Assembly: GCA_964188305.1 (NCBI GenBank)
Contig: OZ076885.1
Source of the DNA: Podarcis bocagei
Taxonomy: Eukaryota
Length of the DNA stretch: 64,000 nt
Strand: one strand, 5' to 3'
The notes below the pieces were generated by a model, which saw nothing but the letters and a program-made list of their open reading frames with translations, made no database searches and was not told the origin of the DNA. Below, piece after piece: positions 1 to 64,000 of the stretch. The position numbers were made by a program, and so were the translations under genes. Every line of letters begins with the position of its first letter. Positions within the stretch are counted from its first letter, which is position 1.

Positions 1-778
1 TCAATTCATTCTGTGACTGGTTTTTACCCCCACAGGGGTAAAATAAATAAATCATTGATTGATTCTCTCCCCCACCTTAGGCACAGAAATGTCTTGGTTC
101 ATATGTGCCTGCTTAACCCCCACTGGTTAACATGTGAAGAATGCCAGAGCATAGACCTGATAACCCTTATCCTCCGATCCTAGAGTGTGAGGGTGGATTA
201 AGATCATTCACAATGGGAGGGGGGGACCTTTGGTCCATCAGGCGTTATTGGACTCCAGCTCCAGCTGGAGATACTCTCTGCACATACTCAGAAGCTCTTT
301 GCTACATATTCCACTGATGTGTTTCAGCACTGATAATTGGTTCTGGCTCACTCTAAGCCCAATTCAAGCCTTTCTTCTTCTTTCATGCGCTGCTGCCATT
401 TACTTACCTGTATTGTAGGGACAGACTGAAAAACCTTATAGCATTCTTACCTGAGAGGTGGGCAAATAAACATCAAATTCTGTATGGGCTGGTTGTATGT
501 GTACTATTTCCACCCAAAACAGTTCTTTACGTTTTAAAAATCACTAATGTATTTTTGATTTTTTCATGGCCAGTAGATTAAGCTAGGGTGAATAACTGGT
601 GGGTTTTGATTGCTAGGGATAGGACCTGGTGAGTGTTTGGCAGGTCAGAGATGGAACCAGTTGAATTTTGGTAGATATGGCAAGAGTCTGATGGGCTTTG
701 ACTCATCAGGCTAGAGCCTTGTTCATCGGATGTGGATCCCATAGGAGGTAGTTTAACACACACACCACAACTCAGAAT

Positions 779-1199
779 TTGTTGTTGTTTAGTCATTTAG
801 TCGTGTCCAACTCTTCGTGACCCCATGGACCAGAGCACGCCAGGCACTTCTGTCTTCCACTGCCTCCCGCAGTTTGGTCAAACTCATGCTGGTAGCTTCG
901 AGAACACTGTCCAACCATCGCGTCCTCTGTTGTCCCCTTCTCCTTGTGCCCTCCCATCTTTCCCAACATCAGGGTCTTTTCCAGGGAGTCTTCTCTTCTC
1001 ATGAGGTGGCCAAAGTATTGGAGCCTCAGCTTCAGGATCTGTCCTTCCAGTGAGCACTCAGGGCTGATTTCCTTCAGAATGGAGAGGTTTGATCTTCTTG
1101 CAGTCCATGGGACTCTCAAGAGTCTCCTCCAGCACCATAATTCAAAAGCACCAATTCTTCGGCGATCAGCCTTCTTTATGGTCCAGCTCTCACTTCCAT
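779..1199 (-). mobile_element. 5'-truncated BovB/RTE LINE (3' end of ORF plus short 3' UTR and CAA tail)
   Basis: Minus-strand translation YGSESWTIKKADRRRIGAFELWCWRRLLRVPWTARRSNLSILKEISPECSLEGQILKLRLQYFGHLMRREDSLEKTLMLGK is the typical BovB/RTE C-terminus. (CAA)n tail. 12-bp TSD ACAACTCAGAAT at 767-778 and 1200-1211. Confidence 0.93.
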
Positions 1200-1264
1200 A
1201 CAACTCAGAATATCTGATAACAAACACAATGCAAGAGTAACATGTGCTTGTCTTCACTTGCACA

Positions 1265-1796
1265 CAGGGCCGTCTTAAGCATATCTGGTGCTGTGGTGCA
1301 AAGATCTCCCCGGCGCCCCCCCCCCAGCAACTCCAAGGGAGGGGGAGGGGGGAAATGTCCTCTGACTCCCCCACCGCCCCAATCCCCGGCGTGGTGGCAG
1401 TGATCAAGCAGGAAAACGTGCTGGCAGACATGCTCTCCAGCATCGGGGCGCCCGAGAAGGCAGCTCAGGAAGGCAGTACGCTGCCTTTCGCCAGGCAGCA
1501 GGAGGAGGACAACGACCAGGAGCAGGGCCGTCTTTAGCAGATGCAGAGTCTTGGGAGGGAAGCTGTGCGCAACTTCCTTCCTAAGCCTCTGCGGGGATCA
1601 CTCTCCTCTTGCACAGGCTTGGGAAGGAAGCTGCACACCCACCAGCCATATAGTTGGCGGGGCGCAGCTGGTGGGCATGCAGGGGAAAGGGAGGCTGCCA
1701 GCAAAGCTGCGCAGCTCCCCCACTTGCTAGGGCGCTCCTGAGAGGACGGCGCCCTGGCGCAACGAACCACTAAGACCAATGGGAAAGGCGGCTCTG
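1265..1796. mobile_element. Non-autonomous hAT DNA transposon
   Basis: Imperfect TIRs CAGGGCCGTCTT...AAGGCGGCTCTG, exact 8-bp TSD CTTGCACA (1257-1264 and 1797-1804), GC-rich interior. Confidence 0.88.
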
Positions 1797-3106
1797 CTTG
1801 CACACACACAATGCAGTATCATTCAAAAGAGAAAACAAGTCATAACACACTGAGAAGGGCATTGTAGGTATGGAGGCATCCAGGGTCTTACACAGGGTGA
1901 TGACTCAAAGAGCTGCAGAGCCATTTGGGTAGATCAGGCCCAGTAATTTCCATGGTGCCCAGCATATTGGACAAACCAGCCATGCAAAGGCCACAGGGTT
2001 GCTTTCAACCCTACTCTCTGCCACAAATCAGGGCTTCATTATTACATTTCTCCCCACGCTCCCCACCCCCCACACCCGCCACACATATGTAAGAGGATAG
2101 GTGTCACAGGGAGAAGAGGTGACCTTTAAGCCCCTTTATACATCCGGTGATGAAATTGTGGGTAGGAAAGTAGTTAGCAACAGAGCATGTGAGTACATAA
2201 TCTGTTCTTAAGTGCAAACAATTCATTTGGTGAAATAATAAAGGGATGCATTTTAAGTTGTGGAAATCAAGTGTGCCTTTCTCCCCATCTAGTGGCTGGT
2301 CCACAAGAGGTTTGTCAGTGTGCTGTTCATCCTGCATAAGCTATGTGGAGCTCAAACCCCCATGTATTTCCACCAGCAGGAGCATTAACGAAGTTGGCAG
2401 GGCTCCCATCAGCAAGTTGAAAAGATTTTGAGCTGTGAGCTTACTGGATGGCATTGAATGTAGATTTATCTAGGTGCTGAGCTTCTGTATCTTATGTTTA
2501 CTCACAGTACCAGACATACCATGTATACCTGTTGCAAATATAAACGCCATACTAATAATCTGATACTGATAATATATTTTAGGCTTGATTCAAAGCCTTT
2601 TATGTTCTGTAGTTATTGCAGACATTTTCAAAGATGTGTCAGTATTTTATTTGCCATTCCCTGTAATAGCAAAGTTAAGAAGCTGAATGTCAATCAGATC
2701 TGAAGACAACAACAACGGACCCAACAAAAAATAGTCCAGAACTTATATAATGTTGGTGTCATGAGCTGGTCCTGCCTTTTCTGCTTCCTTTTCCTGGGCT
2801 ATCTCTTGTTGACACGCTGCTGTGTCCTGGATTTCTCCATTGTTTTAGGATGTAGGAAGCTGCCTTAAACCAATTCCTACCATTATTCTATCTAACCCTG
2901 TATTTTCTAGACGGAATGGCAGTGGCTCTGCAGGATTTTAGACAGGATTCTATTCCAGCTTTACCTCAGGATGTGTGGCCCTTTTTATGTGATATACCTC
3001 TTTTTTTCTCTGGTCAGGCCTCTCTTCTGTCACCAGGATGGGAAGGGAGATCTAAAGGAAGCAGAAATTGGGCAGAGTTGCGCAAGTGGAAATCCTGACA
3101 GAACTA

Positions 3107-3645
3107 CCGTATTTTTCGCTCTATAAGACACACTTTTCCCCTCCTAAAAAGTAAGGGGAAATGTGTGTGCGTCTTATGGAGCGATTGCAGGCTGCACAGC
3201 TTTCGCACCGATCCCTCTTGCTCTCCTGGCTTCAGGGATAGCCGTCCGAAGCCTTCTGAGCGCAGCAGGAGCGCTCCCGCTGTGCTCAGGAAGCTTCGCA
3301 TTGCTTTCGCTCCCTCTTGCTCTCCTGGCTTCAGCGAAAGCAGCGCGAAGCCTCTTGCTCTCCTGGCTTTGCTTCGCTGGAGAGGCGCTGCACAGCTTTC
3401 CCTTTATGCACAGCGCCCCTTCAGCAACGCGGAAAAAGAAATGGAAGAGGCTCTGTTTCTCCTGCCGCTTCGCTGATGGGGTGCTGCACAGAGAGGGAGA
3501 GCTGCGCAGATCCCCTTCCGTTTCTCCTCCCGCTTTGCTGGAGAGGTGCTGAGCAGAGAGGGAGAGATTTATTTTTTCTTGTTCTCCTCCTCTAAAACTA
3601 GGTGCGTCTTATGGTCGGGTGCATCTTATAGAGCGAAAAATACGG
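3107..3645. mobile_element. Tc1/mariner-superfamily (Tc2-like) MITE
   Basis: TIRs CCGTATTTTTCGCTCTATAAGA...TCTTATAGAGCGAAAAATACGG. TA on the left, TG on the right. Internal repeats of CCTCTTGCTCTCCTGGCTT. Confidence 0.85.
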
Positions 3646-4710
3646 TGGTTGATTGGATATTGCCCATTGTCTGGACTAATCAGATAATGATAAAGTCCAC
3701 ATAGTTATGGAGAGGAAGCATTCTTACTTAGTTCATAACCTGAAAAGGCTATTTTAATGCACTTAGGCTCTCATGCAAAATTCAACAGCGTCAGGTTCTT
3801 CTAGATTAAAATAATACAAGTTTCTCTTTGTTGTTGTTGTTTTAATGCATAGGAATGATGGTTACACAGTGGGTTGGTTAACACAAGGCATTCCATTTGC
3901 AAGTACTCTTGTTTGAAAGAGAGCACCAAGGTTGCTAAGTGAAATACTCAAAGCGAGCAAATGCCAAAGCTTAATTAAAGATTGAATCACAGAGCAAAGG
4001 CACAAAGGCATTTTTCTACCACAGTAACAGTCACAAACTAAAAACAGCAGCTATATAAGATAGCTAGTTAGCATGGGCAAGGGCCCCCCGGTAGTAATAT
4101 CATTTTTGCCAAATGTGTTCCCTGTTGTCCATCTTGTTAAAAGCTTTGCATTTTGCAAATAATTCAGCATACTGTAATTGAGCACATTTTGCATATTTTC
4201 AGCAGAATTGTAACCCTCAGGCAAGAGTAAACTGTAGAAATGTTAATACAATCTCATTGTGATGTGGATTGTCCATCTACAGCCCATTCTTCCATCATCT
4301 GTAATTACCTGTAATTACAAAAAAAAGATATTATTGGGTCTGGCCCATAGTCCTTTGATCCCAGTAACTTAGGTCCCTTTTCACCAGTCACGTACAGTAA
4401 AGGCTTAAATATAGGCTCAGAGCAAACAACTTTGTGTACGTCTAACAACCCTGAAGTTGCTCAAGGAAGCTCCAAGTCTGAGGATTTATGGGTTCTGAGA
4501 TAATCTGAAGTGATTTTTAAAGTACTTTCATATAGGTGGAAAGGTTAGAACTGTTTTGCAATTCATTTCACAAGAAAAACCTCAACTAAAGTCTAGTATA
4601 CTTTTATGGATCAGTCCCAGAGGTATAGTTTGAGAAACTAGTTCCAACAAAATGGATTGGTTCCAGACTTAATCATATTTGGTGTAGGGCCACTTGTATG
4701 AGTGGGAGCC

Positions 4711-4794
4711 TGCAATCCTAGCCTCATTTACCTGGGAGTAAGCCCCACTGAATTCAGTAGGACTTACTCCTGAGCAGACATGGTTAGGATTGTA
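4711..4794. repeat. Short palindromic MITE-like element
   Basis: Ends TGCAATCCT...AGGATTGTA around an inner near-palindrome GGAGTAAGCCCCACTGAA|TTCAGTAGGACTTACTCC. Confidence 0.6.
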
Positions 4795-5859
4795 TTGTAA
4801 CTCTGACTCCAACCCAGTGTTTCACACTTTGTGTACAAGTGTTGTTCACAGTTCACCAGCAGCAACATCCTTCCCATAGTGTATAAGTAATAACTTGGAC
4901 TATAAGGCAGTGCCCTTGCCTACTTCAACTCTTGAAAGACTTAGGTGAGGATTGTCATCTGGGGAAAAAAATCAATGCACATTTATAGCAAAAGATCATG
5001 TAAATAAGGTATGAACATAATAAAAATCTGAACAACTGAGTTATGCAGTAAAACTTGATGGGTTACCTAATCAAATCTATGAGGGTGATAAAAATGGTTT
5101 ATTATCTCACTTAATCCATAACTTCTAAGAGTCATATAACCTAAAGCAGTGGAAGTATTAGGTCTGGATAGACAGAGTGCTTTAAGGACTGAGCAGCTAT
5201 GCTGGATGAAGAATGAGAACATGAGTGTCACTGTTTTTTACTAGAGTTGTAGGCACCTGAAGATTTAATTCTGTGGAGTGTAAATGTCTCCATGCTTCCA
5301 TGCTTCCTTCGTGATATTATTGATTATATGACACTGAATATTGTGCATGATACCTTGGGCATATTGCATTATTACTTTGGACAGTGCACCACATTCCCCA
5401 TTTTAAATTATTGAAGTAACTTCCATTTTTAAGTGCTGATCCAGACAGCTCTGCTCAACAGCTGCTTTCACTCCCTGGTCATGAAGATGCTGGCCCTTTC
5501 CTACCATAGGCCAGCAGAGAAGCCTGCTTCACCTCTGCTAGCTGATTGACAGCCCTACCTGGGTTCAAATGCCAGGGACTGGGGGCCATATCTTTCCCAG
5601 CTGAGATGTGCCTCACCTGGGAACTTTACATTTTCTCTGAGGTGACATATAGAGACAAACTGCTGGCATGTGCCTGGGATAATATCCCTTGGGGAGAGCT
5701 TGAGGTAAGAGAGGAGGGGCAAGCCAGATGAAGGGGATGCAACACAGGCAGTTTGTGGATGTTTTGCATGCTAGCCCCTTCTCTATCCAGAAGAATTAGA
5801 GTTGTGCTATCAGCCAGCCTTCTGGCCTGTTGATGCTGCAGCTGAACACCAGGTCACTG

Positions 5860-6010
5860 TTTATAGTGAAGGTACCAGCCAAACATCTCTGAGGAGAGCA
5901 TTCCACAAGCAAGGAGCCACTGCAGAAAAGGCCTGTTCTCATGTTTGCCACTCTCTGGACCTCTTATGGAGGAGGCACATGAAGAAGGGCCTCAGAGGAT
6001 GATCTCCTAT
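5860..6010 (-). mobile_element. Degenerate L2 LINE fragment
   Basis: GGAGAGCATTCCACAAGCAAGGAGCCACTGCAGAAAAGGCC is the reverse complement of the L2 ORF2 3' motif (AFSxxAPxLWNAL). Confidence 0.55.
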
Positions 6011-9000
6011 TAGAGAAGGTGAATCTCAAGAGGTCTAGTCCTGTTTTGTTAGATGAATTACAGGTGGTATGGCTTGAGGATGTGGACCTGTTGAGTACAA
6101 AATATTTTAGGTTCAGCAAATTATGATACTTGGATATAAATGAGGGATGTGTTGTTGTTTAGTGAGTATGCTACTGTCTGAGGTTCAGTCTCTGGCATTT
6201 CCCCCTAAAAGGATCTATAGTTCAACTAGGAAACATGTTTGCTTGAATTCATGGGAAGCTGCTAAAGGTCAGAGTAGATAGCACTGGGTTAGAAGACCAA
6301 TGGTCTGACTTGATCTAAAGCAGCTTTATAAGTTCTTTAGCAAAAACCAAAGTGCAGTAGCCATGATCTAGACTATTTGGCCTGCATGCATAGTTGAACT
6401 GAAGAATAAGCTGTGTGAACAAGGCACTGTTGGTACAGAATGTGCCTAGTATTTTCTTAAATACTCAGCCCAGAAGCTTCCTTTCTTGTGTCCTTTCCAT
6501 AATGCATCAGTTTCTGAAATCATCAATTTCATCACTCAGATTATGTATTTAAACTGGATAAGTGCTTTCATGTCATCATTTTGCAGCACATGCAAATATA
6601 TTTTTGTTTGTTTTGCTAATCACTCATTCCAGACTGCAGTTAAAAGTAACTAAGCGTCCTCATTCCCTTTAAAATATGCCTTCTTTGTTGATAAGGAGTG
6701 TGGATGTATGTTCAGTTAATGCTCATTAATGCCACAAAAGCCACCCACACCTGTGTGTACAGTGGTAATTCACACACCTCAATTATTAGATCTGTTAGGG
6801 AGTCTCTTGAAAAGAGATTGGGGGAGAGGGCATTGCTTATCATTACATTTCTGCCCCCTGTTGTGCTGGCAATGCAAGTTTCTGACCAGAATCCCACATT
6901 CTGACTGATTCTGTAAAGGAATAATTATGTTCTGAATATACATGGAATTTTAAACTATTTTTGGACTACATTTTTCAAGCAGAGGAACTATATTTCTAAT
7001 ATGAAATGTGGTGGTGATATAATAATTAGTGTTGGGTTCTTCATCTTTCTGTGACTATTTTCAGATATGGTAGGGACTGCTGCATCTTTTGCCCCAGTGT
7101 GCAAAACAGAATCCATAAGGTCTTACCTATCTCTAGTCTATACACACATGAAGGTGTGGTATAAAAGGTTGGGGCTATTGAGATGTTTGTGTTTATTTCT
7201 CACATAGGCTCCCCCGCCAGACTCATTACTCAAAAGGGAATAATGAACAAAGGCTGTCAGAAGAGTAGTCCACAGCATGACCTGCACCATATGGCATTAG
7301 GGAGATAGATTGCATGTGCTAATTTAGATCTCTGCCTTCATTAACATTTTCTTATGTTTTCCCCAAATTAACTACCACGCTGACTCAACAGTCAAGGAAC
7401 CAATTCCTTAGAATTGGTTAATATTATATCTGGATCAGCTGAAGACAGAAATGCTACCTGATCTTCTTTCAGTCATGTTCCCTGACATGTTTCATTTGCA
7501 TAGCTGCTTTTTTCCATCCGTAATGCCAGCAACACCCTTTTTCATCTGCTGAGGTTTTCGTTGTTTGTCTCTAAATTCTCACTAGGAAAGAAACAACCAA
7601 GTCATAAAATATTTCAGTGCATGACATGAACAGGCAGTTGCAGATCAGAAGCAATGCTTAGTAAATTGTATATTCCACTATTCCTTCCCCTGTCATTCCA
7701 TTGCCAATACTGTATGGAATTTAAGAGCCTTCTGCTTTCGCTTTTTCTATAAGTTCCTGCTCCAGTTCCGTATGATCCCCAGAGCCTTGTTTTATTCTGT
7801 ATAAAACTGTAATACCCTTTTATAGTTATATTTAACATTTTAAACCACTTCACCCACAGGCCTCAGATGGAATCAATACATGGTTGCATTTTGGCTTATT
7901 TCATGGCATGTGTACTCAGAAACCATATGCTTAGATCACAACTGGATAGTGAAATATACAGGCAGTTAAGTCAGATTAGCCTGCCCATCACTCACTCATC
8001 ACATTGGCATATCTTTGCATTGTTAGTGTAGAAGAATAACATGAAATTTGTCTCGGTCTGTGTAATATAGATCTACCATCAGGTTGGGTCAAATGAAATT
8101 ACCTTGGGGGTTCTCAGACAGTAGAAGTTTTGCCCTAGTTACCGGTAGTTAGTTTGTTGATAGTGATTCTGGCTTCCTTTATCCCTGTTTTGGCTGATTA
8201 CCCTCATATCTTGCTTTGAACCAAGCACACCTTGTGCAGTAGTACCATTTGTTAAGTCTATTTTAAAATATAATATTTGACTCAGTAATACACATGCTCC
8301 ACTGTTCTCATTAGCCCATGTTCTGTTGTAGCGGTCTTCACCCAGAAGAAAGGGAAATCCAGAGATCTTAAGAAGAAAAAGCTTTCCATTATCCCATAGA
8401 CCCTTCCCAACAGGCCAGTTTACGGCTAATTGAAGAAAAATTCTACTAATTAATCATCAGTGTGCATTTACCTCCGGAATCTGGAAATGGGGGCCTCCAT
8501 TTGCGGGAACTAACATTTGTACATTGCAAGTCTGGAGGAAACTTGCAGCTCAATTTTATTGCCTTTACCTAGGTGCTTCTAATGACTGATGTATCAATAA
8601 AACTATTTTGTGTCATTAAAGCAGCTATATGTTTATACCTTTTGAAAATGAATTTCCTCTCCTGCCTGGTGTGTAATACCAATTAATTTGAAATACGGCT
8701 ATGGTTATTTCCATTCATAAAACCTTAGACAGTGTCTTGCATCATAGTGAACTGGCTCTTCCATTAAGCAGCATATCGCTAGCAAATCTTTGGTCAGATT
8801 CTGTCATATGTGACGTGCAACGTGATATTTGTGCTTACTGTACATTGTATTTAAAGCATATGCATGTGAAGAACAACTTTGGTAGGAAGACTGTTTCTTT
8901 CCTGACTTTTGGATGCTTTCCCTGTGCATCCAAATGTTTAATGTTTCTGGCATTTCAGTACACTTTATTTTAATCCCAGTGGGGTGTATTGTGAAATTGC

Positions 9001-9889
9001 TAGCTATTTCCAGGCAGTCTGAAATATAGAAGGTTAAACGCATCAAAGAAATAGTTGTTATGGTTTATGATGTTTTGTAAGCGTGAAGGAATTGTATCTT
9101 TTTGTTTTCGTTAAGGCTTTACTAGCGTTCATTGTTGCAGTGCAAAATTGTACCTTGGCCAGAGCTGTATTCATAGAGTGTAATGAGCATAGCATGAGAC
9201 AGAGAAAGCAGGAAGGGTTTCTGGCACAAATATGAGGAATGGATCAGCAAACAACAACAGCCTAGACAACAGTATAGAACATTTGTAGAAATACACTCAA
9301 ATGGAATTGGAGGATAGGTGATCCCCAGTTGGGATCATTCAAGTGAAGATCATTCAAGATCCCCAGTTGGGATCATTCAAGTGAAGAAACAAGACACCCA
9401 ACTGAACAGTAACAATGCTTTGTAAACTGGAGGTTCACTTTTTTCTCTCTATCTGTATTCCTAATATGACAGAAATTGGTTGTGCTCTTTAAAAACATTG
9501 GTGGGAATATGGGATAGAAAATAGAGTATAGTTTTAATGGTTTATCTGAGCTCCTAAGACTCTGCACATTTTTCTTCTCTAATGTTCTGTGTGACCGTAT
9601 AAGATACCCTCTGTCTTTCATGGTCCATCTTAAAACGAAGATTCTTGAGAAGTTTATATTCGAGATTGCTATAGCTATAAATTAGTCAGACAGAGAGCAA
9701 AGAGAACTCTCTTGATAAGGATTGTGCTTCCTGTTTTGCGAGAAGGATTTTTCTTCAGGTCATATTCATCAGTGTGCATCATGGATTTTGTGCTGGTGTT
9801 TGCCCCTGTTTTCACTATAGCATGCAATGATTTGGATTATGTCAAGTAGTATGTGAATGTGAGCTAATGTTTGAATTGCTGGGTTGCCA

Positions 9890-9981
9890 GTTGTACATAT
9901 GAAAAAAACCTAGGGGTCTTAGTGGACCACAAGCTTAACACGAGTCAACAGTGTAATGCATTAGCAAAAAAAGCTAATGCT
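9890..9981 (+). mobile_element. CR1 LINE ORF2 fragment
   Basis: Encodes EKNLGVLVDHKLNTSQQCNALAKKANA, matching the CR1 RT C-terminal motif ERDLGVLVDxKLNMSQQC. Confidence 0.75.
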
Positions 9982-11529
9982 TGACCGCTGCTTAAGTTTC
10001 AAGTACTCTGTAAAGAAACTGATCTGTAAAGAAACTGACCTCCCAGTCCACTGGCCCTGACCATCCAACACTGCTGCTTGTCTTAGGCAGCACATCCTTC
10101 CTGATGTTTATGTGTTGAAGCAGGCACATACTGGTGGTAAGATGTGTACAGGATAGGCTATTGATGTGCTTAGTTTTCCTGCAGGTTAGAACATGGTTAC
10201 AGCCCCTCTCTCACCGAATTTTAAAGAACCTGGTCTTAAGGAGCACTCAGGTAATTTGTACAGCTGCCAGGTGTGAGTTGCTAACTTATTTTTCTTGGAA
10301 TGTATAGCTCAGGAATGCTCAAACCTGTTTAAATTCCCTTTGGGGACCTAATCCCCATGGAAACCTCTCATTCTACCAAGGAGAGAGGCTGAAAAAAAAT
10401 CTTCAGTACATTCCCATTAACACACAACTATCAAGCTGCACAGATCTCTTTGTGCAGTCACGTGGTTAGCATCTTTTTTTAAAAAGTACAAACTCATATT
10501 TGGAGCTTACTCTTTGGCATCAGTTTGTTAAACATGTAACTGTTCAGTCCTCTTAATTTTGTAGAAATGCATACAAATGTATGAGCTGTTAAGTATCAGG
10601 CTCCAAAAGGCTTACAGTGTTCAAAGGCTGCATTGCCTGCAGAGCTGCCCATTACTCTCCCCTAGCTAGTCCTTGAGCAATAAGAACCTGAAGTGCATTT
10701 GCCTGAAACAAGTATGCACTCCTTTCTCTCTGGATTCATGCTGCTTCCAAAAACATTGCTGAATGATCCTCAAATGTAGGGAATACTTAACAAGAACACT
10801 GAACAATGGACACAGCCTAGTACTTGTGTGGGAAATATAATTGGAGGCCTTGTGCCCCACTCCCATACCCATTTTAACTCTGTACATCCTTCCTCCCTGT
10901 TTGGTAAGACCAGGAGAAATGTTTATTGCACATTTTAAACCAGTCTTCTCATTACATTAACAGAAATATTTGTGGCATGCTGCCATCAAAGAACGTGGAA
11001 GCAAGCTAATGAATGCTAATGATTTCCAAGTAGCTTGTCAATAGAACAAATTTAATAATCAGTGTTTTGGGATTCTACATTCATAAGTCAGTGTGTTGCT
11101 AGGGTACAGAAGTCAGAGATACTGTCTTCTCCCATCTGCTTTGAGACTGATGGTGATCTGTATTTCCTGTCTGTGTCATTCTTCTAGCTTCAGGCCATAG
11201 CCTGGATGAGGCAGTGCCAAAAATTAGATGAGGAGTCTGCGAACACACTTTTTAATCCATAATCGCTCAATGTGAGAGAAGTATATGTGGCAAGTACATG
11301 TGACAACTAGCAATGTGACTAGTTATTCTACAATCAGAAAATGCTACATATAGAATAGTAAGAGTTGATAGACAGATGAAGAAAAACAGTTTTCTTGTAC
11401 ATAAAGTTTAATGGTTTCAGTCCTAATTTCAACCATTAATCACTGTTGGCATACTTTGTACTTTAGTTCAATAGCCACAAATTTTAAAAAAGTAAATATT
11501 AAAATATATTTCTCAATATTATCCAGATA

Positions 11530-12040
11530 GATACAAATAGACACCCTTCATGTGAAAGCAGGCTTTGGTAGATTGAGCACAGGAGACCAACAGTGGGTCC
11601 AAGAGCCAAGAAGACAGTTTCTGCACATGCTGTAGAGAAAGTGAGGAGCAGATGGGCTCATCAATGTGGGAAGGTAACCCATCTAGGAGATGGAAAATTC
11701 TGATCCTAAGCCTCCACCACCTTGCGGGATCTCTTTGGAAGGTGAAAAGGCAAACCCTACATATACCCAGATTCCAGATTCCAGGAGTCCCTAAGGCAGT
11801 TGTACACCTCCTTCTGGCAACTCCTGCAGCCAAGCTGGTGCCAAACATATTGCTCTGCTTTTCTTTGGATCACATCCGTGAAGCAGCACAAGACCTCCAT
11901 ACACACTGCCCAGACTTGCGCCCCAGAGAGAACACTTCGCTGTTGCTAACTTCAACCCCGGAGGAGCACTCCATTCTGTCTTGAGACAGATGAATGCCAG
12001 CAGCAGCAGCAGCAGCAGAAGCTACAACAACAACAACAAC

Positions 12041-12045
<5 letters not shown>
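11530..12045 (+). mobile_element. Probable RTE-derived non-autonomous retroelement with a CAG/AAC tail
   Basis: GGAAGGTAACCCATCTAGGAGATGGAAAATTCTGATCC resembles an RTE 5' UTR motif, and the block ends in an (AAC)n tail. Boundaries are approximate and the family was recognised by eye only. Confidence 0.35.
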
Positions 12046-12085
<40 letters not shown>

Positions 12086-12087
12086 AG
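11998..12087. repeat. Compound microsatellite (CAG)n(AAC)n(AC)n
   Basis: Directly visible. Confidence 0.95.
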
Positions 12088-12226
12088 ACAATTATATATC
12101 TTTTTAAGAGGAAGTAAATCTGTTGAAAGCATGCCCAATGTCCATATGAAAGCTATAGGCATCTCTTTATGCAGGTCTGCCTTGTAGCAGATCAGACTGT
12201 TGGTCTGTCTAGCTCAGTAATGTATA

Positions 12227-12468
12227 CAGTGGTACCTCCGGTTACATATGCTTCAGGTTACATACGCTTCAGGTTACAGACTCCGCTAACCCAGAAATAG
12301 TGCTTCAGGTTAAGAACTTTGCTTCAGGATGAGAACAGAAATTGTGCTCCGGTGGCGCGGCTGCAGCAGGAGGCCCCATTAGCTAAAGTGGTGCTTCAGG
12401 TTAAGAACAGTTTCAGATTAAGTACGGACCTCCAGAACGAATTAAGTACTTAACCCGAGGTACCACTG
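12227..12468. mobile_element. Tigger/pogo-like MITE (242 bp), copy A
   Basis: TIRs CAGTGGTACCTC...GAGGTACCACTG with TA on both sides. Confidence 0.92.
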
Positions 12469-12535
12469 TATTGTGTCTCTGGCTCTGCAGAAGTCTTACC
12501 CACCACCTGCTAATTGAGCCTTTTAACAGGATTAT

Positions 12536-13717
12536 ACTTGGTGCCTTCTGCATATGAATAATGGGCTCTACAGCTTGAACTGTGGTCCCTTTGTCATATT
12601 GCTGGTCCCTTCCTATAGGAATTATTGTCTGTATCTTATTTATATTTTATTGATCTTTCATTAGGCCTCTTGTGGCTCACAGAATCAGTTTGTTTGTTTG
12701 TTTATTTATTTTTACTTTGTACTTAACTGATCCATGGCAAAATGCTTAGGTGGACTTTTTTTTTTTTTTTAGTACATTCCTCTGGAAGCCTTCCAGGCTT
12801 TGACAGATGACAAGGGGAAGTCAGCCTCAAACTTAAGGAGCAGCCACTGAGAGTGCTTGCTCCACAAAACTTGGCAATGGAATGTGCTGCTGATTACTGC
12901 TATGCAACCATGGGTATCCCAGAACCTAGCCTTAGGCTTTATCGGCCCATTCAGGAGAAATTGAGGTGGAATGAACTGTACCACTTCAAAACCAGGTTGT
13001 GATTCCAATTTTGAATAATCTCCCATGTAACAAATTCCCTGATGATAGAACTACATAAAGCAGAAGAGGAGGAGGAGGAGTGGATTTGATATCCCGCTTT
13101 ATCACTACCCGAAGGAGTCTCAAAACGGCTAACATTCTCCTTTCCCTTCTTCCCCCACAACAAACACTCTGTGAGGTGAGTGGGGCTGAGAGACTTCAAA
13201 GAACTAGCCCAAGGTCACCCAGCAGCTGCATGTGGAAGAGCGGAGACACGAACCCGGTTCACCAGATTACGAGACTTGGTGCCTTCTGCATATGAATAAT
13301 GGGCTCTACAGCTTGAACTGTGGTCCCTTTGTCATATTGCTGGTCCCTTCCTATAGGAATTATTGTCTGTATCTTATTTATATTTTATTGATCTTTCATT
13401 AGGCCTCTTGTGGCTCACAGAATCAGTTTGTTTGTTTGTTTATTTATTTTTACTTTGTACTTAACTGATCCATGGCAAAATGCTTAGGTGGACTTTTTTT
13501 TTTTTTTTAAGTACATTCCTCTGGAAGCCTTCCAGGCTTTGACAGATGACAAGGGGAAGTCAGCCTCAAACTTAAGGAGCAGCCACTGAGAGTGCTTGCT
13601 CCACAAAACTTGGCAATGGAATGTGCTGCTGATTACTGCTATGCAACCATGGGTATCCCAGAACCTAGCCTTAGGCTTTATCGGCCCATTCAGGAGAAAT
13701 TGAGGTGGAATGAACTG
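12536..13717. repeat. Local direct duplication: 12536-12978 repeated at 13274-13717
   Basis: 443 vs 444 bp. The only difference I found is one extra A after the T15 run. Confidence 0.95.
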
Positions 13718-13798
13718 CCCCTCCGCTAGGTGAAATAATGAAGAGGAGATTGTTGGATTAATTAGCCAGTCTCTTAACCACTACACCACACTTGCTCT
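13062..13798 (-). mobile_element. Squam3-type tRNA-derived SINE, split into body (13062-13273) and head (13771-13798)
   Basis: Minus-strand head AGAGCAAGTGTGGTGTAGTGGTTAAGAG (A box). Body contains CCGGGTTCGTGTCTCC (B box), GGGTGACCTTGGGCTAG and a (CTC/CTT)n tail. Confidence 0.85.
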
Positions 13799-16700
13799 TT
13801 TAAAGAGAGAGAGAGATTATGCACCTGCAGACTGAATAGGTAAAGTCCATCCTATCACATCATTCTCTTGCATATGTGGTCCAGTGATAAGTCAAAGAGC
13901 ATTTCAGGCCTGTAAATCTGAGGGCTGGTATACACTTGCAGCAGAATGATGTGGTTAAACACTGAGGTTGCCCTGCAGGAAGAGCCAGTTCACTGCAGGT
14001 TTATAAATGCAAATAATAAATAAATATAACCACTGCAAACATTGCTAGCCAAAGGCTAAATGTGGCATTATGTATATATACCTGTCCAAGAGACAGGTTG
14101 TCTTTGTTTGCAGTCAGCTCTGAACAAGGATTTAATTCTAATAATACTCTGGGAATCCTGATTCCCAGTTATGCTGTTATTTTATATATTCTCGGATATT
14201 CCAGGCAAGCTGGGAGGAAGAACTAGTTATGTTAGTGTGTTGCAACTGACATGAAGGTGTCCTTGCACTTGATTTTTGACCTTTCTCTTCCCCTCCCGGG
14301 ACAGAATATGTCACTTCACTTTCTTGGTCTTTGGCTTTTACTGCAGTCATGTCAATATTCACTTAACACAAAAGGGCATCTCTTTCAATAATGCACATCA
14401 AAGGTGTTTTGCTATAAAAACCTGGACAATCCAAGCAAGCCTTATGCAACATATTATACAGCATCTGGGTTAAGGGCAGCTTGGAGTGTTCTGTTTTTAA
14501 AAAAAGCAAGAGGAGCTTTATAGCAAGTAATCTATAGCTGTATAGAGATGGATAAAGCAGTAGTTGGGTAGGATGTACACCACTTTGGGATTAGGTGTTT
14601 TTTTGTGTGTGTGTGACCCTTTCATAGTTTGGGAGGATTCAGTGTTTAACATTTTCAAGAACAATCAAAGCAGAACATTGAACAGATATTTTATGCTTCT
14701 GGAGTTAAGTTTACATGCAGTAGCAAGGGAATTGAAAGGTTTTAGCAGGCATGCATAGAATAGTGGATGATGAGGGGAGTGGATTTGCCTTAGGACTCCC
14801 TGTTAATGAGAAAATATCAGTTCCATTCACCACGGCTGTGTGTATCTGCCTGTTCCACCCATGAGAATAAACACCCATCATGATAAAATAAGAAAATTAT
14901 AGGAAGAAATGAGACATTGAAAGATTATCTAGTCTGTCTCCCCACCCAACTGGGACCAATTATCCCTATTACCATCCCTGATGCAAGAAAAACACTTAAA
15001 TTTCATAATGTAATAATTTCCAGCCATAATAGTGTGTGTTTTCCATAGGGTGTAAATTGAATAATAAAGTGACTGATGTCAGTGGAGTTCCCAAATACAG
15101 ATCTCAAGTCCAGCCCTGTGAATCTTTCTATTTTAGTACAGAAGAGTTCAGTAGTTACGTTTGATTTTTTTTAACAGGGTATGACATATTCTGTTGACTA
15201 GGCTTTCCCCAAAATCATTAAAGGGATATCAATTCTGTAAAAATGTTTGCTGACAATATGCCTAGCTGAGCTTTGAAGCAAAAGTTAGGTGCATGACAGA
15301 ATACCAGCCATCTGGCAACCAAACATATTTCACTCCTACCTAACCTCTGACTTCAGAATTGTCAGAGCCTTCCTATAGCACCTGTTCTGTAGGGCAGGGA
15401 TTTCTGTTTCAGAACCCTTCAAGTGATGGTGATGAATATGCTCCCAAATAATAATAATCTAAGCTGCAGCTGTTGAATTTTAAAAGTTTCCTCCACATAA
15501 AAAGTTATGCTTTGCTTTTACATTTTAAGGACTGTGCTGTATAGCACGCGAATAAAGCCAGTGTGCATTTCTTCATTGCAATGAAATGTGACGTTAAGCT
15601 ATTACTTGAAAACTGTTTTCCAGTGTAAATTTTATGCCTACCATGGGAAACAATAGTAGCTATGTTCATTGTTATAACCTTGATGGGGAAGCCCAGTCTG
15701 CTTGTTCATTTAATCATGCAAGGAACTGAGGATTCTTGTATCCTCACCCACTTTTGCTTCCTGACTTCTACTCACAGTGATAATATGTAGTGAATGTTGT
15801 GATTGCGTAAATTCTTGCTGTTTAAAAAAAAAAAGTATGTAGAAATGAAATATTTATTTTAATCTCTGGATAAATTGCATAATTTAGAAATACATTTAAT
15901 TTGCATATTCTAAAAGCACATCCAGGATTCAAGCAGGCAAATTATTTGCAGGCATAGAGATCTGAATCTCAGCCCATGAGAGGAAGGGTAGGCAAAAGTC
16001 TGGAAAGCCTAGGCATGGAGATGTGGAACAAAGGCATAGGGTTAAATATTAACAAGGTTGGGGGACCCAAAATTGTCTGTTGGATCAGAGTTAGCTAGCT
16101 TGTACAGTCAAAGAAGACAATGTAGGATGGCCCTGTTTATAGAAAAGAATCAGTAGCATATATGACAAATTTTGTCCTAGTTGTTCAGTTTCCTGACTTG
16201 AGAATACGGAGAAATTTGGTAAGATCAGAACCAGCTGTTCTCCAGGTTTCTTTCACCGAGTGGACTGCACTGCGCCAGGTGGGAGATGAACTGTAGCTTT
16301 TAATGGCATGTATTTTCTCTGCTGAGATCGCCTATGATGACAGAGATAGAAATTTTTTAAATAAAATAAAAATAATTATGCTGATGGGGTATTTTCCCAG
16401 CTTGTAGTACTGTAAGCTTATTACCTGCCCTCAGGCTCTGGAACACTGGTAAGCTGTTTGCTTACAATATAAGCCCTGGAAACAGATGGTCAGTCCCCTG
16501 CTATTGCTGTCAGCCAAAGGCAGCCTTGGCCTTGTTGTATAAGGGAGACTTCCGATTCCATCAACGAGGCAGAAATATTAGTTTCTGACAAATAAATCAT
16601 CCCCATCCCTTCTACTGATTGTAGAACACATTTCAGAGTCCACGGTTTTCTCTTTTCAGTGTGTTAGGCACTTGGGTTTATGTAGTTTTTTCCGCCACGT

Positions 16701-18317
16701 GCTTTCCTTTGTGGCAAGAATGCTTATATGTAATGTTGCATAGAGGCTGCCCCATAGAGAGTCGGCCAATCTCAGTTTTCTCTGTACTCCCTGGTAGTGT
16801 CTCTCTAGGGTTTTTGATGGGAGACTTTCACAAACCTACCTGGAGATGCTGGATATTGAACACAAGACCTTCAGATGTTCAACCCATTGAGCTACAGCCC
16901 TTCCTAAACCACCAATAACCTGCCAGTCCCTTCCCAAAGAGAGTACTGAATTCTTATTTTAACCATGAACTGTGAAATCCATTTACTATACTTATTACTG
17001 AGCCAGTCTTGAGCGTGCAGCCTTGCCACACATAGCCATAAATGCTCGCTTGCCACACATATCTACTACATAAGTCATTGGTGGGCTAAAGAAACAGCTT
17101 TCGTAAAATAAAATTTTGCTCAGTGAGCTAGCAACTGGTGAATTGTAAGTTATAACAGCTTACTTTAGTTCCCATTTTCTTGGAACTGGTGGTCAAACAG
17201 GCAGAGAAATATGGTACAAATTGAAAACCTTTTAAGATTAAAATTCCTAAATGTACACTGAGATATTTTATTCAGCGTGTTAACCCTCCTCAGGGTCTAT
17301 AATTGAGGGCAGTTCCTGTGTTGGTGGTGGATGGGGGTGGGGTGGAAGAAACTAACTGATTCCTACTGCTTTATCTAATAAACTTCTGCATCATCAGTGT
17401 TAGTCCCACCCAAACATTCCTATGCATTAACTAGGCCTGTGGGCATCATCATCGTCAATAGATCTGTGCGGAGACCAGCACATCTGTTAAAACATGGATT
17501 GTGATGGGAAAAGCTTACATGGGTGTAATTACATGTGTGTAAATGAGCCTTTTTAATGATCCATTTGCTCCCTGATGGGGTTAGTAGCCTTTATATATAT
17601 GAGGGAATAGCACTTTTTCCATTTTACAGCTACTCAGTATTTTAAAGAGCCAGAGCAAACCCAATTTCAGATACATATATAATGGGCGAAATGAAACTGT
17701 GTTACAGCGAAGTGAAGCTGAATTGAAGCATGAACAGATCCCAGAAGCACAACATAGGGTGTCCTCCACTGCAATTAAGAGAGAGAGGGGGGGGCAGACC
17801 AAGGAAGCAGACATTGGAAGTGCTATTGATGTATCACTGATGTGGTCCGAGAAGCACTTGGGATGATAATGTTGCTCTCTTTGCTCTCCCATCCGACACA
17901 GAACTTATTTTTATTTTTATCACTGAAGGCCCTTGCAATATGTGTGTCGGGTAAGGTATGTGTATAAGAATGAAATTTATAATTTATTAGAAGGCAGTAG
18001 AACGTGTGCTATCATTTTTCCCGTAGGCAAAGCCAGTTTTTGTGTAAGGTAATTCCACTGACAAGATGAAGGATCCATTCTGAGCCAGCAGACTGCAAGC
18101 AAGAGGCCAATTATACCTGTAACAGGGTAGCCATAGCCAACGACTTGTCACACTCCAGTGGACGGCACTACTAATGTACAGTTCCCAGGATTAAAAGTTG
18201 GCCGTCTAGTGTGCACCCAAGTGCATCTCAAAGCAATAAGCTTTAGTGATGTAGAGATGTATCTTAATCACAGTGCCTACTCTAGTATCACTTACTGGTT
18301 TCCAAATCTTAAATCCG

Positions 18318-18530
18318 GAATGGTGTAGTGTTTAATAGAATGAGCTGTGGACCAGCAAATCCCTGCTTCAAATTTCACGGCAGTCTTGAACTCATTGAGT
18401 GCCCTCCAGCACACTTATGTTTCAGCCTTATCCCTACTTGCAATAACTAGATGATAATATTGGCCTGCCTTATTGGGGTGTTGGGAGAGATTGCTGAGGT
18501 AATGTTGCTAAAAGGGCATTGTATGGCTGA
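18318..18530 (+). mobile_element. Old MIR-like CORE-SINE
   Basis: A-box-like TGGTGTAGTG head, degenerate B box and CORE-like GATAATATTGGCCTGCCTTATTGGGGTGTTGGGAG. Confidence 0.5.
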
Positions 18531-18901
18531 GGAAAAATGCTCTATGAATTACCTGTCAATAATGTACCGTAAGCAAAATGAGTACTGCATTTTAATCATC
18601 TCTGCCTAAATTTGCAATATAACTTGCAATTTCTTGTAATAACTGCTTGTTGTTTTTTTAAGCATATGTATTGTAACCCTTACCACTAAACAGAAGTTTA
18701 ATGCAGCATTGAAATGCTAATCTAAAATCTGCAAAGCAGAAGACAAATGAGATTAAGGCATAAACTATCAACATGTTTTACATGAGCAAATGGATTTTTG
18801 ATAACTTAGTTGTAGGCAGCTCTCTGATTTTTTTCTGGAACATGTAGTGGATCAATTTTCTTTGTAAAGAAAAATGTTATGTTAAACTTTTTTTCTGGCA
18901 G

Positions 18902-18972
18902 GGTGTGGGCACTGTAAGAAAATGAAGCCGGAATATGAGAACGCCGCTGAGGTGCTCCACGCAGACAGTGAT
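18902..18972 (+). CDS. PDIA5: PDIA5 internal coding exon (71 bp, approx. human exon 12) with the WCGHC active site
   Basis: Acceptor tttttttctggcAG and donor GTaagc. Translates as (W)CGHCKKMKPEYENAAEVLHADSD, matching remembered PDIA5 WCGHCKKMKPEFEKAAEALHGEAD. Confidence 0.96.
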
Positions 18973-20172
18973 GTAAGCTAATTCCCTCTTCTTAGCCTGT
19001 TTCCAAATTATCCTTAATAAATAAATGAAATCATAAAAATTGTTCTCCTTTCTTGCTGCAAGAATTTCAGCTGTTCTCATCTTCCCAAGGGGCTGCAAAA
19101 GCGATGGTTCCAAAGTAGAAGCTCATCGGTAATGCATGAGCTCTGCCAGAATTGTTAGCAAGAACATTCTGTCTTTAAACACAAACAAAACATTCACAGG
19201 GTGTTTATATATTCAGCCGTAGAGCCTTGCATTGTACATAACATGATTGAGCCCAAATGCTGCACAGAAATGTTTTGTCCCCACTATTAATTACAGGTTT
19301 CATGTATAACACAAACCTATGAAAGCATTGGCTTACATTTAATGCTGTGCACTTGTAAACTAATAAGGGTGTTCTCCCCTTCTGTTTAAGCAGGTGTTAC
19401 TGACTTTGACTTGATTTTCTGCCTACCTATTGTGCATTCCAGTATTGCAGAGAAGAGTTAGGCACGACTGCTATCATTAGTATAATTAAAACCATGCACT
19501 AATAGGTCATGCAACAAGAGCTGGCCTCACTGCATAATTTGAGCACTTGTTAACTATGTTCTGGGAGTATATATTTGGGGGAGGGGGAGGGGTTCTTACC
19601 TGCTGTTTAATGGCTGAAGGACTTTAGACATAAAGGTGGGTAGAATTTTGCAAACCCAGGAAAAACCATCATGGAGTCTTACGCTACAAATGGGAAGTCT
19701 TGCTGGGTAAATGCTCTTCATTCAAGGCTCAGGGCCATGCTAGGTCATCCCATCATTACACATGTGCAGCAAGTGTTGATTTTTTAAAAATTGTTTTATC
19801 CTTTTATGATTCTTTTTTAAACAATCAAGCGGTGTATAATTTTTTTGAAATAAATGTATGTTGGCCAGTTAATAGTTTCACAGCTTTTATTCTCCCTTTC
19901 TGCAACATATAGCAATAATGCTTTAGTAGATTGGATGGAAATTTTCCTATAAGGATTTACCCTTAAAATGGAAAAACATTATTTGTCTTAACAAAACTGA
20001 TTAAACCGTTCTTCTGTTTGTGGTGATAGAAAGGTTCAAGTACACCTTTCTATGTATGCTTTGCACTTCCTTTGTAAAACCCATTCTGGGCTCTGAATGA
20101 CTGGCTTATGAATTCTCCCTAAGCTTCACAACCAGTGATTTGTAGTTACAGGTATTACTCTTTATATTGCAG

Positions 20173-20336
20173 AGACCAGGTGTCCTGGCAGCAGTAGATG
20201 CTACTGTCAACAAAGCTGTAGCAGAAAGGTTTCATATATCAGGATTTCCAACACTCAAGTACTTCCAGGATGGAGAAGAGAAATATACTTTGCCACACCT
20301 CCGAACAAAGAGTAAAATTGTTGAATGGCTCCAAAA
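20173..20336 (+). CDS. PDIA5: PDIA5 internal coding exon (164 bp)
   Basis: Acceptor tttatattgcAG and donor GTaagt. Translates as RPGVLAAVDATVNKAVAERFHISGFPTLKYFQDGEEKYTLPHLRTKSKIVEWLQ(N). Phase 0 in, phase 2 out, consistent with both neighbours. Confidence 0.97.
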
Positions 20337-20827
20337 GTAAGTGGTTGGCACCAAAGATTTATCAAGATTAACAACTAGCCACAGATGGTTACTTTTTAAA
20401 GATGTTTAAAAAGAAGTTTTTAGCAGCTCCATCTCTTTCCATTTAAGACTTTTATTTAAAACACCCCAATGCAAACTGTGGTGTCCCACAGAAAGCTAAA
20501 CAAACATGGGGTATGTTTAGCCAGGAGGTAGTTTTGTTAGTATTTTCAAAACTAAATGGGCTTGTGCTTTCAGGTAGCTTGAGAACAGCAAACACAGAAG
20601 TGAATGGTGTATGGGAGGGAGAAGGAAGGTTGCTGCCACAGTGGAAATGTATTAGCTATTCTGTACTTTTTTGCAAATCTTTCAATATATTTTATAAGCA
20701 TATCAAGGATATGATGGGACAGAGCAGAGACACCCCTTTGCTACTTTGACTTGGAAGATATGGCCAACTTCCCTCAGATCTGGGGTTGTTTCAAAAAACC
20801 CTGGTTGTGTTTTTGTTTAAACATAGT

Positions 20828-21262
20828 TGTAATGGGAATTGGGGTTGCTTGTGCGTAAACTGCAAACTGCTCCAAGCTGGTCGTATAGCTAAACCTTTCT
20901 CTGGTTTGACAGCCCTTATAACGCGACTGTCTCAGTCACTGGCAGAATCCGTTTGTGGGCGTCTCCTAAACTTCCTCCAACATAGAAATTCTTTGATGCC
21001 AAGTCTCCTCCTAGATTCTCTGCGCGGAAGCCTTCTGCGCAGCGTGGGCGTGCCAAGCGGAGGTCCTGTGCTCTCTCCGCTGATTTCACTGGAAGAGTCT
21101 CGGAGCCTCCCCTCTGCAGTACTCTCAGCCTCCCCTTTCTCCCTGGTGTCCCCTGGATTTCCTTCCCCAGCGGAAGCTCTCTCTCTCTCCTTGCTAGTTC
21201 CCTCCCCTGCATCATTGGAGCGTCTTACCTCTCCTCTTGCCTCTGATGGCAGTTCCCTGACA
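20828..21262. mobile_element. Solo LTR (435 bp), probably Gypsy-type
   Basis: TG...CA ends with imperfect inverted termini (TGTAATGGGAA...TTCCCTGACA) and an exact 5-bp TSD ATAGT (20823-20827 and 21263-21267). Confidence 0.8.
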
Positions 21263-21279
21263 ATAGTGTTTTACAAATA

Positions 21280-21517
21280 TGTTTTTTAAAAAAAGATATT
21301 TATTGAAAGTTTTTAAGCTATAACAAGAAAAAAGAAAAATAAACATACAAAATAAAAAAACAGTTAAAAACACACATAACTTCCATACACTTATTTCCTC
21401 GGACCTCCTCATACCTCCCTTCTTTGTATTCCAATTCGATTTGTTAGCTCAGCAAATCCTTACCATTAAACTTTTACCCATTTGTGAAACCTTTTTTTTT
21501 TCATATCTCTTAAAGCC
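21280..21517 (-). mobile_element. Severely 5'-truncated L1/Tx1-like LINE 3' UTR
   Basis: Minus-strand AATAAA followed by a short A-rich end. 17-bp TSD ATAGTGTTTTACAAATA at 21263-21279 and 21518-21534. Confidence 0.75.
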
Positions 21518-21648
21518 ATAGTGTTTTACAAATAATAGTTTCCTGCAGTTTGCACGAAACATAGATTGCCTCCAAAACTGAAACTTAGCAACTGTGAGGA
21601 ACAGGAACCCTACATCACATTCCTAATCCTCCAGACTATGGTTTGGAA

Positions 21649-22105
21649 CAGGGGTGGGGAATTTCCAGACCCTGTGCCAAACTTGGCCCACCAGGGGTTC
21701 AGATTTGGCCCACAAAGTCATTTGCCCCCAAACCACCTGACTCACATCTCATGTCACATGTGGTGAAAGATGCGGGGGGGGGGGAGCGTAGAAACAGAGC
21801 TGTCAATGCACAGTCAAGAGTCTTTAAAGCTGTTCCTGATTGTGCACTGGCAAGGGAAACAGGCTTTGTCACTGTGGCTTGCCAGCCGATGGGTGGTAAA
21901 GCCAAAGTCCTGGGCATTTTAAACCATGCAGGGTGGGCTTCTGCTTTGAAGTCCCAACTTCAAAGTGTCCAATCCCTTGATGTCATTGTGACGTCAGACA
22001 GTTGACAGCTCGGCAGCCTCACCTATCTATCAGTTTGACCCGCAAGGCTAGGAATTGACAGGGATCTGGACCACAAAGCCAAAACAGATTCCCAAACAGC
22101 CCTGT
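21649..22105. mobile_element. Old hAT (Charlie-like) non-autonomous element
   Basis: Degenerate termini CAGGGGTGGGGAA...TTCCCAAACAGCCCTG. Confidence 0.45.
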
Positions 22106-22148
22106 AGCCTACCTTCCATGCTTGATGAGGCACCATTTAGCTGCCATG

Positions 22149-22150
<2 letters not shown>

Positions 22151-22196
<46 letters not shown>
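22151..22196. repeat. (GA)n microsatellite
   Basis: Directly visible. Confidence 0.95.
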
Positions 22197-22199
<3 letters not shown>

Positions 22200-23955
22200 G
22201 CTGCTACTGCTGAGTACTGTCACAAAAATAGTCCTTACATTTAGCAATAAGTACCCAGTCCTGCTCTACTCATCACAAAAACTGCAGAATAAACAAACTC
22301 TTATTGCTTACTACAGGCTAAAGTCTGTCCACTCAATACCTTCCCTGAGGGTAGATTTTTCATGATCACAATAACCCTGTTATTACTTAAGTAAAACTCT
22401 TCAGTGAGTTTTACTTTTTCAAATGAGGCTTGCCCTGTATCAATTTTTCAGAAGCCCCCATTATTAAACTATTCATATGCTTAAAACAAAAAAAGTTGTC
22501 ATCCTTTGTATGGAGGTTGACATTGTCTGTCATGTCAAAAATTAAACAATTGAAAAAAACTTGGGGGCAGAGTCCTACACTGGCTACAGGGCTGCTCCCA
22601 CACCGCTGGTTTGGAAGACTGGAAACATATTTGAAGCAACCCAGTACCTTGCGTTTGACTGTGCAGCTACCCAAGAGAATTTTTTTTTCTTCTTCTTCTT
22701 CTTTTTTTTTACAAGGGACTGTTAAGTGAATTTGTAAAGTTTGGAAGCAGCAGGTAAACACTATTACATGTGCTTTTTGTTGTGTTTTGTACCTAGATAA
22801 ATATTTGCTTTTGGGGAAAATAACATATTTTGCCCCAAACCCTAACAGGCCCACCACTTTGATGGATGTAGAAAAATGTGTTGAGCCTAAGCTTAATGCA
22901 TATTGAAAACTGTGTAATTCCAAGAGGCAGGACTTACTGGTGGTGGCATTTTTGTTGATGGTTACAGAGCTTATTCATTATGAAAGCTGCCAATTAGCCA
23001 AGGGCAAATTGCATCATTTTGAATCAAATGGTAAATTCATGAGTTGAAAACCCATGTACTACTGCACACAGGGAAAAATACAAAAGTGTCCTTTAGGGAG
23101 AGGGTGTGTGAATTCTTAATGGTTTGTAGAAAAAAAGTTTAAATTTGCCAGGTTGGCATTAAGGGTGCATAAAAAGACTCCTTTTAGTGTTTTGAAAACT
23201 ACTTGGCAGTGCTGGAATTTAAACTATATAATTGGGAAACATGTGCCTTGAGGCATATACCCTCTACTTTTTGAGCATCTGAGTTTTAATTAACAGTATT
23301 TTGCACTTTTATTATCTGTGGTTCTTGAAAGATCATTATAGTAAGTTTAATTAATTTAGCTTCACTGTGGCTTTATGAAAGCGTTTCAGCTATACATACC
23401 TTAAATACTAATACGGTGAATAGTGAGAGACTCTCCAACTAGACATGGTTCCCACAGGATGTCTTATCTGTCACAGAGCTACAATTCAGTGGCTGCAAGA
23501 AACTAAGTTGCTCTTGGTGTAGTAGGAAACATGTTAAACTCCGGATATCAGGTTCTAATGCTAGCACGATGTCTGAACCCATCAAGCTGTGGTTAATCTT
23601 AACTATGCTTTATTGAATCATAATAGGTAGTTTGAAATTAATTTTTTATTGGGTTTGGATAAAACGACAAGCTGATGATGATTGAAAATGTAAGGCAAAG
23701 CTTCTGATCTTCTCCTTTGCACCCAACATGGGAAAAGGAAAGGAGAGTGCAAATTCCAAGGCTTCTTGTCAATCATTTCAAACCTGATAAACCATGGTAT
23801 ATCATGATGTCTGAATCAGTTATAAGTAAATGAGACAGGTAACTTTTTTAATAAAACGTTTAGTTTGACAAAGTTCTTCCAAAGAAGGCTTTGGCATTTT
23901 GCGTCTATTCTTACCAGTAAAAAAAAGAAAAGCTAAAACATTATTCAATCTTCAG

Positions 23956-24086
23956 TCCACAGGCGCCGCCTCCACCTGAACCAACTTGGGAAGAAAGGCA
24001 AACAAGTGTAATCCATCTAGCAGGAGAAGACTTCAGGGAATCTCTGAAGAAAAAGAAACACGCTCTTGTGATGTTCTATGCTCCAT
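23956..24086 (+). CDS. PDIA5: PDIA5 internal coding exon (131 bp)
   Basis: Acceptor caatcttcAG and donor GTgagt. Translates as (N)PQAPPPPEPTWEERQTSVIHLAGEDFRESLKKKKHALVMFYAP(W). Confidence 0.97.
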
Positions 24087-24642
24087 GTGAGTAGATGTTT
24101 ATCTGAATCATGCCTCTAATCATGCAAATACATAGAGTGCAGCAGAAAGAGTAATACCTTTTCAGTGCTTTTGCACCAAACTAGACATGAGTGCATTCTG
24201 AGTTTTAGATATGCTCAGAAATGCATCTCAATTCTCTGCCAATTTGGCCCTCATGATATTGATTGGGCCAGCACTGCGGGGGAGCCAACTGTGTTGGAAA
24301 GGTAGGTCCAACATCAGAACTGTCTCCCTGACATTAGAGAGGGCTCCTCGATACAACCTGTGGCCTCTGGGTTGCTCTCTTCGGCGTGTAGCCTTTGTTT
24401 GTTTGAAAGAAAAATAAGAAACTGCAGGTAACAAGCCTGTTCTGCACCAATATGAGCCACTCTGTAGTTGAGAAGAACATATTGGTGTTCTGAACATTTA
24501 GTATAATGACTTTAGCTTTTATGTAGAAATATGCTGAACTTCAAAATTCCTGTTACAGGTAGGTAGCCGTGTTGGTCTGCCATAGTCAAAATAAAAAAAT
24601 TCCTTCCAGTAGCACCTTAAAGACCAACTAAGTTAGTTCTTG

Positions 24643-24824
24643 GTATGAGCTTTCGTGTGCATGCAGACTTCTTCAGATACATAGCACCTTAAAGACCAAC
24701 TAAGTTAGTTCTTGGTATGAGCTTTCGTGTGCATGCAGACTTCTTCAGATACATAGCACCTTAAAGACCAACTAAGTTAGTTCTTGGTATGAGCTTTCGT
24801 GTGCATGCAGACTTCTTCAGATAC
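24643..24824 (-). ncRNA. Three further minimal hammerhead motifs (24643-24680, 24715-24752, 24787-24824)
   Basis: Same motif as unit 4, but stem II is GUCUG/CACAC with one C-C mismatch. Confidence 0.72.
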
Positions 24825-24858
24825 ATAGCACCTTAAAGACCAACTAAGTTAGTTCTTG

Positions 24859-24896
24859 GTATGAGCTTTCGTGTGCATGCACACTTCTTCAGATAC
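24859..24896 (-). ncRNA. Minimal type I hammerhead ribozyme motif (unit 4, fully paired stem II)
   Basis: Minus strand reads GUAU-CUGAAGA-A-GUGUG-CAUG-CACAC-GAAA-GC-UC-AUAC. It has a 4-bp stem I, the CUGANGA and GAAA core boxes, a palindromic AGCU in place of stem III, and a UC cleavage site. Confidence 0.8.
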
Positions 24897-27800
24897 GTAG
24901 CACCTTAAAGACCAACTAAGTTAGTTCTTGGTATGAGCTTTCGTGTGCATGCACACGAAAGCTCATACCAAGAACTAACTTAGTTGGTCTTTAAGGTGCT
25001 ACTGGAAGGAATTTTTTTATTTCAAAATTCCTAAATGAATGTTATGGCAATGCTACCAAGCAGTTGAAATTCTAACGCTGCCTTTTAGAAACAATGAAGA
25101 GCATAATCTGGTTAAGCCCAAATGCTTGCTTAAGCTTTGTAGTTTTAATAACTTCAGAAGGTTTTGCTGGCTGTGTTCCATGTATGCTAGTTCCATAGTG
25201 CACTGAATTGCACAAACACGCTGATGGTCATGTATGCAAGTTCCCCCCTGAAAATTATTTCTCCAGTACATTTACTCATAACACTCCTCTGTCCTTCCTT
25301 AATTCTAGCAGGAGCATTTTGAGGAAAGTGTGTCATGGTCTTCAGTGTCACAGCTACACCACATGTCTAAAGCACATAACTTCCCCCAAAGAATCATAGG
25401 AACTGTTGCTTAACAGTTCTGGGAATTATACTCAGTAAGGGGTAAACTACAGTTCCCAGAATTATTTGAGGGAAGACGTATGGTTTAACTGTCTGGCATG
25501 AACCTGACAATGATTTTTGAGATGAGTTGTCATATTTCAGAACTGTAAAGTGGGCTGCAGTTGGTTGGATGTGTTTCTTAAAACCTTTGAGATAAAAACT
25601 CCACTACGGATCCTAATTTAGTAATGGAAATACCTTTAATTTGATGCTATGATGAATCCTATAACTAATGTATTTACATCTGCTGTAATATTATCATTTC
25701 CTGTGCTCATGAGGCTCTGAGACTCTTAAGTTTTATTTCAGAAAAATGTACGAGTGCATGTGGTACCTTTGATATATAATGCACTCATATACGCACAGCC
25801 TCTTCTTAATCAAGCACTGTATGGTGTAACTACTGAATATTTCAAATCTCTGCTTGCAGTGAGATACTTATTAGGGAAATCGAACAAATACAAATCATCA
25901 TGTAGTGAGACGGTTCCTTTTCTCCACTGGTAATGTGCCTTCTGTTAAATTTGATAGATTATCGTTGTTTATCTCTTTCTCAGTCACGGAGCCTCTCGGG
26001 GTTTTTATGCCTACCAATTACCACTAACTTGCTTATTTTAGTGCAGAAGGAGAACGACTAAGATGGCCCAGCAAATAATTTTCTTTTCCTATTCAGAGCC
26101 GTATCCCAGGTCAGTGAAGCTCCTCAGCCAAGGCCACCATACTGTGTTCAATAAAGAGTTGCAAACGCCTTGCGTGATTAGGGTTTGTTTTTCGATCTGC
26201 TTGAACTCTTTGATGCTTTCTAAAGCCTTCAGTTTAATTAGGCGAATAGTTGGTGCAGGTATAATTGCAGCTGGCAAATCCCCACAAATAGTTGCTGAAA
26301 TGTATAGCATCTTTATCTGAGATCTCATGAAAGATCCCAATGGCTACTTAATAAAACTGCACCTTCCCATTCAGTCACTTTAGGAACTCCTACGATTGTC
26401 TATTATTCCCCATTTCAGACATGGGGAAATGAAATAGAAAACCTTCTGAAATAGGACGCTAAGTAGAGGAATAGATTACCCATAGCAGAAAGGGTGAAAA
26501 AGGTGAAATGGATTACAAAGTAGGATAGAGTAGGCCTCTTACTATGTGTGTCTCACAATGATAATGATAAATAATAGTCGGGTAATATAACTGGCACACT
26601 GTAAAATTTCTTCTCTGTTTCCCTTTGCAATGCCATTTCTGCATATGGCTTTTTCATAGTACTTGGAGTTTTAACTGCTAGCTGCCCCCATGCCTAAAAC
26701 CACAGGGCAATTTATCTGCATTCATCAGAGTGCAGTCCATTTCTACCATTTCTACTACCCCTTGTGTGCTTCAACTGGCATTGGCCAGTTGGTGCTTAAT
26801 CCATGTAAATTGGAAGACTTGTTGCACCTGCACAAAAGAGCCCAGGATATATATACCATCATTAGCATCTAATCCAATGCAGCATCACAAAGCATGTGTT
26901 GTGTTGTTGTTGTTTTTAGAAAAATAATATTTATTTATTTATATATATATATAAAAAGAGATACTGTCTCCAACAGGGGCCCAACTCTTATTAGTAAGCA
27001 TGAATCACTGCAACTCCCTTCTTAGAGAAGTTAGACTGGGTCCCTCCTTGCTGTCCTTCTGCTGACTGTGAATACTTCCTTATTCCAATAGGCCTTTTAT
27101 TGTAATTATTGGTATGTTTTAAACAGATTTTATATATGTATATAGTTTTAATTCTATGTTTAATAGTATTTTGATTATTGATTTTCCCATGTTTTTAGCA
27201 GTTCTTGTTTTTATCTGTAAGCTGCCTTGAGGCGGGGAATAAATAAATAATTATTATTAATAATAATCTTAAGAGTAGTACAGGTTTCGTTTTACTTTTA
27301 AATTTTGTGGTCACCTGCATGAAAAGGATTTCAGTTAGTTACTTGACTATATAATGAGACAAAAATTGTGTTTAAATAAATGTCAGATACCATACATAAT
27401 TATGTACCAGTCTTTATTATGGATATATAGCCTTTCCACATGCTACTTTAAACATAATTAAACCATAGTTAAAAGGTGAATGCGCAGCCTTCTGGCTCAC
27501 ACTGCTGAAATCATAGGCACTTCACTTCTCCCCCGCTTCTCCTGCTGCTATGGTTGCAAACCTTGGTTATAGCTCAGGGTATGTTGGAGAGGAACAAACC
27601 ATAACTCTGGTTTGGATGAAACACTAAGCCAGACCATAATTTAGCACCCAATGCAGCAGGAGCAGGGGATGGGCAAAGCACCTACAGTTGTAGCACTGTG
27701 CAACAGCATATTCATTCACCTTTAAATCATGGATTTAGCTCATTTGTGGTTTGTGACATACAAACCAAGCCATTGACTAGATGCAAAGGAGAGCAGGAAA

Positions 27801-27956
27801 GCTTCTGCACTGTTGATAGCTCTGAGGAAGGGAGAACTCTGAAAGCGTCCACTTCTCCTTACAAGGATAAGAAAAGCTGCACCTCTTTAATTCTTCCTTT
27901 TATTTAAGGACAGGGTAAGCAGGGAATCCTGTAAGCAGGAGTCATTAGCAGTAGTC

Positions 27957-28094
27957 CAGGAGTTGGGAGCCTATGGTTCACCATGTGTTTCTGGACTGCA
28001 TCTCCCATCACCCCTGATCACTGGACATGCTAGCAGGGCCTGTGGGGAGATGGACTCCAAAAACGTCTGGGGGATTGCAGGTTTCCCATTTCTG
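27957..28094. mobile_element. Degenerate palindromic hAT MITE, same family as 37229-37366
   Basis: Termini CAGGAGTTGGGAGCCT...AGGTTTCCCATTTCTG and a shared core CTCCCATCACCCCTGA. Confidence 0.55.
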
Positions 28095-28869
28095 CTCTAC
28101 TCCAATTACAATAATGGTTATATTCCCTAGATATTTTTTTAAGCCAAAGAACAAGAGTGCTTTCTATTAGTAGAAAGAAGAAAGAAACAAGAAGACAAAA
28201 GTTTGCCTTTCATCCAAATGCTGCATAAGGATGGCAATTGCCAATATTATTAACTTTTTGAATGGCTTCAATTTGCAGACCTCTACAGGGTGCATGGAAT
28301 TGATGTTTCTTGTAGATGATTTGCAGCACAAAGCTGATATCCACTTCGCTTTATTAATCATAAGAGAAAATTTCAGTTAACTTGAAATAATGATAGTTGG
28401 CTTATGAAACCCCTTTAAGAGGATAATTGCAGCCATGATCTATGAGCACTAGATGGAGGGCACCAGAACCTACCCCCTTTACTCTCCTTCTGTTGGCTGC
28501 ATTTGTATTGAACCAATTAATGCTAAACAACTGCTGTGTTTGTTCCTGAGATAATGATTATCTTTCCCTGCTTTTCAGAAAGCTTTCTTTTTCCAAATTA
28601 CAAAATTGGACATGTTAAGATATGAATGTTCTGCTTTTTGTTACCTTTCATAGACCCCCCTGGAGAGTGTCAGAATACTGTGATGGGGTGTTGTTAGCAG
28701 AATAATGTGCCTCAGGTTTTTAAAATGATTGTTTCTTTATGTAATTTTCTTGCTGCTATAAAGGTACACCTTGGTACCATTGCAAAGTAGCTGTCATGTG
28801 CCTCAATACAAGTCCCATTCAGAAGCTCTTGTGGCAACTTTCCTCAACTGATAGTTTTTTTCCTATCCC

Positions 28870-29125
28870 AAAGTACTCTGAGGCTGCCTCAGCTCCTGGC
28901 AACCAGCAGCTCCTGGCCAGCCATGAAAACAACATTCACTGGGGGAGCTTGTAGCCACGACTGCTGCAACAAACAGCTGTGCACACCTTTGGGAGGCAGA
29001 GATGTGAGAGGGCATCAGAACAGGGAGGGAAGGAAAGAAGGACAGAGGCCAGTGTTGCCTGCGGCACCCCTGACCATCATTCAAGGCACCCCAGGGTGCC
29101 ACGGCACACTGGTTGAAAACCACTG
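28870..29125. mobile_element. hAT-like transposon end fragment
   Basis: Right end reads CAGTGGTTTTCAACCAGTGTGCCGTGGCACCCTGGGG on the minus strand. The left boundary is uncertain. Confidence 0.5.
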
Positions 29126-30785
29126 GTCTAACCAGATCAGTAGCTGTGTATGGGCCTCTGTATGGACTGCTTGGTTCACACCAAAAGCTATGTGTTTGGT
29201 CGAGCTGGAGGGACACGTGCAGCTGGAGTGCCTGCTCACTGTCTCATCCAAGGCAGAGTCAATTGTAGATGCCTCTGCCTATAGTTTGTTTCTTTGGATA
29301 TTGGTGATGGGGCAGAATTTGCTTTCAGTGACAATTGGTTTGTCCTTAATAGAGCAAACACATCTGGAGAGCATGAGGTTGGTAAAAGTTGGTACACTTT
29401 TTCTTTCATTACAGATGGACCCGTGAAATGATTTCCTGCTAGTACAGTCACTATTTAATCCTTGTTCTTCTTGCTCACATGTATTAATTAGTACTTGGGG
29501 AGCTGCCCTTGAAAATACTTGTTTCAACATTACTCCTACTCCAAAAGTTATGAGTCAGTTTAATAGACTTGAACACACTAGCAAGGCTAGAAGTGTGGCT
29601 AGAAAGCAGCTGTGACACTAAAACCTAAAGATAAATTTGTCAGGTTTTGCACTCATAAAACCTTTTAGTTCTTGTACAACAGGATTTTCGCTTTAAATAT
29701 TTAATAACCTTAAAATGTTGCATGTGATTTAATTACCTAAAAGGAGATTACCTTTAGTATGCACCTAAGTCAGCTTTGAAATATATGAATGCCTCTCTTT
29801 GGCAGACAGTTTAGATTCAGCAATGGAAGGACACCATTTACCCCTGAATGATTCACTTCTCCATTAACATGTTCCTGCTGCCAGATAATTATCAGGCCAC
29901 TAGATTTTAAAAGTGTTAGGTTTCAGCATATTGATACAAATTCTGATTCATGGTTGTGAGTACAGAACAGAGCCCTAGTGACTCACCTTAAATGATATGG
30001 GGTTTGAGGCTTGCTCACAAAAGCATATTGCTTCCACGACAATACCTGCTTTTAATGTCATCATTGCGGAGCAGAATTTAGTTCCACCTAGAACCTTAGA
30101 GCTGGGGGCAGCCCAAAATGTTTCAGCATCAGAAGCAAAATGCCCCCTGCCACCCCCATGATGGAGGGAGCATGAGGCTCTGCTGGGCTGCCGGGGGTGG
30201 GGGTGGGCTTCCTTTCTGAAACACCCTTCCTGCCAGCAGCAAAGCACATCCCCTTTCGCTGACTTGGCAAGAGGGGAGGTGTTCCACAGAGCTTTGTCAC
30301 CAGAGTCTCTCCTCCTCTAGGGGCAACGGAGACTGGCAGCAAAGCTGGGTGGCAGAATGCTGTCCCACACGATTTTTAGGTCCCTCCTCCATAGAGCACA
30401 GGGAAGTGTTTTTTTCCCCCCTAATCATGCTTGACTCAGGAGAATATTCAAATGGGATTTTGGAAAATGCACCAATACTGCAAAGTCCAATCATTACAAA
30501 ATAAATATATTTAAAATGGGGAACTTCCTTTTTTTAAAAAAACACCAAAACTCTACCAGCTTTATGGAACCAGAATCATAAAATTGGCAAGCTCTTCTTT
30601 TATTATTTATGTATATTTTTTGATGAAAATAATGATTTTTTTCTATTTAAATGTTTGAGGTTGATTAATACAGAATATAGAGAGCCTTAATAGTGCATCT
30701 CCTAGGTTGTAGATTCTCAACCTTCAAATATATATTTATTGTTTGCTGTGATATTCTTGTCCTCTTGTGGCAGATATGGCAGATA

Positions 30786-31112
30786 CAGTGGTGCCCCGCA
30801 AGACGAATGCCTCGCAAGACGGAAAACTCGCTAGACGAAAGAGTTTTCCGTTTTGGAGGTGCTTCGCAAAACGAATCTCCTATGGGCTTGCTTTGCAAGA
30901 CGACAATGTCTTGCAAGTTCCTGCGGGTTTTTTTTCCTTCCCCCCCTTTTTCTAAGCCGCTAAGCCGCTTATCAACTGATCCGATAAGCCGCTAAAAGCT
31001 GCTAATAGCGCTAATCCGCTAATCCGTCAATGGGCTTGCTTCGCAAGACGAAAAAACCGCTAGACGAAGAGAATCACAGAACGGATTCTTTTCGTCTTGC
31101 AAGGCACCACTG
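30786..31112. mobile_element. Tigger/pogo-like MITE, second family
   Basis: TIRs CAGTGGTGCCCCGCAAGACGAA...TTCGTCTTGCAAGGCACCACTG with TA on both sides. Internal GCAAGACG and CCGCTAA repeats. Confidence 0.9.
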
Positions 31113-34100
31113 TATTACTGTTAGACATGTCTAATATGAATAATATTTTTTTATGTCTACCAGCAAAGTACATGTCTGCCACATATATATTACAAAATCA
31201 GTGAAATGAATGCTCTTTGGCTCAAGCACCTATTAGTTCTTGTAAACACTTAGACTAGCAGGTAGATGCTTAATGATTTACTGTCTCTGAATTAGTGAGA
31301 CTTTTCTTTGATGCTCATGCTTGGCTTTTTCCAGGAAAAAACCCTTCTTCTTTTTTTCAGAAGAAAATTTCTGTAACATTTTAATATAACATCAAGTACA
31401 ACCTCATTTATGTAAGTCACTAGGAAGGCATATACAGATGACAGATGATAATGCCCTGCAGTTGGCCATGACTTCCCAAGGGTATCTGGTTAGGAACTGA
31501 GAGAACAAAATGCTGGAGTAGCTGAGCCTCCAGCAGCGTTCTTGTTATGTTCTTAGAATCAATGTGTCTCAATCTACCTTTGGAATTCATGTTGGATGGT
31601 TCATGGAAGTGACTCCTATGCAGAGTGGTGTTAAAAATTTAATTTTAAAAGCTACGTGGGAAACATGGAGCTGTGAGTGTGTTCACAGAGGAAGTTTACC
31701 TCTGGATTGCTGCTGGATCTGCCTCCATTCTTGTAGAGTTTGTACCTGACTGGAAGCAGCTTTGTGAGAAATCCTTTTATAGGTTAGGGACAGCTGCACT
31801 TCGCTCCTACAGTGGTGGTGCAGACAGTATGGAAATTAAGTGTTTTGCTGCTGACATTACTGTTTCAAGAGAGTAAATGCAAACATGTCCTAAGCTTCAG
31901 AATAATATTTGTGCATCAGTGTTCTAGAATGCAGCAATAAACCTTGGTGTTGGTGGTGGTGGGGGGATACACTGTGGCAAAATAAATTACAGTTGTGTGA
32001 GGGGTGAGTTTAGGGAAGCAGCTGGCTATAGCTCTCCTGCCATACCAAACAGTGATTCTTTTGCTACTTGGGAACGATAACAAAAGCATGGCCCTGTCCA
32101 TTTGCAGAAGCAAGCCTCATCTGCATTGTTCAATGAGATGACTTCACAACATTGTTTGGGTAGACTTGTTATTTGAAAAAATACATTTACTGTAGTTCAA
32201 TTTGTCTGCAGCCACAAAATTGCCATGTGCGTGGGCTGTACTATAGCAGGAAAAAAGGGATCTCAGCTGTGGAATGCCATCTTCTCACTGTAAGTAGGGT
32301 ATGCAACCTGTTGGTATGCAGACTAATCTTTTGAAGTATGGTCCTCCTTATTTATTCTCCCCCATCTATTTTTTTCCCTTAGCAATTTGCACAACATAGG
32401 TTTCTTTTACTCCCATCTGCTTCCTGTTCAGAGAGTATTCTTGGTTTCAAAAGGCACTTCCTTTTGCCTCCTTTTAAACCCTTGTACTGTACTCTTCCTT
32501 TTTGACGTTTTTGGTTGGCCTTCTTAAAATATGCAAACCATCTGTGCTTTTATATACTGATCTTAAACAGCCCCTACTCCAGATTTGTGCTTCTTAAATT
32601 CGTCCTTCAGCCTATAATTAATCATCTTCCATGTAAATTTTAAACCTGTCATTTTAATGAGGGGAGCCTCTCTTGGCTATATCAAATCCAGTTGTCTAGT
32701 GCTTACTGCAAACCAGTCATGAACATTGCTAGTGTACCACACAGGGCCCTGCCCTTGAAACTTACATGAAAGTCTTCATAATATCCAGGCCTCCTTTATG
32801 TCAATGTTTATATCAAGCCAAATGGGCACTCCAGATGTTCCCTTGTTTATATTTAAGATTTTCCCATCATATGTGGTCTATAATTCTGTCCAAAAATGTA
32901 GTTTTTTACATGTTTTCATTTCTTGTACTGTTAATTTTAATTATTAATTTTAACAGTTTTTAATGATAATTTTAATATTTCTTGTAAACTGTTTATGTTT
33001 TACTACAAAAAAGAGATATATAAATGTTAAATTAAACAAAAAAGGGTGGCTCTGATTGCCTGATCCCACAAGCAACTGGACAGCTGCATTATACATGTTC
33101 TGAAGTCTTCCAGGCTATCTTTAAAGACATCCCTATACTTGGGCACATTACTTGTAGAATAGAAGCTGGATTGGAGTTTATTAGTAGATCTCTTGAGTGA
33201 TTTGTAATGGATTGACAAGGGCTTTCAGCTCCCTGCCTATCAGTAGCAACACAAAAGGGCTTCTTCTCTTCCACTCTGGATGCTGAAAGAAAGGCTTGGG
33301 GGAAAACCAAGAGTAGATTTTTTTTTGTGGAAGGATTTATGAGCTTGTTCTGAAACTGATCACAAATTCCTGGGCTGAGCATGTGCTTAGCCAAGTGGTT
33401 GTATGGTATTTTGCACATCGCTCTGATTGGTGAATCTCAGGGTTCAAGCTTCTTCCCCCCCCCCCAAGGTAGGTCCCACAAGCATGGCCTGTCCACTCTT
33501 GTTACAGAGCATTTCTCTTTTGAAAATTAAAATCTTTGCAAATATATTAATAGATTAAAAATGTGATAGTGGGCGTGACGTGGGTGTGGAGAAAATGAGG
33601 ATGGTGAAAATTTAATCCCTAATGCTTTTTTCAGCCTGCCTGTTTTTTAAATAGAATTAAAGACTGAATTGGGTTTTATCCAGTTTCCTGCACTTGGCAA
33701 CCCTTGTAAGTTGTAACAGATGAAGTTCTACTGTTTCATTCAATGAACTTCTTCCCATATCTTTTTTTCTGATGACTTCTTAATTCCTTGAGAATTCAAC
33801 GCAGGATTCACATCTGTTCTGTTTGGCGAGAGGTTGAAAGCCCAGTAAAAACGCCCCATTGGGTGTAGAAGTTGTGTGGTACATAAAAACTCATATGTTG
33901 ACATTTTGACTTCACATTTGGATGATGTGGTAAAGTGGAACAAATACCTTTGGCTAAAGGTATACTTATTGTAAAGATAGATCCTGTTGCACTTGAGTAA
34001 ATTAGCACAATTTTAACATATGAGGGGAAGAAAAGGGTGTAGCATTGCAGAAGTGGCTGTTAAAAGATGACTGTTGTGTATGAAACAATGGCTGGAGACA

Positions 34101-34216
34101 TGTTTTTTTTCTCCACTTCAAGAAGCTGAAGGTGGCGTGGTGTAAGTATGTATATTTATTCTTTGCTCTGGTAAACATGCTTCAGTCTCAAAAATCTGCA
34201 ATAGTTGTTCTATGGG

Positions 34217-34270
<54 letters not shown>

Positions 34271-34309
34271 TATTTATATCCCGCCCTCCCCAGCCGAAGC
34301 CGGGCTCAG
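34217..34309 (-). repeat. (AAT)n microsatellite grown from the tail of a very short L2-like 3' end
   Basis: About 17 AAT units, then TTATTTATATCCCGCCCTCCCCAGCCGAAGCCGGGCTCAG, an L2-type terminal stem-loop on the minus strand. Confidence 0.7.
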
Positions 34310-36985
34310 CTCAAGTACATGTATATACCAAGTACAGTAATGCATCTAGCATCCTTCCTTTGTCTTTCCTAGAACCTATTGTCTGTCACCAGCCTTAGTC
34401 ATTCATTCTACATTATAGAGACAGCTCCTGCAAAATGTTTGTCACTAGGAAAACAGAAACAAATTACTGTTGTCTGAACTTCTGTTCATAGTTATTTTGA
34501 ATCAATGTCATCTTTTGGAGATGACTGTGATGAGTCAGAATATTGCACAGCATGAAACACATGGCAGGTAAACATGGTAGGATCATCAAGCAATTCTACA
34601 CATTGACTGGTATAGGATTTTCAGATCGGATTTTCAGTAAGATGTTCAGAAAATCTCACAATAGCAAAACACCTAGCAGTTGAATTTTTGTGCATTATAA
34701 TGTGCATGTTGCTTCTTTAAATGTTATTCTTCTAGTGAGTATGGTTGTAATTTGCTTTGCTTCATAATACACCATGAGGTCTAAACAGTTAAAACCTATT
34801 TATTTATAAATGAGTATTTCTGAAGCATTATTTAGTAGCCTGAACTAGCGTAATAGTTCCTCTCGCCATATGAAAGCTAGCTTATGGTTAAGCCTTTGTG
34901 CCCAGGAGCCTATAAATTTAATTTGTGGCATGTCACCTCATACAAACAAGGAAAACATCCCTTTTCAGATCAAATGGTATATGTCCTGAAAATCTAGAGG
35001 TGGTAAAATTTTGGTATTTTTGAATGCTCCCTGGTTCCTCTGACGTGAGTGTTTTACATGGAAGAGCATTCAGGAACACAATCCTTCACTTCAGGCTGCA
35101 AGTGATAAAGTATCAAATTCTACCACCTCAAGTCTACATACCAGAGCTCATAGAATAGCTCTGTCAGTTGAGCATCAAATTTTCTGCTATATATTTTAAT
35201 GTGCAAAAGAGCCTTTTTCCCTTTGGCTAATCTGTGAAGCAGCTTCCTGGCAGTCTAGCCTGCTTCCCAGCCCTACTGCTCAAGAATTCAGGGGTTTTGC
35301 TGTTTAGGTTCCAATGCCTAAGCATTGATAAAGACTCGCTTCAGCTGTCATTTTCCTTTATTATGTGACTTCTGAGAGGAGTTCTGTCAATTCACGCTTG
35401 TTTCACCTTCTTTAGTATATTAATGCCCTAGCAGAACCATTAAGGAGAGTGAAATGAAGTAATTGAAATAGTGCTGCCTCTTACTGGGTGTACCTCAGTG
35501 CACAATTACTGTTCAAAGAGAAGGGCTTTCTCATTCTCTGAAAAGACGAGAAGCCTTTTTTGTGCCACTCATTGTCCATTTGCGAATAGGTAAAACTAGT
35601 CTCCATAAACATAGTCTACTGTTCAGTTTCTGTCTGATCAGGCCTGTTTTGTTCTGTGCTGACCGAGAGGGGAAGAGTGCCACCTATATGTGCATGTGGC
35701 ACAGCTAACAACAGTAAAAGCAACATTTCACAATCCGCTGCTGTTAAGCTGGGGAGGCACTCAGTTGGGCAGCAAGTTCTTTCATTATAGAGAGGTGGGT
35801 CTTAATTGATGTTTGGCTCCTGAGCCAGTTTTAGAGAGTGTATAGAAGCAAAATGTAATAGAAGTGGTGTTTATGTACCTTATGTACCAGATGTTTCACC
35901 TTCTGTACACAGAGATCAAGGGCTGCCAGGAGAAGGATGCAATGACACTTGTGTAGGTCTAGCTGATAGAAACAGGGAGATTTTAGAGCAGCAAAGGAGG
36001 AGAAGCTGTAGCAGTGAAAGCTGTAGGGAACCTAGTCAAGGAAGGAGAAGCACTGGCAAGAGGGACAACTGCTGTAGTCTACTTATGTGAAAGTTGCTTA
36101 GAATGAATGTGATGCAAAGCCTTTGAATTAGGAGAGTGAAGAAGAGGGCACAGCCCTCCTTTAAAGAAGAATTATTTGGTTTTCAATTCACATTTCTCTC
36201 ACTCAAAAGCAATGGCTGTGGTTTCCTCTTTCTTTCCAGCCTTAGGTTTCTATTTATTTTTTGTAAATAGAATCTGACGTACTTGTGTGGTGTCCTTTGG
36301 TTCTGTGATATGATTGACTGTCCAAATTCAAGATAGCTGTGATAAAAACAAAAGGTTGATGATTGTAGAAAAGCTAGGAACAGATGGTCATAAACTCCAG
36401 CACATGGGGCAAGTACAATAGGACAATGCAATCATCTCCAGTCTAGAAGATATTGCAGTGTGGGTAGGAAGATTGCACGGGCATCGCCATCTTTCCCAAG
36501 CACCAAGGGGAAACATGCCAGATTTCCCAAACTTCTCACTTTACCCTTCACATCTTCTATAACAAATGTAACGTACAGTTCATAGGTTGGTACTGCTAGG
36601 CAATGCTGGTGAAATAACCCTGGGATATTTCAGTGAATTAAAATGATGTGAAATTGCACACTTGGTGGCTTTGTGTTTTGGGCCAGCTTCATCCATTTAG
36701 CTGAATGGTAATATCCTTCATGTAGTGGGGTGGAGACCACAGTTCCAGGTATGTGCAAGCTGAGACCCTGAAAATATGCAATGTGTGGGTTGTTATCCAT
36801 GATCCTTCCACCCCACTGTAAGATAACGTGTGTATGAACACATGACCCAGTGGTGATGCCCACTCAAGTGGAATCAGATTTGCACACTCCCAAAGCCTCA
36901 CTTGCCACCATGTGCAGCTAGACTGAATATCTAAGAACATCTAAACTAATTTGATGATTAATGTTGTTTTTCTCTTAATTTGCAG

Positions 36986-37056
36986 GGTGCCCACACTGTA
37001 AAAACTCCATCCCCCATTTCACAACAGCTGCAGAACTATTTAAAGAAGATCGAAAG
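36986..37056 (+). CDS. PDIA5: PDIA5 internal coding exon (71 bp) with the WCPHC active site
   Basis: Acceptor tctcttaatttgcAG and donor GTaatc. Translates as (W)CPHCKNSIPHFTTAAELFKEDRK. CPHC is the characteristic third-domain motif of PDIA5. Confidence 0.97.
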
Positions 37057-37228
37057 GTAATCCCATTTTGGATTGTTTCTAAGGTGTTATGTAGAACATC
37101 ACAGCCATCCTTTTCTGCTAACAACTTTTATCCAGGTTTTAAAATGGTGAAATGCTGGGCTTGTGCTTTAAAGCAGTGACAAAACAACTGAATAAATTAA
37201 TCTATCATCTAAAGCGAAGGCAGTGGGC

Positions 37229-37366
37229 CAGGGGTGGATAACCTGTGGCCCTCCAGATGTTGATGGGCTCCAACTTCCATCAGCCCCAGCCAAAATATGC
37301 AGTGGTCAGGGATGTTGGGAGTTATCATCCAGCAACATCTGGAGGGCCATAGGTTCCCCATCCCTG
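37229..37366. mobile_element. Palindromic hAT MITE (138 bp)
   Basis: CAGGGGTGGATAACCTGTGGCCCTCCAGATGTTG...CAACATCTGGAGGGCCATAGGTTCCCCATCCCTG. Degenerate 8-bp TSD CAGTGGGC / CAGTAAGC. Confidence 0.85.
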
Positions 37367-38932
37367 CAGTAAGCTAACAAATTCCACTCATTTCTCCTAA
37401 TTTGTTGCTTAAATAAATGTGGTTTGGTTCATGTTACTCTCCCATGATATACTACTTTTTCTCTCTCTCTTCAGTCTCAACTTGAGACACACAGTTCATT
37501 TCAAACTCAAAGGCCAAGATTCAAAAAAGGTAAATACGACACCTGAGAAACTCTGGAGCTTCACTTCCTGCTGTTAGTGCAGCTGATCCTGCTGCTGAAA
37601 GAGACCACCTGCTTTTCAGGTTGTCCTTATTAATCAGTGGACCTTCCATGGCTTGATGCAGAATTGGCTCAACATGTACAGACTTTCTCAGATAACTCTT
37701 CAGGATGGGGAGAATCTCACTCTCCACCCAAAAAACCCCTGTCTTCTAGCACATAATTCAGTGCCTTATTCATTGGCCCTGCTAACTTAAGTTTTGAGAG
37801 AGAGGTAAAAGGCCTCCAGGCGTTCATTTTAGAGCTCAGATAACTGTAGATTCCCCTGATCAAGATTGTGGATGCTCCCCATCCTGACTGAGCAGCTGCT
37901 TATACGCCTTCTATTAAGCCCTCTAATTTTAGTTTTTAGCTATTCTTTTACTACCTTATAGGGTAGTAACAACTTTGTTTGTTGATCATGTAACTAGAAG
38001 TTTTACTGAGGCCAGTAAAAAAACCCCAAACCCACTCAGGTAAACTTTGCAAAGAGTTGTTTAAAAGGGCAGGACTTATTTAAAAGGAACAAAAAAAAAA
38101 AAAAAGGAAATACTCTAGCAGGTACACTTTCCTCCCCCAAGACTTTATATTAAATGCATATGAGATGCATAGCATTTTGCTACCAGAGATAGGAGCTGAA
38201 CTAGAGCAGGACTCATAACTGCAGCCATATAGGCTGAGAGAAAGAACTGGGAATCACAGCTTACCCCTTCAGTAGCAAGAAACGCAAAGAACAAGTTGCA
38301 GTGAATTCACTCCTCTCCTACTTTTCATGAGGTTCTTTAGGAGGAATAATGCTGCTCCCAAGATGCAACTCCCTGTCTATGGGCTGTGCCTCAGAAAGCA
38401 TGATTCCTAGTTGTGCTGCAGAGCCAACACCTCCTCACACAAATAATGTTGGGCAGGGTGCACCTGGAAATGATTTCTTCGGCCTGTGGAGTCAAGTGTT
38501 AAGTTTATGAACCCAGAGAGAACATTTGGATAGATGGGTGGGTGGATGGATTGGACTCCTGTGAAAGGCTCATTACTATCTGAGGAGGGGAAGAGAGAGG
38601 GAGAAAACGGATTGTTTTAATTGATATATTGAAAAAATGAAACATGGCTGACTTACTTTTTAAAGAATGTTTTGATTGGCTGATATTTACTTTATGGGTC
38701 TGCTTCTTGACTAAGATACTGTAGAATGAATAAATGAATAAGGTCCTGACCCTTTTAGTGTGCACCCAGCTTCCCCCTGCCCACACCATCAGTGCTAAGC
38801 AATGCATCTACTGCATCTTTATTAATGAATGAGGGAATCCTTTCCTATGCATCATCTTGAAGCAATTTCTAAATAAACAAAACCATTTATTCCTTCAAAT
38901 AAAGCCTTCCACACATGAGATGCTATTCCCCC

Positions 38933-39839
38933 CAGTGGCGTAGCGTGGGGGTGCCAGGGGTGCCAGCCGCACCGGGCGCAACATTTGGGGGGGGCGCGTT
39001 TGGCCGGCCCTCCTTGAGGAAGCAGGAACCCCACTGTCCAGGCGGAGAGACCTCCTCCCGCCGCCAGCCTTCGGAAGGCTGCTCCGAAGCCTGGCGGTGG
39101 GGCAGAGAGCAGTGGCGTAGCGTGGGGGGTGCAGGGGGTGCACGCCGCCTGCCATGCCGCCCTGGCTGCTTCAACCGCGTCCGACAGCCGGCTCGAGGCT
39201 CCTTCCGGCCGGGTCTCCCGACGGGGCGCTGCGGGCGGAGGCTCCGGCACCAAGCGCCACGCCGCCCAGGCTCGGGTAGCTGTCTGGACGCGCGCAGCCC
39301 GCCCCGCACCATCGGCGGCGCTCTAGTGCCTGCGCGCCAAGACCGCCCACCCGCCCCGACGGGGCGCCCCCTCACCCGCGCCGGAGGCCGGCCGACGCAC
39401 TGGCCCCAGAGCCGCCCCCTCCCCGCGCCAGAAAGAAGCCCCCTCCCCGCGCCAGAAAGAAGCTGCATCGGGACTAGCCGGGCCGGGGAGGGAGACTGAG
39501 AAGGCTGCGCCGCGACGCCCAAAGATGCGCGTCTTGGCGCAAAGGGGCCTGCGGCACCCAGACGCGGAAGGGACCCTCTCCCCCTGACTCGCCACTGAAC
39601 TGCAATTTCCAGCTCCCTTGGCAAATCCCAGTCCCCAATCCCCAAGATGCTTTATTTGAGGCAGGGGTCCTTTAATTGCAAAAACAACACCACGGAGGGC
39701 AGTAGTCACCACGACGTTTGCCCCAGAGTAGAGCCGTCAGTATTAATGACCATGGTTAGGGTTACTTGGCTTGCCCCGGGTTTGGGGGCGCAAATTACTT
39801 GCCTTGCCCCGGGTGCTGATAACCCACGCTACGCCGCTG
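38933..39839. mobile_element. GC/CpG-rich non-autonomous hAT element (907 bp)
   Basis: TIRs CAGTGGCGTAGCGTGGG...CCCACGCTACGCCGCTG and an exact 8-bp TSD ATTCCCCC (38925-38932 and 39840-39847). Confidence 0.9.
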
Positions 39840-41136
39840 ATTCCCCCCCATGGCTGCTGTGTGTGTTTCTGTGTGAATACCACAAACTTGGGAGAGGGAA
39901 TTATGTGGGTCATTATCAACCAATGAGATCCCTGCCAGGATGTCTGTGTGCTTAATATCAAAGAATGCTGCTAAACAGATGGGTGAAATTCCACATGCTC
40001 AATCCTTCCGCTGGGTAAAATGTCTGATTGTTCAAAAACTGCTGAAGATTGAGAGAGGGTCTTTTAGCCCTCGAGACGATGATTGATGGATGGAACCCTT
40101 ATTTCAGCCAGTGGTAGTTAACAGCTAAAGTGCCATGGTATAAAATTTAATGAGGTGGAACCAAAGTTCAAATTGAGAATATTGAGTTTGGTGGGGGTTC
40201 CTCAAGGCCAGGCACACAGGAAAAACAGCTTTGTTTTTCCCCCTCTTGACTTTTCAAGGTGGTAGAGATTGATAATTTTGGACTCCTCCTTCAATCATAC
40301 ACAATCCAATTCTGCTGAAGTACTTCTTGTGGTCTGCTAATGTCCTTAATGGATAATTTACAGAGGCTGTAGCACAGCACAGGAATGCAAGTGCTAAATA
40401 ATTTCTTTGCAGCTACTTCTTTTTTTAACAATTCTTTTGTAAAGTTTACACAAGTGTCTTTGTGGACTGGTTGCTCTGCAGTTCACTACAGAGAAAGTGA
40501 ACAGGGCTCCAAAATAACTGCTCTAAAACCCAGTAAGATTTAATTTAAAAGAAGAAGAACAAAAGGCTAGACTTTCAGTAGCTTGTTTTCTTTGATATTC
40601 CATATCTCTGAACTTTTACTCTTCCTGCAGTATTTCAGAGGCGGTTTTTCTTTCTATCTAAGAATGTTTTCCTATTTATGGTTCCAAATGATGACACCAG
40701 GTCAGAACTTTCATATCACTCACATCAGTAGAGAATGCATTTTAGTGGAAGCATTTTGCATAAGGATTATCTAGTGATGAAATCAGTTCTGTTCCTGCAG
40801 AAGGCAAGATGGATCCGTGCCCCAACCTTGCTGGATTCTTTCAGCAATCAGCTATCATTTGGCTCTTTCCCTCCCTGAACTGTTTCCATCCAAGCTGATC
40901 ATTATTAAGAACTGCCATGTAGCTTTGATAGTTTGGGCTTGTTTGCTGCTCCCACCTCCCACATCCCTTTTTGCAACGTATCTTCTAAATTGTCGTCCTG
41001 TGGGGAGGGACTGTCAGTGTGTACAACACTTGGCAAATTCATGCTCTTTATTATTTATTAAGTTTAACAACCAAAAATTTGAATTAATTCTAAGTGTTCT
41101 AAACTCAAGATGCCATTGTAAAATGTTTTCTGTATA

Positions 41137-41360
41137 CAGTGGTACCTCTGGTTACGAACATAATTCGTTCCGTAGCTCCGTTCTTAAGCTGAAGCCGTTC
41201 TTATCCTGAGGCATGCTTTTGCTAATGGTGCCTCTGGCACGCGTCTTCTGCTCGCATCCTGGGGCAAAGTTTGCAACCAGGAGCAACTACTTCCGGGTTA
41301 GCGGAGCTCGTAACCTGAAGCGTGCATAACCAGAAGCGTTCGTAACCAGAGGTACCACTG
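41137..41360. mobile_element. Tigger/pogo-like MITE, diverged subfamily of copies A and C
   Basis: TIRs CAGTGGTACCTCTGGTTACGAAC...GTTCGTAACCAGAGGTACCACTG. Confidence 0.88.
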
Positions 41361-44300
41361 TGTACATAAGCATGTGTTGGAAAGATGCATGTCTTATATA
41401 GATACAGAAGAAGCTGGCTCATTAGGGTGAATGGCCACTGCCCTATTAACCTTCATGTACCCTCGAGCAGCTTTCTTTCTTTCTTAAAACCAGTCATGGG
41501 GTGTCTGTGCCTGCCACTGGCTCTGGCTCCACCTACTACTTGGTTTCCCTGTCTTCAGCTTTACAGATCCAATGGGCACCAGCCATCATAGTACAGATCA
41601 TACGTCATAGTACTCTCTAGTGAGACTGAATTAGGTTTGGTTCCCTGAAGTTGGTGACAACCATGAGTTTTGTCACAGCCATGTTATATATTAAACAGCC
41701 CTCACAGTCAAGTGTGGGTTGATCTCCTGGAAATCCCCTTGTGCCTTCTACCAGGTCCCTGCAAATCCTAAGACGTATCGAGGCTCCACGGTTAGCTTGG
41801 CCAAGAAGCACTGTATTTATGATGTATAATACTTAACAGAAATAAAGCAACAGCACAGTCATTGTCAGGGAACAGAAGATTTGCAATACGCCCCATGCAG
41901 AACCCAACCTTTAAGTCATTTGGCAACAACATCCTTTTCTGTGTAAGCAGAGATTTGTCATCTTTAGTTGACTACTTTCTAAGCTATTCTTTTCCCGACT
42001 GAAATGTTATCCTTTTTAAAAGAACACTTAGGAAGGGGGGAGAAATTAAAAACCTGCCCTTTTTCATTCCTTTCCAAAATCAATGTTCAGATAGTTATTC
42101 ACTTCCATTTTCATAACAAAAGTCAATATTTGCTCCTGCAGAGATTTATTTCCTTGAATCAATAAGCTGATGTGTGGTGGTACATATTTTAATGGGAGAA
42201 AGGCCAAGTGCTCCTGCAGGAGACTTCTATTATTACAGGCTCCTGTGGTAGCTAGAAAGCCAGTCCGTGAAAAGAGGAGGGAAAGGCTGGACAGAGGTGG
42301 GTGGGTGGGTGGGTGGGTGTGGGTATAGGTATGGGTGTAAACCAGAGGCACTTCAAGGTTTGAGAATGCACCCGAGCCAGGGGTCCTCTGCAAAAGGGCC
42401 TACACTGCTCTGGTCATTTCTCCACCACCGTTGCCCTGGCCCACTGCTTTCTCCTACCTCCACTTCTATGATGGTGTCCCCCTTTCTGCTGCCTCACATT
42501 TTAAACCTTTTGGTCAGCAGGGCCGTTCTTATTTCCTCTCTCCTGCCTCCACTGCTGCTGCTACTCTACTTGTGTTTTCTTAAAAAACCTTTTTGACCAA
42601 CCAAGTGGCTAGTGCTGTGTATCACTTTACTGGCTGAACTTCCAGCAGCCTGCCATTTGCAGCTGGAAGTTGATAAGCTACTGGAACCTGGGTTGCACAG
42701 TGATTTGCTTCATAAGGCACAGTGCAGTTTCCTCCTCCGCCCACAATCAACTGCTCCTCACTTTATAGTATCATCTGGGGAGTGGAGAGCGTAGTGTGTT
42801 TTTGCTCAGCTACCCACCCAAGTACAGGGACTGTGGGGGCCTGAACTTTGGCCCTGAAGTCTGCATGTAATGGAGTCATTTAAGCGAAGTGAAGCTGAGT
42901 ATGTAGTTAATTCTTTGCTGTTTGCTCATTTGAGTTTGAATAATCACTAGCAGAGGCTTGCTCGAATTGCTAGACCAGGAAGGAAATCTGGTTGAAGAGT
43001 CGAGGTGTAAAACCCTGCGACTAAAGATGTAAGACAAAAAGAAATATTGATTATACTGTACTGTATAATATCTCTTTTTTAAAGTGCTGAAGATGAGTAC
43101 TCCTCAGGATTGACAAGCCGTTGTAATAACACACTGACCCATTTCTGAGATCACACATGACCCCATTAGACTCCTGGCCACTACCCAATTCTGACTTCAT
43201 GGCAGAGGCCACCACCCATGGATAGGTGCCGTGTGCAATTTCCCTCTTTCAAAAAAATACTCCAGGTGTTCTGTTGAACAATTCTGAAAAGGAAATAGCA
43301 CTGCACAAGAGTTAAAAAACAACAACCCTAAAGCTAGTCTATATTTATTTGTAATTTCTAACACACTCAAAATCACTTTTAAATTTTGTATTTACCTTGT
43401 ATTATCATTTCATTCCACGCTCCTCCACATTTTTACTCCAACACACCTTCAGAAGACAACTGATTTATACATAGTTGGCTGTGGGATGGTCAAACTATAA
43501 AACTGAATGCTAAAATCTGGAGGTTAATCTGACAGACAAGGATTTCGTAAGGATTCCTTAAAAAGGGAGGGAATAATTGCAATGTGTTGATGGATCTGAC
43601 CGCTTTAACTTGCTTTATTATGATGTACCAAGCAAGTGATGACCATAGAGTTGCAGTAAGGCCAGAACTGAATAGTTTTGGCAACTATGAGGCCTCACCC
43701 CCATTCCACTTCATTGGTAGCTGTTTTCAGGGTTAAGGAAAGATGGATTATGACCATGTCATATACAATTACTAGAGCCCTATTCCGGGATCCAGTCTTG
43801 TGTGTAAAACAAAACATGAGAATAAGGGTTGATGTGTTGCCAAGACTAACCCACTCTCTCAATAGTTTTGAGCCCTCCACAAGTATGAAGACAAAGGTTT
43901 GACATGAGGAGAAATGTCTACTTGAGGCTCCCCACACTATTTTGAACCCTGAACAATCAGGATTATTAATCTTGTGGCCAAGGTCCATGAGTACAAGAGG
44001 CTGCCTCCCTCAGGCCCTTGCCCTCACACTTGTGTAGAGTTGACATGCCAGAGAGGGTGGGGCTTGGCAGAACACCTAATTTCTCTTCACATGCTTGTTT
44101 GCAAGTGAGGGGATTCAGCACCCAAATCAGGTTTATATTATCAGAGAAAGTGGGGGGTATAAAGAGGCTGCTTTTGACAGAAGACATAAATGTAATAAAA
44201 TAGCTAGTTCTGGCCTCAGACTCAAATGTATATTGCCACTTGGAATACAGATTGAGTGTTTTAACCACCAGTTATATCAGCTGTCAGTGATACAAGGGAT

Positions 44301-45337
44301 CATGTAGATACAAGTGCATTTAAATAATATGAAGCACTCAGATACTATAACAACACGGGCCAAAGACGTCTCACAGTTGCATCTATAAATCACTCTAGAA
44401 CAGAAAGCTGTGTTTTACTGCTCTCCTGGAATATGTTTCGCTTGAAGAAGTCATGATATGAATAGTGCTGAAAATGGTTCTCCAACTTATTCTTGCAAAT
44501 CCCACAGAGGCAAGGACTTACTAGCTGCAATTTTCAGATAAGGCACTGAGGAACTGACAGTTTAATGTTCACATTTCAAGAAACTCAACATCTCCTTTTG
44601 AATCTAACAACGTGAATGACGATGGGTGTTTTTTTTTTAGAAGCTACAATAAACCATCTATTTTGAACACAAAGAAGTGGGTAATCTTTTTGATTTTTTT
44701 TTAAAAAAACACAGCATAGCTGGTTTGCTTTCATTCTTACCACATCAGCTACTGTTCAAATTATATCAGCCATTGGTTCTAATCCAAGGCCCAGGTATAA
44801 ACAGTGTACACACACACACACACGTAGGGAGGGGATTCCCCAGTCTCTTCACTGTCATTACACATGTATAGTGTCTTCAGTGATGAAAATGAATGGAGAA
44901 GCCCCTGGAGCACCTTCTGTGGATAAAAGTAGTCGTCTTAAATTTTCAGTGCTCTTCAGTTGGTTTATTTCCACTTAAGAGTTCCACAAAAAAGAAAAAA
45001 GTATACTTGTCACTTCTCCCGCAACAGCTTTATTCATACAAGGTGCCCATCCCTTATTTTCACCAATTCCCCCATCCCACTGATGCTCCTATATCACAAC
45101 CCGTGTCTTTCCTGAGTGCTTCATATTATTTAAATTAAAACTGGAAATTGTAGAAGGCACAAAAAGTATACATTTCCCACACAAGGGGACTTTTCGGCGG
45201 GGACAGGGCAGAAGCTACATAAATCCCCATTTGTTGTGCAAAGTTTTAAGAGTCCAGATTCATACTGGACATGAGGCAATGGTTTGACTTGCTCTCCCAG
45301 ACATTGCATACTCCAAATATAGGCTTGGTGAATAAGG

Positions 45338-45583
45338 TAGGATTGCCATATTTCAAAGAGTAAAAACCAGGACACCCCAAGCTTCTTTTTAGGAAAATCT
45401 GAAAGTTGTTGAGCTCCCCCCCCCAAAAAAAAAACCCCTCCAGAAAACCCAAAAATGTTCAGTTTACTTGACTTGAGAGCCATGACATACCAATGCCTTC
45501 CAGAAATGCCCCCCCCCCCGATGTCACTTCCGCTTTTGAAAACCCGGTATTGTTCAGGTAATTCCAGACATATGGCAGCCCTA
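45338..45583. mobile_element. hAT-like MITE with TAGGGTTGCCA-type termini
   Basis: TAGGATTGCCATAT...ATATGGCAGCCCTA. No clear TSD. Confidence 0.6.
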
Positions 45584-46316
45584 GTTTTACAAATAAAGCA
45601 CTGCTAGGAGTAGCTTCTTTTCATTTTCCAATGTCATTTCCCCCCCTTAAAAAAGTCTTTTTAAAAAAAAAAATTGTTGAATTTGTTTACTCCTCACTTT
45701 ATCATTTATTCTTCCACCAAGGCCATAAAAACTATGAGGGAAATTTATTTCTGTTTCACCCCTGAATTGGTAACCCAAAAGAAACCTATTTCTGTGGAAA
45801 TATTGCTGACATTTGACTGCCTTGAAGGCAAACAAATGTGTATATATTTGCAGCCAGTTCCTCTTTCCATTGGCCTTCTGGGATACCGATTGTGAAAAAT
45901 ATTTATTCATTTTCTATTTAATATATATTCAGTGGGGAGCAGTGGAAACAAAAGCTGCTAATGTAGTATGTAAATCAAATGATTTTAATCCACTTAATAT
46001 GGTGACGCTTTGCTGTTGTTGATTAACACCTCCCAATTATCAGGGGAATAGCAAAGCAGTTGGAGTAAGATTAGCAAAGTCCCTATACAAATAAATGGTT
46101 TGATGTTTTCAGGCCACTTTAACATCATCACAACCAGACTATGCACTTGTACAATACAAGATCTCAGAGTGGCAAAATTCACAGGTCTTGGAGGTGCATC
46201 CTTCCTTCTCTTTTGCATCTCACCCTTGATTTCTTGATTTTTATGAAAAGTTAGCAGAACATTTCTTCCCAAGGACGTTGCTGGAGAGGGATTTATTATT
46301 TTTCATATGGTAAACA

Positions 46317-46366
<50 letters not shown>

Positions 46367-46384
46367 TAATAATAATAATAATAA
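46317..46384. repeat. (AAT)n microsatellite
   Basis: Directly visible, with one AAC interruption. Confidence 0.95.
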
Positions 46385-47429
46385 ATTTCAAAGAAACTTC
46401 TCATTTAGACAATAAAGGCTATAGGCAGTGCAGATAATGTTTTTATTTTTGCAACCAATGTTACAAAAGCCATATTGAAATCAGAGTATGTTTCAAATTT
46501 ACGTTCTTTTTCAGGGGAGTTGTGAAATTATAATAAAAAAAACCTGCTAAACAGCCAGAAAATCATCTGCTTATAAAACTTCTAACCACCACTGTGATAA
46601 AGCATCAAGAAAAATATACATATAAAAATATATGGCATGAATGCAAGTTATCAAAAGTTCTAATGAAAAGTAATTATTAATAATTGTTTACACCTATATG
46701 TCCATTGCCGGGGGGGGACGGGACTAAACACACAAAAATGTTTAAAATGTGAAATTTATTTCCAGTTGCATGCCATTTTCCTCCCCTCCCCCAATTCAAT
46801 TTAGCTATTCATTGTCCAAAACACCTTTTTCTATAAAGAACAAAGTTTTCTAACCAATAGGCAAAAAAAGAAGATTTCATTTGAACCAGAGCATGTCACA
46901 AAATATCCCTAACCACTGCTGCTACCTGATTAACCAGGGGGTAAATTCAGAAGCATCTGTATGGTAAAATCATGCATTAATGAGTACTTCATTCATCGCT
47001 ACATACCTTAGACCACTTCCTCTCCTTTTGTACCATCGTGCAATTAACCAAGAACAGCTTTCTGACGGTATCATTCGTGTGCTCAGTTTGAAGAGCAAGA
47101 CGGAAAACTCTTTCCCTAGAGGTCTGTGAAATTCCAGGGCTGAATGCTTTCCAGAAGAACTGTAAAAAATTCTTTTCAGGTTGGCGTTCAACAACTAGGG
47201 TTGAACAGGCATCTGATAAAATGTAATTGGGTATTTTGTCAATATACTCCTCTTTTTCTTTTTAGCTGCTGATACTTGCTAAAGGACCTTGAGAAGGAAT
47301 AGGATAGAAAATGAACTAAATAAATAATATTTAGATCGCCTTGCCCCATATAGGTCTACTCGATCAGCAGAACTGGCATGGTTACAGGTGCTGCATAATA
47401 TTCATTCCACATTTGGAATAAATCAGTCT

Positions 47430-47680
47430 TTTAGTGTGGAATGCCCTGCCTATTGACATCAGACAGGCACATTCATTGTATTTTTTCCAGTTCTTGCTAA
47501 AAACATTTCCCAGATATGTAGAATGTTTGCATGTGTTTTAATCTGTTTTTAGCTTATCACTGATTTTAATTTTATTTGAATTTTAAAATAGTTGTTTCTA
47601 CTGATAATTGCATTCCTTTTGTAAACCACCTTGTGTTTTTTGAGGGTGTTTTTTACAATCAAGCAGTATATAAATTTAGG
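47430..47680 (+). mobile_element. Degenerate L2 3' end
   Basis: TGTGGAATGCCCTGCC (LWNALP-like), then a T-rich UTR and GTAAACCACCTTG...GCAGTATATAAAT. Confidence 0.5.
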
Positions 47681-48876
47681 CAGTATATAGCTTACAAACT
47701 TTTCTCAAATTAAAAGAGAGTGAGAATCTTAAGCATTAAATCGTAACATAAAGAAGCAAATAACTATTTTGAGGAAATGATGCAATGGCTCAGAAACACT
47801 AGGAGTCTCTTTTTTAATGCAAAGTTCACTTCTGGGTTTTAATATTTGTGCACTAAATCTTGGCTGTACCACTTGTAAATTTTGACCTGGGTATTTTTGC
47901 TTACTCACACATCTGTGTTACCTGTGAGATGGCCAAGGGTGAATTCAAGTGACAGTAAAGTCAGCAGTGGCCGCTTAAAAACTGCTGGGTGATGGCTCTA
48001 ATTGCATGATGAAATGCAATTATTTGTCACATCTGGTTACATGAAACCCAGCATCACTGCTTCCCTGTTGTGGGATCTTAGCAAAACTGGTTAACTTTTC
48101 CATGTGGAAAGTTGCTAAATGGGTGTTAAATGATGTTTGGATCCACCATGAAGTGCTGTGTGAAATAGAAATAGATTAAAATTGAGTTGTTTTCAGTGAT
48201 GCAGCCCAGAATTCCAAGGCCAGCTTCAATGCATGTGAAGTACAAACCTAAATTGGCTTTTAAAAAACGGGACCTAATGATGTGAATTATAGTCAGTGCT
48301 CTTTCTTTTCTTTTTTTAATAGAAAAATGGTTCTGGAACTCACCATAAAGTTGTTATAATAAGTGCCACACTTTTAACATTTGTGGAGGTGGGGTGTGTG
48401 TGAAAGTGCTGGTACTGTGTACCCTTGAGTACCCCCAGAAAAAAGGACTGATTACAGTAATTCTTAAACATTATAAAAGGATTTCTTGGTCCCAGTGATA
48501 AAAAACCACGGGTATGTACTTTGCTCAAATCAACAAGAGGCTGAGCAGGATTTACTACACACCAACTGGATATCTTAAGAGCTACAGTGTTAATTAGATA
48601 AGTAGCAGCCTTCCCTATAGTGGCTTTTTTAAAAAGAGAGAGAGACAGAGAAAGAGAAAGGCAGCTATTTAAAAATGATGGTAATTGCTGGTTGCTTCTG
48701 ATCTCTTGGGCACATGCTTATATAAGTTCAGTTTGAGTGAGCTTATCTTTATTGTGTAAATAATATTTCTTAAGTCTGGGGACATGCCATGTGCTAGCAT
48801 TCGTCTTAATGTTAACACTCAAATGATAGTTGGTGGCTTGTACATTTCTGTTGCTGGGATCATTTGGTCTGCTACT

Positions 48877-49045
48877 CAGTGGCGTAGCGTGGGGGGTGCA
48901 GGGGGGGCCGGCCGCACCGGGCGCAACATCTGGGGGTTAGGGTTAGGGGGCGCAAATCCACGGGTTAGGGGGCGCAAATCCACGGGTTAGGAGGCGCAAA
49001 TTACTTGCCTTGCCCCGGGTGCTGACAACCCACGCTACGCCACTG
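48877..49045. mobile_element. Minimal hAT MITE (169 bp), same family as 38933-39839
   Basis: Perfect TIRs CAGTGGCGTAGCGTGGG...CCCACGCTACGCCACTG and an exact 8-bp TSD CTGCTACT. Confidence 0.92.
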
Positions 49046-50055
49046 CTGCTACTGTCGGTAAGTGGAGTTGGGCAAAGCTATCTTGTGGCTCAAAAATAAG
49101 CCATTTTCATGCAAAATATATTTTTAAAATGTAATGGCTGACTTCCCTGCCATGCCAAATTTTAATCCATTACTGCTCCCACCCTCTGATATCCAAAAAG
49201 AAGAGGACTTTCCTGGACACAGGAAATATTCACAACCATGTACTGAGGGGCCTTGCAAGCCTCCATAGTTTCTTCCTGTTGGTGGCTACCATTTGTGCAG
49301 ACAGTACAGATTGTTTGTTCAGACAGTAGTGAAAGCCTTTGGCAGCCAGGAAAGCATGCATGTCTTCATAGATTCTGACTGTCAAAGACTCTGATTGTAC
49401 TGCCATGAGAGGTCACTGCTGGCTGCATGAATCTTTTGACAGGCAGACATGAACAATCTAGGACAATCCTTGCCAGGCTAGCAAAGGTTTGCTACAAAGG
49501 TTTCCACAGCCTCCACAGTTCAGATGATTCACATGAATGGCTAAGGAAGCACCTTGACCTCAGGCTTCAAGAAATCTTGAGCATGCAGCACCTTCCAGGA
49601 CTTCACCAGCAATTCTACTTCTTAATAGTAGTAGAACATACAGTAGCTATTTCATCAACTGGTAGTGTTATTAGTGCACTTTCTCTTGCTTGATTTGTTA
49701 GGTTTCTGGCCAGGGGATGTTACCTCCTGTTTCTCTGCTTGAGGCAAAACAAAAAGTGCCACCACCTATCTTCTCCTGCTGATGCCAGCCCTTCACCAGA
49801 TCTCATTTTATTTTTCCTTCTAATATGAATCTTCCCTTCATAGAGAAAGGTGTAGGATAAGAGTGCACAACATCTTTCCTCTTGATGTTGTTGGACATGC
49901 TGACTGAGGCTGATGGGAGCTGGAATCCAGCAACACCTGAAGGACATCACACTACCTAGCCCTACTATGGGAAATAATAACAAGTATGGACTCAGCCTAA
50001 ATAATGCTGCTAGTTGTTCATAAGCTGGTTATTGAGAGACTTGAAGGGGTTATAA

Positions 50056-50413
50056 GGGACGCGGGTGGCGCTGTGGGTAAAACCTCAGCGCCTAGGGCTT
50101 GCTGATCGCATGGTCGGCAGTTCGAATCCCCGCGGCGGGGTGAGCTCCCGTCTTTCGGTCCCAGCTCCTGCCCACCTAGCAGTTCGAAAGCACCCCTAAG
50201 TGCAAGTAGATAAATAGGTACCGCTTTATAGCGGGAAGGTAAACAGCGTTTCCGTGTGCTGCGCTGGTGCTGGCTCGCCAGAGCAGCTTTGTCACGCTAG
50301 CCACGTGACACGGAAGTGTCTCCGGACAGCGCTGGCCCCCAGCCTCTTAAGTGAGATGGGCGCACAACCCTAGAGTCAGACACGACTGGCCTGTACGGGC
50401 AGGGGTACCTTTT
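50056..50413 (+). mobile_element. Full-length Sauria SINE
   Basis: Head GGGACGCGGGTGGCGCTGTGGG (A box) and AGTTCGAATCC (B box), core AGATAAATAGGTACCGC, BovB-like tail GTCAGACACGACTG ending in ACCTTT. Confidence 0.92.
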
Positions 50414-50595
50414 TATGGACTCAGCCTAAATAATGCTGCTAGTTGTTCATAAGCTGGTTATTGAGAGACTTTAAGGGGTTATAATGCCGCTGGGAAAATT
50501 AAGAGATGGGCTGAGGAAGGGTTTACAAAGAGTGTATAAGGAGACTGACTGAGCTTTTCCTCAGTTGGGTTGCACGCTTCTCTGAGCTTTTGCTT

Positions 50596-50627
<32 letters not shown>

Positions 50628-52575
50628 GCTCAGGGACTGCGCCGCTTCATTATCCACAGAGAAGGAGCATTTGTCAGTTAATTTACAAAGGGTTCCAAAG
50701 GGCCAGTCAGCTGTGTTGGGACAATCCCATTGAGAACGTACACTTTGAGTGGAAATGACAATCCTAAGTGGAAATAACTTTAACTGTCACATGCCAGCTG
50801 GGTATGCCTAAAGGAAGTAAGCTGGCTTTGCTGCTGCCAGCCAAGATACTGGCCAGCTTGCCTAACCCAGCAGATGAGTTTGCATTGAGAAGTAAGCAAC
50901 ACTTGCTCCCTGCCCAGCAGTAGATGGCTCTAGAGCAAAAGAAGAGTCAAAGGCAGCAACAATTCAAGCAAGGGAGTAATTAGGTGGAGCACAGAGTGAA
51001 CAAATGGAATAGAAAGAAAATGACTTGTCCAGAGCTGTTAATAACTAGTAAGAATGCCGCTGTAGGTGCATGTGTAACGTTTACTGCATATCACCAGGAA
51101 GTTAGAGGTCATAATGGAATATTAAATGACATTTAATTATGGGACTGCGGCTCAATAACAGCCCGGAAGGCAAGAGGGGGGTATTATGAGCAGATAGTCT
51201 AAAAGAAGCAGTGTAATGGAATCTTAAATTTTAAAACTGCATTAAATTTCCCTTCAATAGATTCTAGCCAGCAGTCACAATAAAATTAAAGTAGAAGGCT
51301 CCCATATCTGTATTTAAACGGGATTAAAACTGAACAAATGACTTTTCTACAGGAATGAGCCTGGCAGATGTAGTGAAGCAAATGTGTATTAATAGCAGTA
51401 TAGTCTTAGAAAGTGCTGTTGCGGTAGTGTTGACCTATCAGTGTCCGCTAAAGGCAGAAGGATCATCTAGAGAGCCCTAGTGAGAGAGCAGAGCATTGCA
51501 GGATAATTCTTAGGAATTAACATTTGCCAGGCCTTTTCCTGAGACATAATGTAGCAGCTATAATGAAGTCTGTTGAGGCAGCATATGATAATACTTTGCA
51601 TTACCTTTCAAATGTATATTTCAAGTATATCTTTTTTTATTTAAAAAATGTGTTCAAAGGAGCTTAATGTAATCTCAGTAATCCTTTGGTGGCCTTGGAC
51701 GATAGACCAGTTTTATGCCCCTGTTTTAGAAGGTAAGCTGACCTGACAGAATAGTGGCTTGTCTAAAGGTATGTGGTAAATTTGTGGCTCAGGTAGGATT
51801 TGATCACATTATTAGCCACTGTCTCATACTCACATGCTAGAACCCAGTCATGTAGCATATAATACCTATGTGTTAGGACTTTGCCTTGGGTTCTGAGTAA
51901 TCTGTATCCAGCCCCTAGGAACTGAACCCTAGCCAGCCTCTAGGAACTGAACCCATGCTCCTGAACCAGGTACATTATTTCTGTACGTTGGTTCAGTGTT
52001 GAGGTTTCCCCATCCTATCCCTGTCACTTGGATTCTGACTATTCCACTGATGGTTTAGGAATAGTGAGGGTTGTGGGTTGGACTTGGACTGGGGAGACCT
52101 GGAGTTCAGTCTCTGCTCATCCACAAAGCTCTTTGGGTTGCATATCACTGGGTGGAATCCATCTGTTGCTCATGCGCTCACAGAAGAGCTCTTGATTTAG
52201 CGGAGGTGTGTCCACCAGCAAAAGAGGAGAGCAGGCAATTCCCCACCCCCTGCTACCTGCAGGTAAAAGTGTTCTCTGAAAATCTGTTCCAGATTGTTGG
52301 GGGACCCTCCAGAACAGGGGGGAAAGTGGTATGCAAGTCTACATGAAGACAGTGGAATCAACAGAGATCCCCTCACCCTTTTCATTAGCTGATGCCTTGA
52401 TCCAAAGCTCTTCTTTCAATGCAAGGGCACTTGTTAGATTTCACCACCTCTCAGCCTTACGTTAAAGGATGAAATGAGAACATCTCATTTATGCCAGCTT
52501 GAACTCAGCTGGGGGCAAGGTGGAGGTAAAATGTAGCAACTGAATAAGGCACTATGACGAAGCTACAGGAATAGC

Positions 52576-53130
52576 TTGGCCTCAGTAATCCATGCTCTGA
52601 TAACCTTTCATTTTTATTCCTGCGATACATACTATGCAGGGCTGCCCTTGAAGACCACTTGGAAATTGCAGCTGCTCCGAAATGTTGTGGTTCATCTCTT
52701 GAGCAGAGTCTCCAGTCAGAATAATTTTTCTCCAGTTCTTAAATATTTGCAGTTGTTTCCAATCCATTTCCACTCTGAATTCAAAGTTTTACAAATGGCA
52801 TAAAAAGCCCTGGATTACTTGCATGAGGGAAAGCCTCTTCCGGTATGTGGCAGTCCAGGGAGTTCAGATCCTCTATGGAGGCTCTCCTTAATGTCCTAAC
52901 CTTGGGAATTACACGTAGGCAATCCTTTCCCCTGGCAGCATCCCTGCTCTGGAATGCCTTCCCATCCACTGTTTAATCTGTCTGTTTGTTTGGAGCTTTG
53001 GCCTGCTTAATGTGAAACTGTTCACGTCCTGTTTTTATTGTGCTTTGCTGTGACTTTAAATGAGATTACTTTGTCTTATTGAATATCATTGTTGCCTGCC
53101 CAGAGAATGTTTGGATGTAGAGCAGGAGAT
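52576..53130 (+). mobile_element. L2 LINE ORF2 3' fragment and UTR
   Basis: VIHALITFHFYSCDTYYAGLPLKTTWKLQLLRNVVVHLL...PVLKYLQLFPIHFHSEFKVL is a decayed L2 motif (HALITSRLDYCN..GLP..KLQLVQNAAARLL..HWLP). Confidence 0.8.
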
Positions 53131-53606
53131 CAATGAAACTAAGTACAGTACGTAGATAGAAATCTAGTTGTTCTATGAGATGCAGTGACATTGCTCTTCA
53201 TGCGCTTAAAGAATTGCTGTAGTTTAAAGGGACAGGATCCTTTCAGAACAAACCTTGGTTACAGCTTAATGTGCCGCAACAGGAAACAGCATGTCCAGGA
53301 GCACACACGTTTGTGTGATTCCGCTCAACCAAATAGTGGCTTTGTATCATCCCTTTGTGCGCAAGTGGAAGGATTTTCCACTAATGCACAGGGGGGTAAG
53401 GTGCTGGATCTGCCCTGAGCGCCTATTCTCAGGAATTGGCAAAACAAGAACTCAGAATTCTGATTCTGGTAGTGCTTAGCCTTTGGAAATATTTCCCATA
53501 TCTTAGTTTATGTGAAAATGCATATGTTTCATTTTGAAAGTATCTGTGCGCCATAGAATGGGATCACACTTGGTGACAGCTGATCTGCTTTTCCTTCCGG
53601 TGCTAG

Positions 53607-53741
53607 ATTGCCTATGCTGCAGTGGACTGTGCCAAAGAACAGAACCACGACCTGTGTAAGCAGGAAGGTGTGGATGGTTACCCAACCTTTAACTACTACA
53701 ACTATGGAAAATTTATAGAAAAATATAACGGAGACAGAGGG
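53607..53741 (+). CDS. PDIA5: PDIA5 penultimate coding exon (135 bp)
   Basis: Acceptor ttccttccggtgctAG and donor GTaagt. Translates as IAYAAVDCAKEQNHDLCKQEGVDGYPTFNYYNYGKFIEKYNGDRG. Confidence 0.97.
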
Positions 53742-56700
53742 GTAAGTACATGGTGCTGTTCTAAAAGATGTACTGGTGTGGGGAGGGGGTATCTTTTTTA
53801 AGTGGTTTCATCAGCAAACAGTAAAATCACCACCAGCAACAACAGGGACATAATACAGAGCCAGTTATTTTGCCAATGAGTTTAATGCTTCCATTATAAA
53901 TTCCTCATGACTGTGTCACCTTATTCCACACATAATGCATGCATTTAGCATCTGGAATTAACTCAGTAGAAAATTTTGGAGGCTTTTATTTTGAGTCTTA
54001 TAATTTATTAAAAATTTAGCACTAATGAAAATGCAAAAATTGAATGTCTGCCAATTCCACATCAACTCCTAGCCAATGTAGTGCAGAAGCTGTTCCAATG
54101 GGCTCTCCATATTCATTAGGAATCTAAGCCTTTGGTTGCCCTGTACACATTTGGAAATTCACTACACACAGCCAAATGATAATAGATTGTTTGTTGGTTT
54201 TGTTTTGTGACCTAAACCCACATTTTCTGGGCAGTTTGCACTGGTCACCTTTAGCTTGTGACCTTGATGTCTCCTTACATTTCAGGTTTTGCAGAGATGG
54301 ATTATTAGCAGTTCACTTGTATCTTGAAATGGAGGAGACAAAAGTTTACCAGCTACTCAAGAATGCTCAGTTTAAAGGTCCATAGCTAGGTTATTAACAA
54401 TTGCCTGGAGAAGATGGGGACCTAATGTGAAAGATTGTTTTGTATATTAATATGGCCGGTAAACGTTGTTGAGAAACATTTGGCTGCAATATTATTGCTG
54501 CTGGTACAAAAAATCTGTAGATATATAGAAAGAGAGGATTTGTGGTACGATCCTGTGGGTCTTCGTTGAGCCTTTTTACAGGTTGTTCATGTGGGAATTC
54601 TGTCAGGATAACACCTCCACAATTTGATCCTTAATGAACTAAGCCATTCTGTAAACTTTGTTATGGATCAAGTGTTGTGCTTTGCTTTTAGAATGAAGCT
54701 TTATCCGCCGAAATATAAATAAGAGGGAATTGAGTTTAAGCCATCTCTTTGGCTTTATAAATGCGCTTACAAAAGTAAAGGGATTTATGAAAACCAACAG
54801 ATCTTGTTTGTTTGGCTAAGGAAGAAAAAAACAAGTATACACTTGCTCTTTCAAAATCACACTTTGGGGTGGGGAATCTGGCTAGTTGTCCTAGTGTTCA
54901 ATTGTCCTTTTCATTTCTTAACATCTGAGTTAGCACAGAGTGCCTCTGCATCTTCATTCTCTCAATTACTAGCAGAGGGCTGCCTCCCTCTACCCAGCTG
55001 GAACTTGTGTGCTCAGAGTAGACTGTAACTGCCAAGTGCTTACTGGGAAATTGGAGATTTTGTTAAATCCTTCGTTAGTTTAAAAATATTTCCATTTGTG
55101 GCGATGAGCAACTTGCCTTCCCCCCAATCTCTTTCCTCCTAGGCCAACATTTCAGCTTATGTTAGGTAGTGTTATCCCTGTTGAGAGTCTAACAGTGCAT
55201 CTTTGGTACAGCAGCAAACTGCTAATATACTGTCATTGTACTCATATGTTGCAAGGCTGTATTTATTACATTGCAAATAAAGATACAATCTCTTACTAGC
55301 TCTCATTTTAAAAAAGTAGTCTGGGCTTCTCATATGCAGTGAAAGAGAATGTTCCCTGTGAAGTCAGTGGGACTCATGGCACTCACTTTGGCTCCAAAGA
55401 GGTATCTTGCTTTAGGCACAGGGCAGGCCCAGTAGAATATTTATCTGAGGTCTTTCAACCATTCAGAATAGATTTAAGATAGGTGTAGGAGGAAGGGGAA
55501 ATCGCTGAAAATTACATTCCTGGTTGTTTTGCTGATGAATTCCTTCTCTCAGTCACCACTAGATACCACCCCCAGTCTTTGAGCCACAGGCCCCATATCG
55601 TACAGCAGTATTAATGGTCCCTTCAGTTTTAAAAGTAATAATTGACCATGTGATGGTGGCTGCTGTTCAATAAATCCATGCACCTAAACTTCTTTGGATC
55701 CCAGACTGCTTCTACACTGCAGTGAGCCTGGAGAAAGGCAGATAACAGACCAATGCAATGTTACTGTGTTGAAAACAGGACCTGCTAAACACATCTTGAA
55801 GTGGAGCACTAAAAAGGAGTGGGGGGGCTTATTTTAATTGTGGTTATAGATCCTTTTCAACAGTTACTTGGGTATTGGACATTTTGTTAGAAATGGAGAA
55901 AGAAACATCACACACAGCTTCACTGGGCTGGATAATGTGTTTCGGATAACACTTGTAATAGCAGGTACATTGCTAATCAAAAGCTAGTTCTTTGGGGTGT
56001 TTACTAGGATCTCAAATTTCGCAACTAGTGGTGCGGAACATTCTGAATTAAAATTGACAGATGCAGCCGACAGAATAGCAGTGGTTCCATTCCCTCTGCA
56101 TCATGTGCCCAAATAGATCAGATGAGTTGTCAGGTCTAATCTAAAGCCCTTGGAAATTAATGGAAAAGCTTACAGACTTCTGTGGTAGTTTGGCTCAAAC
56201 TCTCACTGTTTTGGGAGCATGACCTCATTATTTTGATCACTTACAAAGAGACAATATGCTGCAGATTAAAGGCACAGTTCTTTGCTGCAGAATTCTCACA
56301 GACATGGCAGAATAATAGCAGAACTCCCCTGCCCTGCAAATTTCATGTTCATTTTTAGTAATGACTTGTTTCAGAATGTGGTTACACCCTTCAAGTATTT
56401 TCACATTGGGGAGCCTTCACAAGGCGGTTTAATCATCTGATGAGTTTAGCTGGAAGCTTTTCCTTGTAATGATTATTCCATCTCAAAAATGGCTCGGCAG
56501 CAGAGGAAGCTTTTAAGAGGGGACTGAGATAATGAAGGACATATGACCAGGTGTGGGCAGTGTGGGGACTGAACTGTGAGATTACCACTCTGAGGAAGGA
56601 AGCTTATACAGTTGCTAGTGGTGGAGGCAGGAGGCTTTTGAAAATAGTGAGCCAAGACCAAGAGCGGGTGTTAGCAGACTGGAATTGGGGGACGTTGTGT

Positions 56701-57056
56701 GGCAACAGTGAGCCAGGGGAAAGGAAGTCAGTAGCAGCAGTGTGCACCATGCATCCTTCACATAGCTGTGTCCACTTAGGATTCTGGAAGAGTGATGAAG
56801 TACTTAACTCCCACTCTGACCCCATCCATCCATTCAGAGGAACCATGATGCTGTAGAGTGTTTATTTTACTTAAGGGAAGTGTTCAGTTTGTGACCAAAT
56901 GGTCACTTGTCATATAAATACAAGGACCTGCCTTACCTGCCCCTTTTACCTCTGCCTGCACTACTGCATGCCCATTTGCCTGTAGAAGATGCGTTGGAGT
57001 CCTGTGTTCCAGTTTCACTGTGCAACCAATGCCTTTCTTTACCTCTCACATTCTAG

Positions 57057-57137
57057 GAGTCTGGATTCTCGACTTTCATGCGGACGCTCAGAGAACGGGA
57101 TCATGAAAAGATAGGGAAGAGGAAAGATGAGTTGTAA
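57057..57137 (+). CDS. PDIA5: PDIA5 last coding exon, ending in the ER-retrieval signal KDEL
   Basis: Acceptor ctctcacattctAG. Translates as ESGFSTFMRTLRERDHEKIGKRKDEL followed by TAA. Confidence 0.97.
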   Translation, partial: ESGFSTFMRTLRERDHEKIGKRKDEL

Positions 57138-57279
57138 TTTCTGCCTCACATGATGATTTCCACTGCACTGTGAATGGTCTCAGGGCCACTGGTACAATGC
57201 CTGGGATTCCACATCTTTTTAAAAAGAGAGACTTTGGTTTTTTTTACAAACAGCCATTTGCCATTTTGTACAATTTTGA

Positions 57280-57321
57280 AATAAAGTGAGATCATTTGAT
57301 TTTTAAAAGGAAAAAAATAAA
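57280..57321 (+). terminator. Candidate proximal polyadenylation signals of PDIA5
   Basis: AATAAA at 57280-57285 and 57316-57321, about 140-180 nt after the stop. Further AATAAA occur at 58473 and 58645. Usage cannot be determined from sequence. Confidence 0.5.
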
Positions 57322-59002
57322 TGACATCATTGTTGCCATATTCTGTTATGGAAAACGAAAAGAAGAGCGTTTTCTCTCCATTTGATGCACCTATGCCCAT
57401 TTGATACTCCTATGCAATCTTTTTTGTAATCTGTAGGTTTGATAGTGATTTCCCCCTGACAAGGTGATTTCTGCATTTTTTTTAATTTTTGAAGAATATT
57501 ATATGTGAAATGGCTTTTAAAAATTGGAGGATGAGGATGAAAGGAAGGTGCAATGGATCCATCAGGAGTAGGTTCCATGGAAACAGACAGAGCTTTGTGG
57601 TCCCAGTGGACTCTGCCCCAAGCCTCTTCAGGTGCAGTTATAGCACTTGTGTGCACAGCACTTAATTCAGGAACCAGGTGAGATTAAGTGCACTTTCAGT
57701 CCTTATAGTCCACGTACTAAGCAGACATCAGCCTGCACTGCTCACTCCTGCTCTGCATGGCTAATCGGACATCTGCCAGAACAGGGTAGTGTGTGGAGTC
57801 TGAATGACAGATCTGCCACAATTATCACACAAGCATCTTTTGTAAGTGGGGCCTTTTCCAAGAACAGTGTGTGTGCATTTCTAGTTGTGCTCAGCAGTGC
57901 CAAACTGGTAGGACGACTAGTTGTGACTGGGGCATGCTCTTGCGGTCTTGCTAGGTTACACTTCCTTCCTAGAAAGATGGGGGGGCAATTTTTAAGGTGC
58001 TCAGGGATAATAGGTAAATAATGAAGAAGCATTGATTGGCCATTTCAGATCTTAATTGACTGTAGTGGTGGTTTTTGTTTTGTTTTTGTTTTTTTAATCT
58101 GCCGTACTGTTTACATATCTTTATAGAATGTGTGGGTTATTTCAAACAAATGTCTCTGCATTCGGCACATATCAAGCACCGAATGTCTCTCAGTGTATGT
58201 GTTTGCTCTCACGTTGTCCAATGCTCCTGTAAGCATAGGAGTGGTGTAGTGCAGGTATAAATAAGGTTCTACTTAATTTATGATCTGACCATAGGAACTG
58301 CGTATTTGCTAAGCATTCCATTTGACTGTTGACAGAGGCACTGATATTTTTGATATGAAGAAACATCATGCAACAATACTTGTTTACGTTCCAAAGGCTT
58401 GTCTATGTGAGTTAACTACAAAAGGAAAGTATAATTTTTTTAGAATTCTATAGAAGCAAGTTGTGCTTTAAAAATAAATAAATTGTTTAGCCCCTGTCAG
58501 TGATGTAAGAAAATAACAGCATTACTAGAACTAGCTTTTAAAAGTCCGTAATTATGTGCAGATTCTGTGAGGTGAGGGTGATCTGGACATTGTGTCTCCA
58601 TGGGATTTATTATATTTTTTGTGATTTCCAATTTGATCAAAAAGAATAAAAGATTGAAAATATGCTCTAATTGCTGCCTTTATTCAACATTTTGTAGGCC
58701 AGATTGCCTGAAGCTGCTGTGCTGGTGACTAAAAACCATTTCTTCTAGCCATTCTCGCTAGCCACACAGGAAAGGTAAAGCATCTCCAGTCTCCGCTTCG
58801 AGTCCCTGTGGGGAAAGAACAAAAGTCTCCTTGCCACTGTCTTGCCTAATTGTTAAGGCAAGTTACAAGTAACAAAAGAGTCTTTGTAATGCTGTTTCTC
58901 TTGACTCCTCTGCTCCATCTGGTGGAAGATGCAGATAAATTCGGGAAATCTGTAATGAAATAAAACCCACAGCCTCTCTCCCTGGGCTACTTCTTGCCAG
59001 TA

Positions 59003-59153
59003 CATAGATTTGCAGAATTCTAAAGTTGGAAGGGAACACAAGGGTCATCTAGTCCAACCCGCTGCTATGCAGGAATATTTTTGCCCAACGTGGGGCTGAG
59101 CCCCACAACCCTGAGATTAAGAGTCTCATGCTCTACCAACCAAGCTATCCTGC
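59003..59153 (-). mobile_element. SINE with a tRNA-Lys(CTT)-derived head and a CR1-type 3' tail
   Basis: Minus strand GGATAGCTTGGTTGGTAGAGCATGAGACTCTTAATCTCAGGGTTGTGGGGCTCAGCCCCACGTTGGGC, followed by GGGTTGGACTAGATGACC...CCCTTCCAAC (CR1 3' end). Confidence 0.8.
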
Positions 59154-59907
59154 AGGAAATAACAAGCTGTAGAAGAGTACATAGGTGCATGGGAAGTGAT
59201 TATAGCCCATTGGTTAACTGAAATCTGGTGTTCTTCCTTACAACCTTGTAGAAACTTCTCAAGTGCAAGCAGAGGCACTGTAGGCCACCTGAAGAGGTTC
59301 TGTGAGATGGGTTCTGCTTGAGGCTCACCTATAGAAAGATCAGGGTTTTAAAGGAATGTTCCTTCCTTCATAATAGTCTCAGCTCCATCAAAGGAGATAA
59401 AATTTCCCTTACTTCACTCCATCAATCTGGGGTGTCCATTAGCAATGAAAGTTGGATCTAGCAACTCTAACAAACTTGCTGGAATACTTATAGGATTCAT
59501 GCATAGAAAAGGGGCAGTAGTGGTACAGATATGACCCACATACACTGTCACTTTTGAATATAGTATGCGTAAAACGACATGTATTAAGCTGAGAGTGTCA
59601 CTGGAGTATTCTCAGTGAAGAAACAATCTCTACTCACTGTCTGCTTGATCTTGCTTCTTTTCACTCTTGTTCGGGCTCCACGTTTTCTCTGCTGTGGATT
59701 CTCACTTTTTAACAAGCTACCAGTGGCCTGGTTTTCCTCTTATGTATTCCTTTGAATGCTCGCGAGCAGGGAGGTCTGCATTGATGACCTGCTGTAAAGC
59801 ACAGTTGTTGTTCAGGTGATCTACAGCTGAAAGGGGAAGTGTGGGGGGGGGGTCATCCTTCCCACCTGGACATTTAGCAAAGTTATGTGTTTAAGTGCCG
59901 CTGACAT

Positions 59908-60110
59908 CAAGAACATCAGAGCCCTGCTGGATCAGGGCTCAAGCCCATGAGCCCAGAGTCCTGTTCTTACAGTAGCCAGCCAGATGCCTACAATAAGCCT
60001 GCAGGCAGGACCTGAGGACAACAGCATCATCCCCATGCGTGATTCCCAGCAAATAGATTTGGAAGCACCCTACCGCCCAACAGTGGCGCTGCAACATTCC
60101 CATCATGGTT
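59908..60110 (-). mobile_element. CR1-like LINE 3' fragment
   Basis: AAGAACATCAGAGCCCTGCTGGATCAG...GCCAGCCAGATGCC resembles the reverse complement of reptile CR1 3' ends. Confidence 0.55.
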
Positions 60111-60167
60111 CCTTGAATATATTCAATTAAACTCAATGGGAATAATGCTTAATTTTAGTTTGTTTGT

Positions 60168-60170
<3 letters not shown>

Positions 60171-60229
<59 letters not shown>

Positions 60230-60230
60230 T
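60171..60230. repeat. (CT)n(GT)n compound microsatellite
   Basis: Directly visible. Confidence 0.95.
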
Positions 60231-61847
60231 GGTGCTTTGCCAGACTTATTAAATCATATGTGATTTTCTCCTGGCCTTCGCTCTGTTAGTGAAACACTAA
60301 CTCTCAAAACAGTGTGCTTTTGTGCTGCCGAGGGAGACTGTGGGAGGAGACCTCACAGGAGTTCCCACTCCGCTTTTCATTCTCAATGCACTTCCTGCTT
60401 TTTCTCTGGCCCAATTATTGCTTCTGTGTATTTGGCACTCATTAATCTGCTGGAGCCCCTGCTATGTAATCAGTGAATGATGATAGGGTGATTTGCCTTG
60501 TGTGGTAGTAAGCTTGTTAACCATAACATAAATCTAAGCAATGGTTCCATGCCAAACAGGTTCTTTTATTAGACTCCGCATGAACTTTCCTATTAGCCAG
60601 ACAATTAGCTGTCTGGAAAATGAATGGTGTTTCTCCCCCCACCCTTCTTTTCTCTATAGAACCTGTCCTTACCACTTAGTACTATCTTCATTTTTCCTTT
60701 CTGTTGTTCTTAGGCTAATGTAGTTGTGAGTAGAGATGGACAGATCACTATTTCCAGTCTGGGACAGTTTCACACGTGTTCATTCCTATGTCCGTAAGTC
60801 CATTCAGACATGTTTCCACACTATATTTCCATTTTTAAACCACATGAAAAATCTGCATTTTATGTAAAGTATGTATCCAAAAATAACTCCTTTAACCTAA
60901 AATGCACATTTTAAAATGTATTTTGGTACTTTTCCCAAGTGAGAACTGCAACACAAAAAATCAGAGAAAGCTGTTCTGACCCATATATTAGTTTGGGAAG
61001 TGCTGTTAGGATTGTTTGATTTAAAATGGGGACAGAACAAAATGCACAATGGTCCCTACTTGTGGTATTTAAGTTTCAAGGGAGTTCCACTTCTGTGCTA
61101 TAGCAGCAACAAATCCTTCTCTTTGTGGCTTGATGATATTGGCACTTAGGAGCCATAAAGTAGGACTGACAGCTGGCCAACATTTCACTGGCTGAGTGAG
61201 CATTTAATCCTCCTTGCCAGTTGCCAGAATGGAAGGCAGAAAATAACTATGGTTGAATCGAGGTGTGTTCACCTACAAATGGACTGGTTCCTTCCATTTG
61301 CACAAATGACTGAGATACAGTGAAGGCCCTACCACAAGAGGGATGGAGGTAATTTGCCCTAGTATTATCTGGGGTTTTTTTATTTGTTGGTTTCTTTATC
61401 AAATTTCTATTCTGCACTTCCTCCCAAAAGAGTCCCCATGTCACCTCCCACATGGAGGGTCCCCCAGTCACCCACAGCAGCTTTCCTGGGGGTTTACAAA
61501 CAGGAGGAATCTGCACAATTCACCTTCCTCCCCTTCAGCATGTGGGGAGCATCCCATGAGCACAACTCTGTTCATGGTTAGTCTGGATTAAACTGAATAA
61601 GCCCAGTGGTTTCATTGTAGACCCTTCCTTCCTCCTTTCTTCCCTTCCTTGAAACAAATATGACACTCTTGTAGGAAATATTCTGCATATACATGAAGAC
61701 ATACTCCTTAAAATGAATTTCTTTGGACGGAAGCTTCCTACAAATCTGACAGAAGAGAAAAGGCACATAGTCCTTTAAAGAAAAAAAAGTTCCCTTTAGG
61801 AAAAACTTGTGCATGTGTTGAGAGGCAGTCAGATGGAAGTACCAGGA

Positions 61848-61891
61848 GATAGATAGATTATAGGTAGGTAGGTAGGTAGGTAGGTAGGTAG
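61848..61891. repeat. (GATA)n/(GGTA)n tetranucleotide repeat
   Basis: Directly visible. Confidence 0.9.
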
Positions 61892-61954
61892 TTCTGTATG
61901 TATGTATTTAAGGAGCAAGCACTGGAAATTGTTTTATATGAAAAGATACAAATA

Positions 61955-62196
61955 CAGTGGTACCTCAGGTTAAGTACTTTATTCGTTCCGGAGGTCCGTT
62001 CTTAACCTGAAACTGTTCTTAACCTGAAGCACCACTTTAGCTAATGGGGCCTCCCGCTGCTGCTGCGCCACCGGAGCACGATTTCTGTTCTCATCCTGAA
62101 GCAAAGTTCTTAACCTGAGGTACTATTTCTGGGTTAGCAGAGTCTGTAATCTGAAGCATCTGTAACCTGAAGCGTATGTAACCCGAGGTACCACTG
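61955..62196. mobile_element. Tigger/pogo-like MITE (242 bp), copy C, inverted relative to 12227-12468
   Basis: TIRs CAGTGGTACCTC...GAGGTACCACTG with TA TSD. The reverse complement aligns end to end with copy A. Confidence 0.92.
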
Positions 62197-64000
62197 TACT
62201 AATTTGTATTTAATTTCTTTTTAAAGTTACTTCCCAAGTTATTAATAAAGAGTAGAGCAGATTAAACTTTGTAAGCCAAACTCTCTTCACTTAGGTTCCC
62301 CCCCCCCTCCACCACCCCAAACTTGGTGGATTTCACATCAGATTTTGGCCTAGCCTTTCCTAATTAAACAGCTAAGGAGTTCAAGTTGATGCACAGTGGT
62401 TTGTAGTGCCTAAAGCTTTTGCAGGCCATTAGAGTTTAATTGTTCATCTCGTTTAAAATCATCTCAACTCAAAAGACATCTTGGCTGAGAATGAAATGGG
62501 TCATGAAACTATAAATAGGAGGTAAATTATATTTGCACGTTAACTGAAACGGGGGAAGGAAGGGAGATCTTCCAAGGCCAATAGACTCCATTACAATATC
62601 CCAATGGGAAAATTGGATTCCACAATTTTCATGTCATTGTGGAGTAACCAGTTGAAAAGAATTACTTATCTAAAGCACAGTGAGCAATTGTCCTAGACAT
62701 GCACTAAAGCCTGTGATTCGGAGCAATCCCAAGAGATGAAGTCACCATTGGCAAGTTCCAATTTTTTTAAAAAATAAATGTCTGCAGTTCTCAGCAATTA
62801 ATACAAATATAGACACAGCCAATGGCACTGGAATCCACAGACGATGTGTCTGTTTATTGTAGACGAAAAGAGGGGTTGGTGGAGGTGGGGAAAAGCTACA
62901 ATCGACGTTTCAGTTTAGGACTAATTGTACTTTTGTTCTTCCTGTGCTGATCAAAGCCAAAGTCCTTCCTATTTCAAATGTAAACACTGTTGGTGAGCTG
63001 ATTTCTTAAAAGCAGAGATCAGGGCAACTATTATATTTCAAAGGCTAGTTTAAAACAAAAGACCTGGCCTGGATACCGGGGCTGTGTTTGTTCAAGAGAA
63101 TAAAATGTGCATTTTGAAAGGACATTGAGTTCACTGTACATACATCTAAGCTTTGACATAATTGTCACACTTTGATTTTTCCCCCCCATTTAATTTCCCT
63201 CTGACCTTTCTTTCTTTGCACCTATATGCCTGCCAACTGAGAAAAACGCTCCATGCAACTGATGATGGGTACTTCAATACAGGAAATCTTCTGCTGTAAC
63301 AAATGTATTAGTCTTTTGAGGTAGCGTAAAAATCCTTGTTCTTTTCATGATGGCCTGCCCAATTTGAGGCAGAGTGTCTGCTCTGCATCTGATTTTCCCC
63401 ACAAGGCACCCCTAAGCATCTGGTGAACTTGTCAGAATAGAATCTGGCCTAGAAAAGCAGGCTGGCTTTCTTAAACTCATTCCCACAACCAACAACCCCT
63501 TACCTGCTTCTCTGCTCAGAAAATAGGGGGTAGTAGTGAGTGGGAATGGAGTAGTAAAGGATTTAGTTAGAAGTGGTGCATAAGCATAGGAAAAGGACCG
63601 ACCTTACCCACCACTTCATGATTGATGGGCCCTTAGCTAGTATATGGTATACATAGATGTATGCACATGTACATCCATGCATGAATTTATATAGATAACA
63701 TCTTAATGGTTTTGCACAACTGTAAAGACAGCATAGCTTTCTCTTCTCAGTACGATATGCAAAGTAGTCTGCCAAACCATGGCTGATTTTACAAGTTTGG
63801 ACCTTAGTAGCATTTCCAAATAAAAATTTTCATCTTGTGACTTGGTTCTCCATGAAATATATATTTCATTATCTATATGTAGGTTACTGGCATTCATCTT
63901 AATATTCCTTAGAACCAGATCAATGGAAGAGAAAGAAGCCATTATGTGTGCACGTATTTATTAAAATAACATAAGAAATTTGCCAATATGAGTTTTTACA

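What the first reader, a model, noticed from the sequence alone, without database searches (positions are those of the whole stretch)
24610..24896. Tandem array of four minimal hammerhead ribozymes (72-nt period) in a PDIA5 intron: candidate ultra-short retrozyme-like unit
Seen: four complete head-to-tail 72-bp units. On the minus strand each reads GUAU CUGAAGA A [stem II] GAAA GC UC AUAC, a full hammerhead core with a 4-bp stem I, one extra A after A9, and palindromic AGCU instead of a stem III hairpin. Established: Penelope-like elements carry such minimal type I hammerheads, which cleave poorly as monomers but can work as dimers formed by tandem copies. Metazoan non-LTR retrozymes are tandem hammerhead repeats that release monomers which circularise, usually with longer units. 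Inference: an antisense transcript through this array has the geometry for double-hammerhead folding. It would cut at UC^AUAC (between 24863 and 24862, then every 72 nt) and release three 72-nt monomers. The ribozyme strand is antisense to PDIA5, so the host pre-mRNA would not be cut.
Basis: partly seen in the sequence, partly recalled or inferred. Interest (0 to 1): 0.85.

Follow-up and report, generated by a model that had tools for sequence, protein, structure and literature searches.

The report
Penelope retroelement scar with repeated hammerheads
The four 72-base hammerhead-ribozyme repeats are real. They sit inside one young, otherwise ordinary Penelope-like retroelement insertion in a lizard intron, and nothing found here shows that they act as a tiny circle-forming retrozyme.

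Summary
A 72-bp tandem array of 4.8 units lies at 24610-24953. Each of the four complete units carries a minimal type I hammerhead motif on the minus strand. No such motif appeared in 200 shuffled windows.

The array is part of a 469-bp insertion (24552-25020) flanked by a 12-bp target-site duplication. Contigs from two related organisms show the exact empty site, so the insertion is young.

Its arms belong to a very abundant dispersed repeat. The motif has the features published for Penelope-like element (PLE) minimal hammerheads. The two arms differ by a ~39-nt terminal "tail", as described for PLE reverse-transcription start sites.

Several points argue against a working retrozyme:
- Units 1-3 carry a C·C mismatch in stem II and do not fold as hammerheads.
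- The double-hammerhead fold lies 16-19 kcal/mol above the minimum free energy.
- The unit boundary is the family's 5' end, not the ribozyme cut site.
- The 72-nt unit lacks the family's 3' end.
- An antisense transcript would fold into a long hairpin.

No RNA data exist for this species. A 2026 preprint already reports PLE-derived tandem hammerhead repeats of 51-972 bp.

This scan holds 111 notes mentioning Penelope and hammerheads, the eight shown all from this genome. None of those retrieved describes a 72-nt array.

The parts
24540..24551 (.). Left copy of the 12-bp target-site duplication TTCAAAATTCCT
   Evidence: Longest shared word between the two flanks. Contigs of two related organisms join 24539 directly to 25021 and hold a single copy (records 9 and 16).
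24552..25020 (-). The whole 469-bp insertion: a Penelope-like element terminal fragment with a tandem array and an inverted arm
   Evidence: Empty site in runs X13 and X15. Filled site in X1, whose contig runs 24200-24565. Thousands of contigs of a dispersed family align to its arms.
24552..24590 (-). Distal 'tail' (about 39 nt), the AC-rich 3' end of the element on the minus strand. It is present in the left arm only.
   Evidence: The right arm mirrors the left only as far as 24591. Family copies end at about 24552 and about 24587-24588 (loose ends). This matches the two reverse-transcription start sites and the optional 30-40-nt tail of PLEs.
24591..24609 (-). Proximal part of the element's 3' region, shared by both arms
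   Evidence: Inverted repeat I1, 24589-24668 against 24943-25022, 99% complementary.
24610..24825 (-). Units 1-3 of the 72-bp array. They are identical and carry the derived stem II variant and the A-type junction.
24826..24897 (-). Unit 4, with the family-consensus stem II and the G-type junction
   Evidence: It is the only unit that passes the strict descriptor.
24859..24896 (-). Minimal hammerhead of unit 4: helix I 4 bp, helix II 5 bp, AGCU in place of helix III, predicted cut between 24863 and 24862
   Evidence: The minimum-free-energy fold shows stems I and II at -6.8 kcal/mol. Descriptor hit.
24787..24824 (-). Hammerhead motif of unit 3, with a C·C mismatch in stem II
   Evidence: Minimum free energy -1.5 kcal/mol, not a hammerhead fold; 198 of 200 shuffles fold at least as well. 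Found only by the relaxed descriptor.
24715..24752 (-). Hammerhead motif of unit 2, same variant as unit 3
24643..24680 (-). Hammerhead motif of unit 1, same variant as unit 3
24898..24949 (-). Partial fifth unit. It holds only the 3' half of a hammerhead and is broken at the centre of stem II.
24950..25020 (+). Inverted arm: the same element fragment on the opposite strand, without the distal tail and without the CUGAAGA half of the hammerhead
   Evidence: Perfect spacerless palindrome 24897-25002 (I5). Sequence.
25021..25032 (.). Right copy of the target-site duplication

Best explanation
This is one young insertion of a very abundant Penelope-like element (PLE) terminal fragment into an intron of a PDI-family gene of a lizard.

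Inferred insertion mechanism: the element's reverse transcriptase primed on both cut target strands and copied the 3' end of the element RNA from two alternative internal start sites about 39 nt apart. The two same-sense cDNAs met and joined at the self-complementary hammerhead stem II. That gave the head-to-head palindrome.

In the longer arm, the 72-nt segment from the family's 5' end (the first base of hammerhead helix I) to 38 nt past the cut site is present 4.8 times. The first unit-to-unit junction arose from an event that had nothing to do with ribozyme cleavage. Candidates are a template jump of the reverse transcriptase from the RNA 5' end to an internal site, or a DNA-level duplication. 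A mutated unit was then multiplied to three copies, probably by slippage or unequal exchange, as in any minisatellite.

The hammerhead motifs are passengers inherited from the PLE. They are not evidence of a self-processing 72-nt RNA. The array is at most the raw material from which a non-LTR retrozyme could arise.

Shown here: the array, the target-site duplication, the empty site, the abundance of the family, the family ends, and the motif features. Inferred: the order of events and the mechanism of the tandem duplication.
For: - **Array and anatomy:**
- **Insertion:** there is a 12-bp target-site duplication. A 2659-nt contig of run X13 and a 263-nt contig of X15 join 24539 to 25021 exactly, while the X1 contig enters the element.
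- **Abundance:** 7,500-17,000 contigs per run align to the arms, with summed word depth around 10^6 against 13-48 for the flanks. Loose ends cluster at 24552, 24587-24588 and 24896.
[quoted passage not shown] The class is reported in reptiles.
- **Anole comparison:** the Poseidon_Ac hammerhead has the same layout with a different sequence.
- **PLE biochemistry:** the PLE protein cuts and extends both target strands. Reverse transcription starts at two internal sites 30-40 nt apart, which defines the optional tail.
- **Unit pattern:** units 1-3 are identical and share two derived changes relative to unit 4.
- **Same genome:** other notes of this scan describe many palindromic Penelope insertions, two of them by title folded or centred at hammerhead stem II (s1-341807 elsewhere, s1-347547 at this locus), and tandem pairs 162, 517 and 2846 nt apart.
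Against: - How the first 72-nt junction formed is not shown. I found no microhomology that would guide a template jump to that internal site.
- In X13, which lacks this insertion, the bin just past the first unit junction (24692-24732) has summed depth of about 1450 against 48 for single-copy flanks. This hints that similar unit-to-unit junctions exist at other loci, which would fit a recurrent mechanism or a small array-bearing subfamily. The contigs behind this figure were not listed, so the hint is weak.
- No RNA run of this species was available, so transcription and cleavage are untested.
Confidence: 0.8

Rival explanations
1. The array is a nascent or active non-LTR retrozyme. An antisense transcript folds into double hammerheads, perhaps helped by the PLE protein, and is cut every 72 nt. 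The monomers are ligated into 72-nt circles that serve as templates for further tandem copies.
For: - There are four complete motifs in head-to-tail order, and the nested double-hammerhead pairing scheme is formally possible.
- PLE minimal hammerheads show some activity as dimers, and the anole one cleaves when its protein is added.
- Li et al. 2026 derive non-LTR retrozymes from PLE ends and list consensus lengths down to 51 bp.
- There is a weak hint that junction-like contigs occur elsewhere.
Against: - Units 1-3 have a C·C mismatch in stem II and fold at -1.5 kcal/mol, away from the hammerhead shape. Only unit 4 passes the -5 kcal/mol criterion of Li et al..
- The double-hammerhead fold is 16-19 kcal/mol above the minimum free energy, because the palindromic stem II sequences of neighbouring units pair with each other.
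- The full antisense transcript folds into a long hairpin with the inverted arm, at -213.8 kcal/mol.
- The unit boundary lies at the family's 5' end, not at the cut site, so ribozyme cutting and ligation cannot have made it.
- The 72-nt unit lacks the family's 3' end, where PLE reverse transcription starts.
- The array carries one tail and one target-site duplication, as expected of a single ordinary insertion.
- The fragment has no PLE sequence upstream of the hammerhead, so it probably has no promoter of its own.
- In anole RNA-seq no reads end at the PLE hammerhead cut site.
Confidence: 0.07
2. The copy number, or the array itself, is an assembly artefact. The real locus holds one or two units.
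For: - Identical 72-bp units next to a perfect palindrome are hard to assemble.
- The available runs are de Bruijn contigs, which collapse such repeats and cannot confirm the copy number.
Against: - The assembly holds two distinct junction types (A and G) and two stem II variants in a consistent order. This is not what a simple over-collapse or over-expansion of one unit would give.
- The insertion itself is confirmed in an independent run of the same or a very close organism (X1).
Confidence: 0.05
3. The array was copied whole from a pre-existing master array elsewhere in the genome. A multimeric transcript ending in a PLE tail was reverse-transcribed once. On this reading the units never expanded in place.
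For: - Identical mutated units cannot arise from repeated copying of one consensus RNA. A heterogeneous multimeric template would explain them in a single step.
- Depth beyond the unit junction in a species with an empty site here hints at other junction-bearing loci.
Against: - No second array has been seen, either in this window or among the notes retrieved from this scan.
- The depth hint is indirect.
Confidence: 0.15

Closest known systems
Minimal hammerhead ribozymes of Penelope-like elements (Cervera & De la Pena 2014, PMC4209133; Lunse et al. 2017, not held here)
   Same: - Type I layout with no helix III.
- A palindromic tetranucleotide (here AGCU) at positions 15.1-16.1.
- Helix I of 4 bp and a longer helix II.
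- One unpaired nucleotide after A9, and G10.1-C11.1.
- Huge copy number, mostly as solitary truncated copies.
- Copies often occur on opposite strands close together.
   Different: The class itself is not different. The local sequence differs from the published anole example. Three of the four copies here carry a stem II mismatch.
Poseidon_Ac (PAc) of Anolis carolinensis (Frangieh et al. 2024, PMC11167929)
   Same: - The hammerhead lies roughly 90-95 nt upstream of the element's genomic 3' end.
- There are two alternative 3' ends 30-40 nt apart (the 'tail'), and the end is AC-rich.
- Insertion goes into AT-rich DNA.
- Extension occurs from both target strands, which fits the inverted arm.
   Different: - The sequence family is different: CUGAGGA-U...GAAACGUC in PAc against CUGAAGA-A...GAAAGCUC here.
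- In this copy the reading frame that starts in loop II stops after nine codons.
- No 72-nt tandem unit is described for PAc.
Metazoan non-LTR retrozymes (Cervera & De la Pena 2020, PMC7229834; Li, Clavereau & Pollet 2026 preprint)
   Same: - Head-to-tail repeats, each with a type I hammerhead.
- Low GC content.
- Origin from PLE terminal sequence.
- Vertebrate hammerheads that need to act as dimers.
   Different: - Classical retrozymes are 170-400 nt, carry canonical hammerheads with loop-loop contacts, occur at many loci and are abundantly expressed as linear and circular RNA.
- Here there is one locus, a 72-nt unit, minimal hammerheads that are mostly damaged, no RNA evidence, and a unit that lacks the PLE 3' end.
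Ordinary minisatellite expansion inside a transposon fragment
   Same: - Near-identical units.
- A derived variant unit has been multiplied.
- A single locus.
   Different: The unit happens to contain a ribozyme motif, and its boundary coincides with the family's 5' end. That coincidence suggests the reverse transcriptase made the first junction.

Membership tests
PLE minimal hammerhead (min-HHR) | Conserved boxes CUGANGA and GAAA, with H17 (any base except G) at the cut site | tested here: met
   CUGAAGA, GAAA and C17 are present in all four units. The family variant at 24863 turns C17 into U17, which is also allowed.
PLE minimal hammerhead (min-HHR) | [quoted passage not shown] | tested here: met
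   There is an extra A after A9, and stem II opens with G and closes with C. The feature list comes from PMC4209133.
PLE minimal hammerhead (min-HHR) | Short helix I (4-5 bp), long helix II, no helix III, palindromic 15.2-16.2 | tested here: met
   Helix I is GUAU/AUAC. Helix II is 5 bp in unit 4 and is interrupted by C·C in units 1-3. AGCU is palindromic.
PLE minimal hammerhead (min-HHR) | Residence in a Penelope-like element | tested here: inconclusive
   No reverse-transcriptase ORF is present at this locus. The PLE assignment rests on four things: the abundance of the family, its sharp ends, the two 3' ends about 39 nt apart, and the inverted-arm architecture. Unchecked notes of this scan also describe intact PLEs in the same genome.
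PLE minimal hammerhead (min-HHR) | Self-cleavage as a dimer or with the PLE protein | not testable with these tools
   This needs in vitro transcription. Published examples show low activity.
Non-LTR retrozyme | Tandem repeat with a hammerhead in every unit | tested here: met
Non-LTR retrozyme | [quoted passage not shown] 2026) | tested here: not met
   Unit 4 folds at -6.8 kcal/mol and units 1-3 at -1.5 kcal/mol. The fifth unit lacks the 5' half.
Non-LTR retrozyme | Canonical type I hammerhead with loop 1-loop 2 tertiary contacts (2020 definition) | tested here: not met
   Only a minimal motif is present. Rfam finds no hammerhead match even at E<=10.
Non-LTR retrozyme | The same tandem unit dispersed at many loci | tested here: inconclusive
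   There is no other copy in the window and no other 72-nt array among the notes retrieved from this scan. There is only a weak depth hint of junction-like contigs elsewhere. No whole-genome search was available.
Non-LTR retrozyme | Expression as linear and circular monomer RNA | not testable with these tools
   No listed run that holds the locus is on record as RNA. The 'RNA?' runs belong to an organism with the empty site.
Rfam hammerhead families | Score at or above the gathering threshold | tested here: not met
   There are no hammerhead hits. The only hits are sub-threshold matches of the palindrome, mostly to generic miRNA-hairpin models.

The most novel reading that the evidence does not exclude
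The locus is a dated first step in the birth of a retrozyme. A PLE tail inserted after the split from sister species has amplified its hammerhead segment. Its antisense RNA, helped by the PLE protein, is cut into 72-nt monomers that circularise. These would be the smallest hammerhead circular RNAs known in animals.
Probability: 0.05. Interest if true: 0.6.

Novelty: new member of a known kind. Interest (0 to 1): 0.27.

Why it matters
As it stands the locus is a tidy example of things already described:
- PLE minimal hammerheads.
- The PLE 'tail' and two-strand priming.
- The proposal that PLE ends seed tandem hammerhead repeats.

Its modest value is that the event is bracketed in time by an empty site in relatives. 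It also shows that the repeat boundary is the element's 5' end, which points to the reverse transcriptase rather than the ribozyme as the maker of the first junction.

If 72-nt circles were found, the locus would set a new lower size limit for ribozyme-bearing circular RNAs in animals.

Tried and rejected
- **Rfam:** searched at gathering score over the whole window and at E<=10 over 24300-25300. There were no hammerhead hits, only generic hairpin matches to the palindrome.
- **BLAST of the insertion and of a single element against the window:** no further copies.
- **Anole PLE paper supplement:** a search for this element's words found none. Reading the Poseidon_Ac consensus showed the same hammerhead layout in a different sequence family.
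- **Scan notes by sequence:** blank.
- **Lunse et al. 2017:** not held. A review was used instead.
- **Read laying:** all four runs were de Bruijn contigs. They could not give the copy number, the strand, RNA ends, or a clean count of junction-bearing loci.
- **Fold-back self-priming as the origin of the inverted arm:** considered and rejected. The right arm continues into tail sequence rather than into a mirror of unit 4, so it was copied independently from the RNA.
- **Ribozyme cleavage plus ligation as the origin of the 72-nt period:** considered and rejected. That process can only recreate the C17-A1.1 bond, not the unit boundary.

Full report
**1. The observation**

The sequence at 24610-24953 is a tandem array with period 72, 4.8 copies, 99% matches and no indels. 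The repeat finder gives the same register.

The units starting at 24610, 24682 and 24754 are identical. The unit at 24826 differs at two positions: 24882 is C where the others have G, and 24897 is G where the others have A. A fifth unit (24898-24949) is cut short.

On the minus strand every complete unit reads GUAU, CUGAAGA, an extra A, a 14-nt stem II hairpin, GAAA, GC, U, C, then AUAC. C17 is the complement of 24863 and A1.1 the complement of 24862.

I wrote a minimal-hammerhead descriptor with these elements:
- 4-bp helix I
- CUGANGA
- optional bulge
- helix II of 4-8 bp
- GAAA
- a paired 15.2/16.2
- U16.1
- H17

It finds only these sites in the 64-kb window and none in 200 shuffled windows. 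The strict version finds unit 4 alone. Allowing one mismatch in helix II finds all four. The motif is real and not a chance match. Rfam gives no hammerhead match at gathering score or at E<=10, as expected for a motif that lacks helix III.

**2. What surrounds the array**

The array is one arm of a larger structure.
- A perfect spacerless palindrome spans 24897-25002, centred on the self-complementary stem II.
- A longer inverted repeat links 24589-24668 with 24943-25022.
- The word TTCAAAATTCCT occurs at 24540-24551 and again at 25021-25032.

Laying public contigs on 24200-25400 settled what this is.
- A 2659-nt contig from run X13 (organism G) and a 263-nt contig from X15 (organism H) join 24539 directly to 25021. 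Their flanks differ from the window by about 2%. These relatives carry the empty site with a single copy of the 12-bp word.
- A contig of X1 (organism A, 0.5% different in the flank) runs from 24200 across the left repeat copy into the element, ending at 24565. This organism carries the filled site.

So 24552-25020 is a 469-bp insertion with a 12-bp target-site duplication, and it is younger than the split from organisms G and H.

**3. The family**

The arms of the insertion attract 7,500-17,000 contigs per run. Summed word depth is near 10^6 against 13-48 for the single-copy flanks. This is one of the most abundant dispersed repeats in these genomes.

Unaligned contig ends pile up at three places:
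- at 24552
- at 24587-24588
- behind 24896, with near-random continuation

Family copies therefore end, on the minus strand, at two alternative 3' ends about 35-39 nt apart. Many begin exactly at the first base of hammerhead helix I.

Among positions that vary in more than 10% of the family depth, only one lies in the hammerhead. It is 24863, which changes C17 to U17, and both bases are allowed at the cut site.

**4. Comparison with the literature**

Cervera and De la Pena (PMC4209133) defined the minimal hammerheads of Penelope-like elements by these features:
- helix I of 4-5 bp
- a longer helix II
- a conserved G10.1-C11.1 pair
- palindromic 15.2-16.2 with no loop 3
- thousands of mostly solitary copies per genome
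- frequent pairs on opposite strands
- presence in reptiles
- very low activity in vitro, even as dimers

Every structural feature is met here.

Frangieh et al. (PMC11167929) showed the following for the anole element Poseidon_Ac:
- The hammerhead lies at the pLTR-ORF junction.
- It cleaves only when the element's protein is added.
- Reverse transcription starts at two internal sites in an AC-rich region. The sequence between them is the optional 30-40-nt 'tail' seen in a fraction of genomic copies.
- The protein cuts and extends both strands of AT-rich targets.
- No RNA-seq reads end at the hammerhead cut site.

The Poseidon_Ac consensus has the same hammerhead layout (CUGAGGA, an extra U, stem II, GAAACGUC) in a different sequence.

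The present insertion fits this picture closely. Its left arm carries the AC-rich distal tail (24552-24590) and its right arm stops at the proximal end. The element ends 95 nt after the cut site. The target is AT-rich. The two arms face each other as expected if both target strands were extended.

I infer that two cDNAs of the same sense can anneal only where the sequence is self-complementary. This would explain why the palindrome is centred on stem II. Among other notes of this scan on the same genome, two titles place a palindrome exactly at hammerhead stem II: s1-341807 on another piece and s1-347547 at this locus. Several others describe palindromic Penelope insertions without naming the centre. 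All are unchecked.

A follow-up note names the genome as a lacertid lizard. I did not test that.

**5. The host gene**

Stop-free stretches on the + strand at 18886-18978 and 36979-37089 encode thioredoxin-type active sites, CGHC and CPHC. Pfam PF00085 matches the first at E=3e-5. The second weakly matches protein disulfide isomerases in the PDB. The order CGHC then CPHC fits PDIA5 from my own knowledge of its active sites.

No complete hammerhead lies on the + strand.

**6. Does the array work as a retrozyme?**

Several results argue against it.

- **Damaged motifs.** Units 1-3 have a C·C mismatch in the middle of the 5-bp helix II. Their 38-nt motif folds at -1.5 kcal/mol into a non-hammerhead shape, and 198 of 200 shuffles fold at least as well. 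Unit 4 folds into helices I and II at -6.8 kcal/mol. By the operational rule of Li et al. 2026 only unit 4 qualifies. That rule requires two consecutive complete hammerheads, each below -5 kcal/mol.
- **Disfavoured fold.** The nested double-hammerhead pairing can be drawn, but it lies 19.3 kcal/mol (units 4+3) and 15.9 kcal/mol (units 3+2) above the minimum free energy. The palindromic stem II segments of neighbouring units prefer to pair with each other. A full antisense transcript of the insertion folds into a long hairpin with the inverted arm, at -213.8 kcal/mol. These are thermodynamic predictions and do not rule out co-transcriptional folding.
- **Wrong boundary.** The unit boundary, GCUA(C/U) joined to GUAUC, coincides with the family's 5' end and not with the cut site. 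Cleavage plus ligation can only restore the C17-A1.1 bond, so the 72-nt period was created by something else.
- **Missing 3' end.** A released 72-nt monomer would lack the tail region where family copies end and where, by analogy with Poseidon_Ac, reverse transcription starts. The known PLE route could not copy it.
- **One insertion.** The array has a single tail and a single target-site duplication.
- **No RNA data.** No listed run that holds the locus is on record as RNA. The 'RNA?' runs come from an organism with the empty site.

**7. How the array arose**

This part is inference. At least one unit-to-unit junction must have been present when the two cDNAs joined, because the partial fifth unit is part of the palindrome. 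The coincidence of the boundary with the family's 5' end suggests that the reverse transcriptase reached the end of its RNA and jumped to an internal site of another template. I found no microhomology to support this.

Units 1-3 share two derived changes. A mutated unit must therefore have been multiplied. Either this happened in place by slippage or unequal exchange, or the template was a multimeric transcript from an older array.

One hint favours recurrence. In X13, which lacks this insertion, the bin just past the first junction (24692-24732) has summed depth near 1450 against 48 for single-copy sequence. The contigs behind that number were not listed, so I treat it as a lead only.

No other 72-nt array is in the window or among the notes retrieved from this scan. 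Those notes mention tandem hammerhead pairs 162, 517 and 2846 nt apart.

**8. Novelty**

PLE minimal hammerheads, their dimer model, the tail, and the derivation of tandem hammerhead repeats from PLE ends are all published. Li et al. 2026 report retrozyme consensus lengths of 51-972 bp, with a reptile mean of 176 bp. They explicitly propose that a truncated PLE end can amplify locally into tandem repeats.

This locus is a new member of a known kind. It is a dated example of that first step, carrying mostly damaged ribozymes. I give the functional 72-nt retrozyme reading about 5-7%.

**9. Limits**

- Copy number in the assembly, transcription, cleavage and the genome-wide count of the junction could not be tested with the tools and caps available.
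- The window contains no N.

Noticed in passing
window:24897-25002: The perfect 106-bp spacerless palindrome is centred exactly on the 14-nt self-complementary hammerhead stem II. Two same-sense cDNAs primed from opposite target strands could anneal only at such a palindromic word. This may explain why fold-back Penelope insertions in this genome break at stem II. In the PDI-gene pre-mRNA (+ strand) the palindrome would form a long perfect intronic hairpin.
   Followed up: partly
window:24896 (family 5' end) and 24552 / 24587-24588 (family 3' ends): Contigs of the dispersed family stop sharply at the first base of hammerhead helix I, with near-random continuation beyond it. Many copies therefore appear to be short elements of about 90-130 nt made of hammerhead plus tail. 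This would fit copying of a short RNA that starts just upstream of the hammerhead, possibly at a transcription start in the terminal repeat.
   Followed up: no
window:24692-24732: Run X13 has the empty site at this locus. It still shows summed contig depth of about 1450 just past the first unit junction, against 48 in single-copy flanks. Similar tandem junctions may exist at other loci.
   Followed up: no
window:24620, 24635, 24976, 24991: These are common family variants (A>G and A>T in the left arm, and their mirror positions in the right arm), held by a third to two thirds of the family depth. They show at least two large subfamilies shared by several related species.
   Followed up: no
window:25106: Organism G carries a 7-bp insertion (TCCACTG) behind 25106 relative to the window, and about 2% substitutions in the flanks.
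   Followed up: no
window:18886-18978 and 36979-37089: Two thioredoxin active-site exons (CGHC and CPHC) lie on the + strand and bracket the locus. They fit a PDIA5-like gene.
   Followed up: partly
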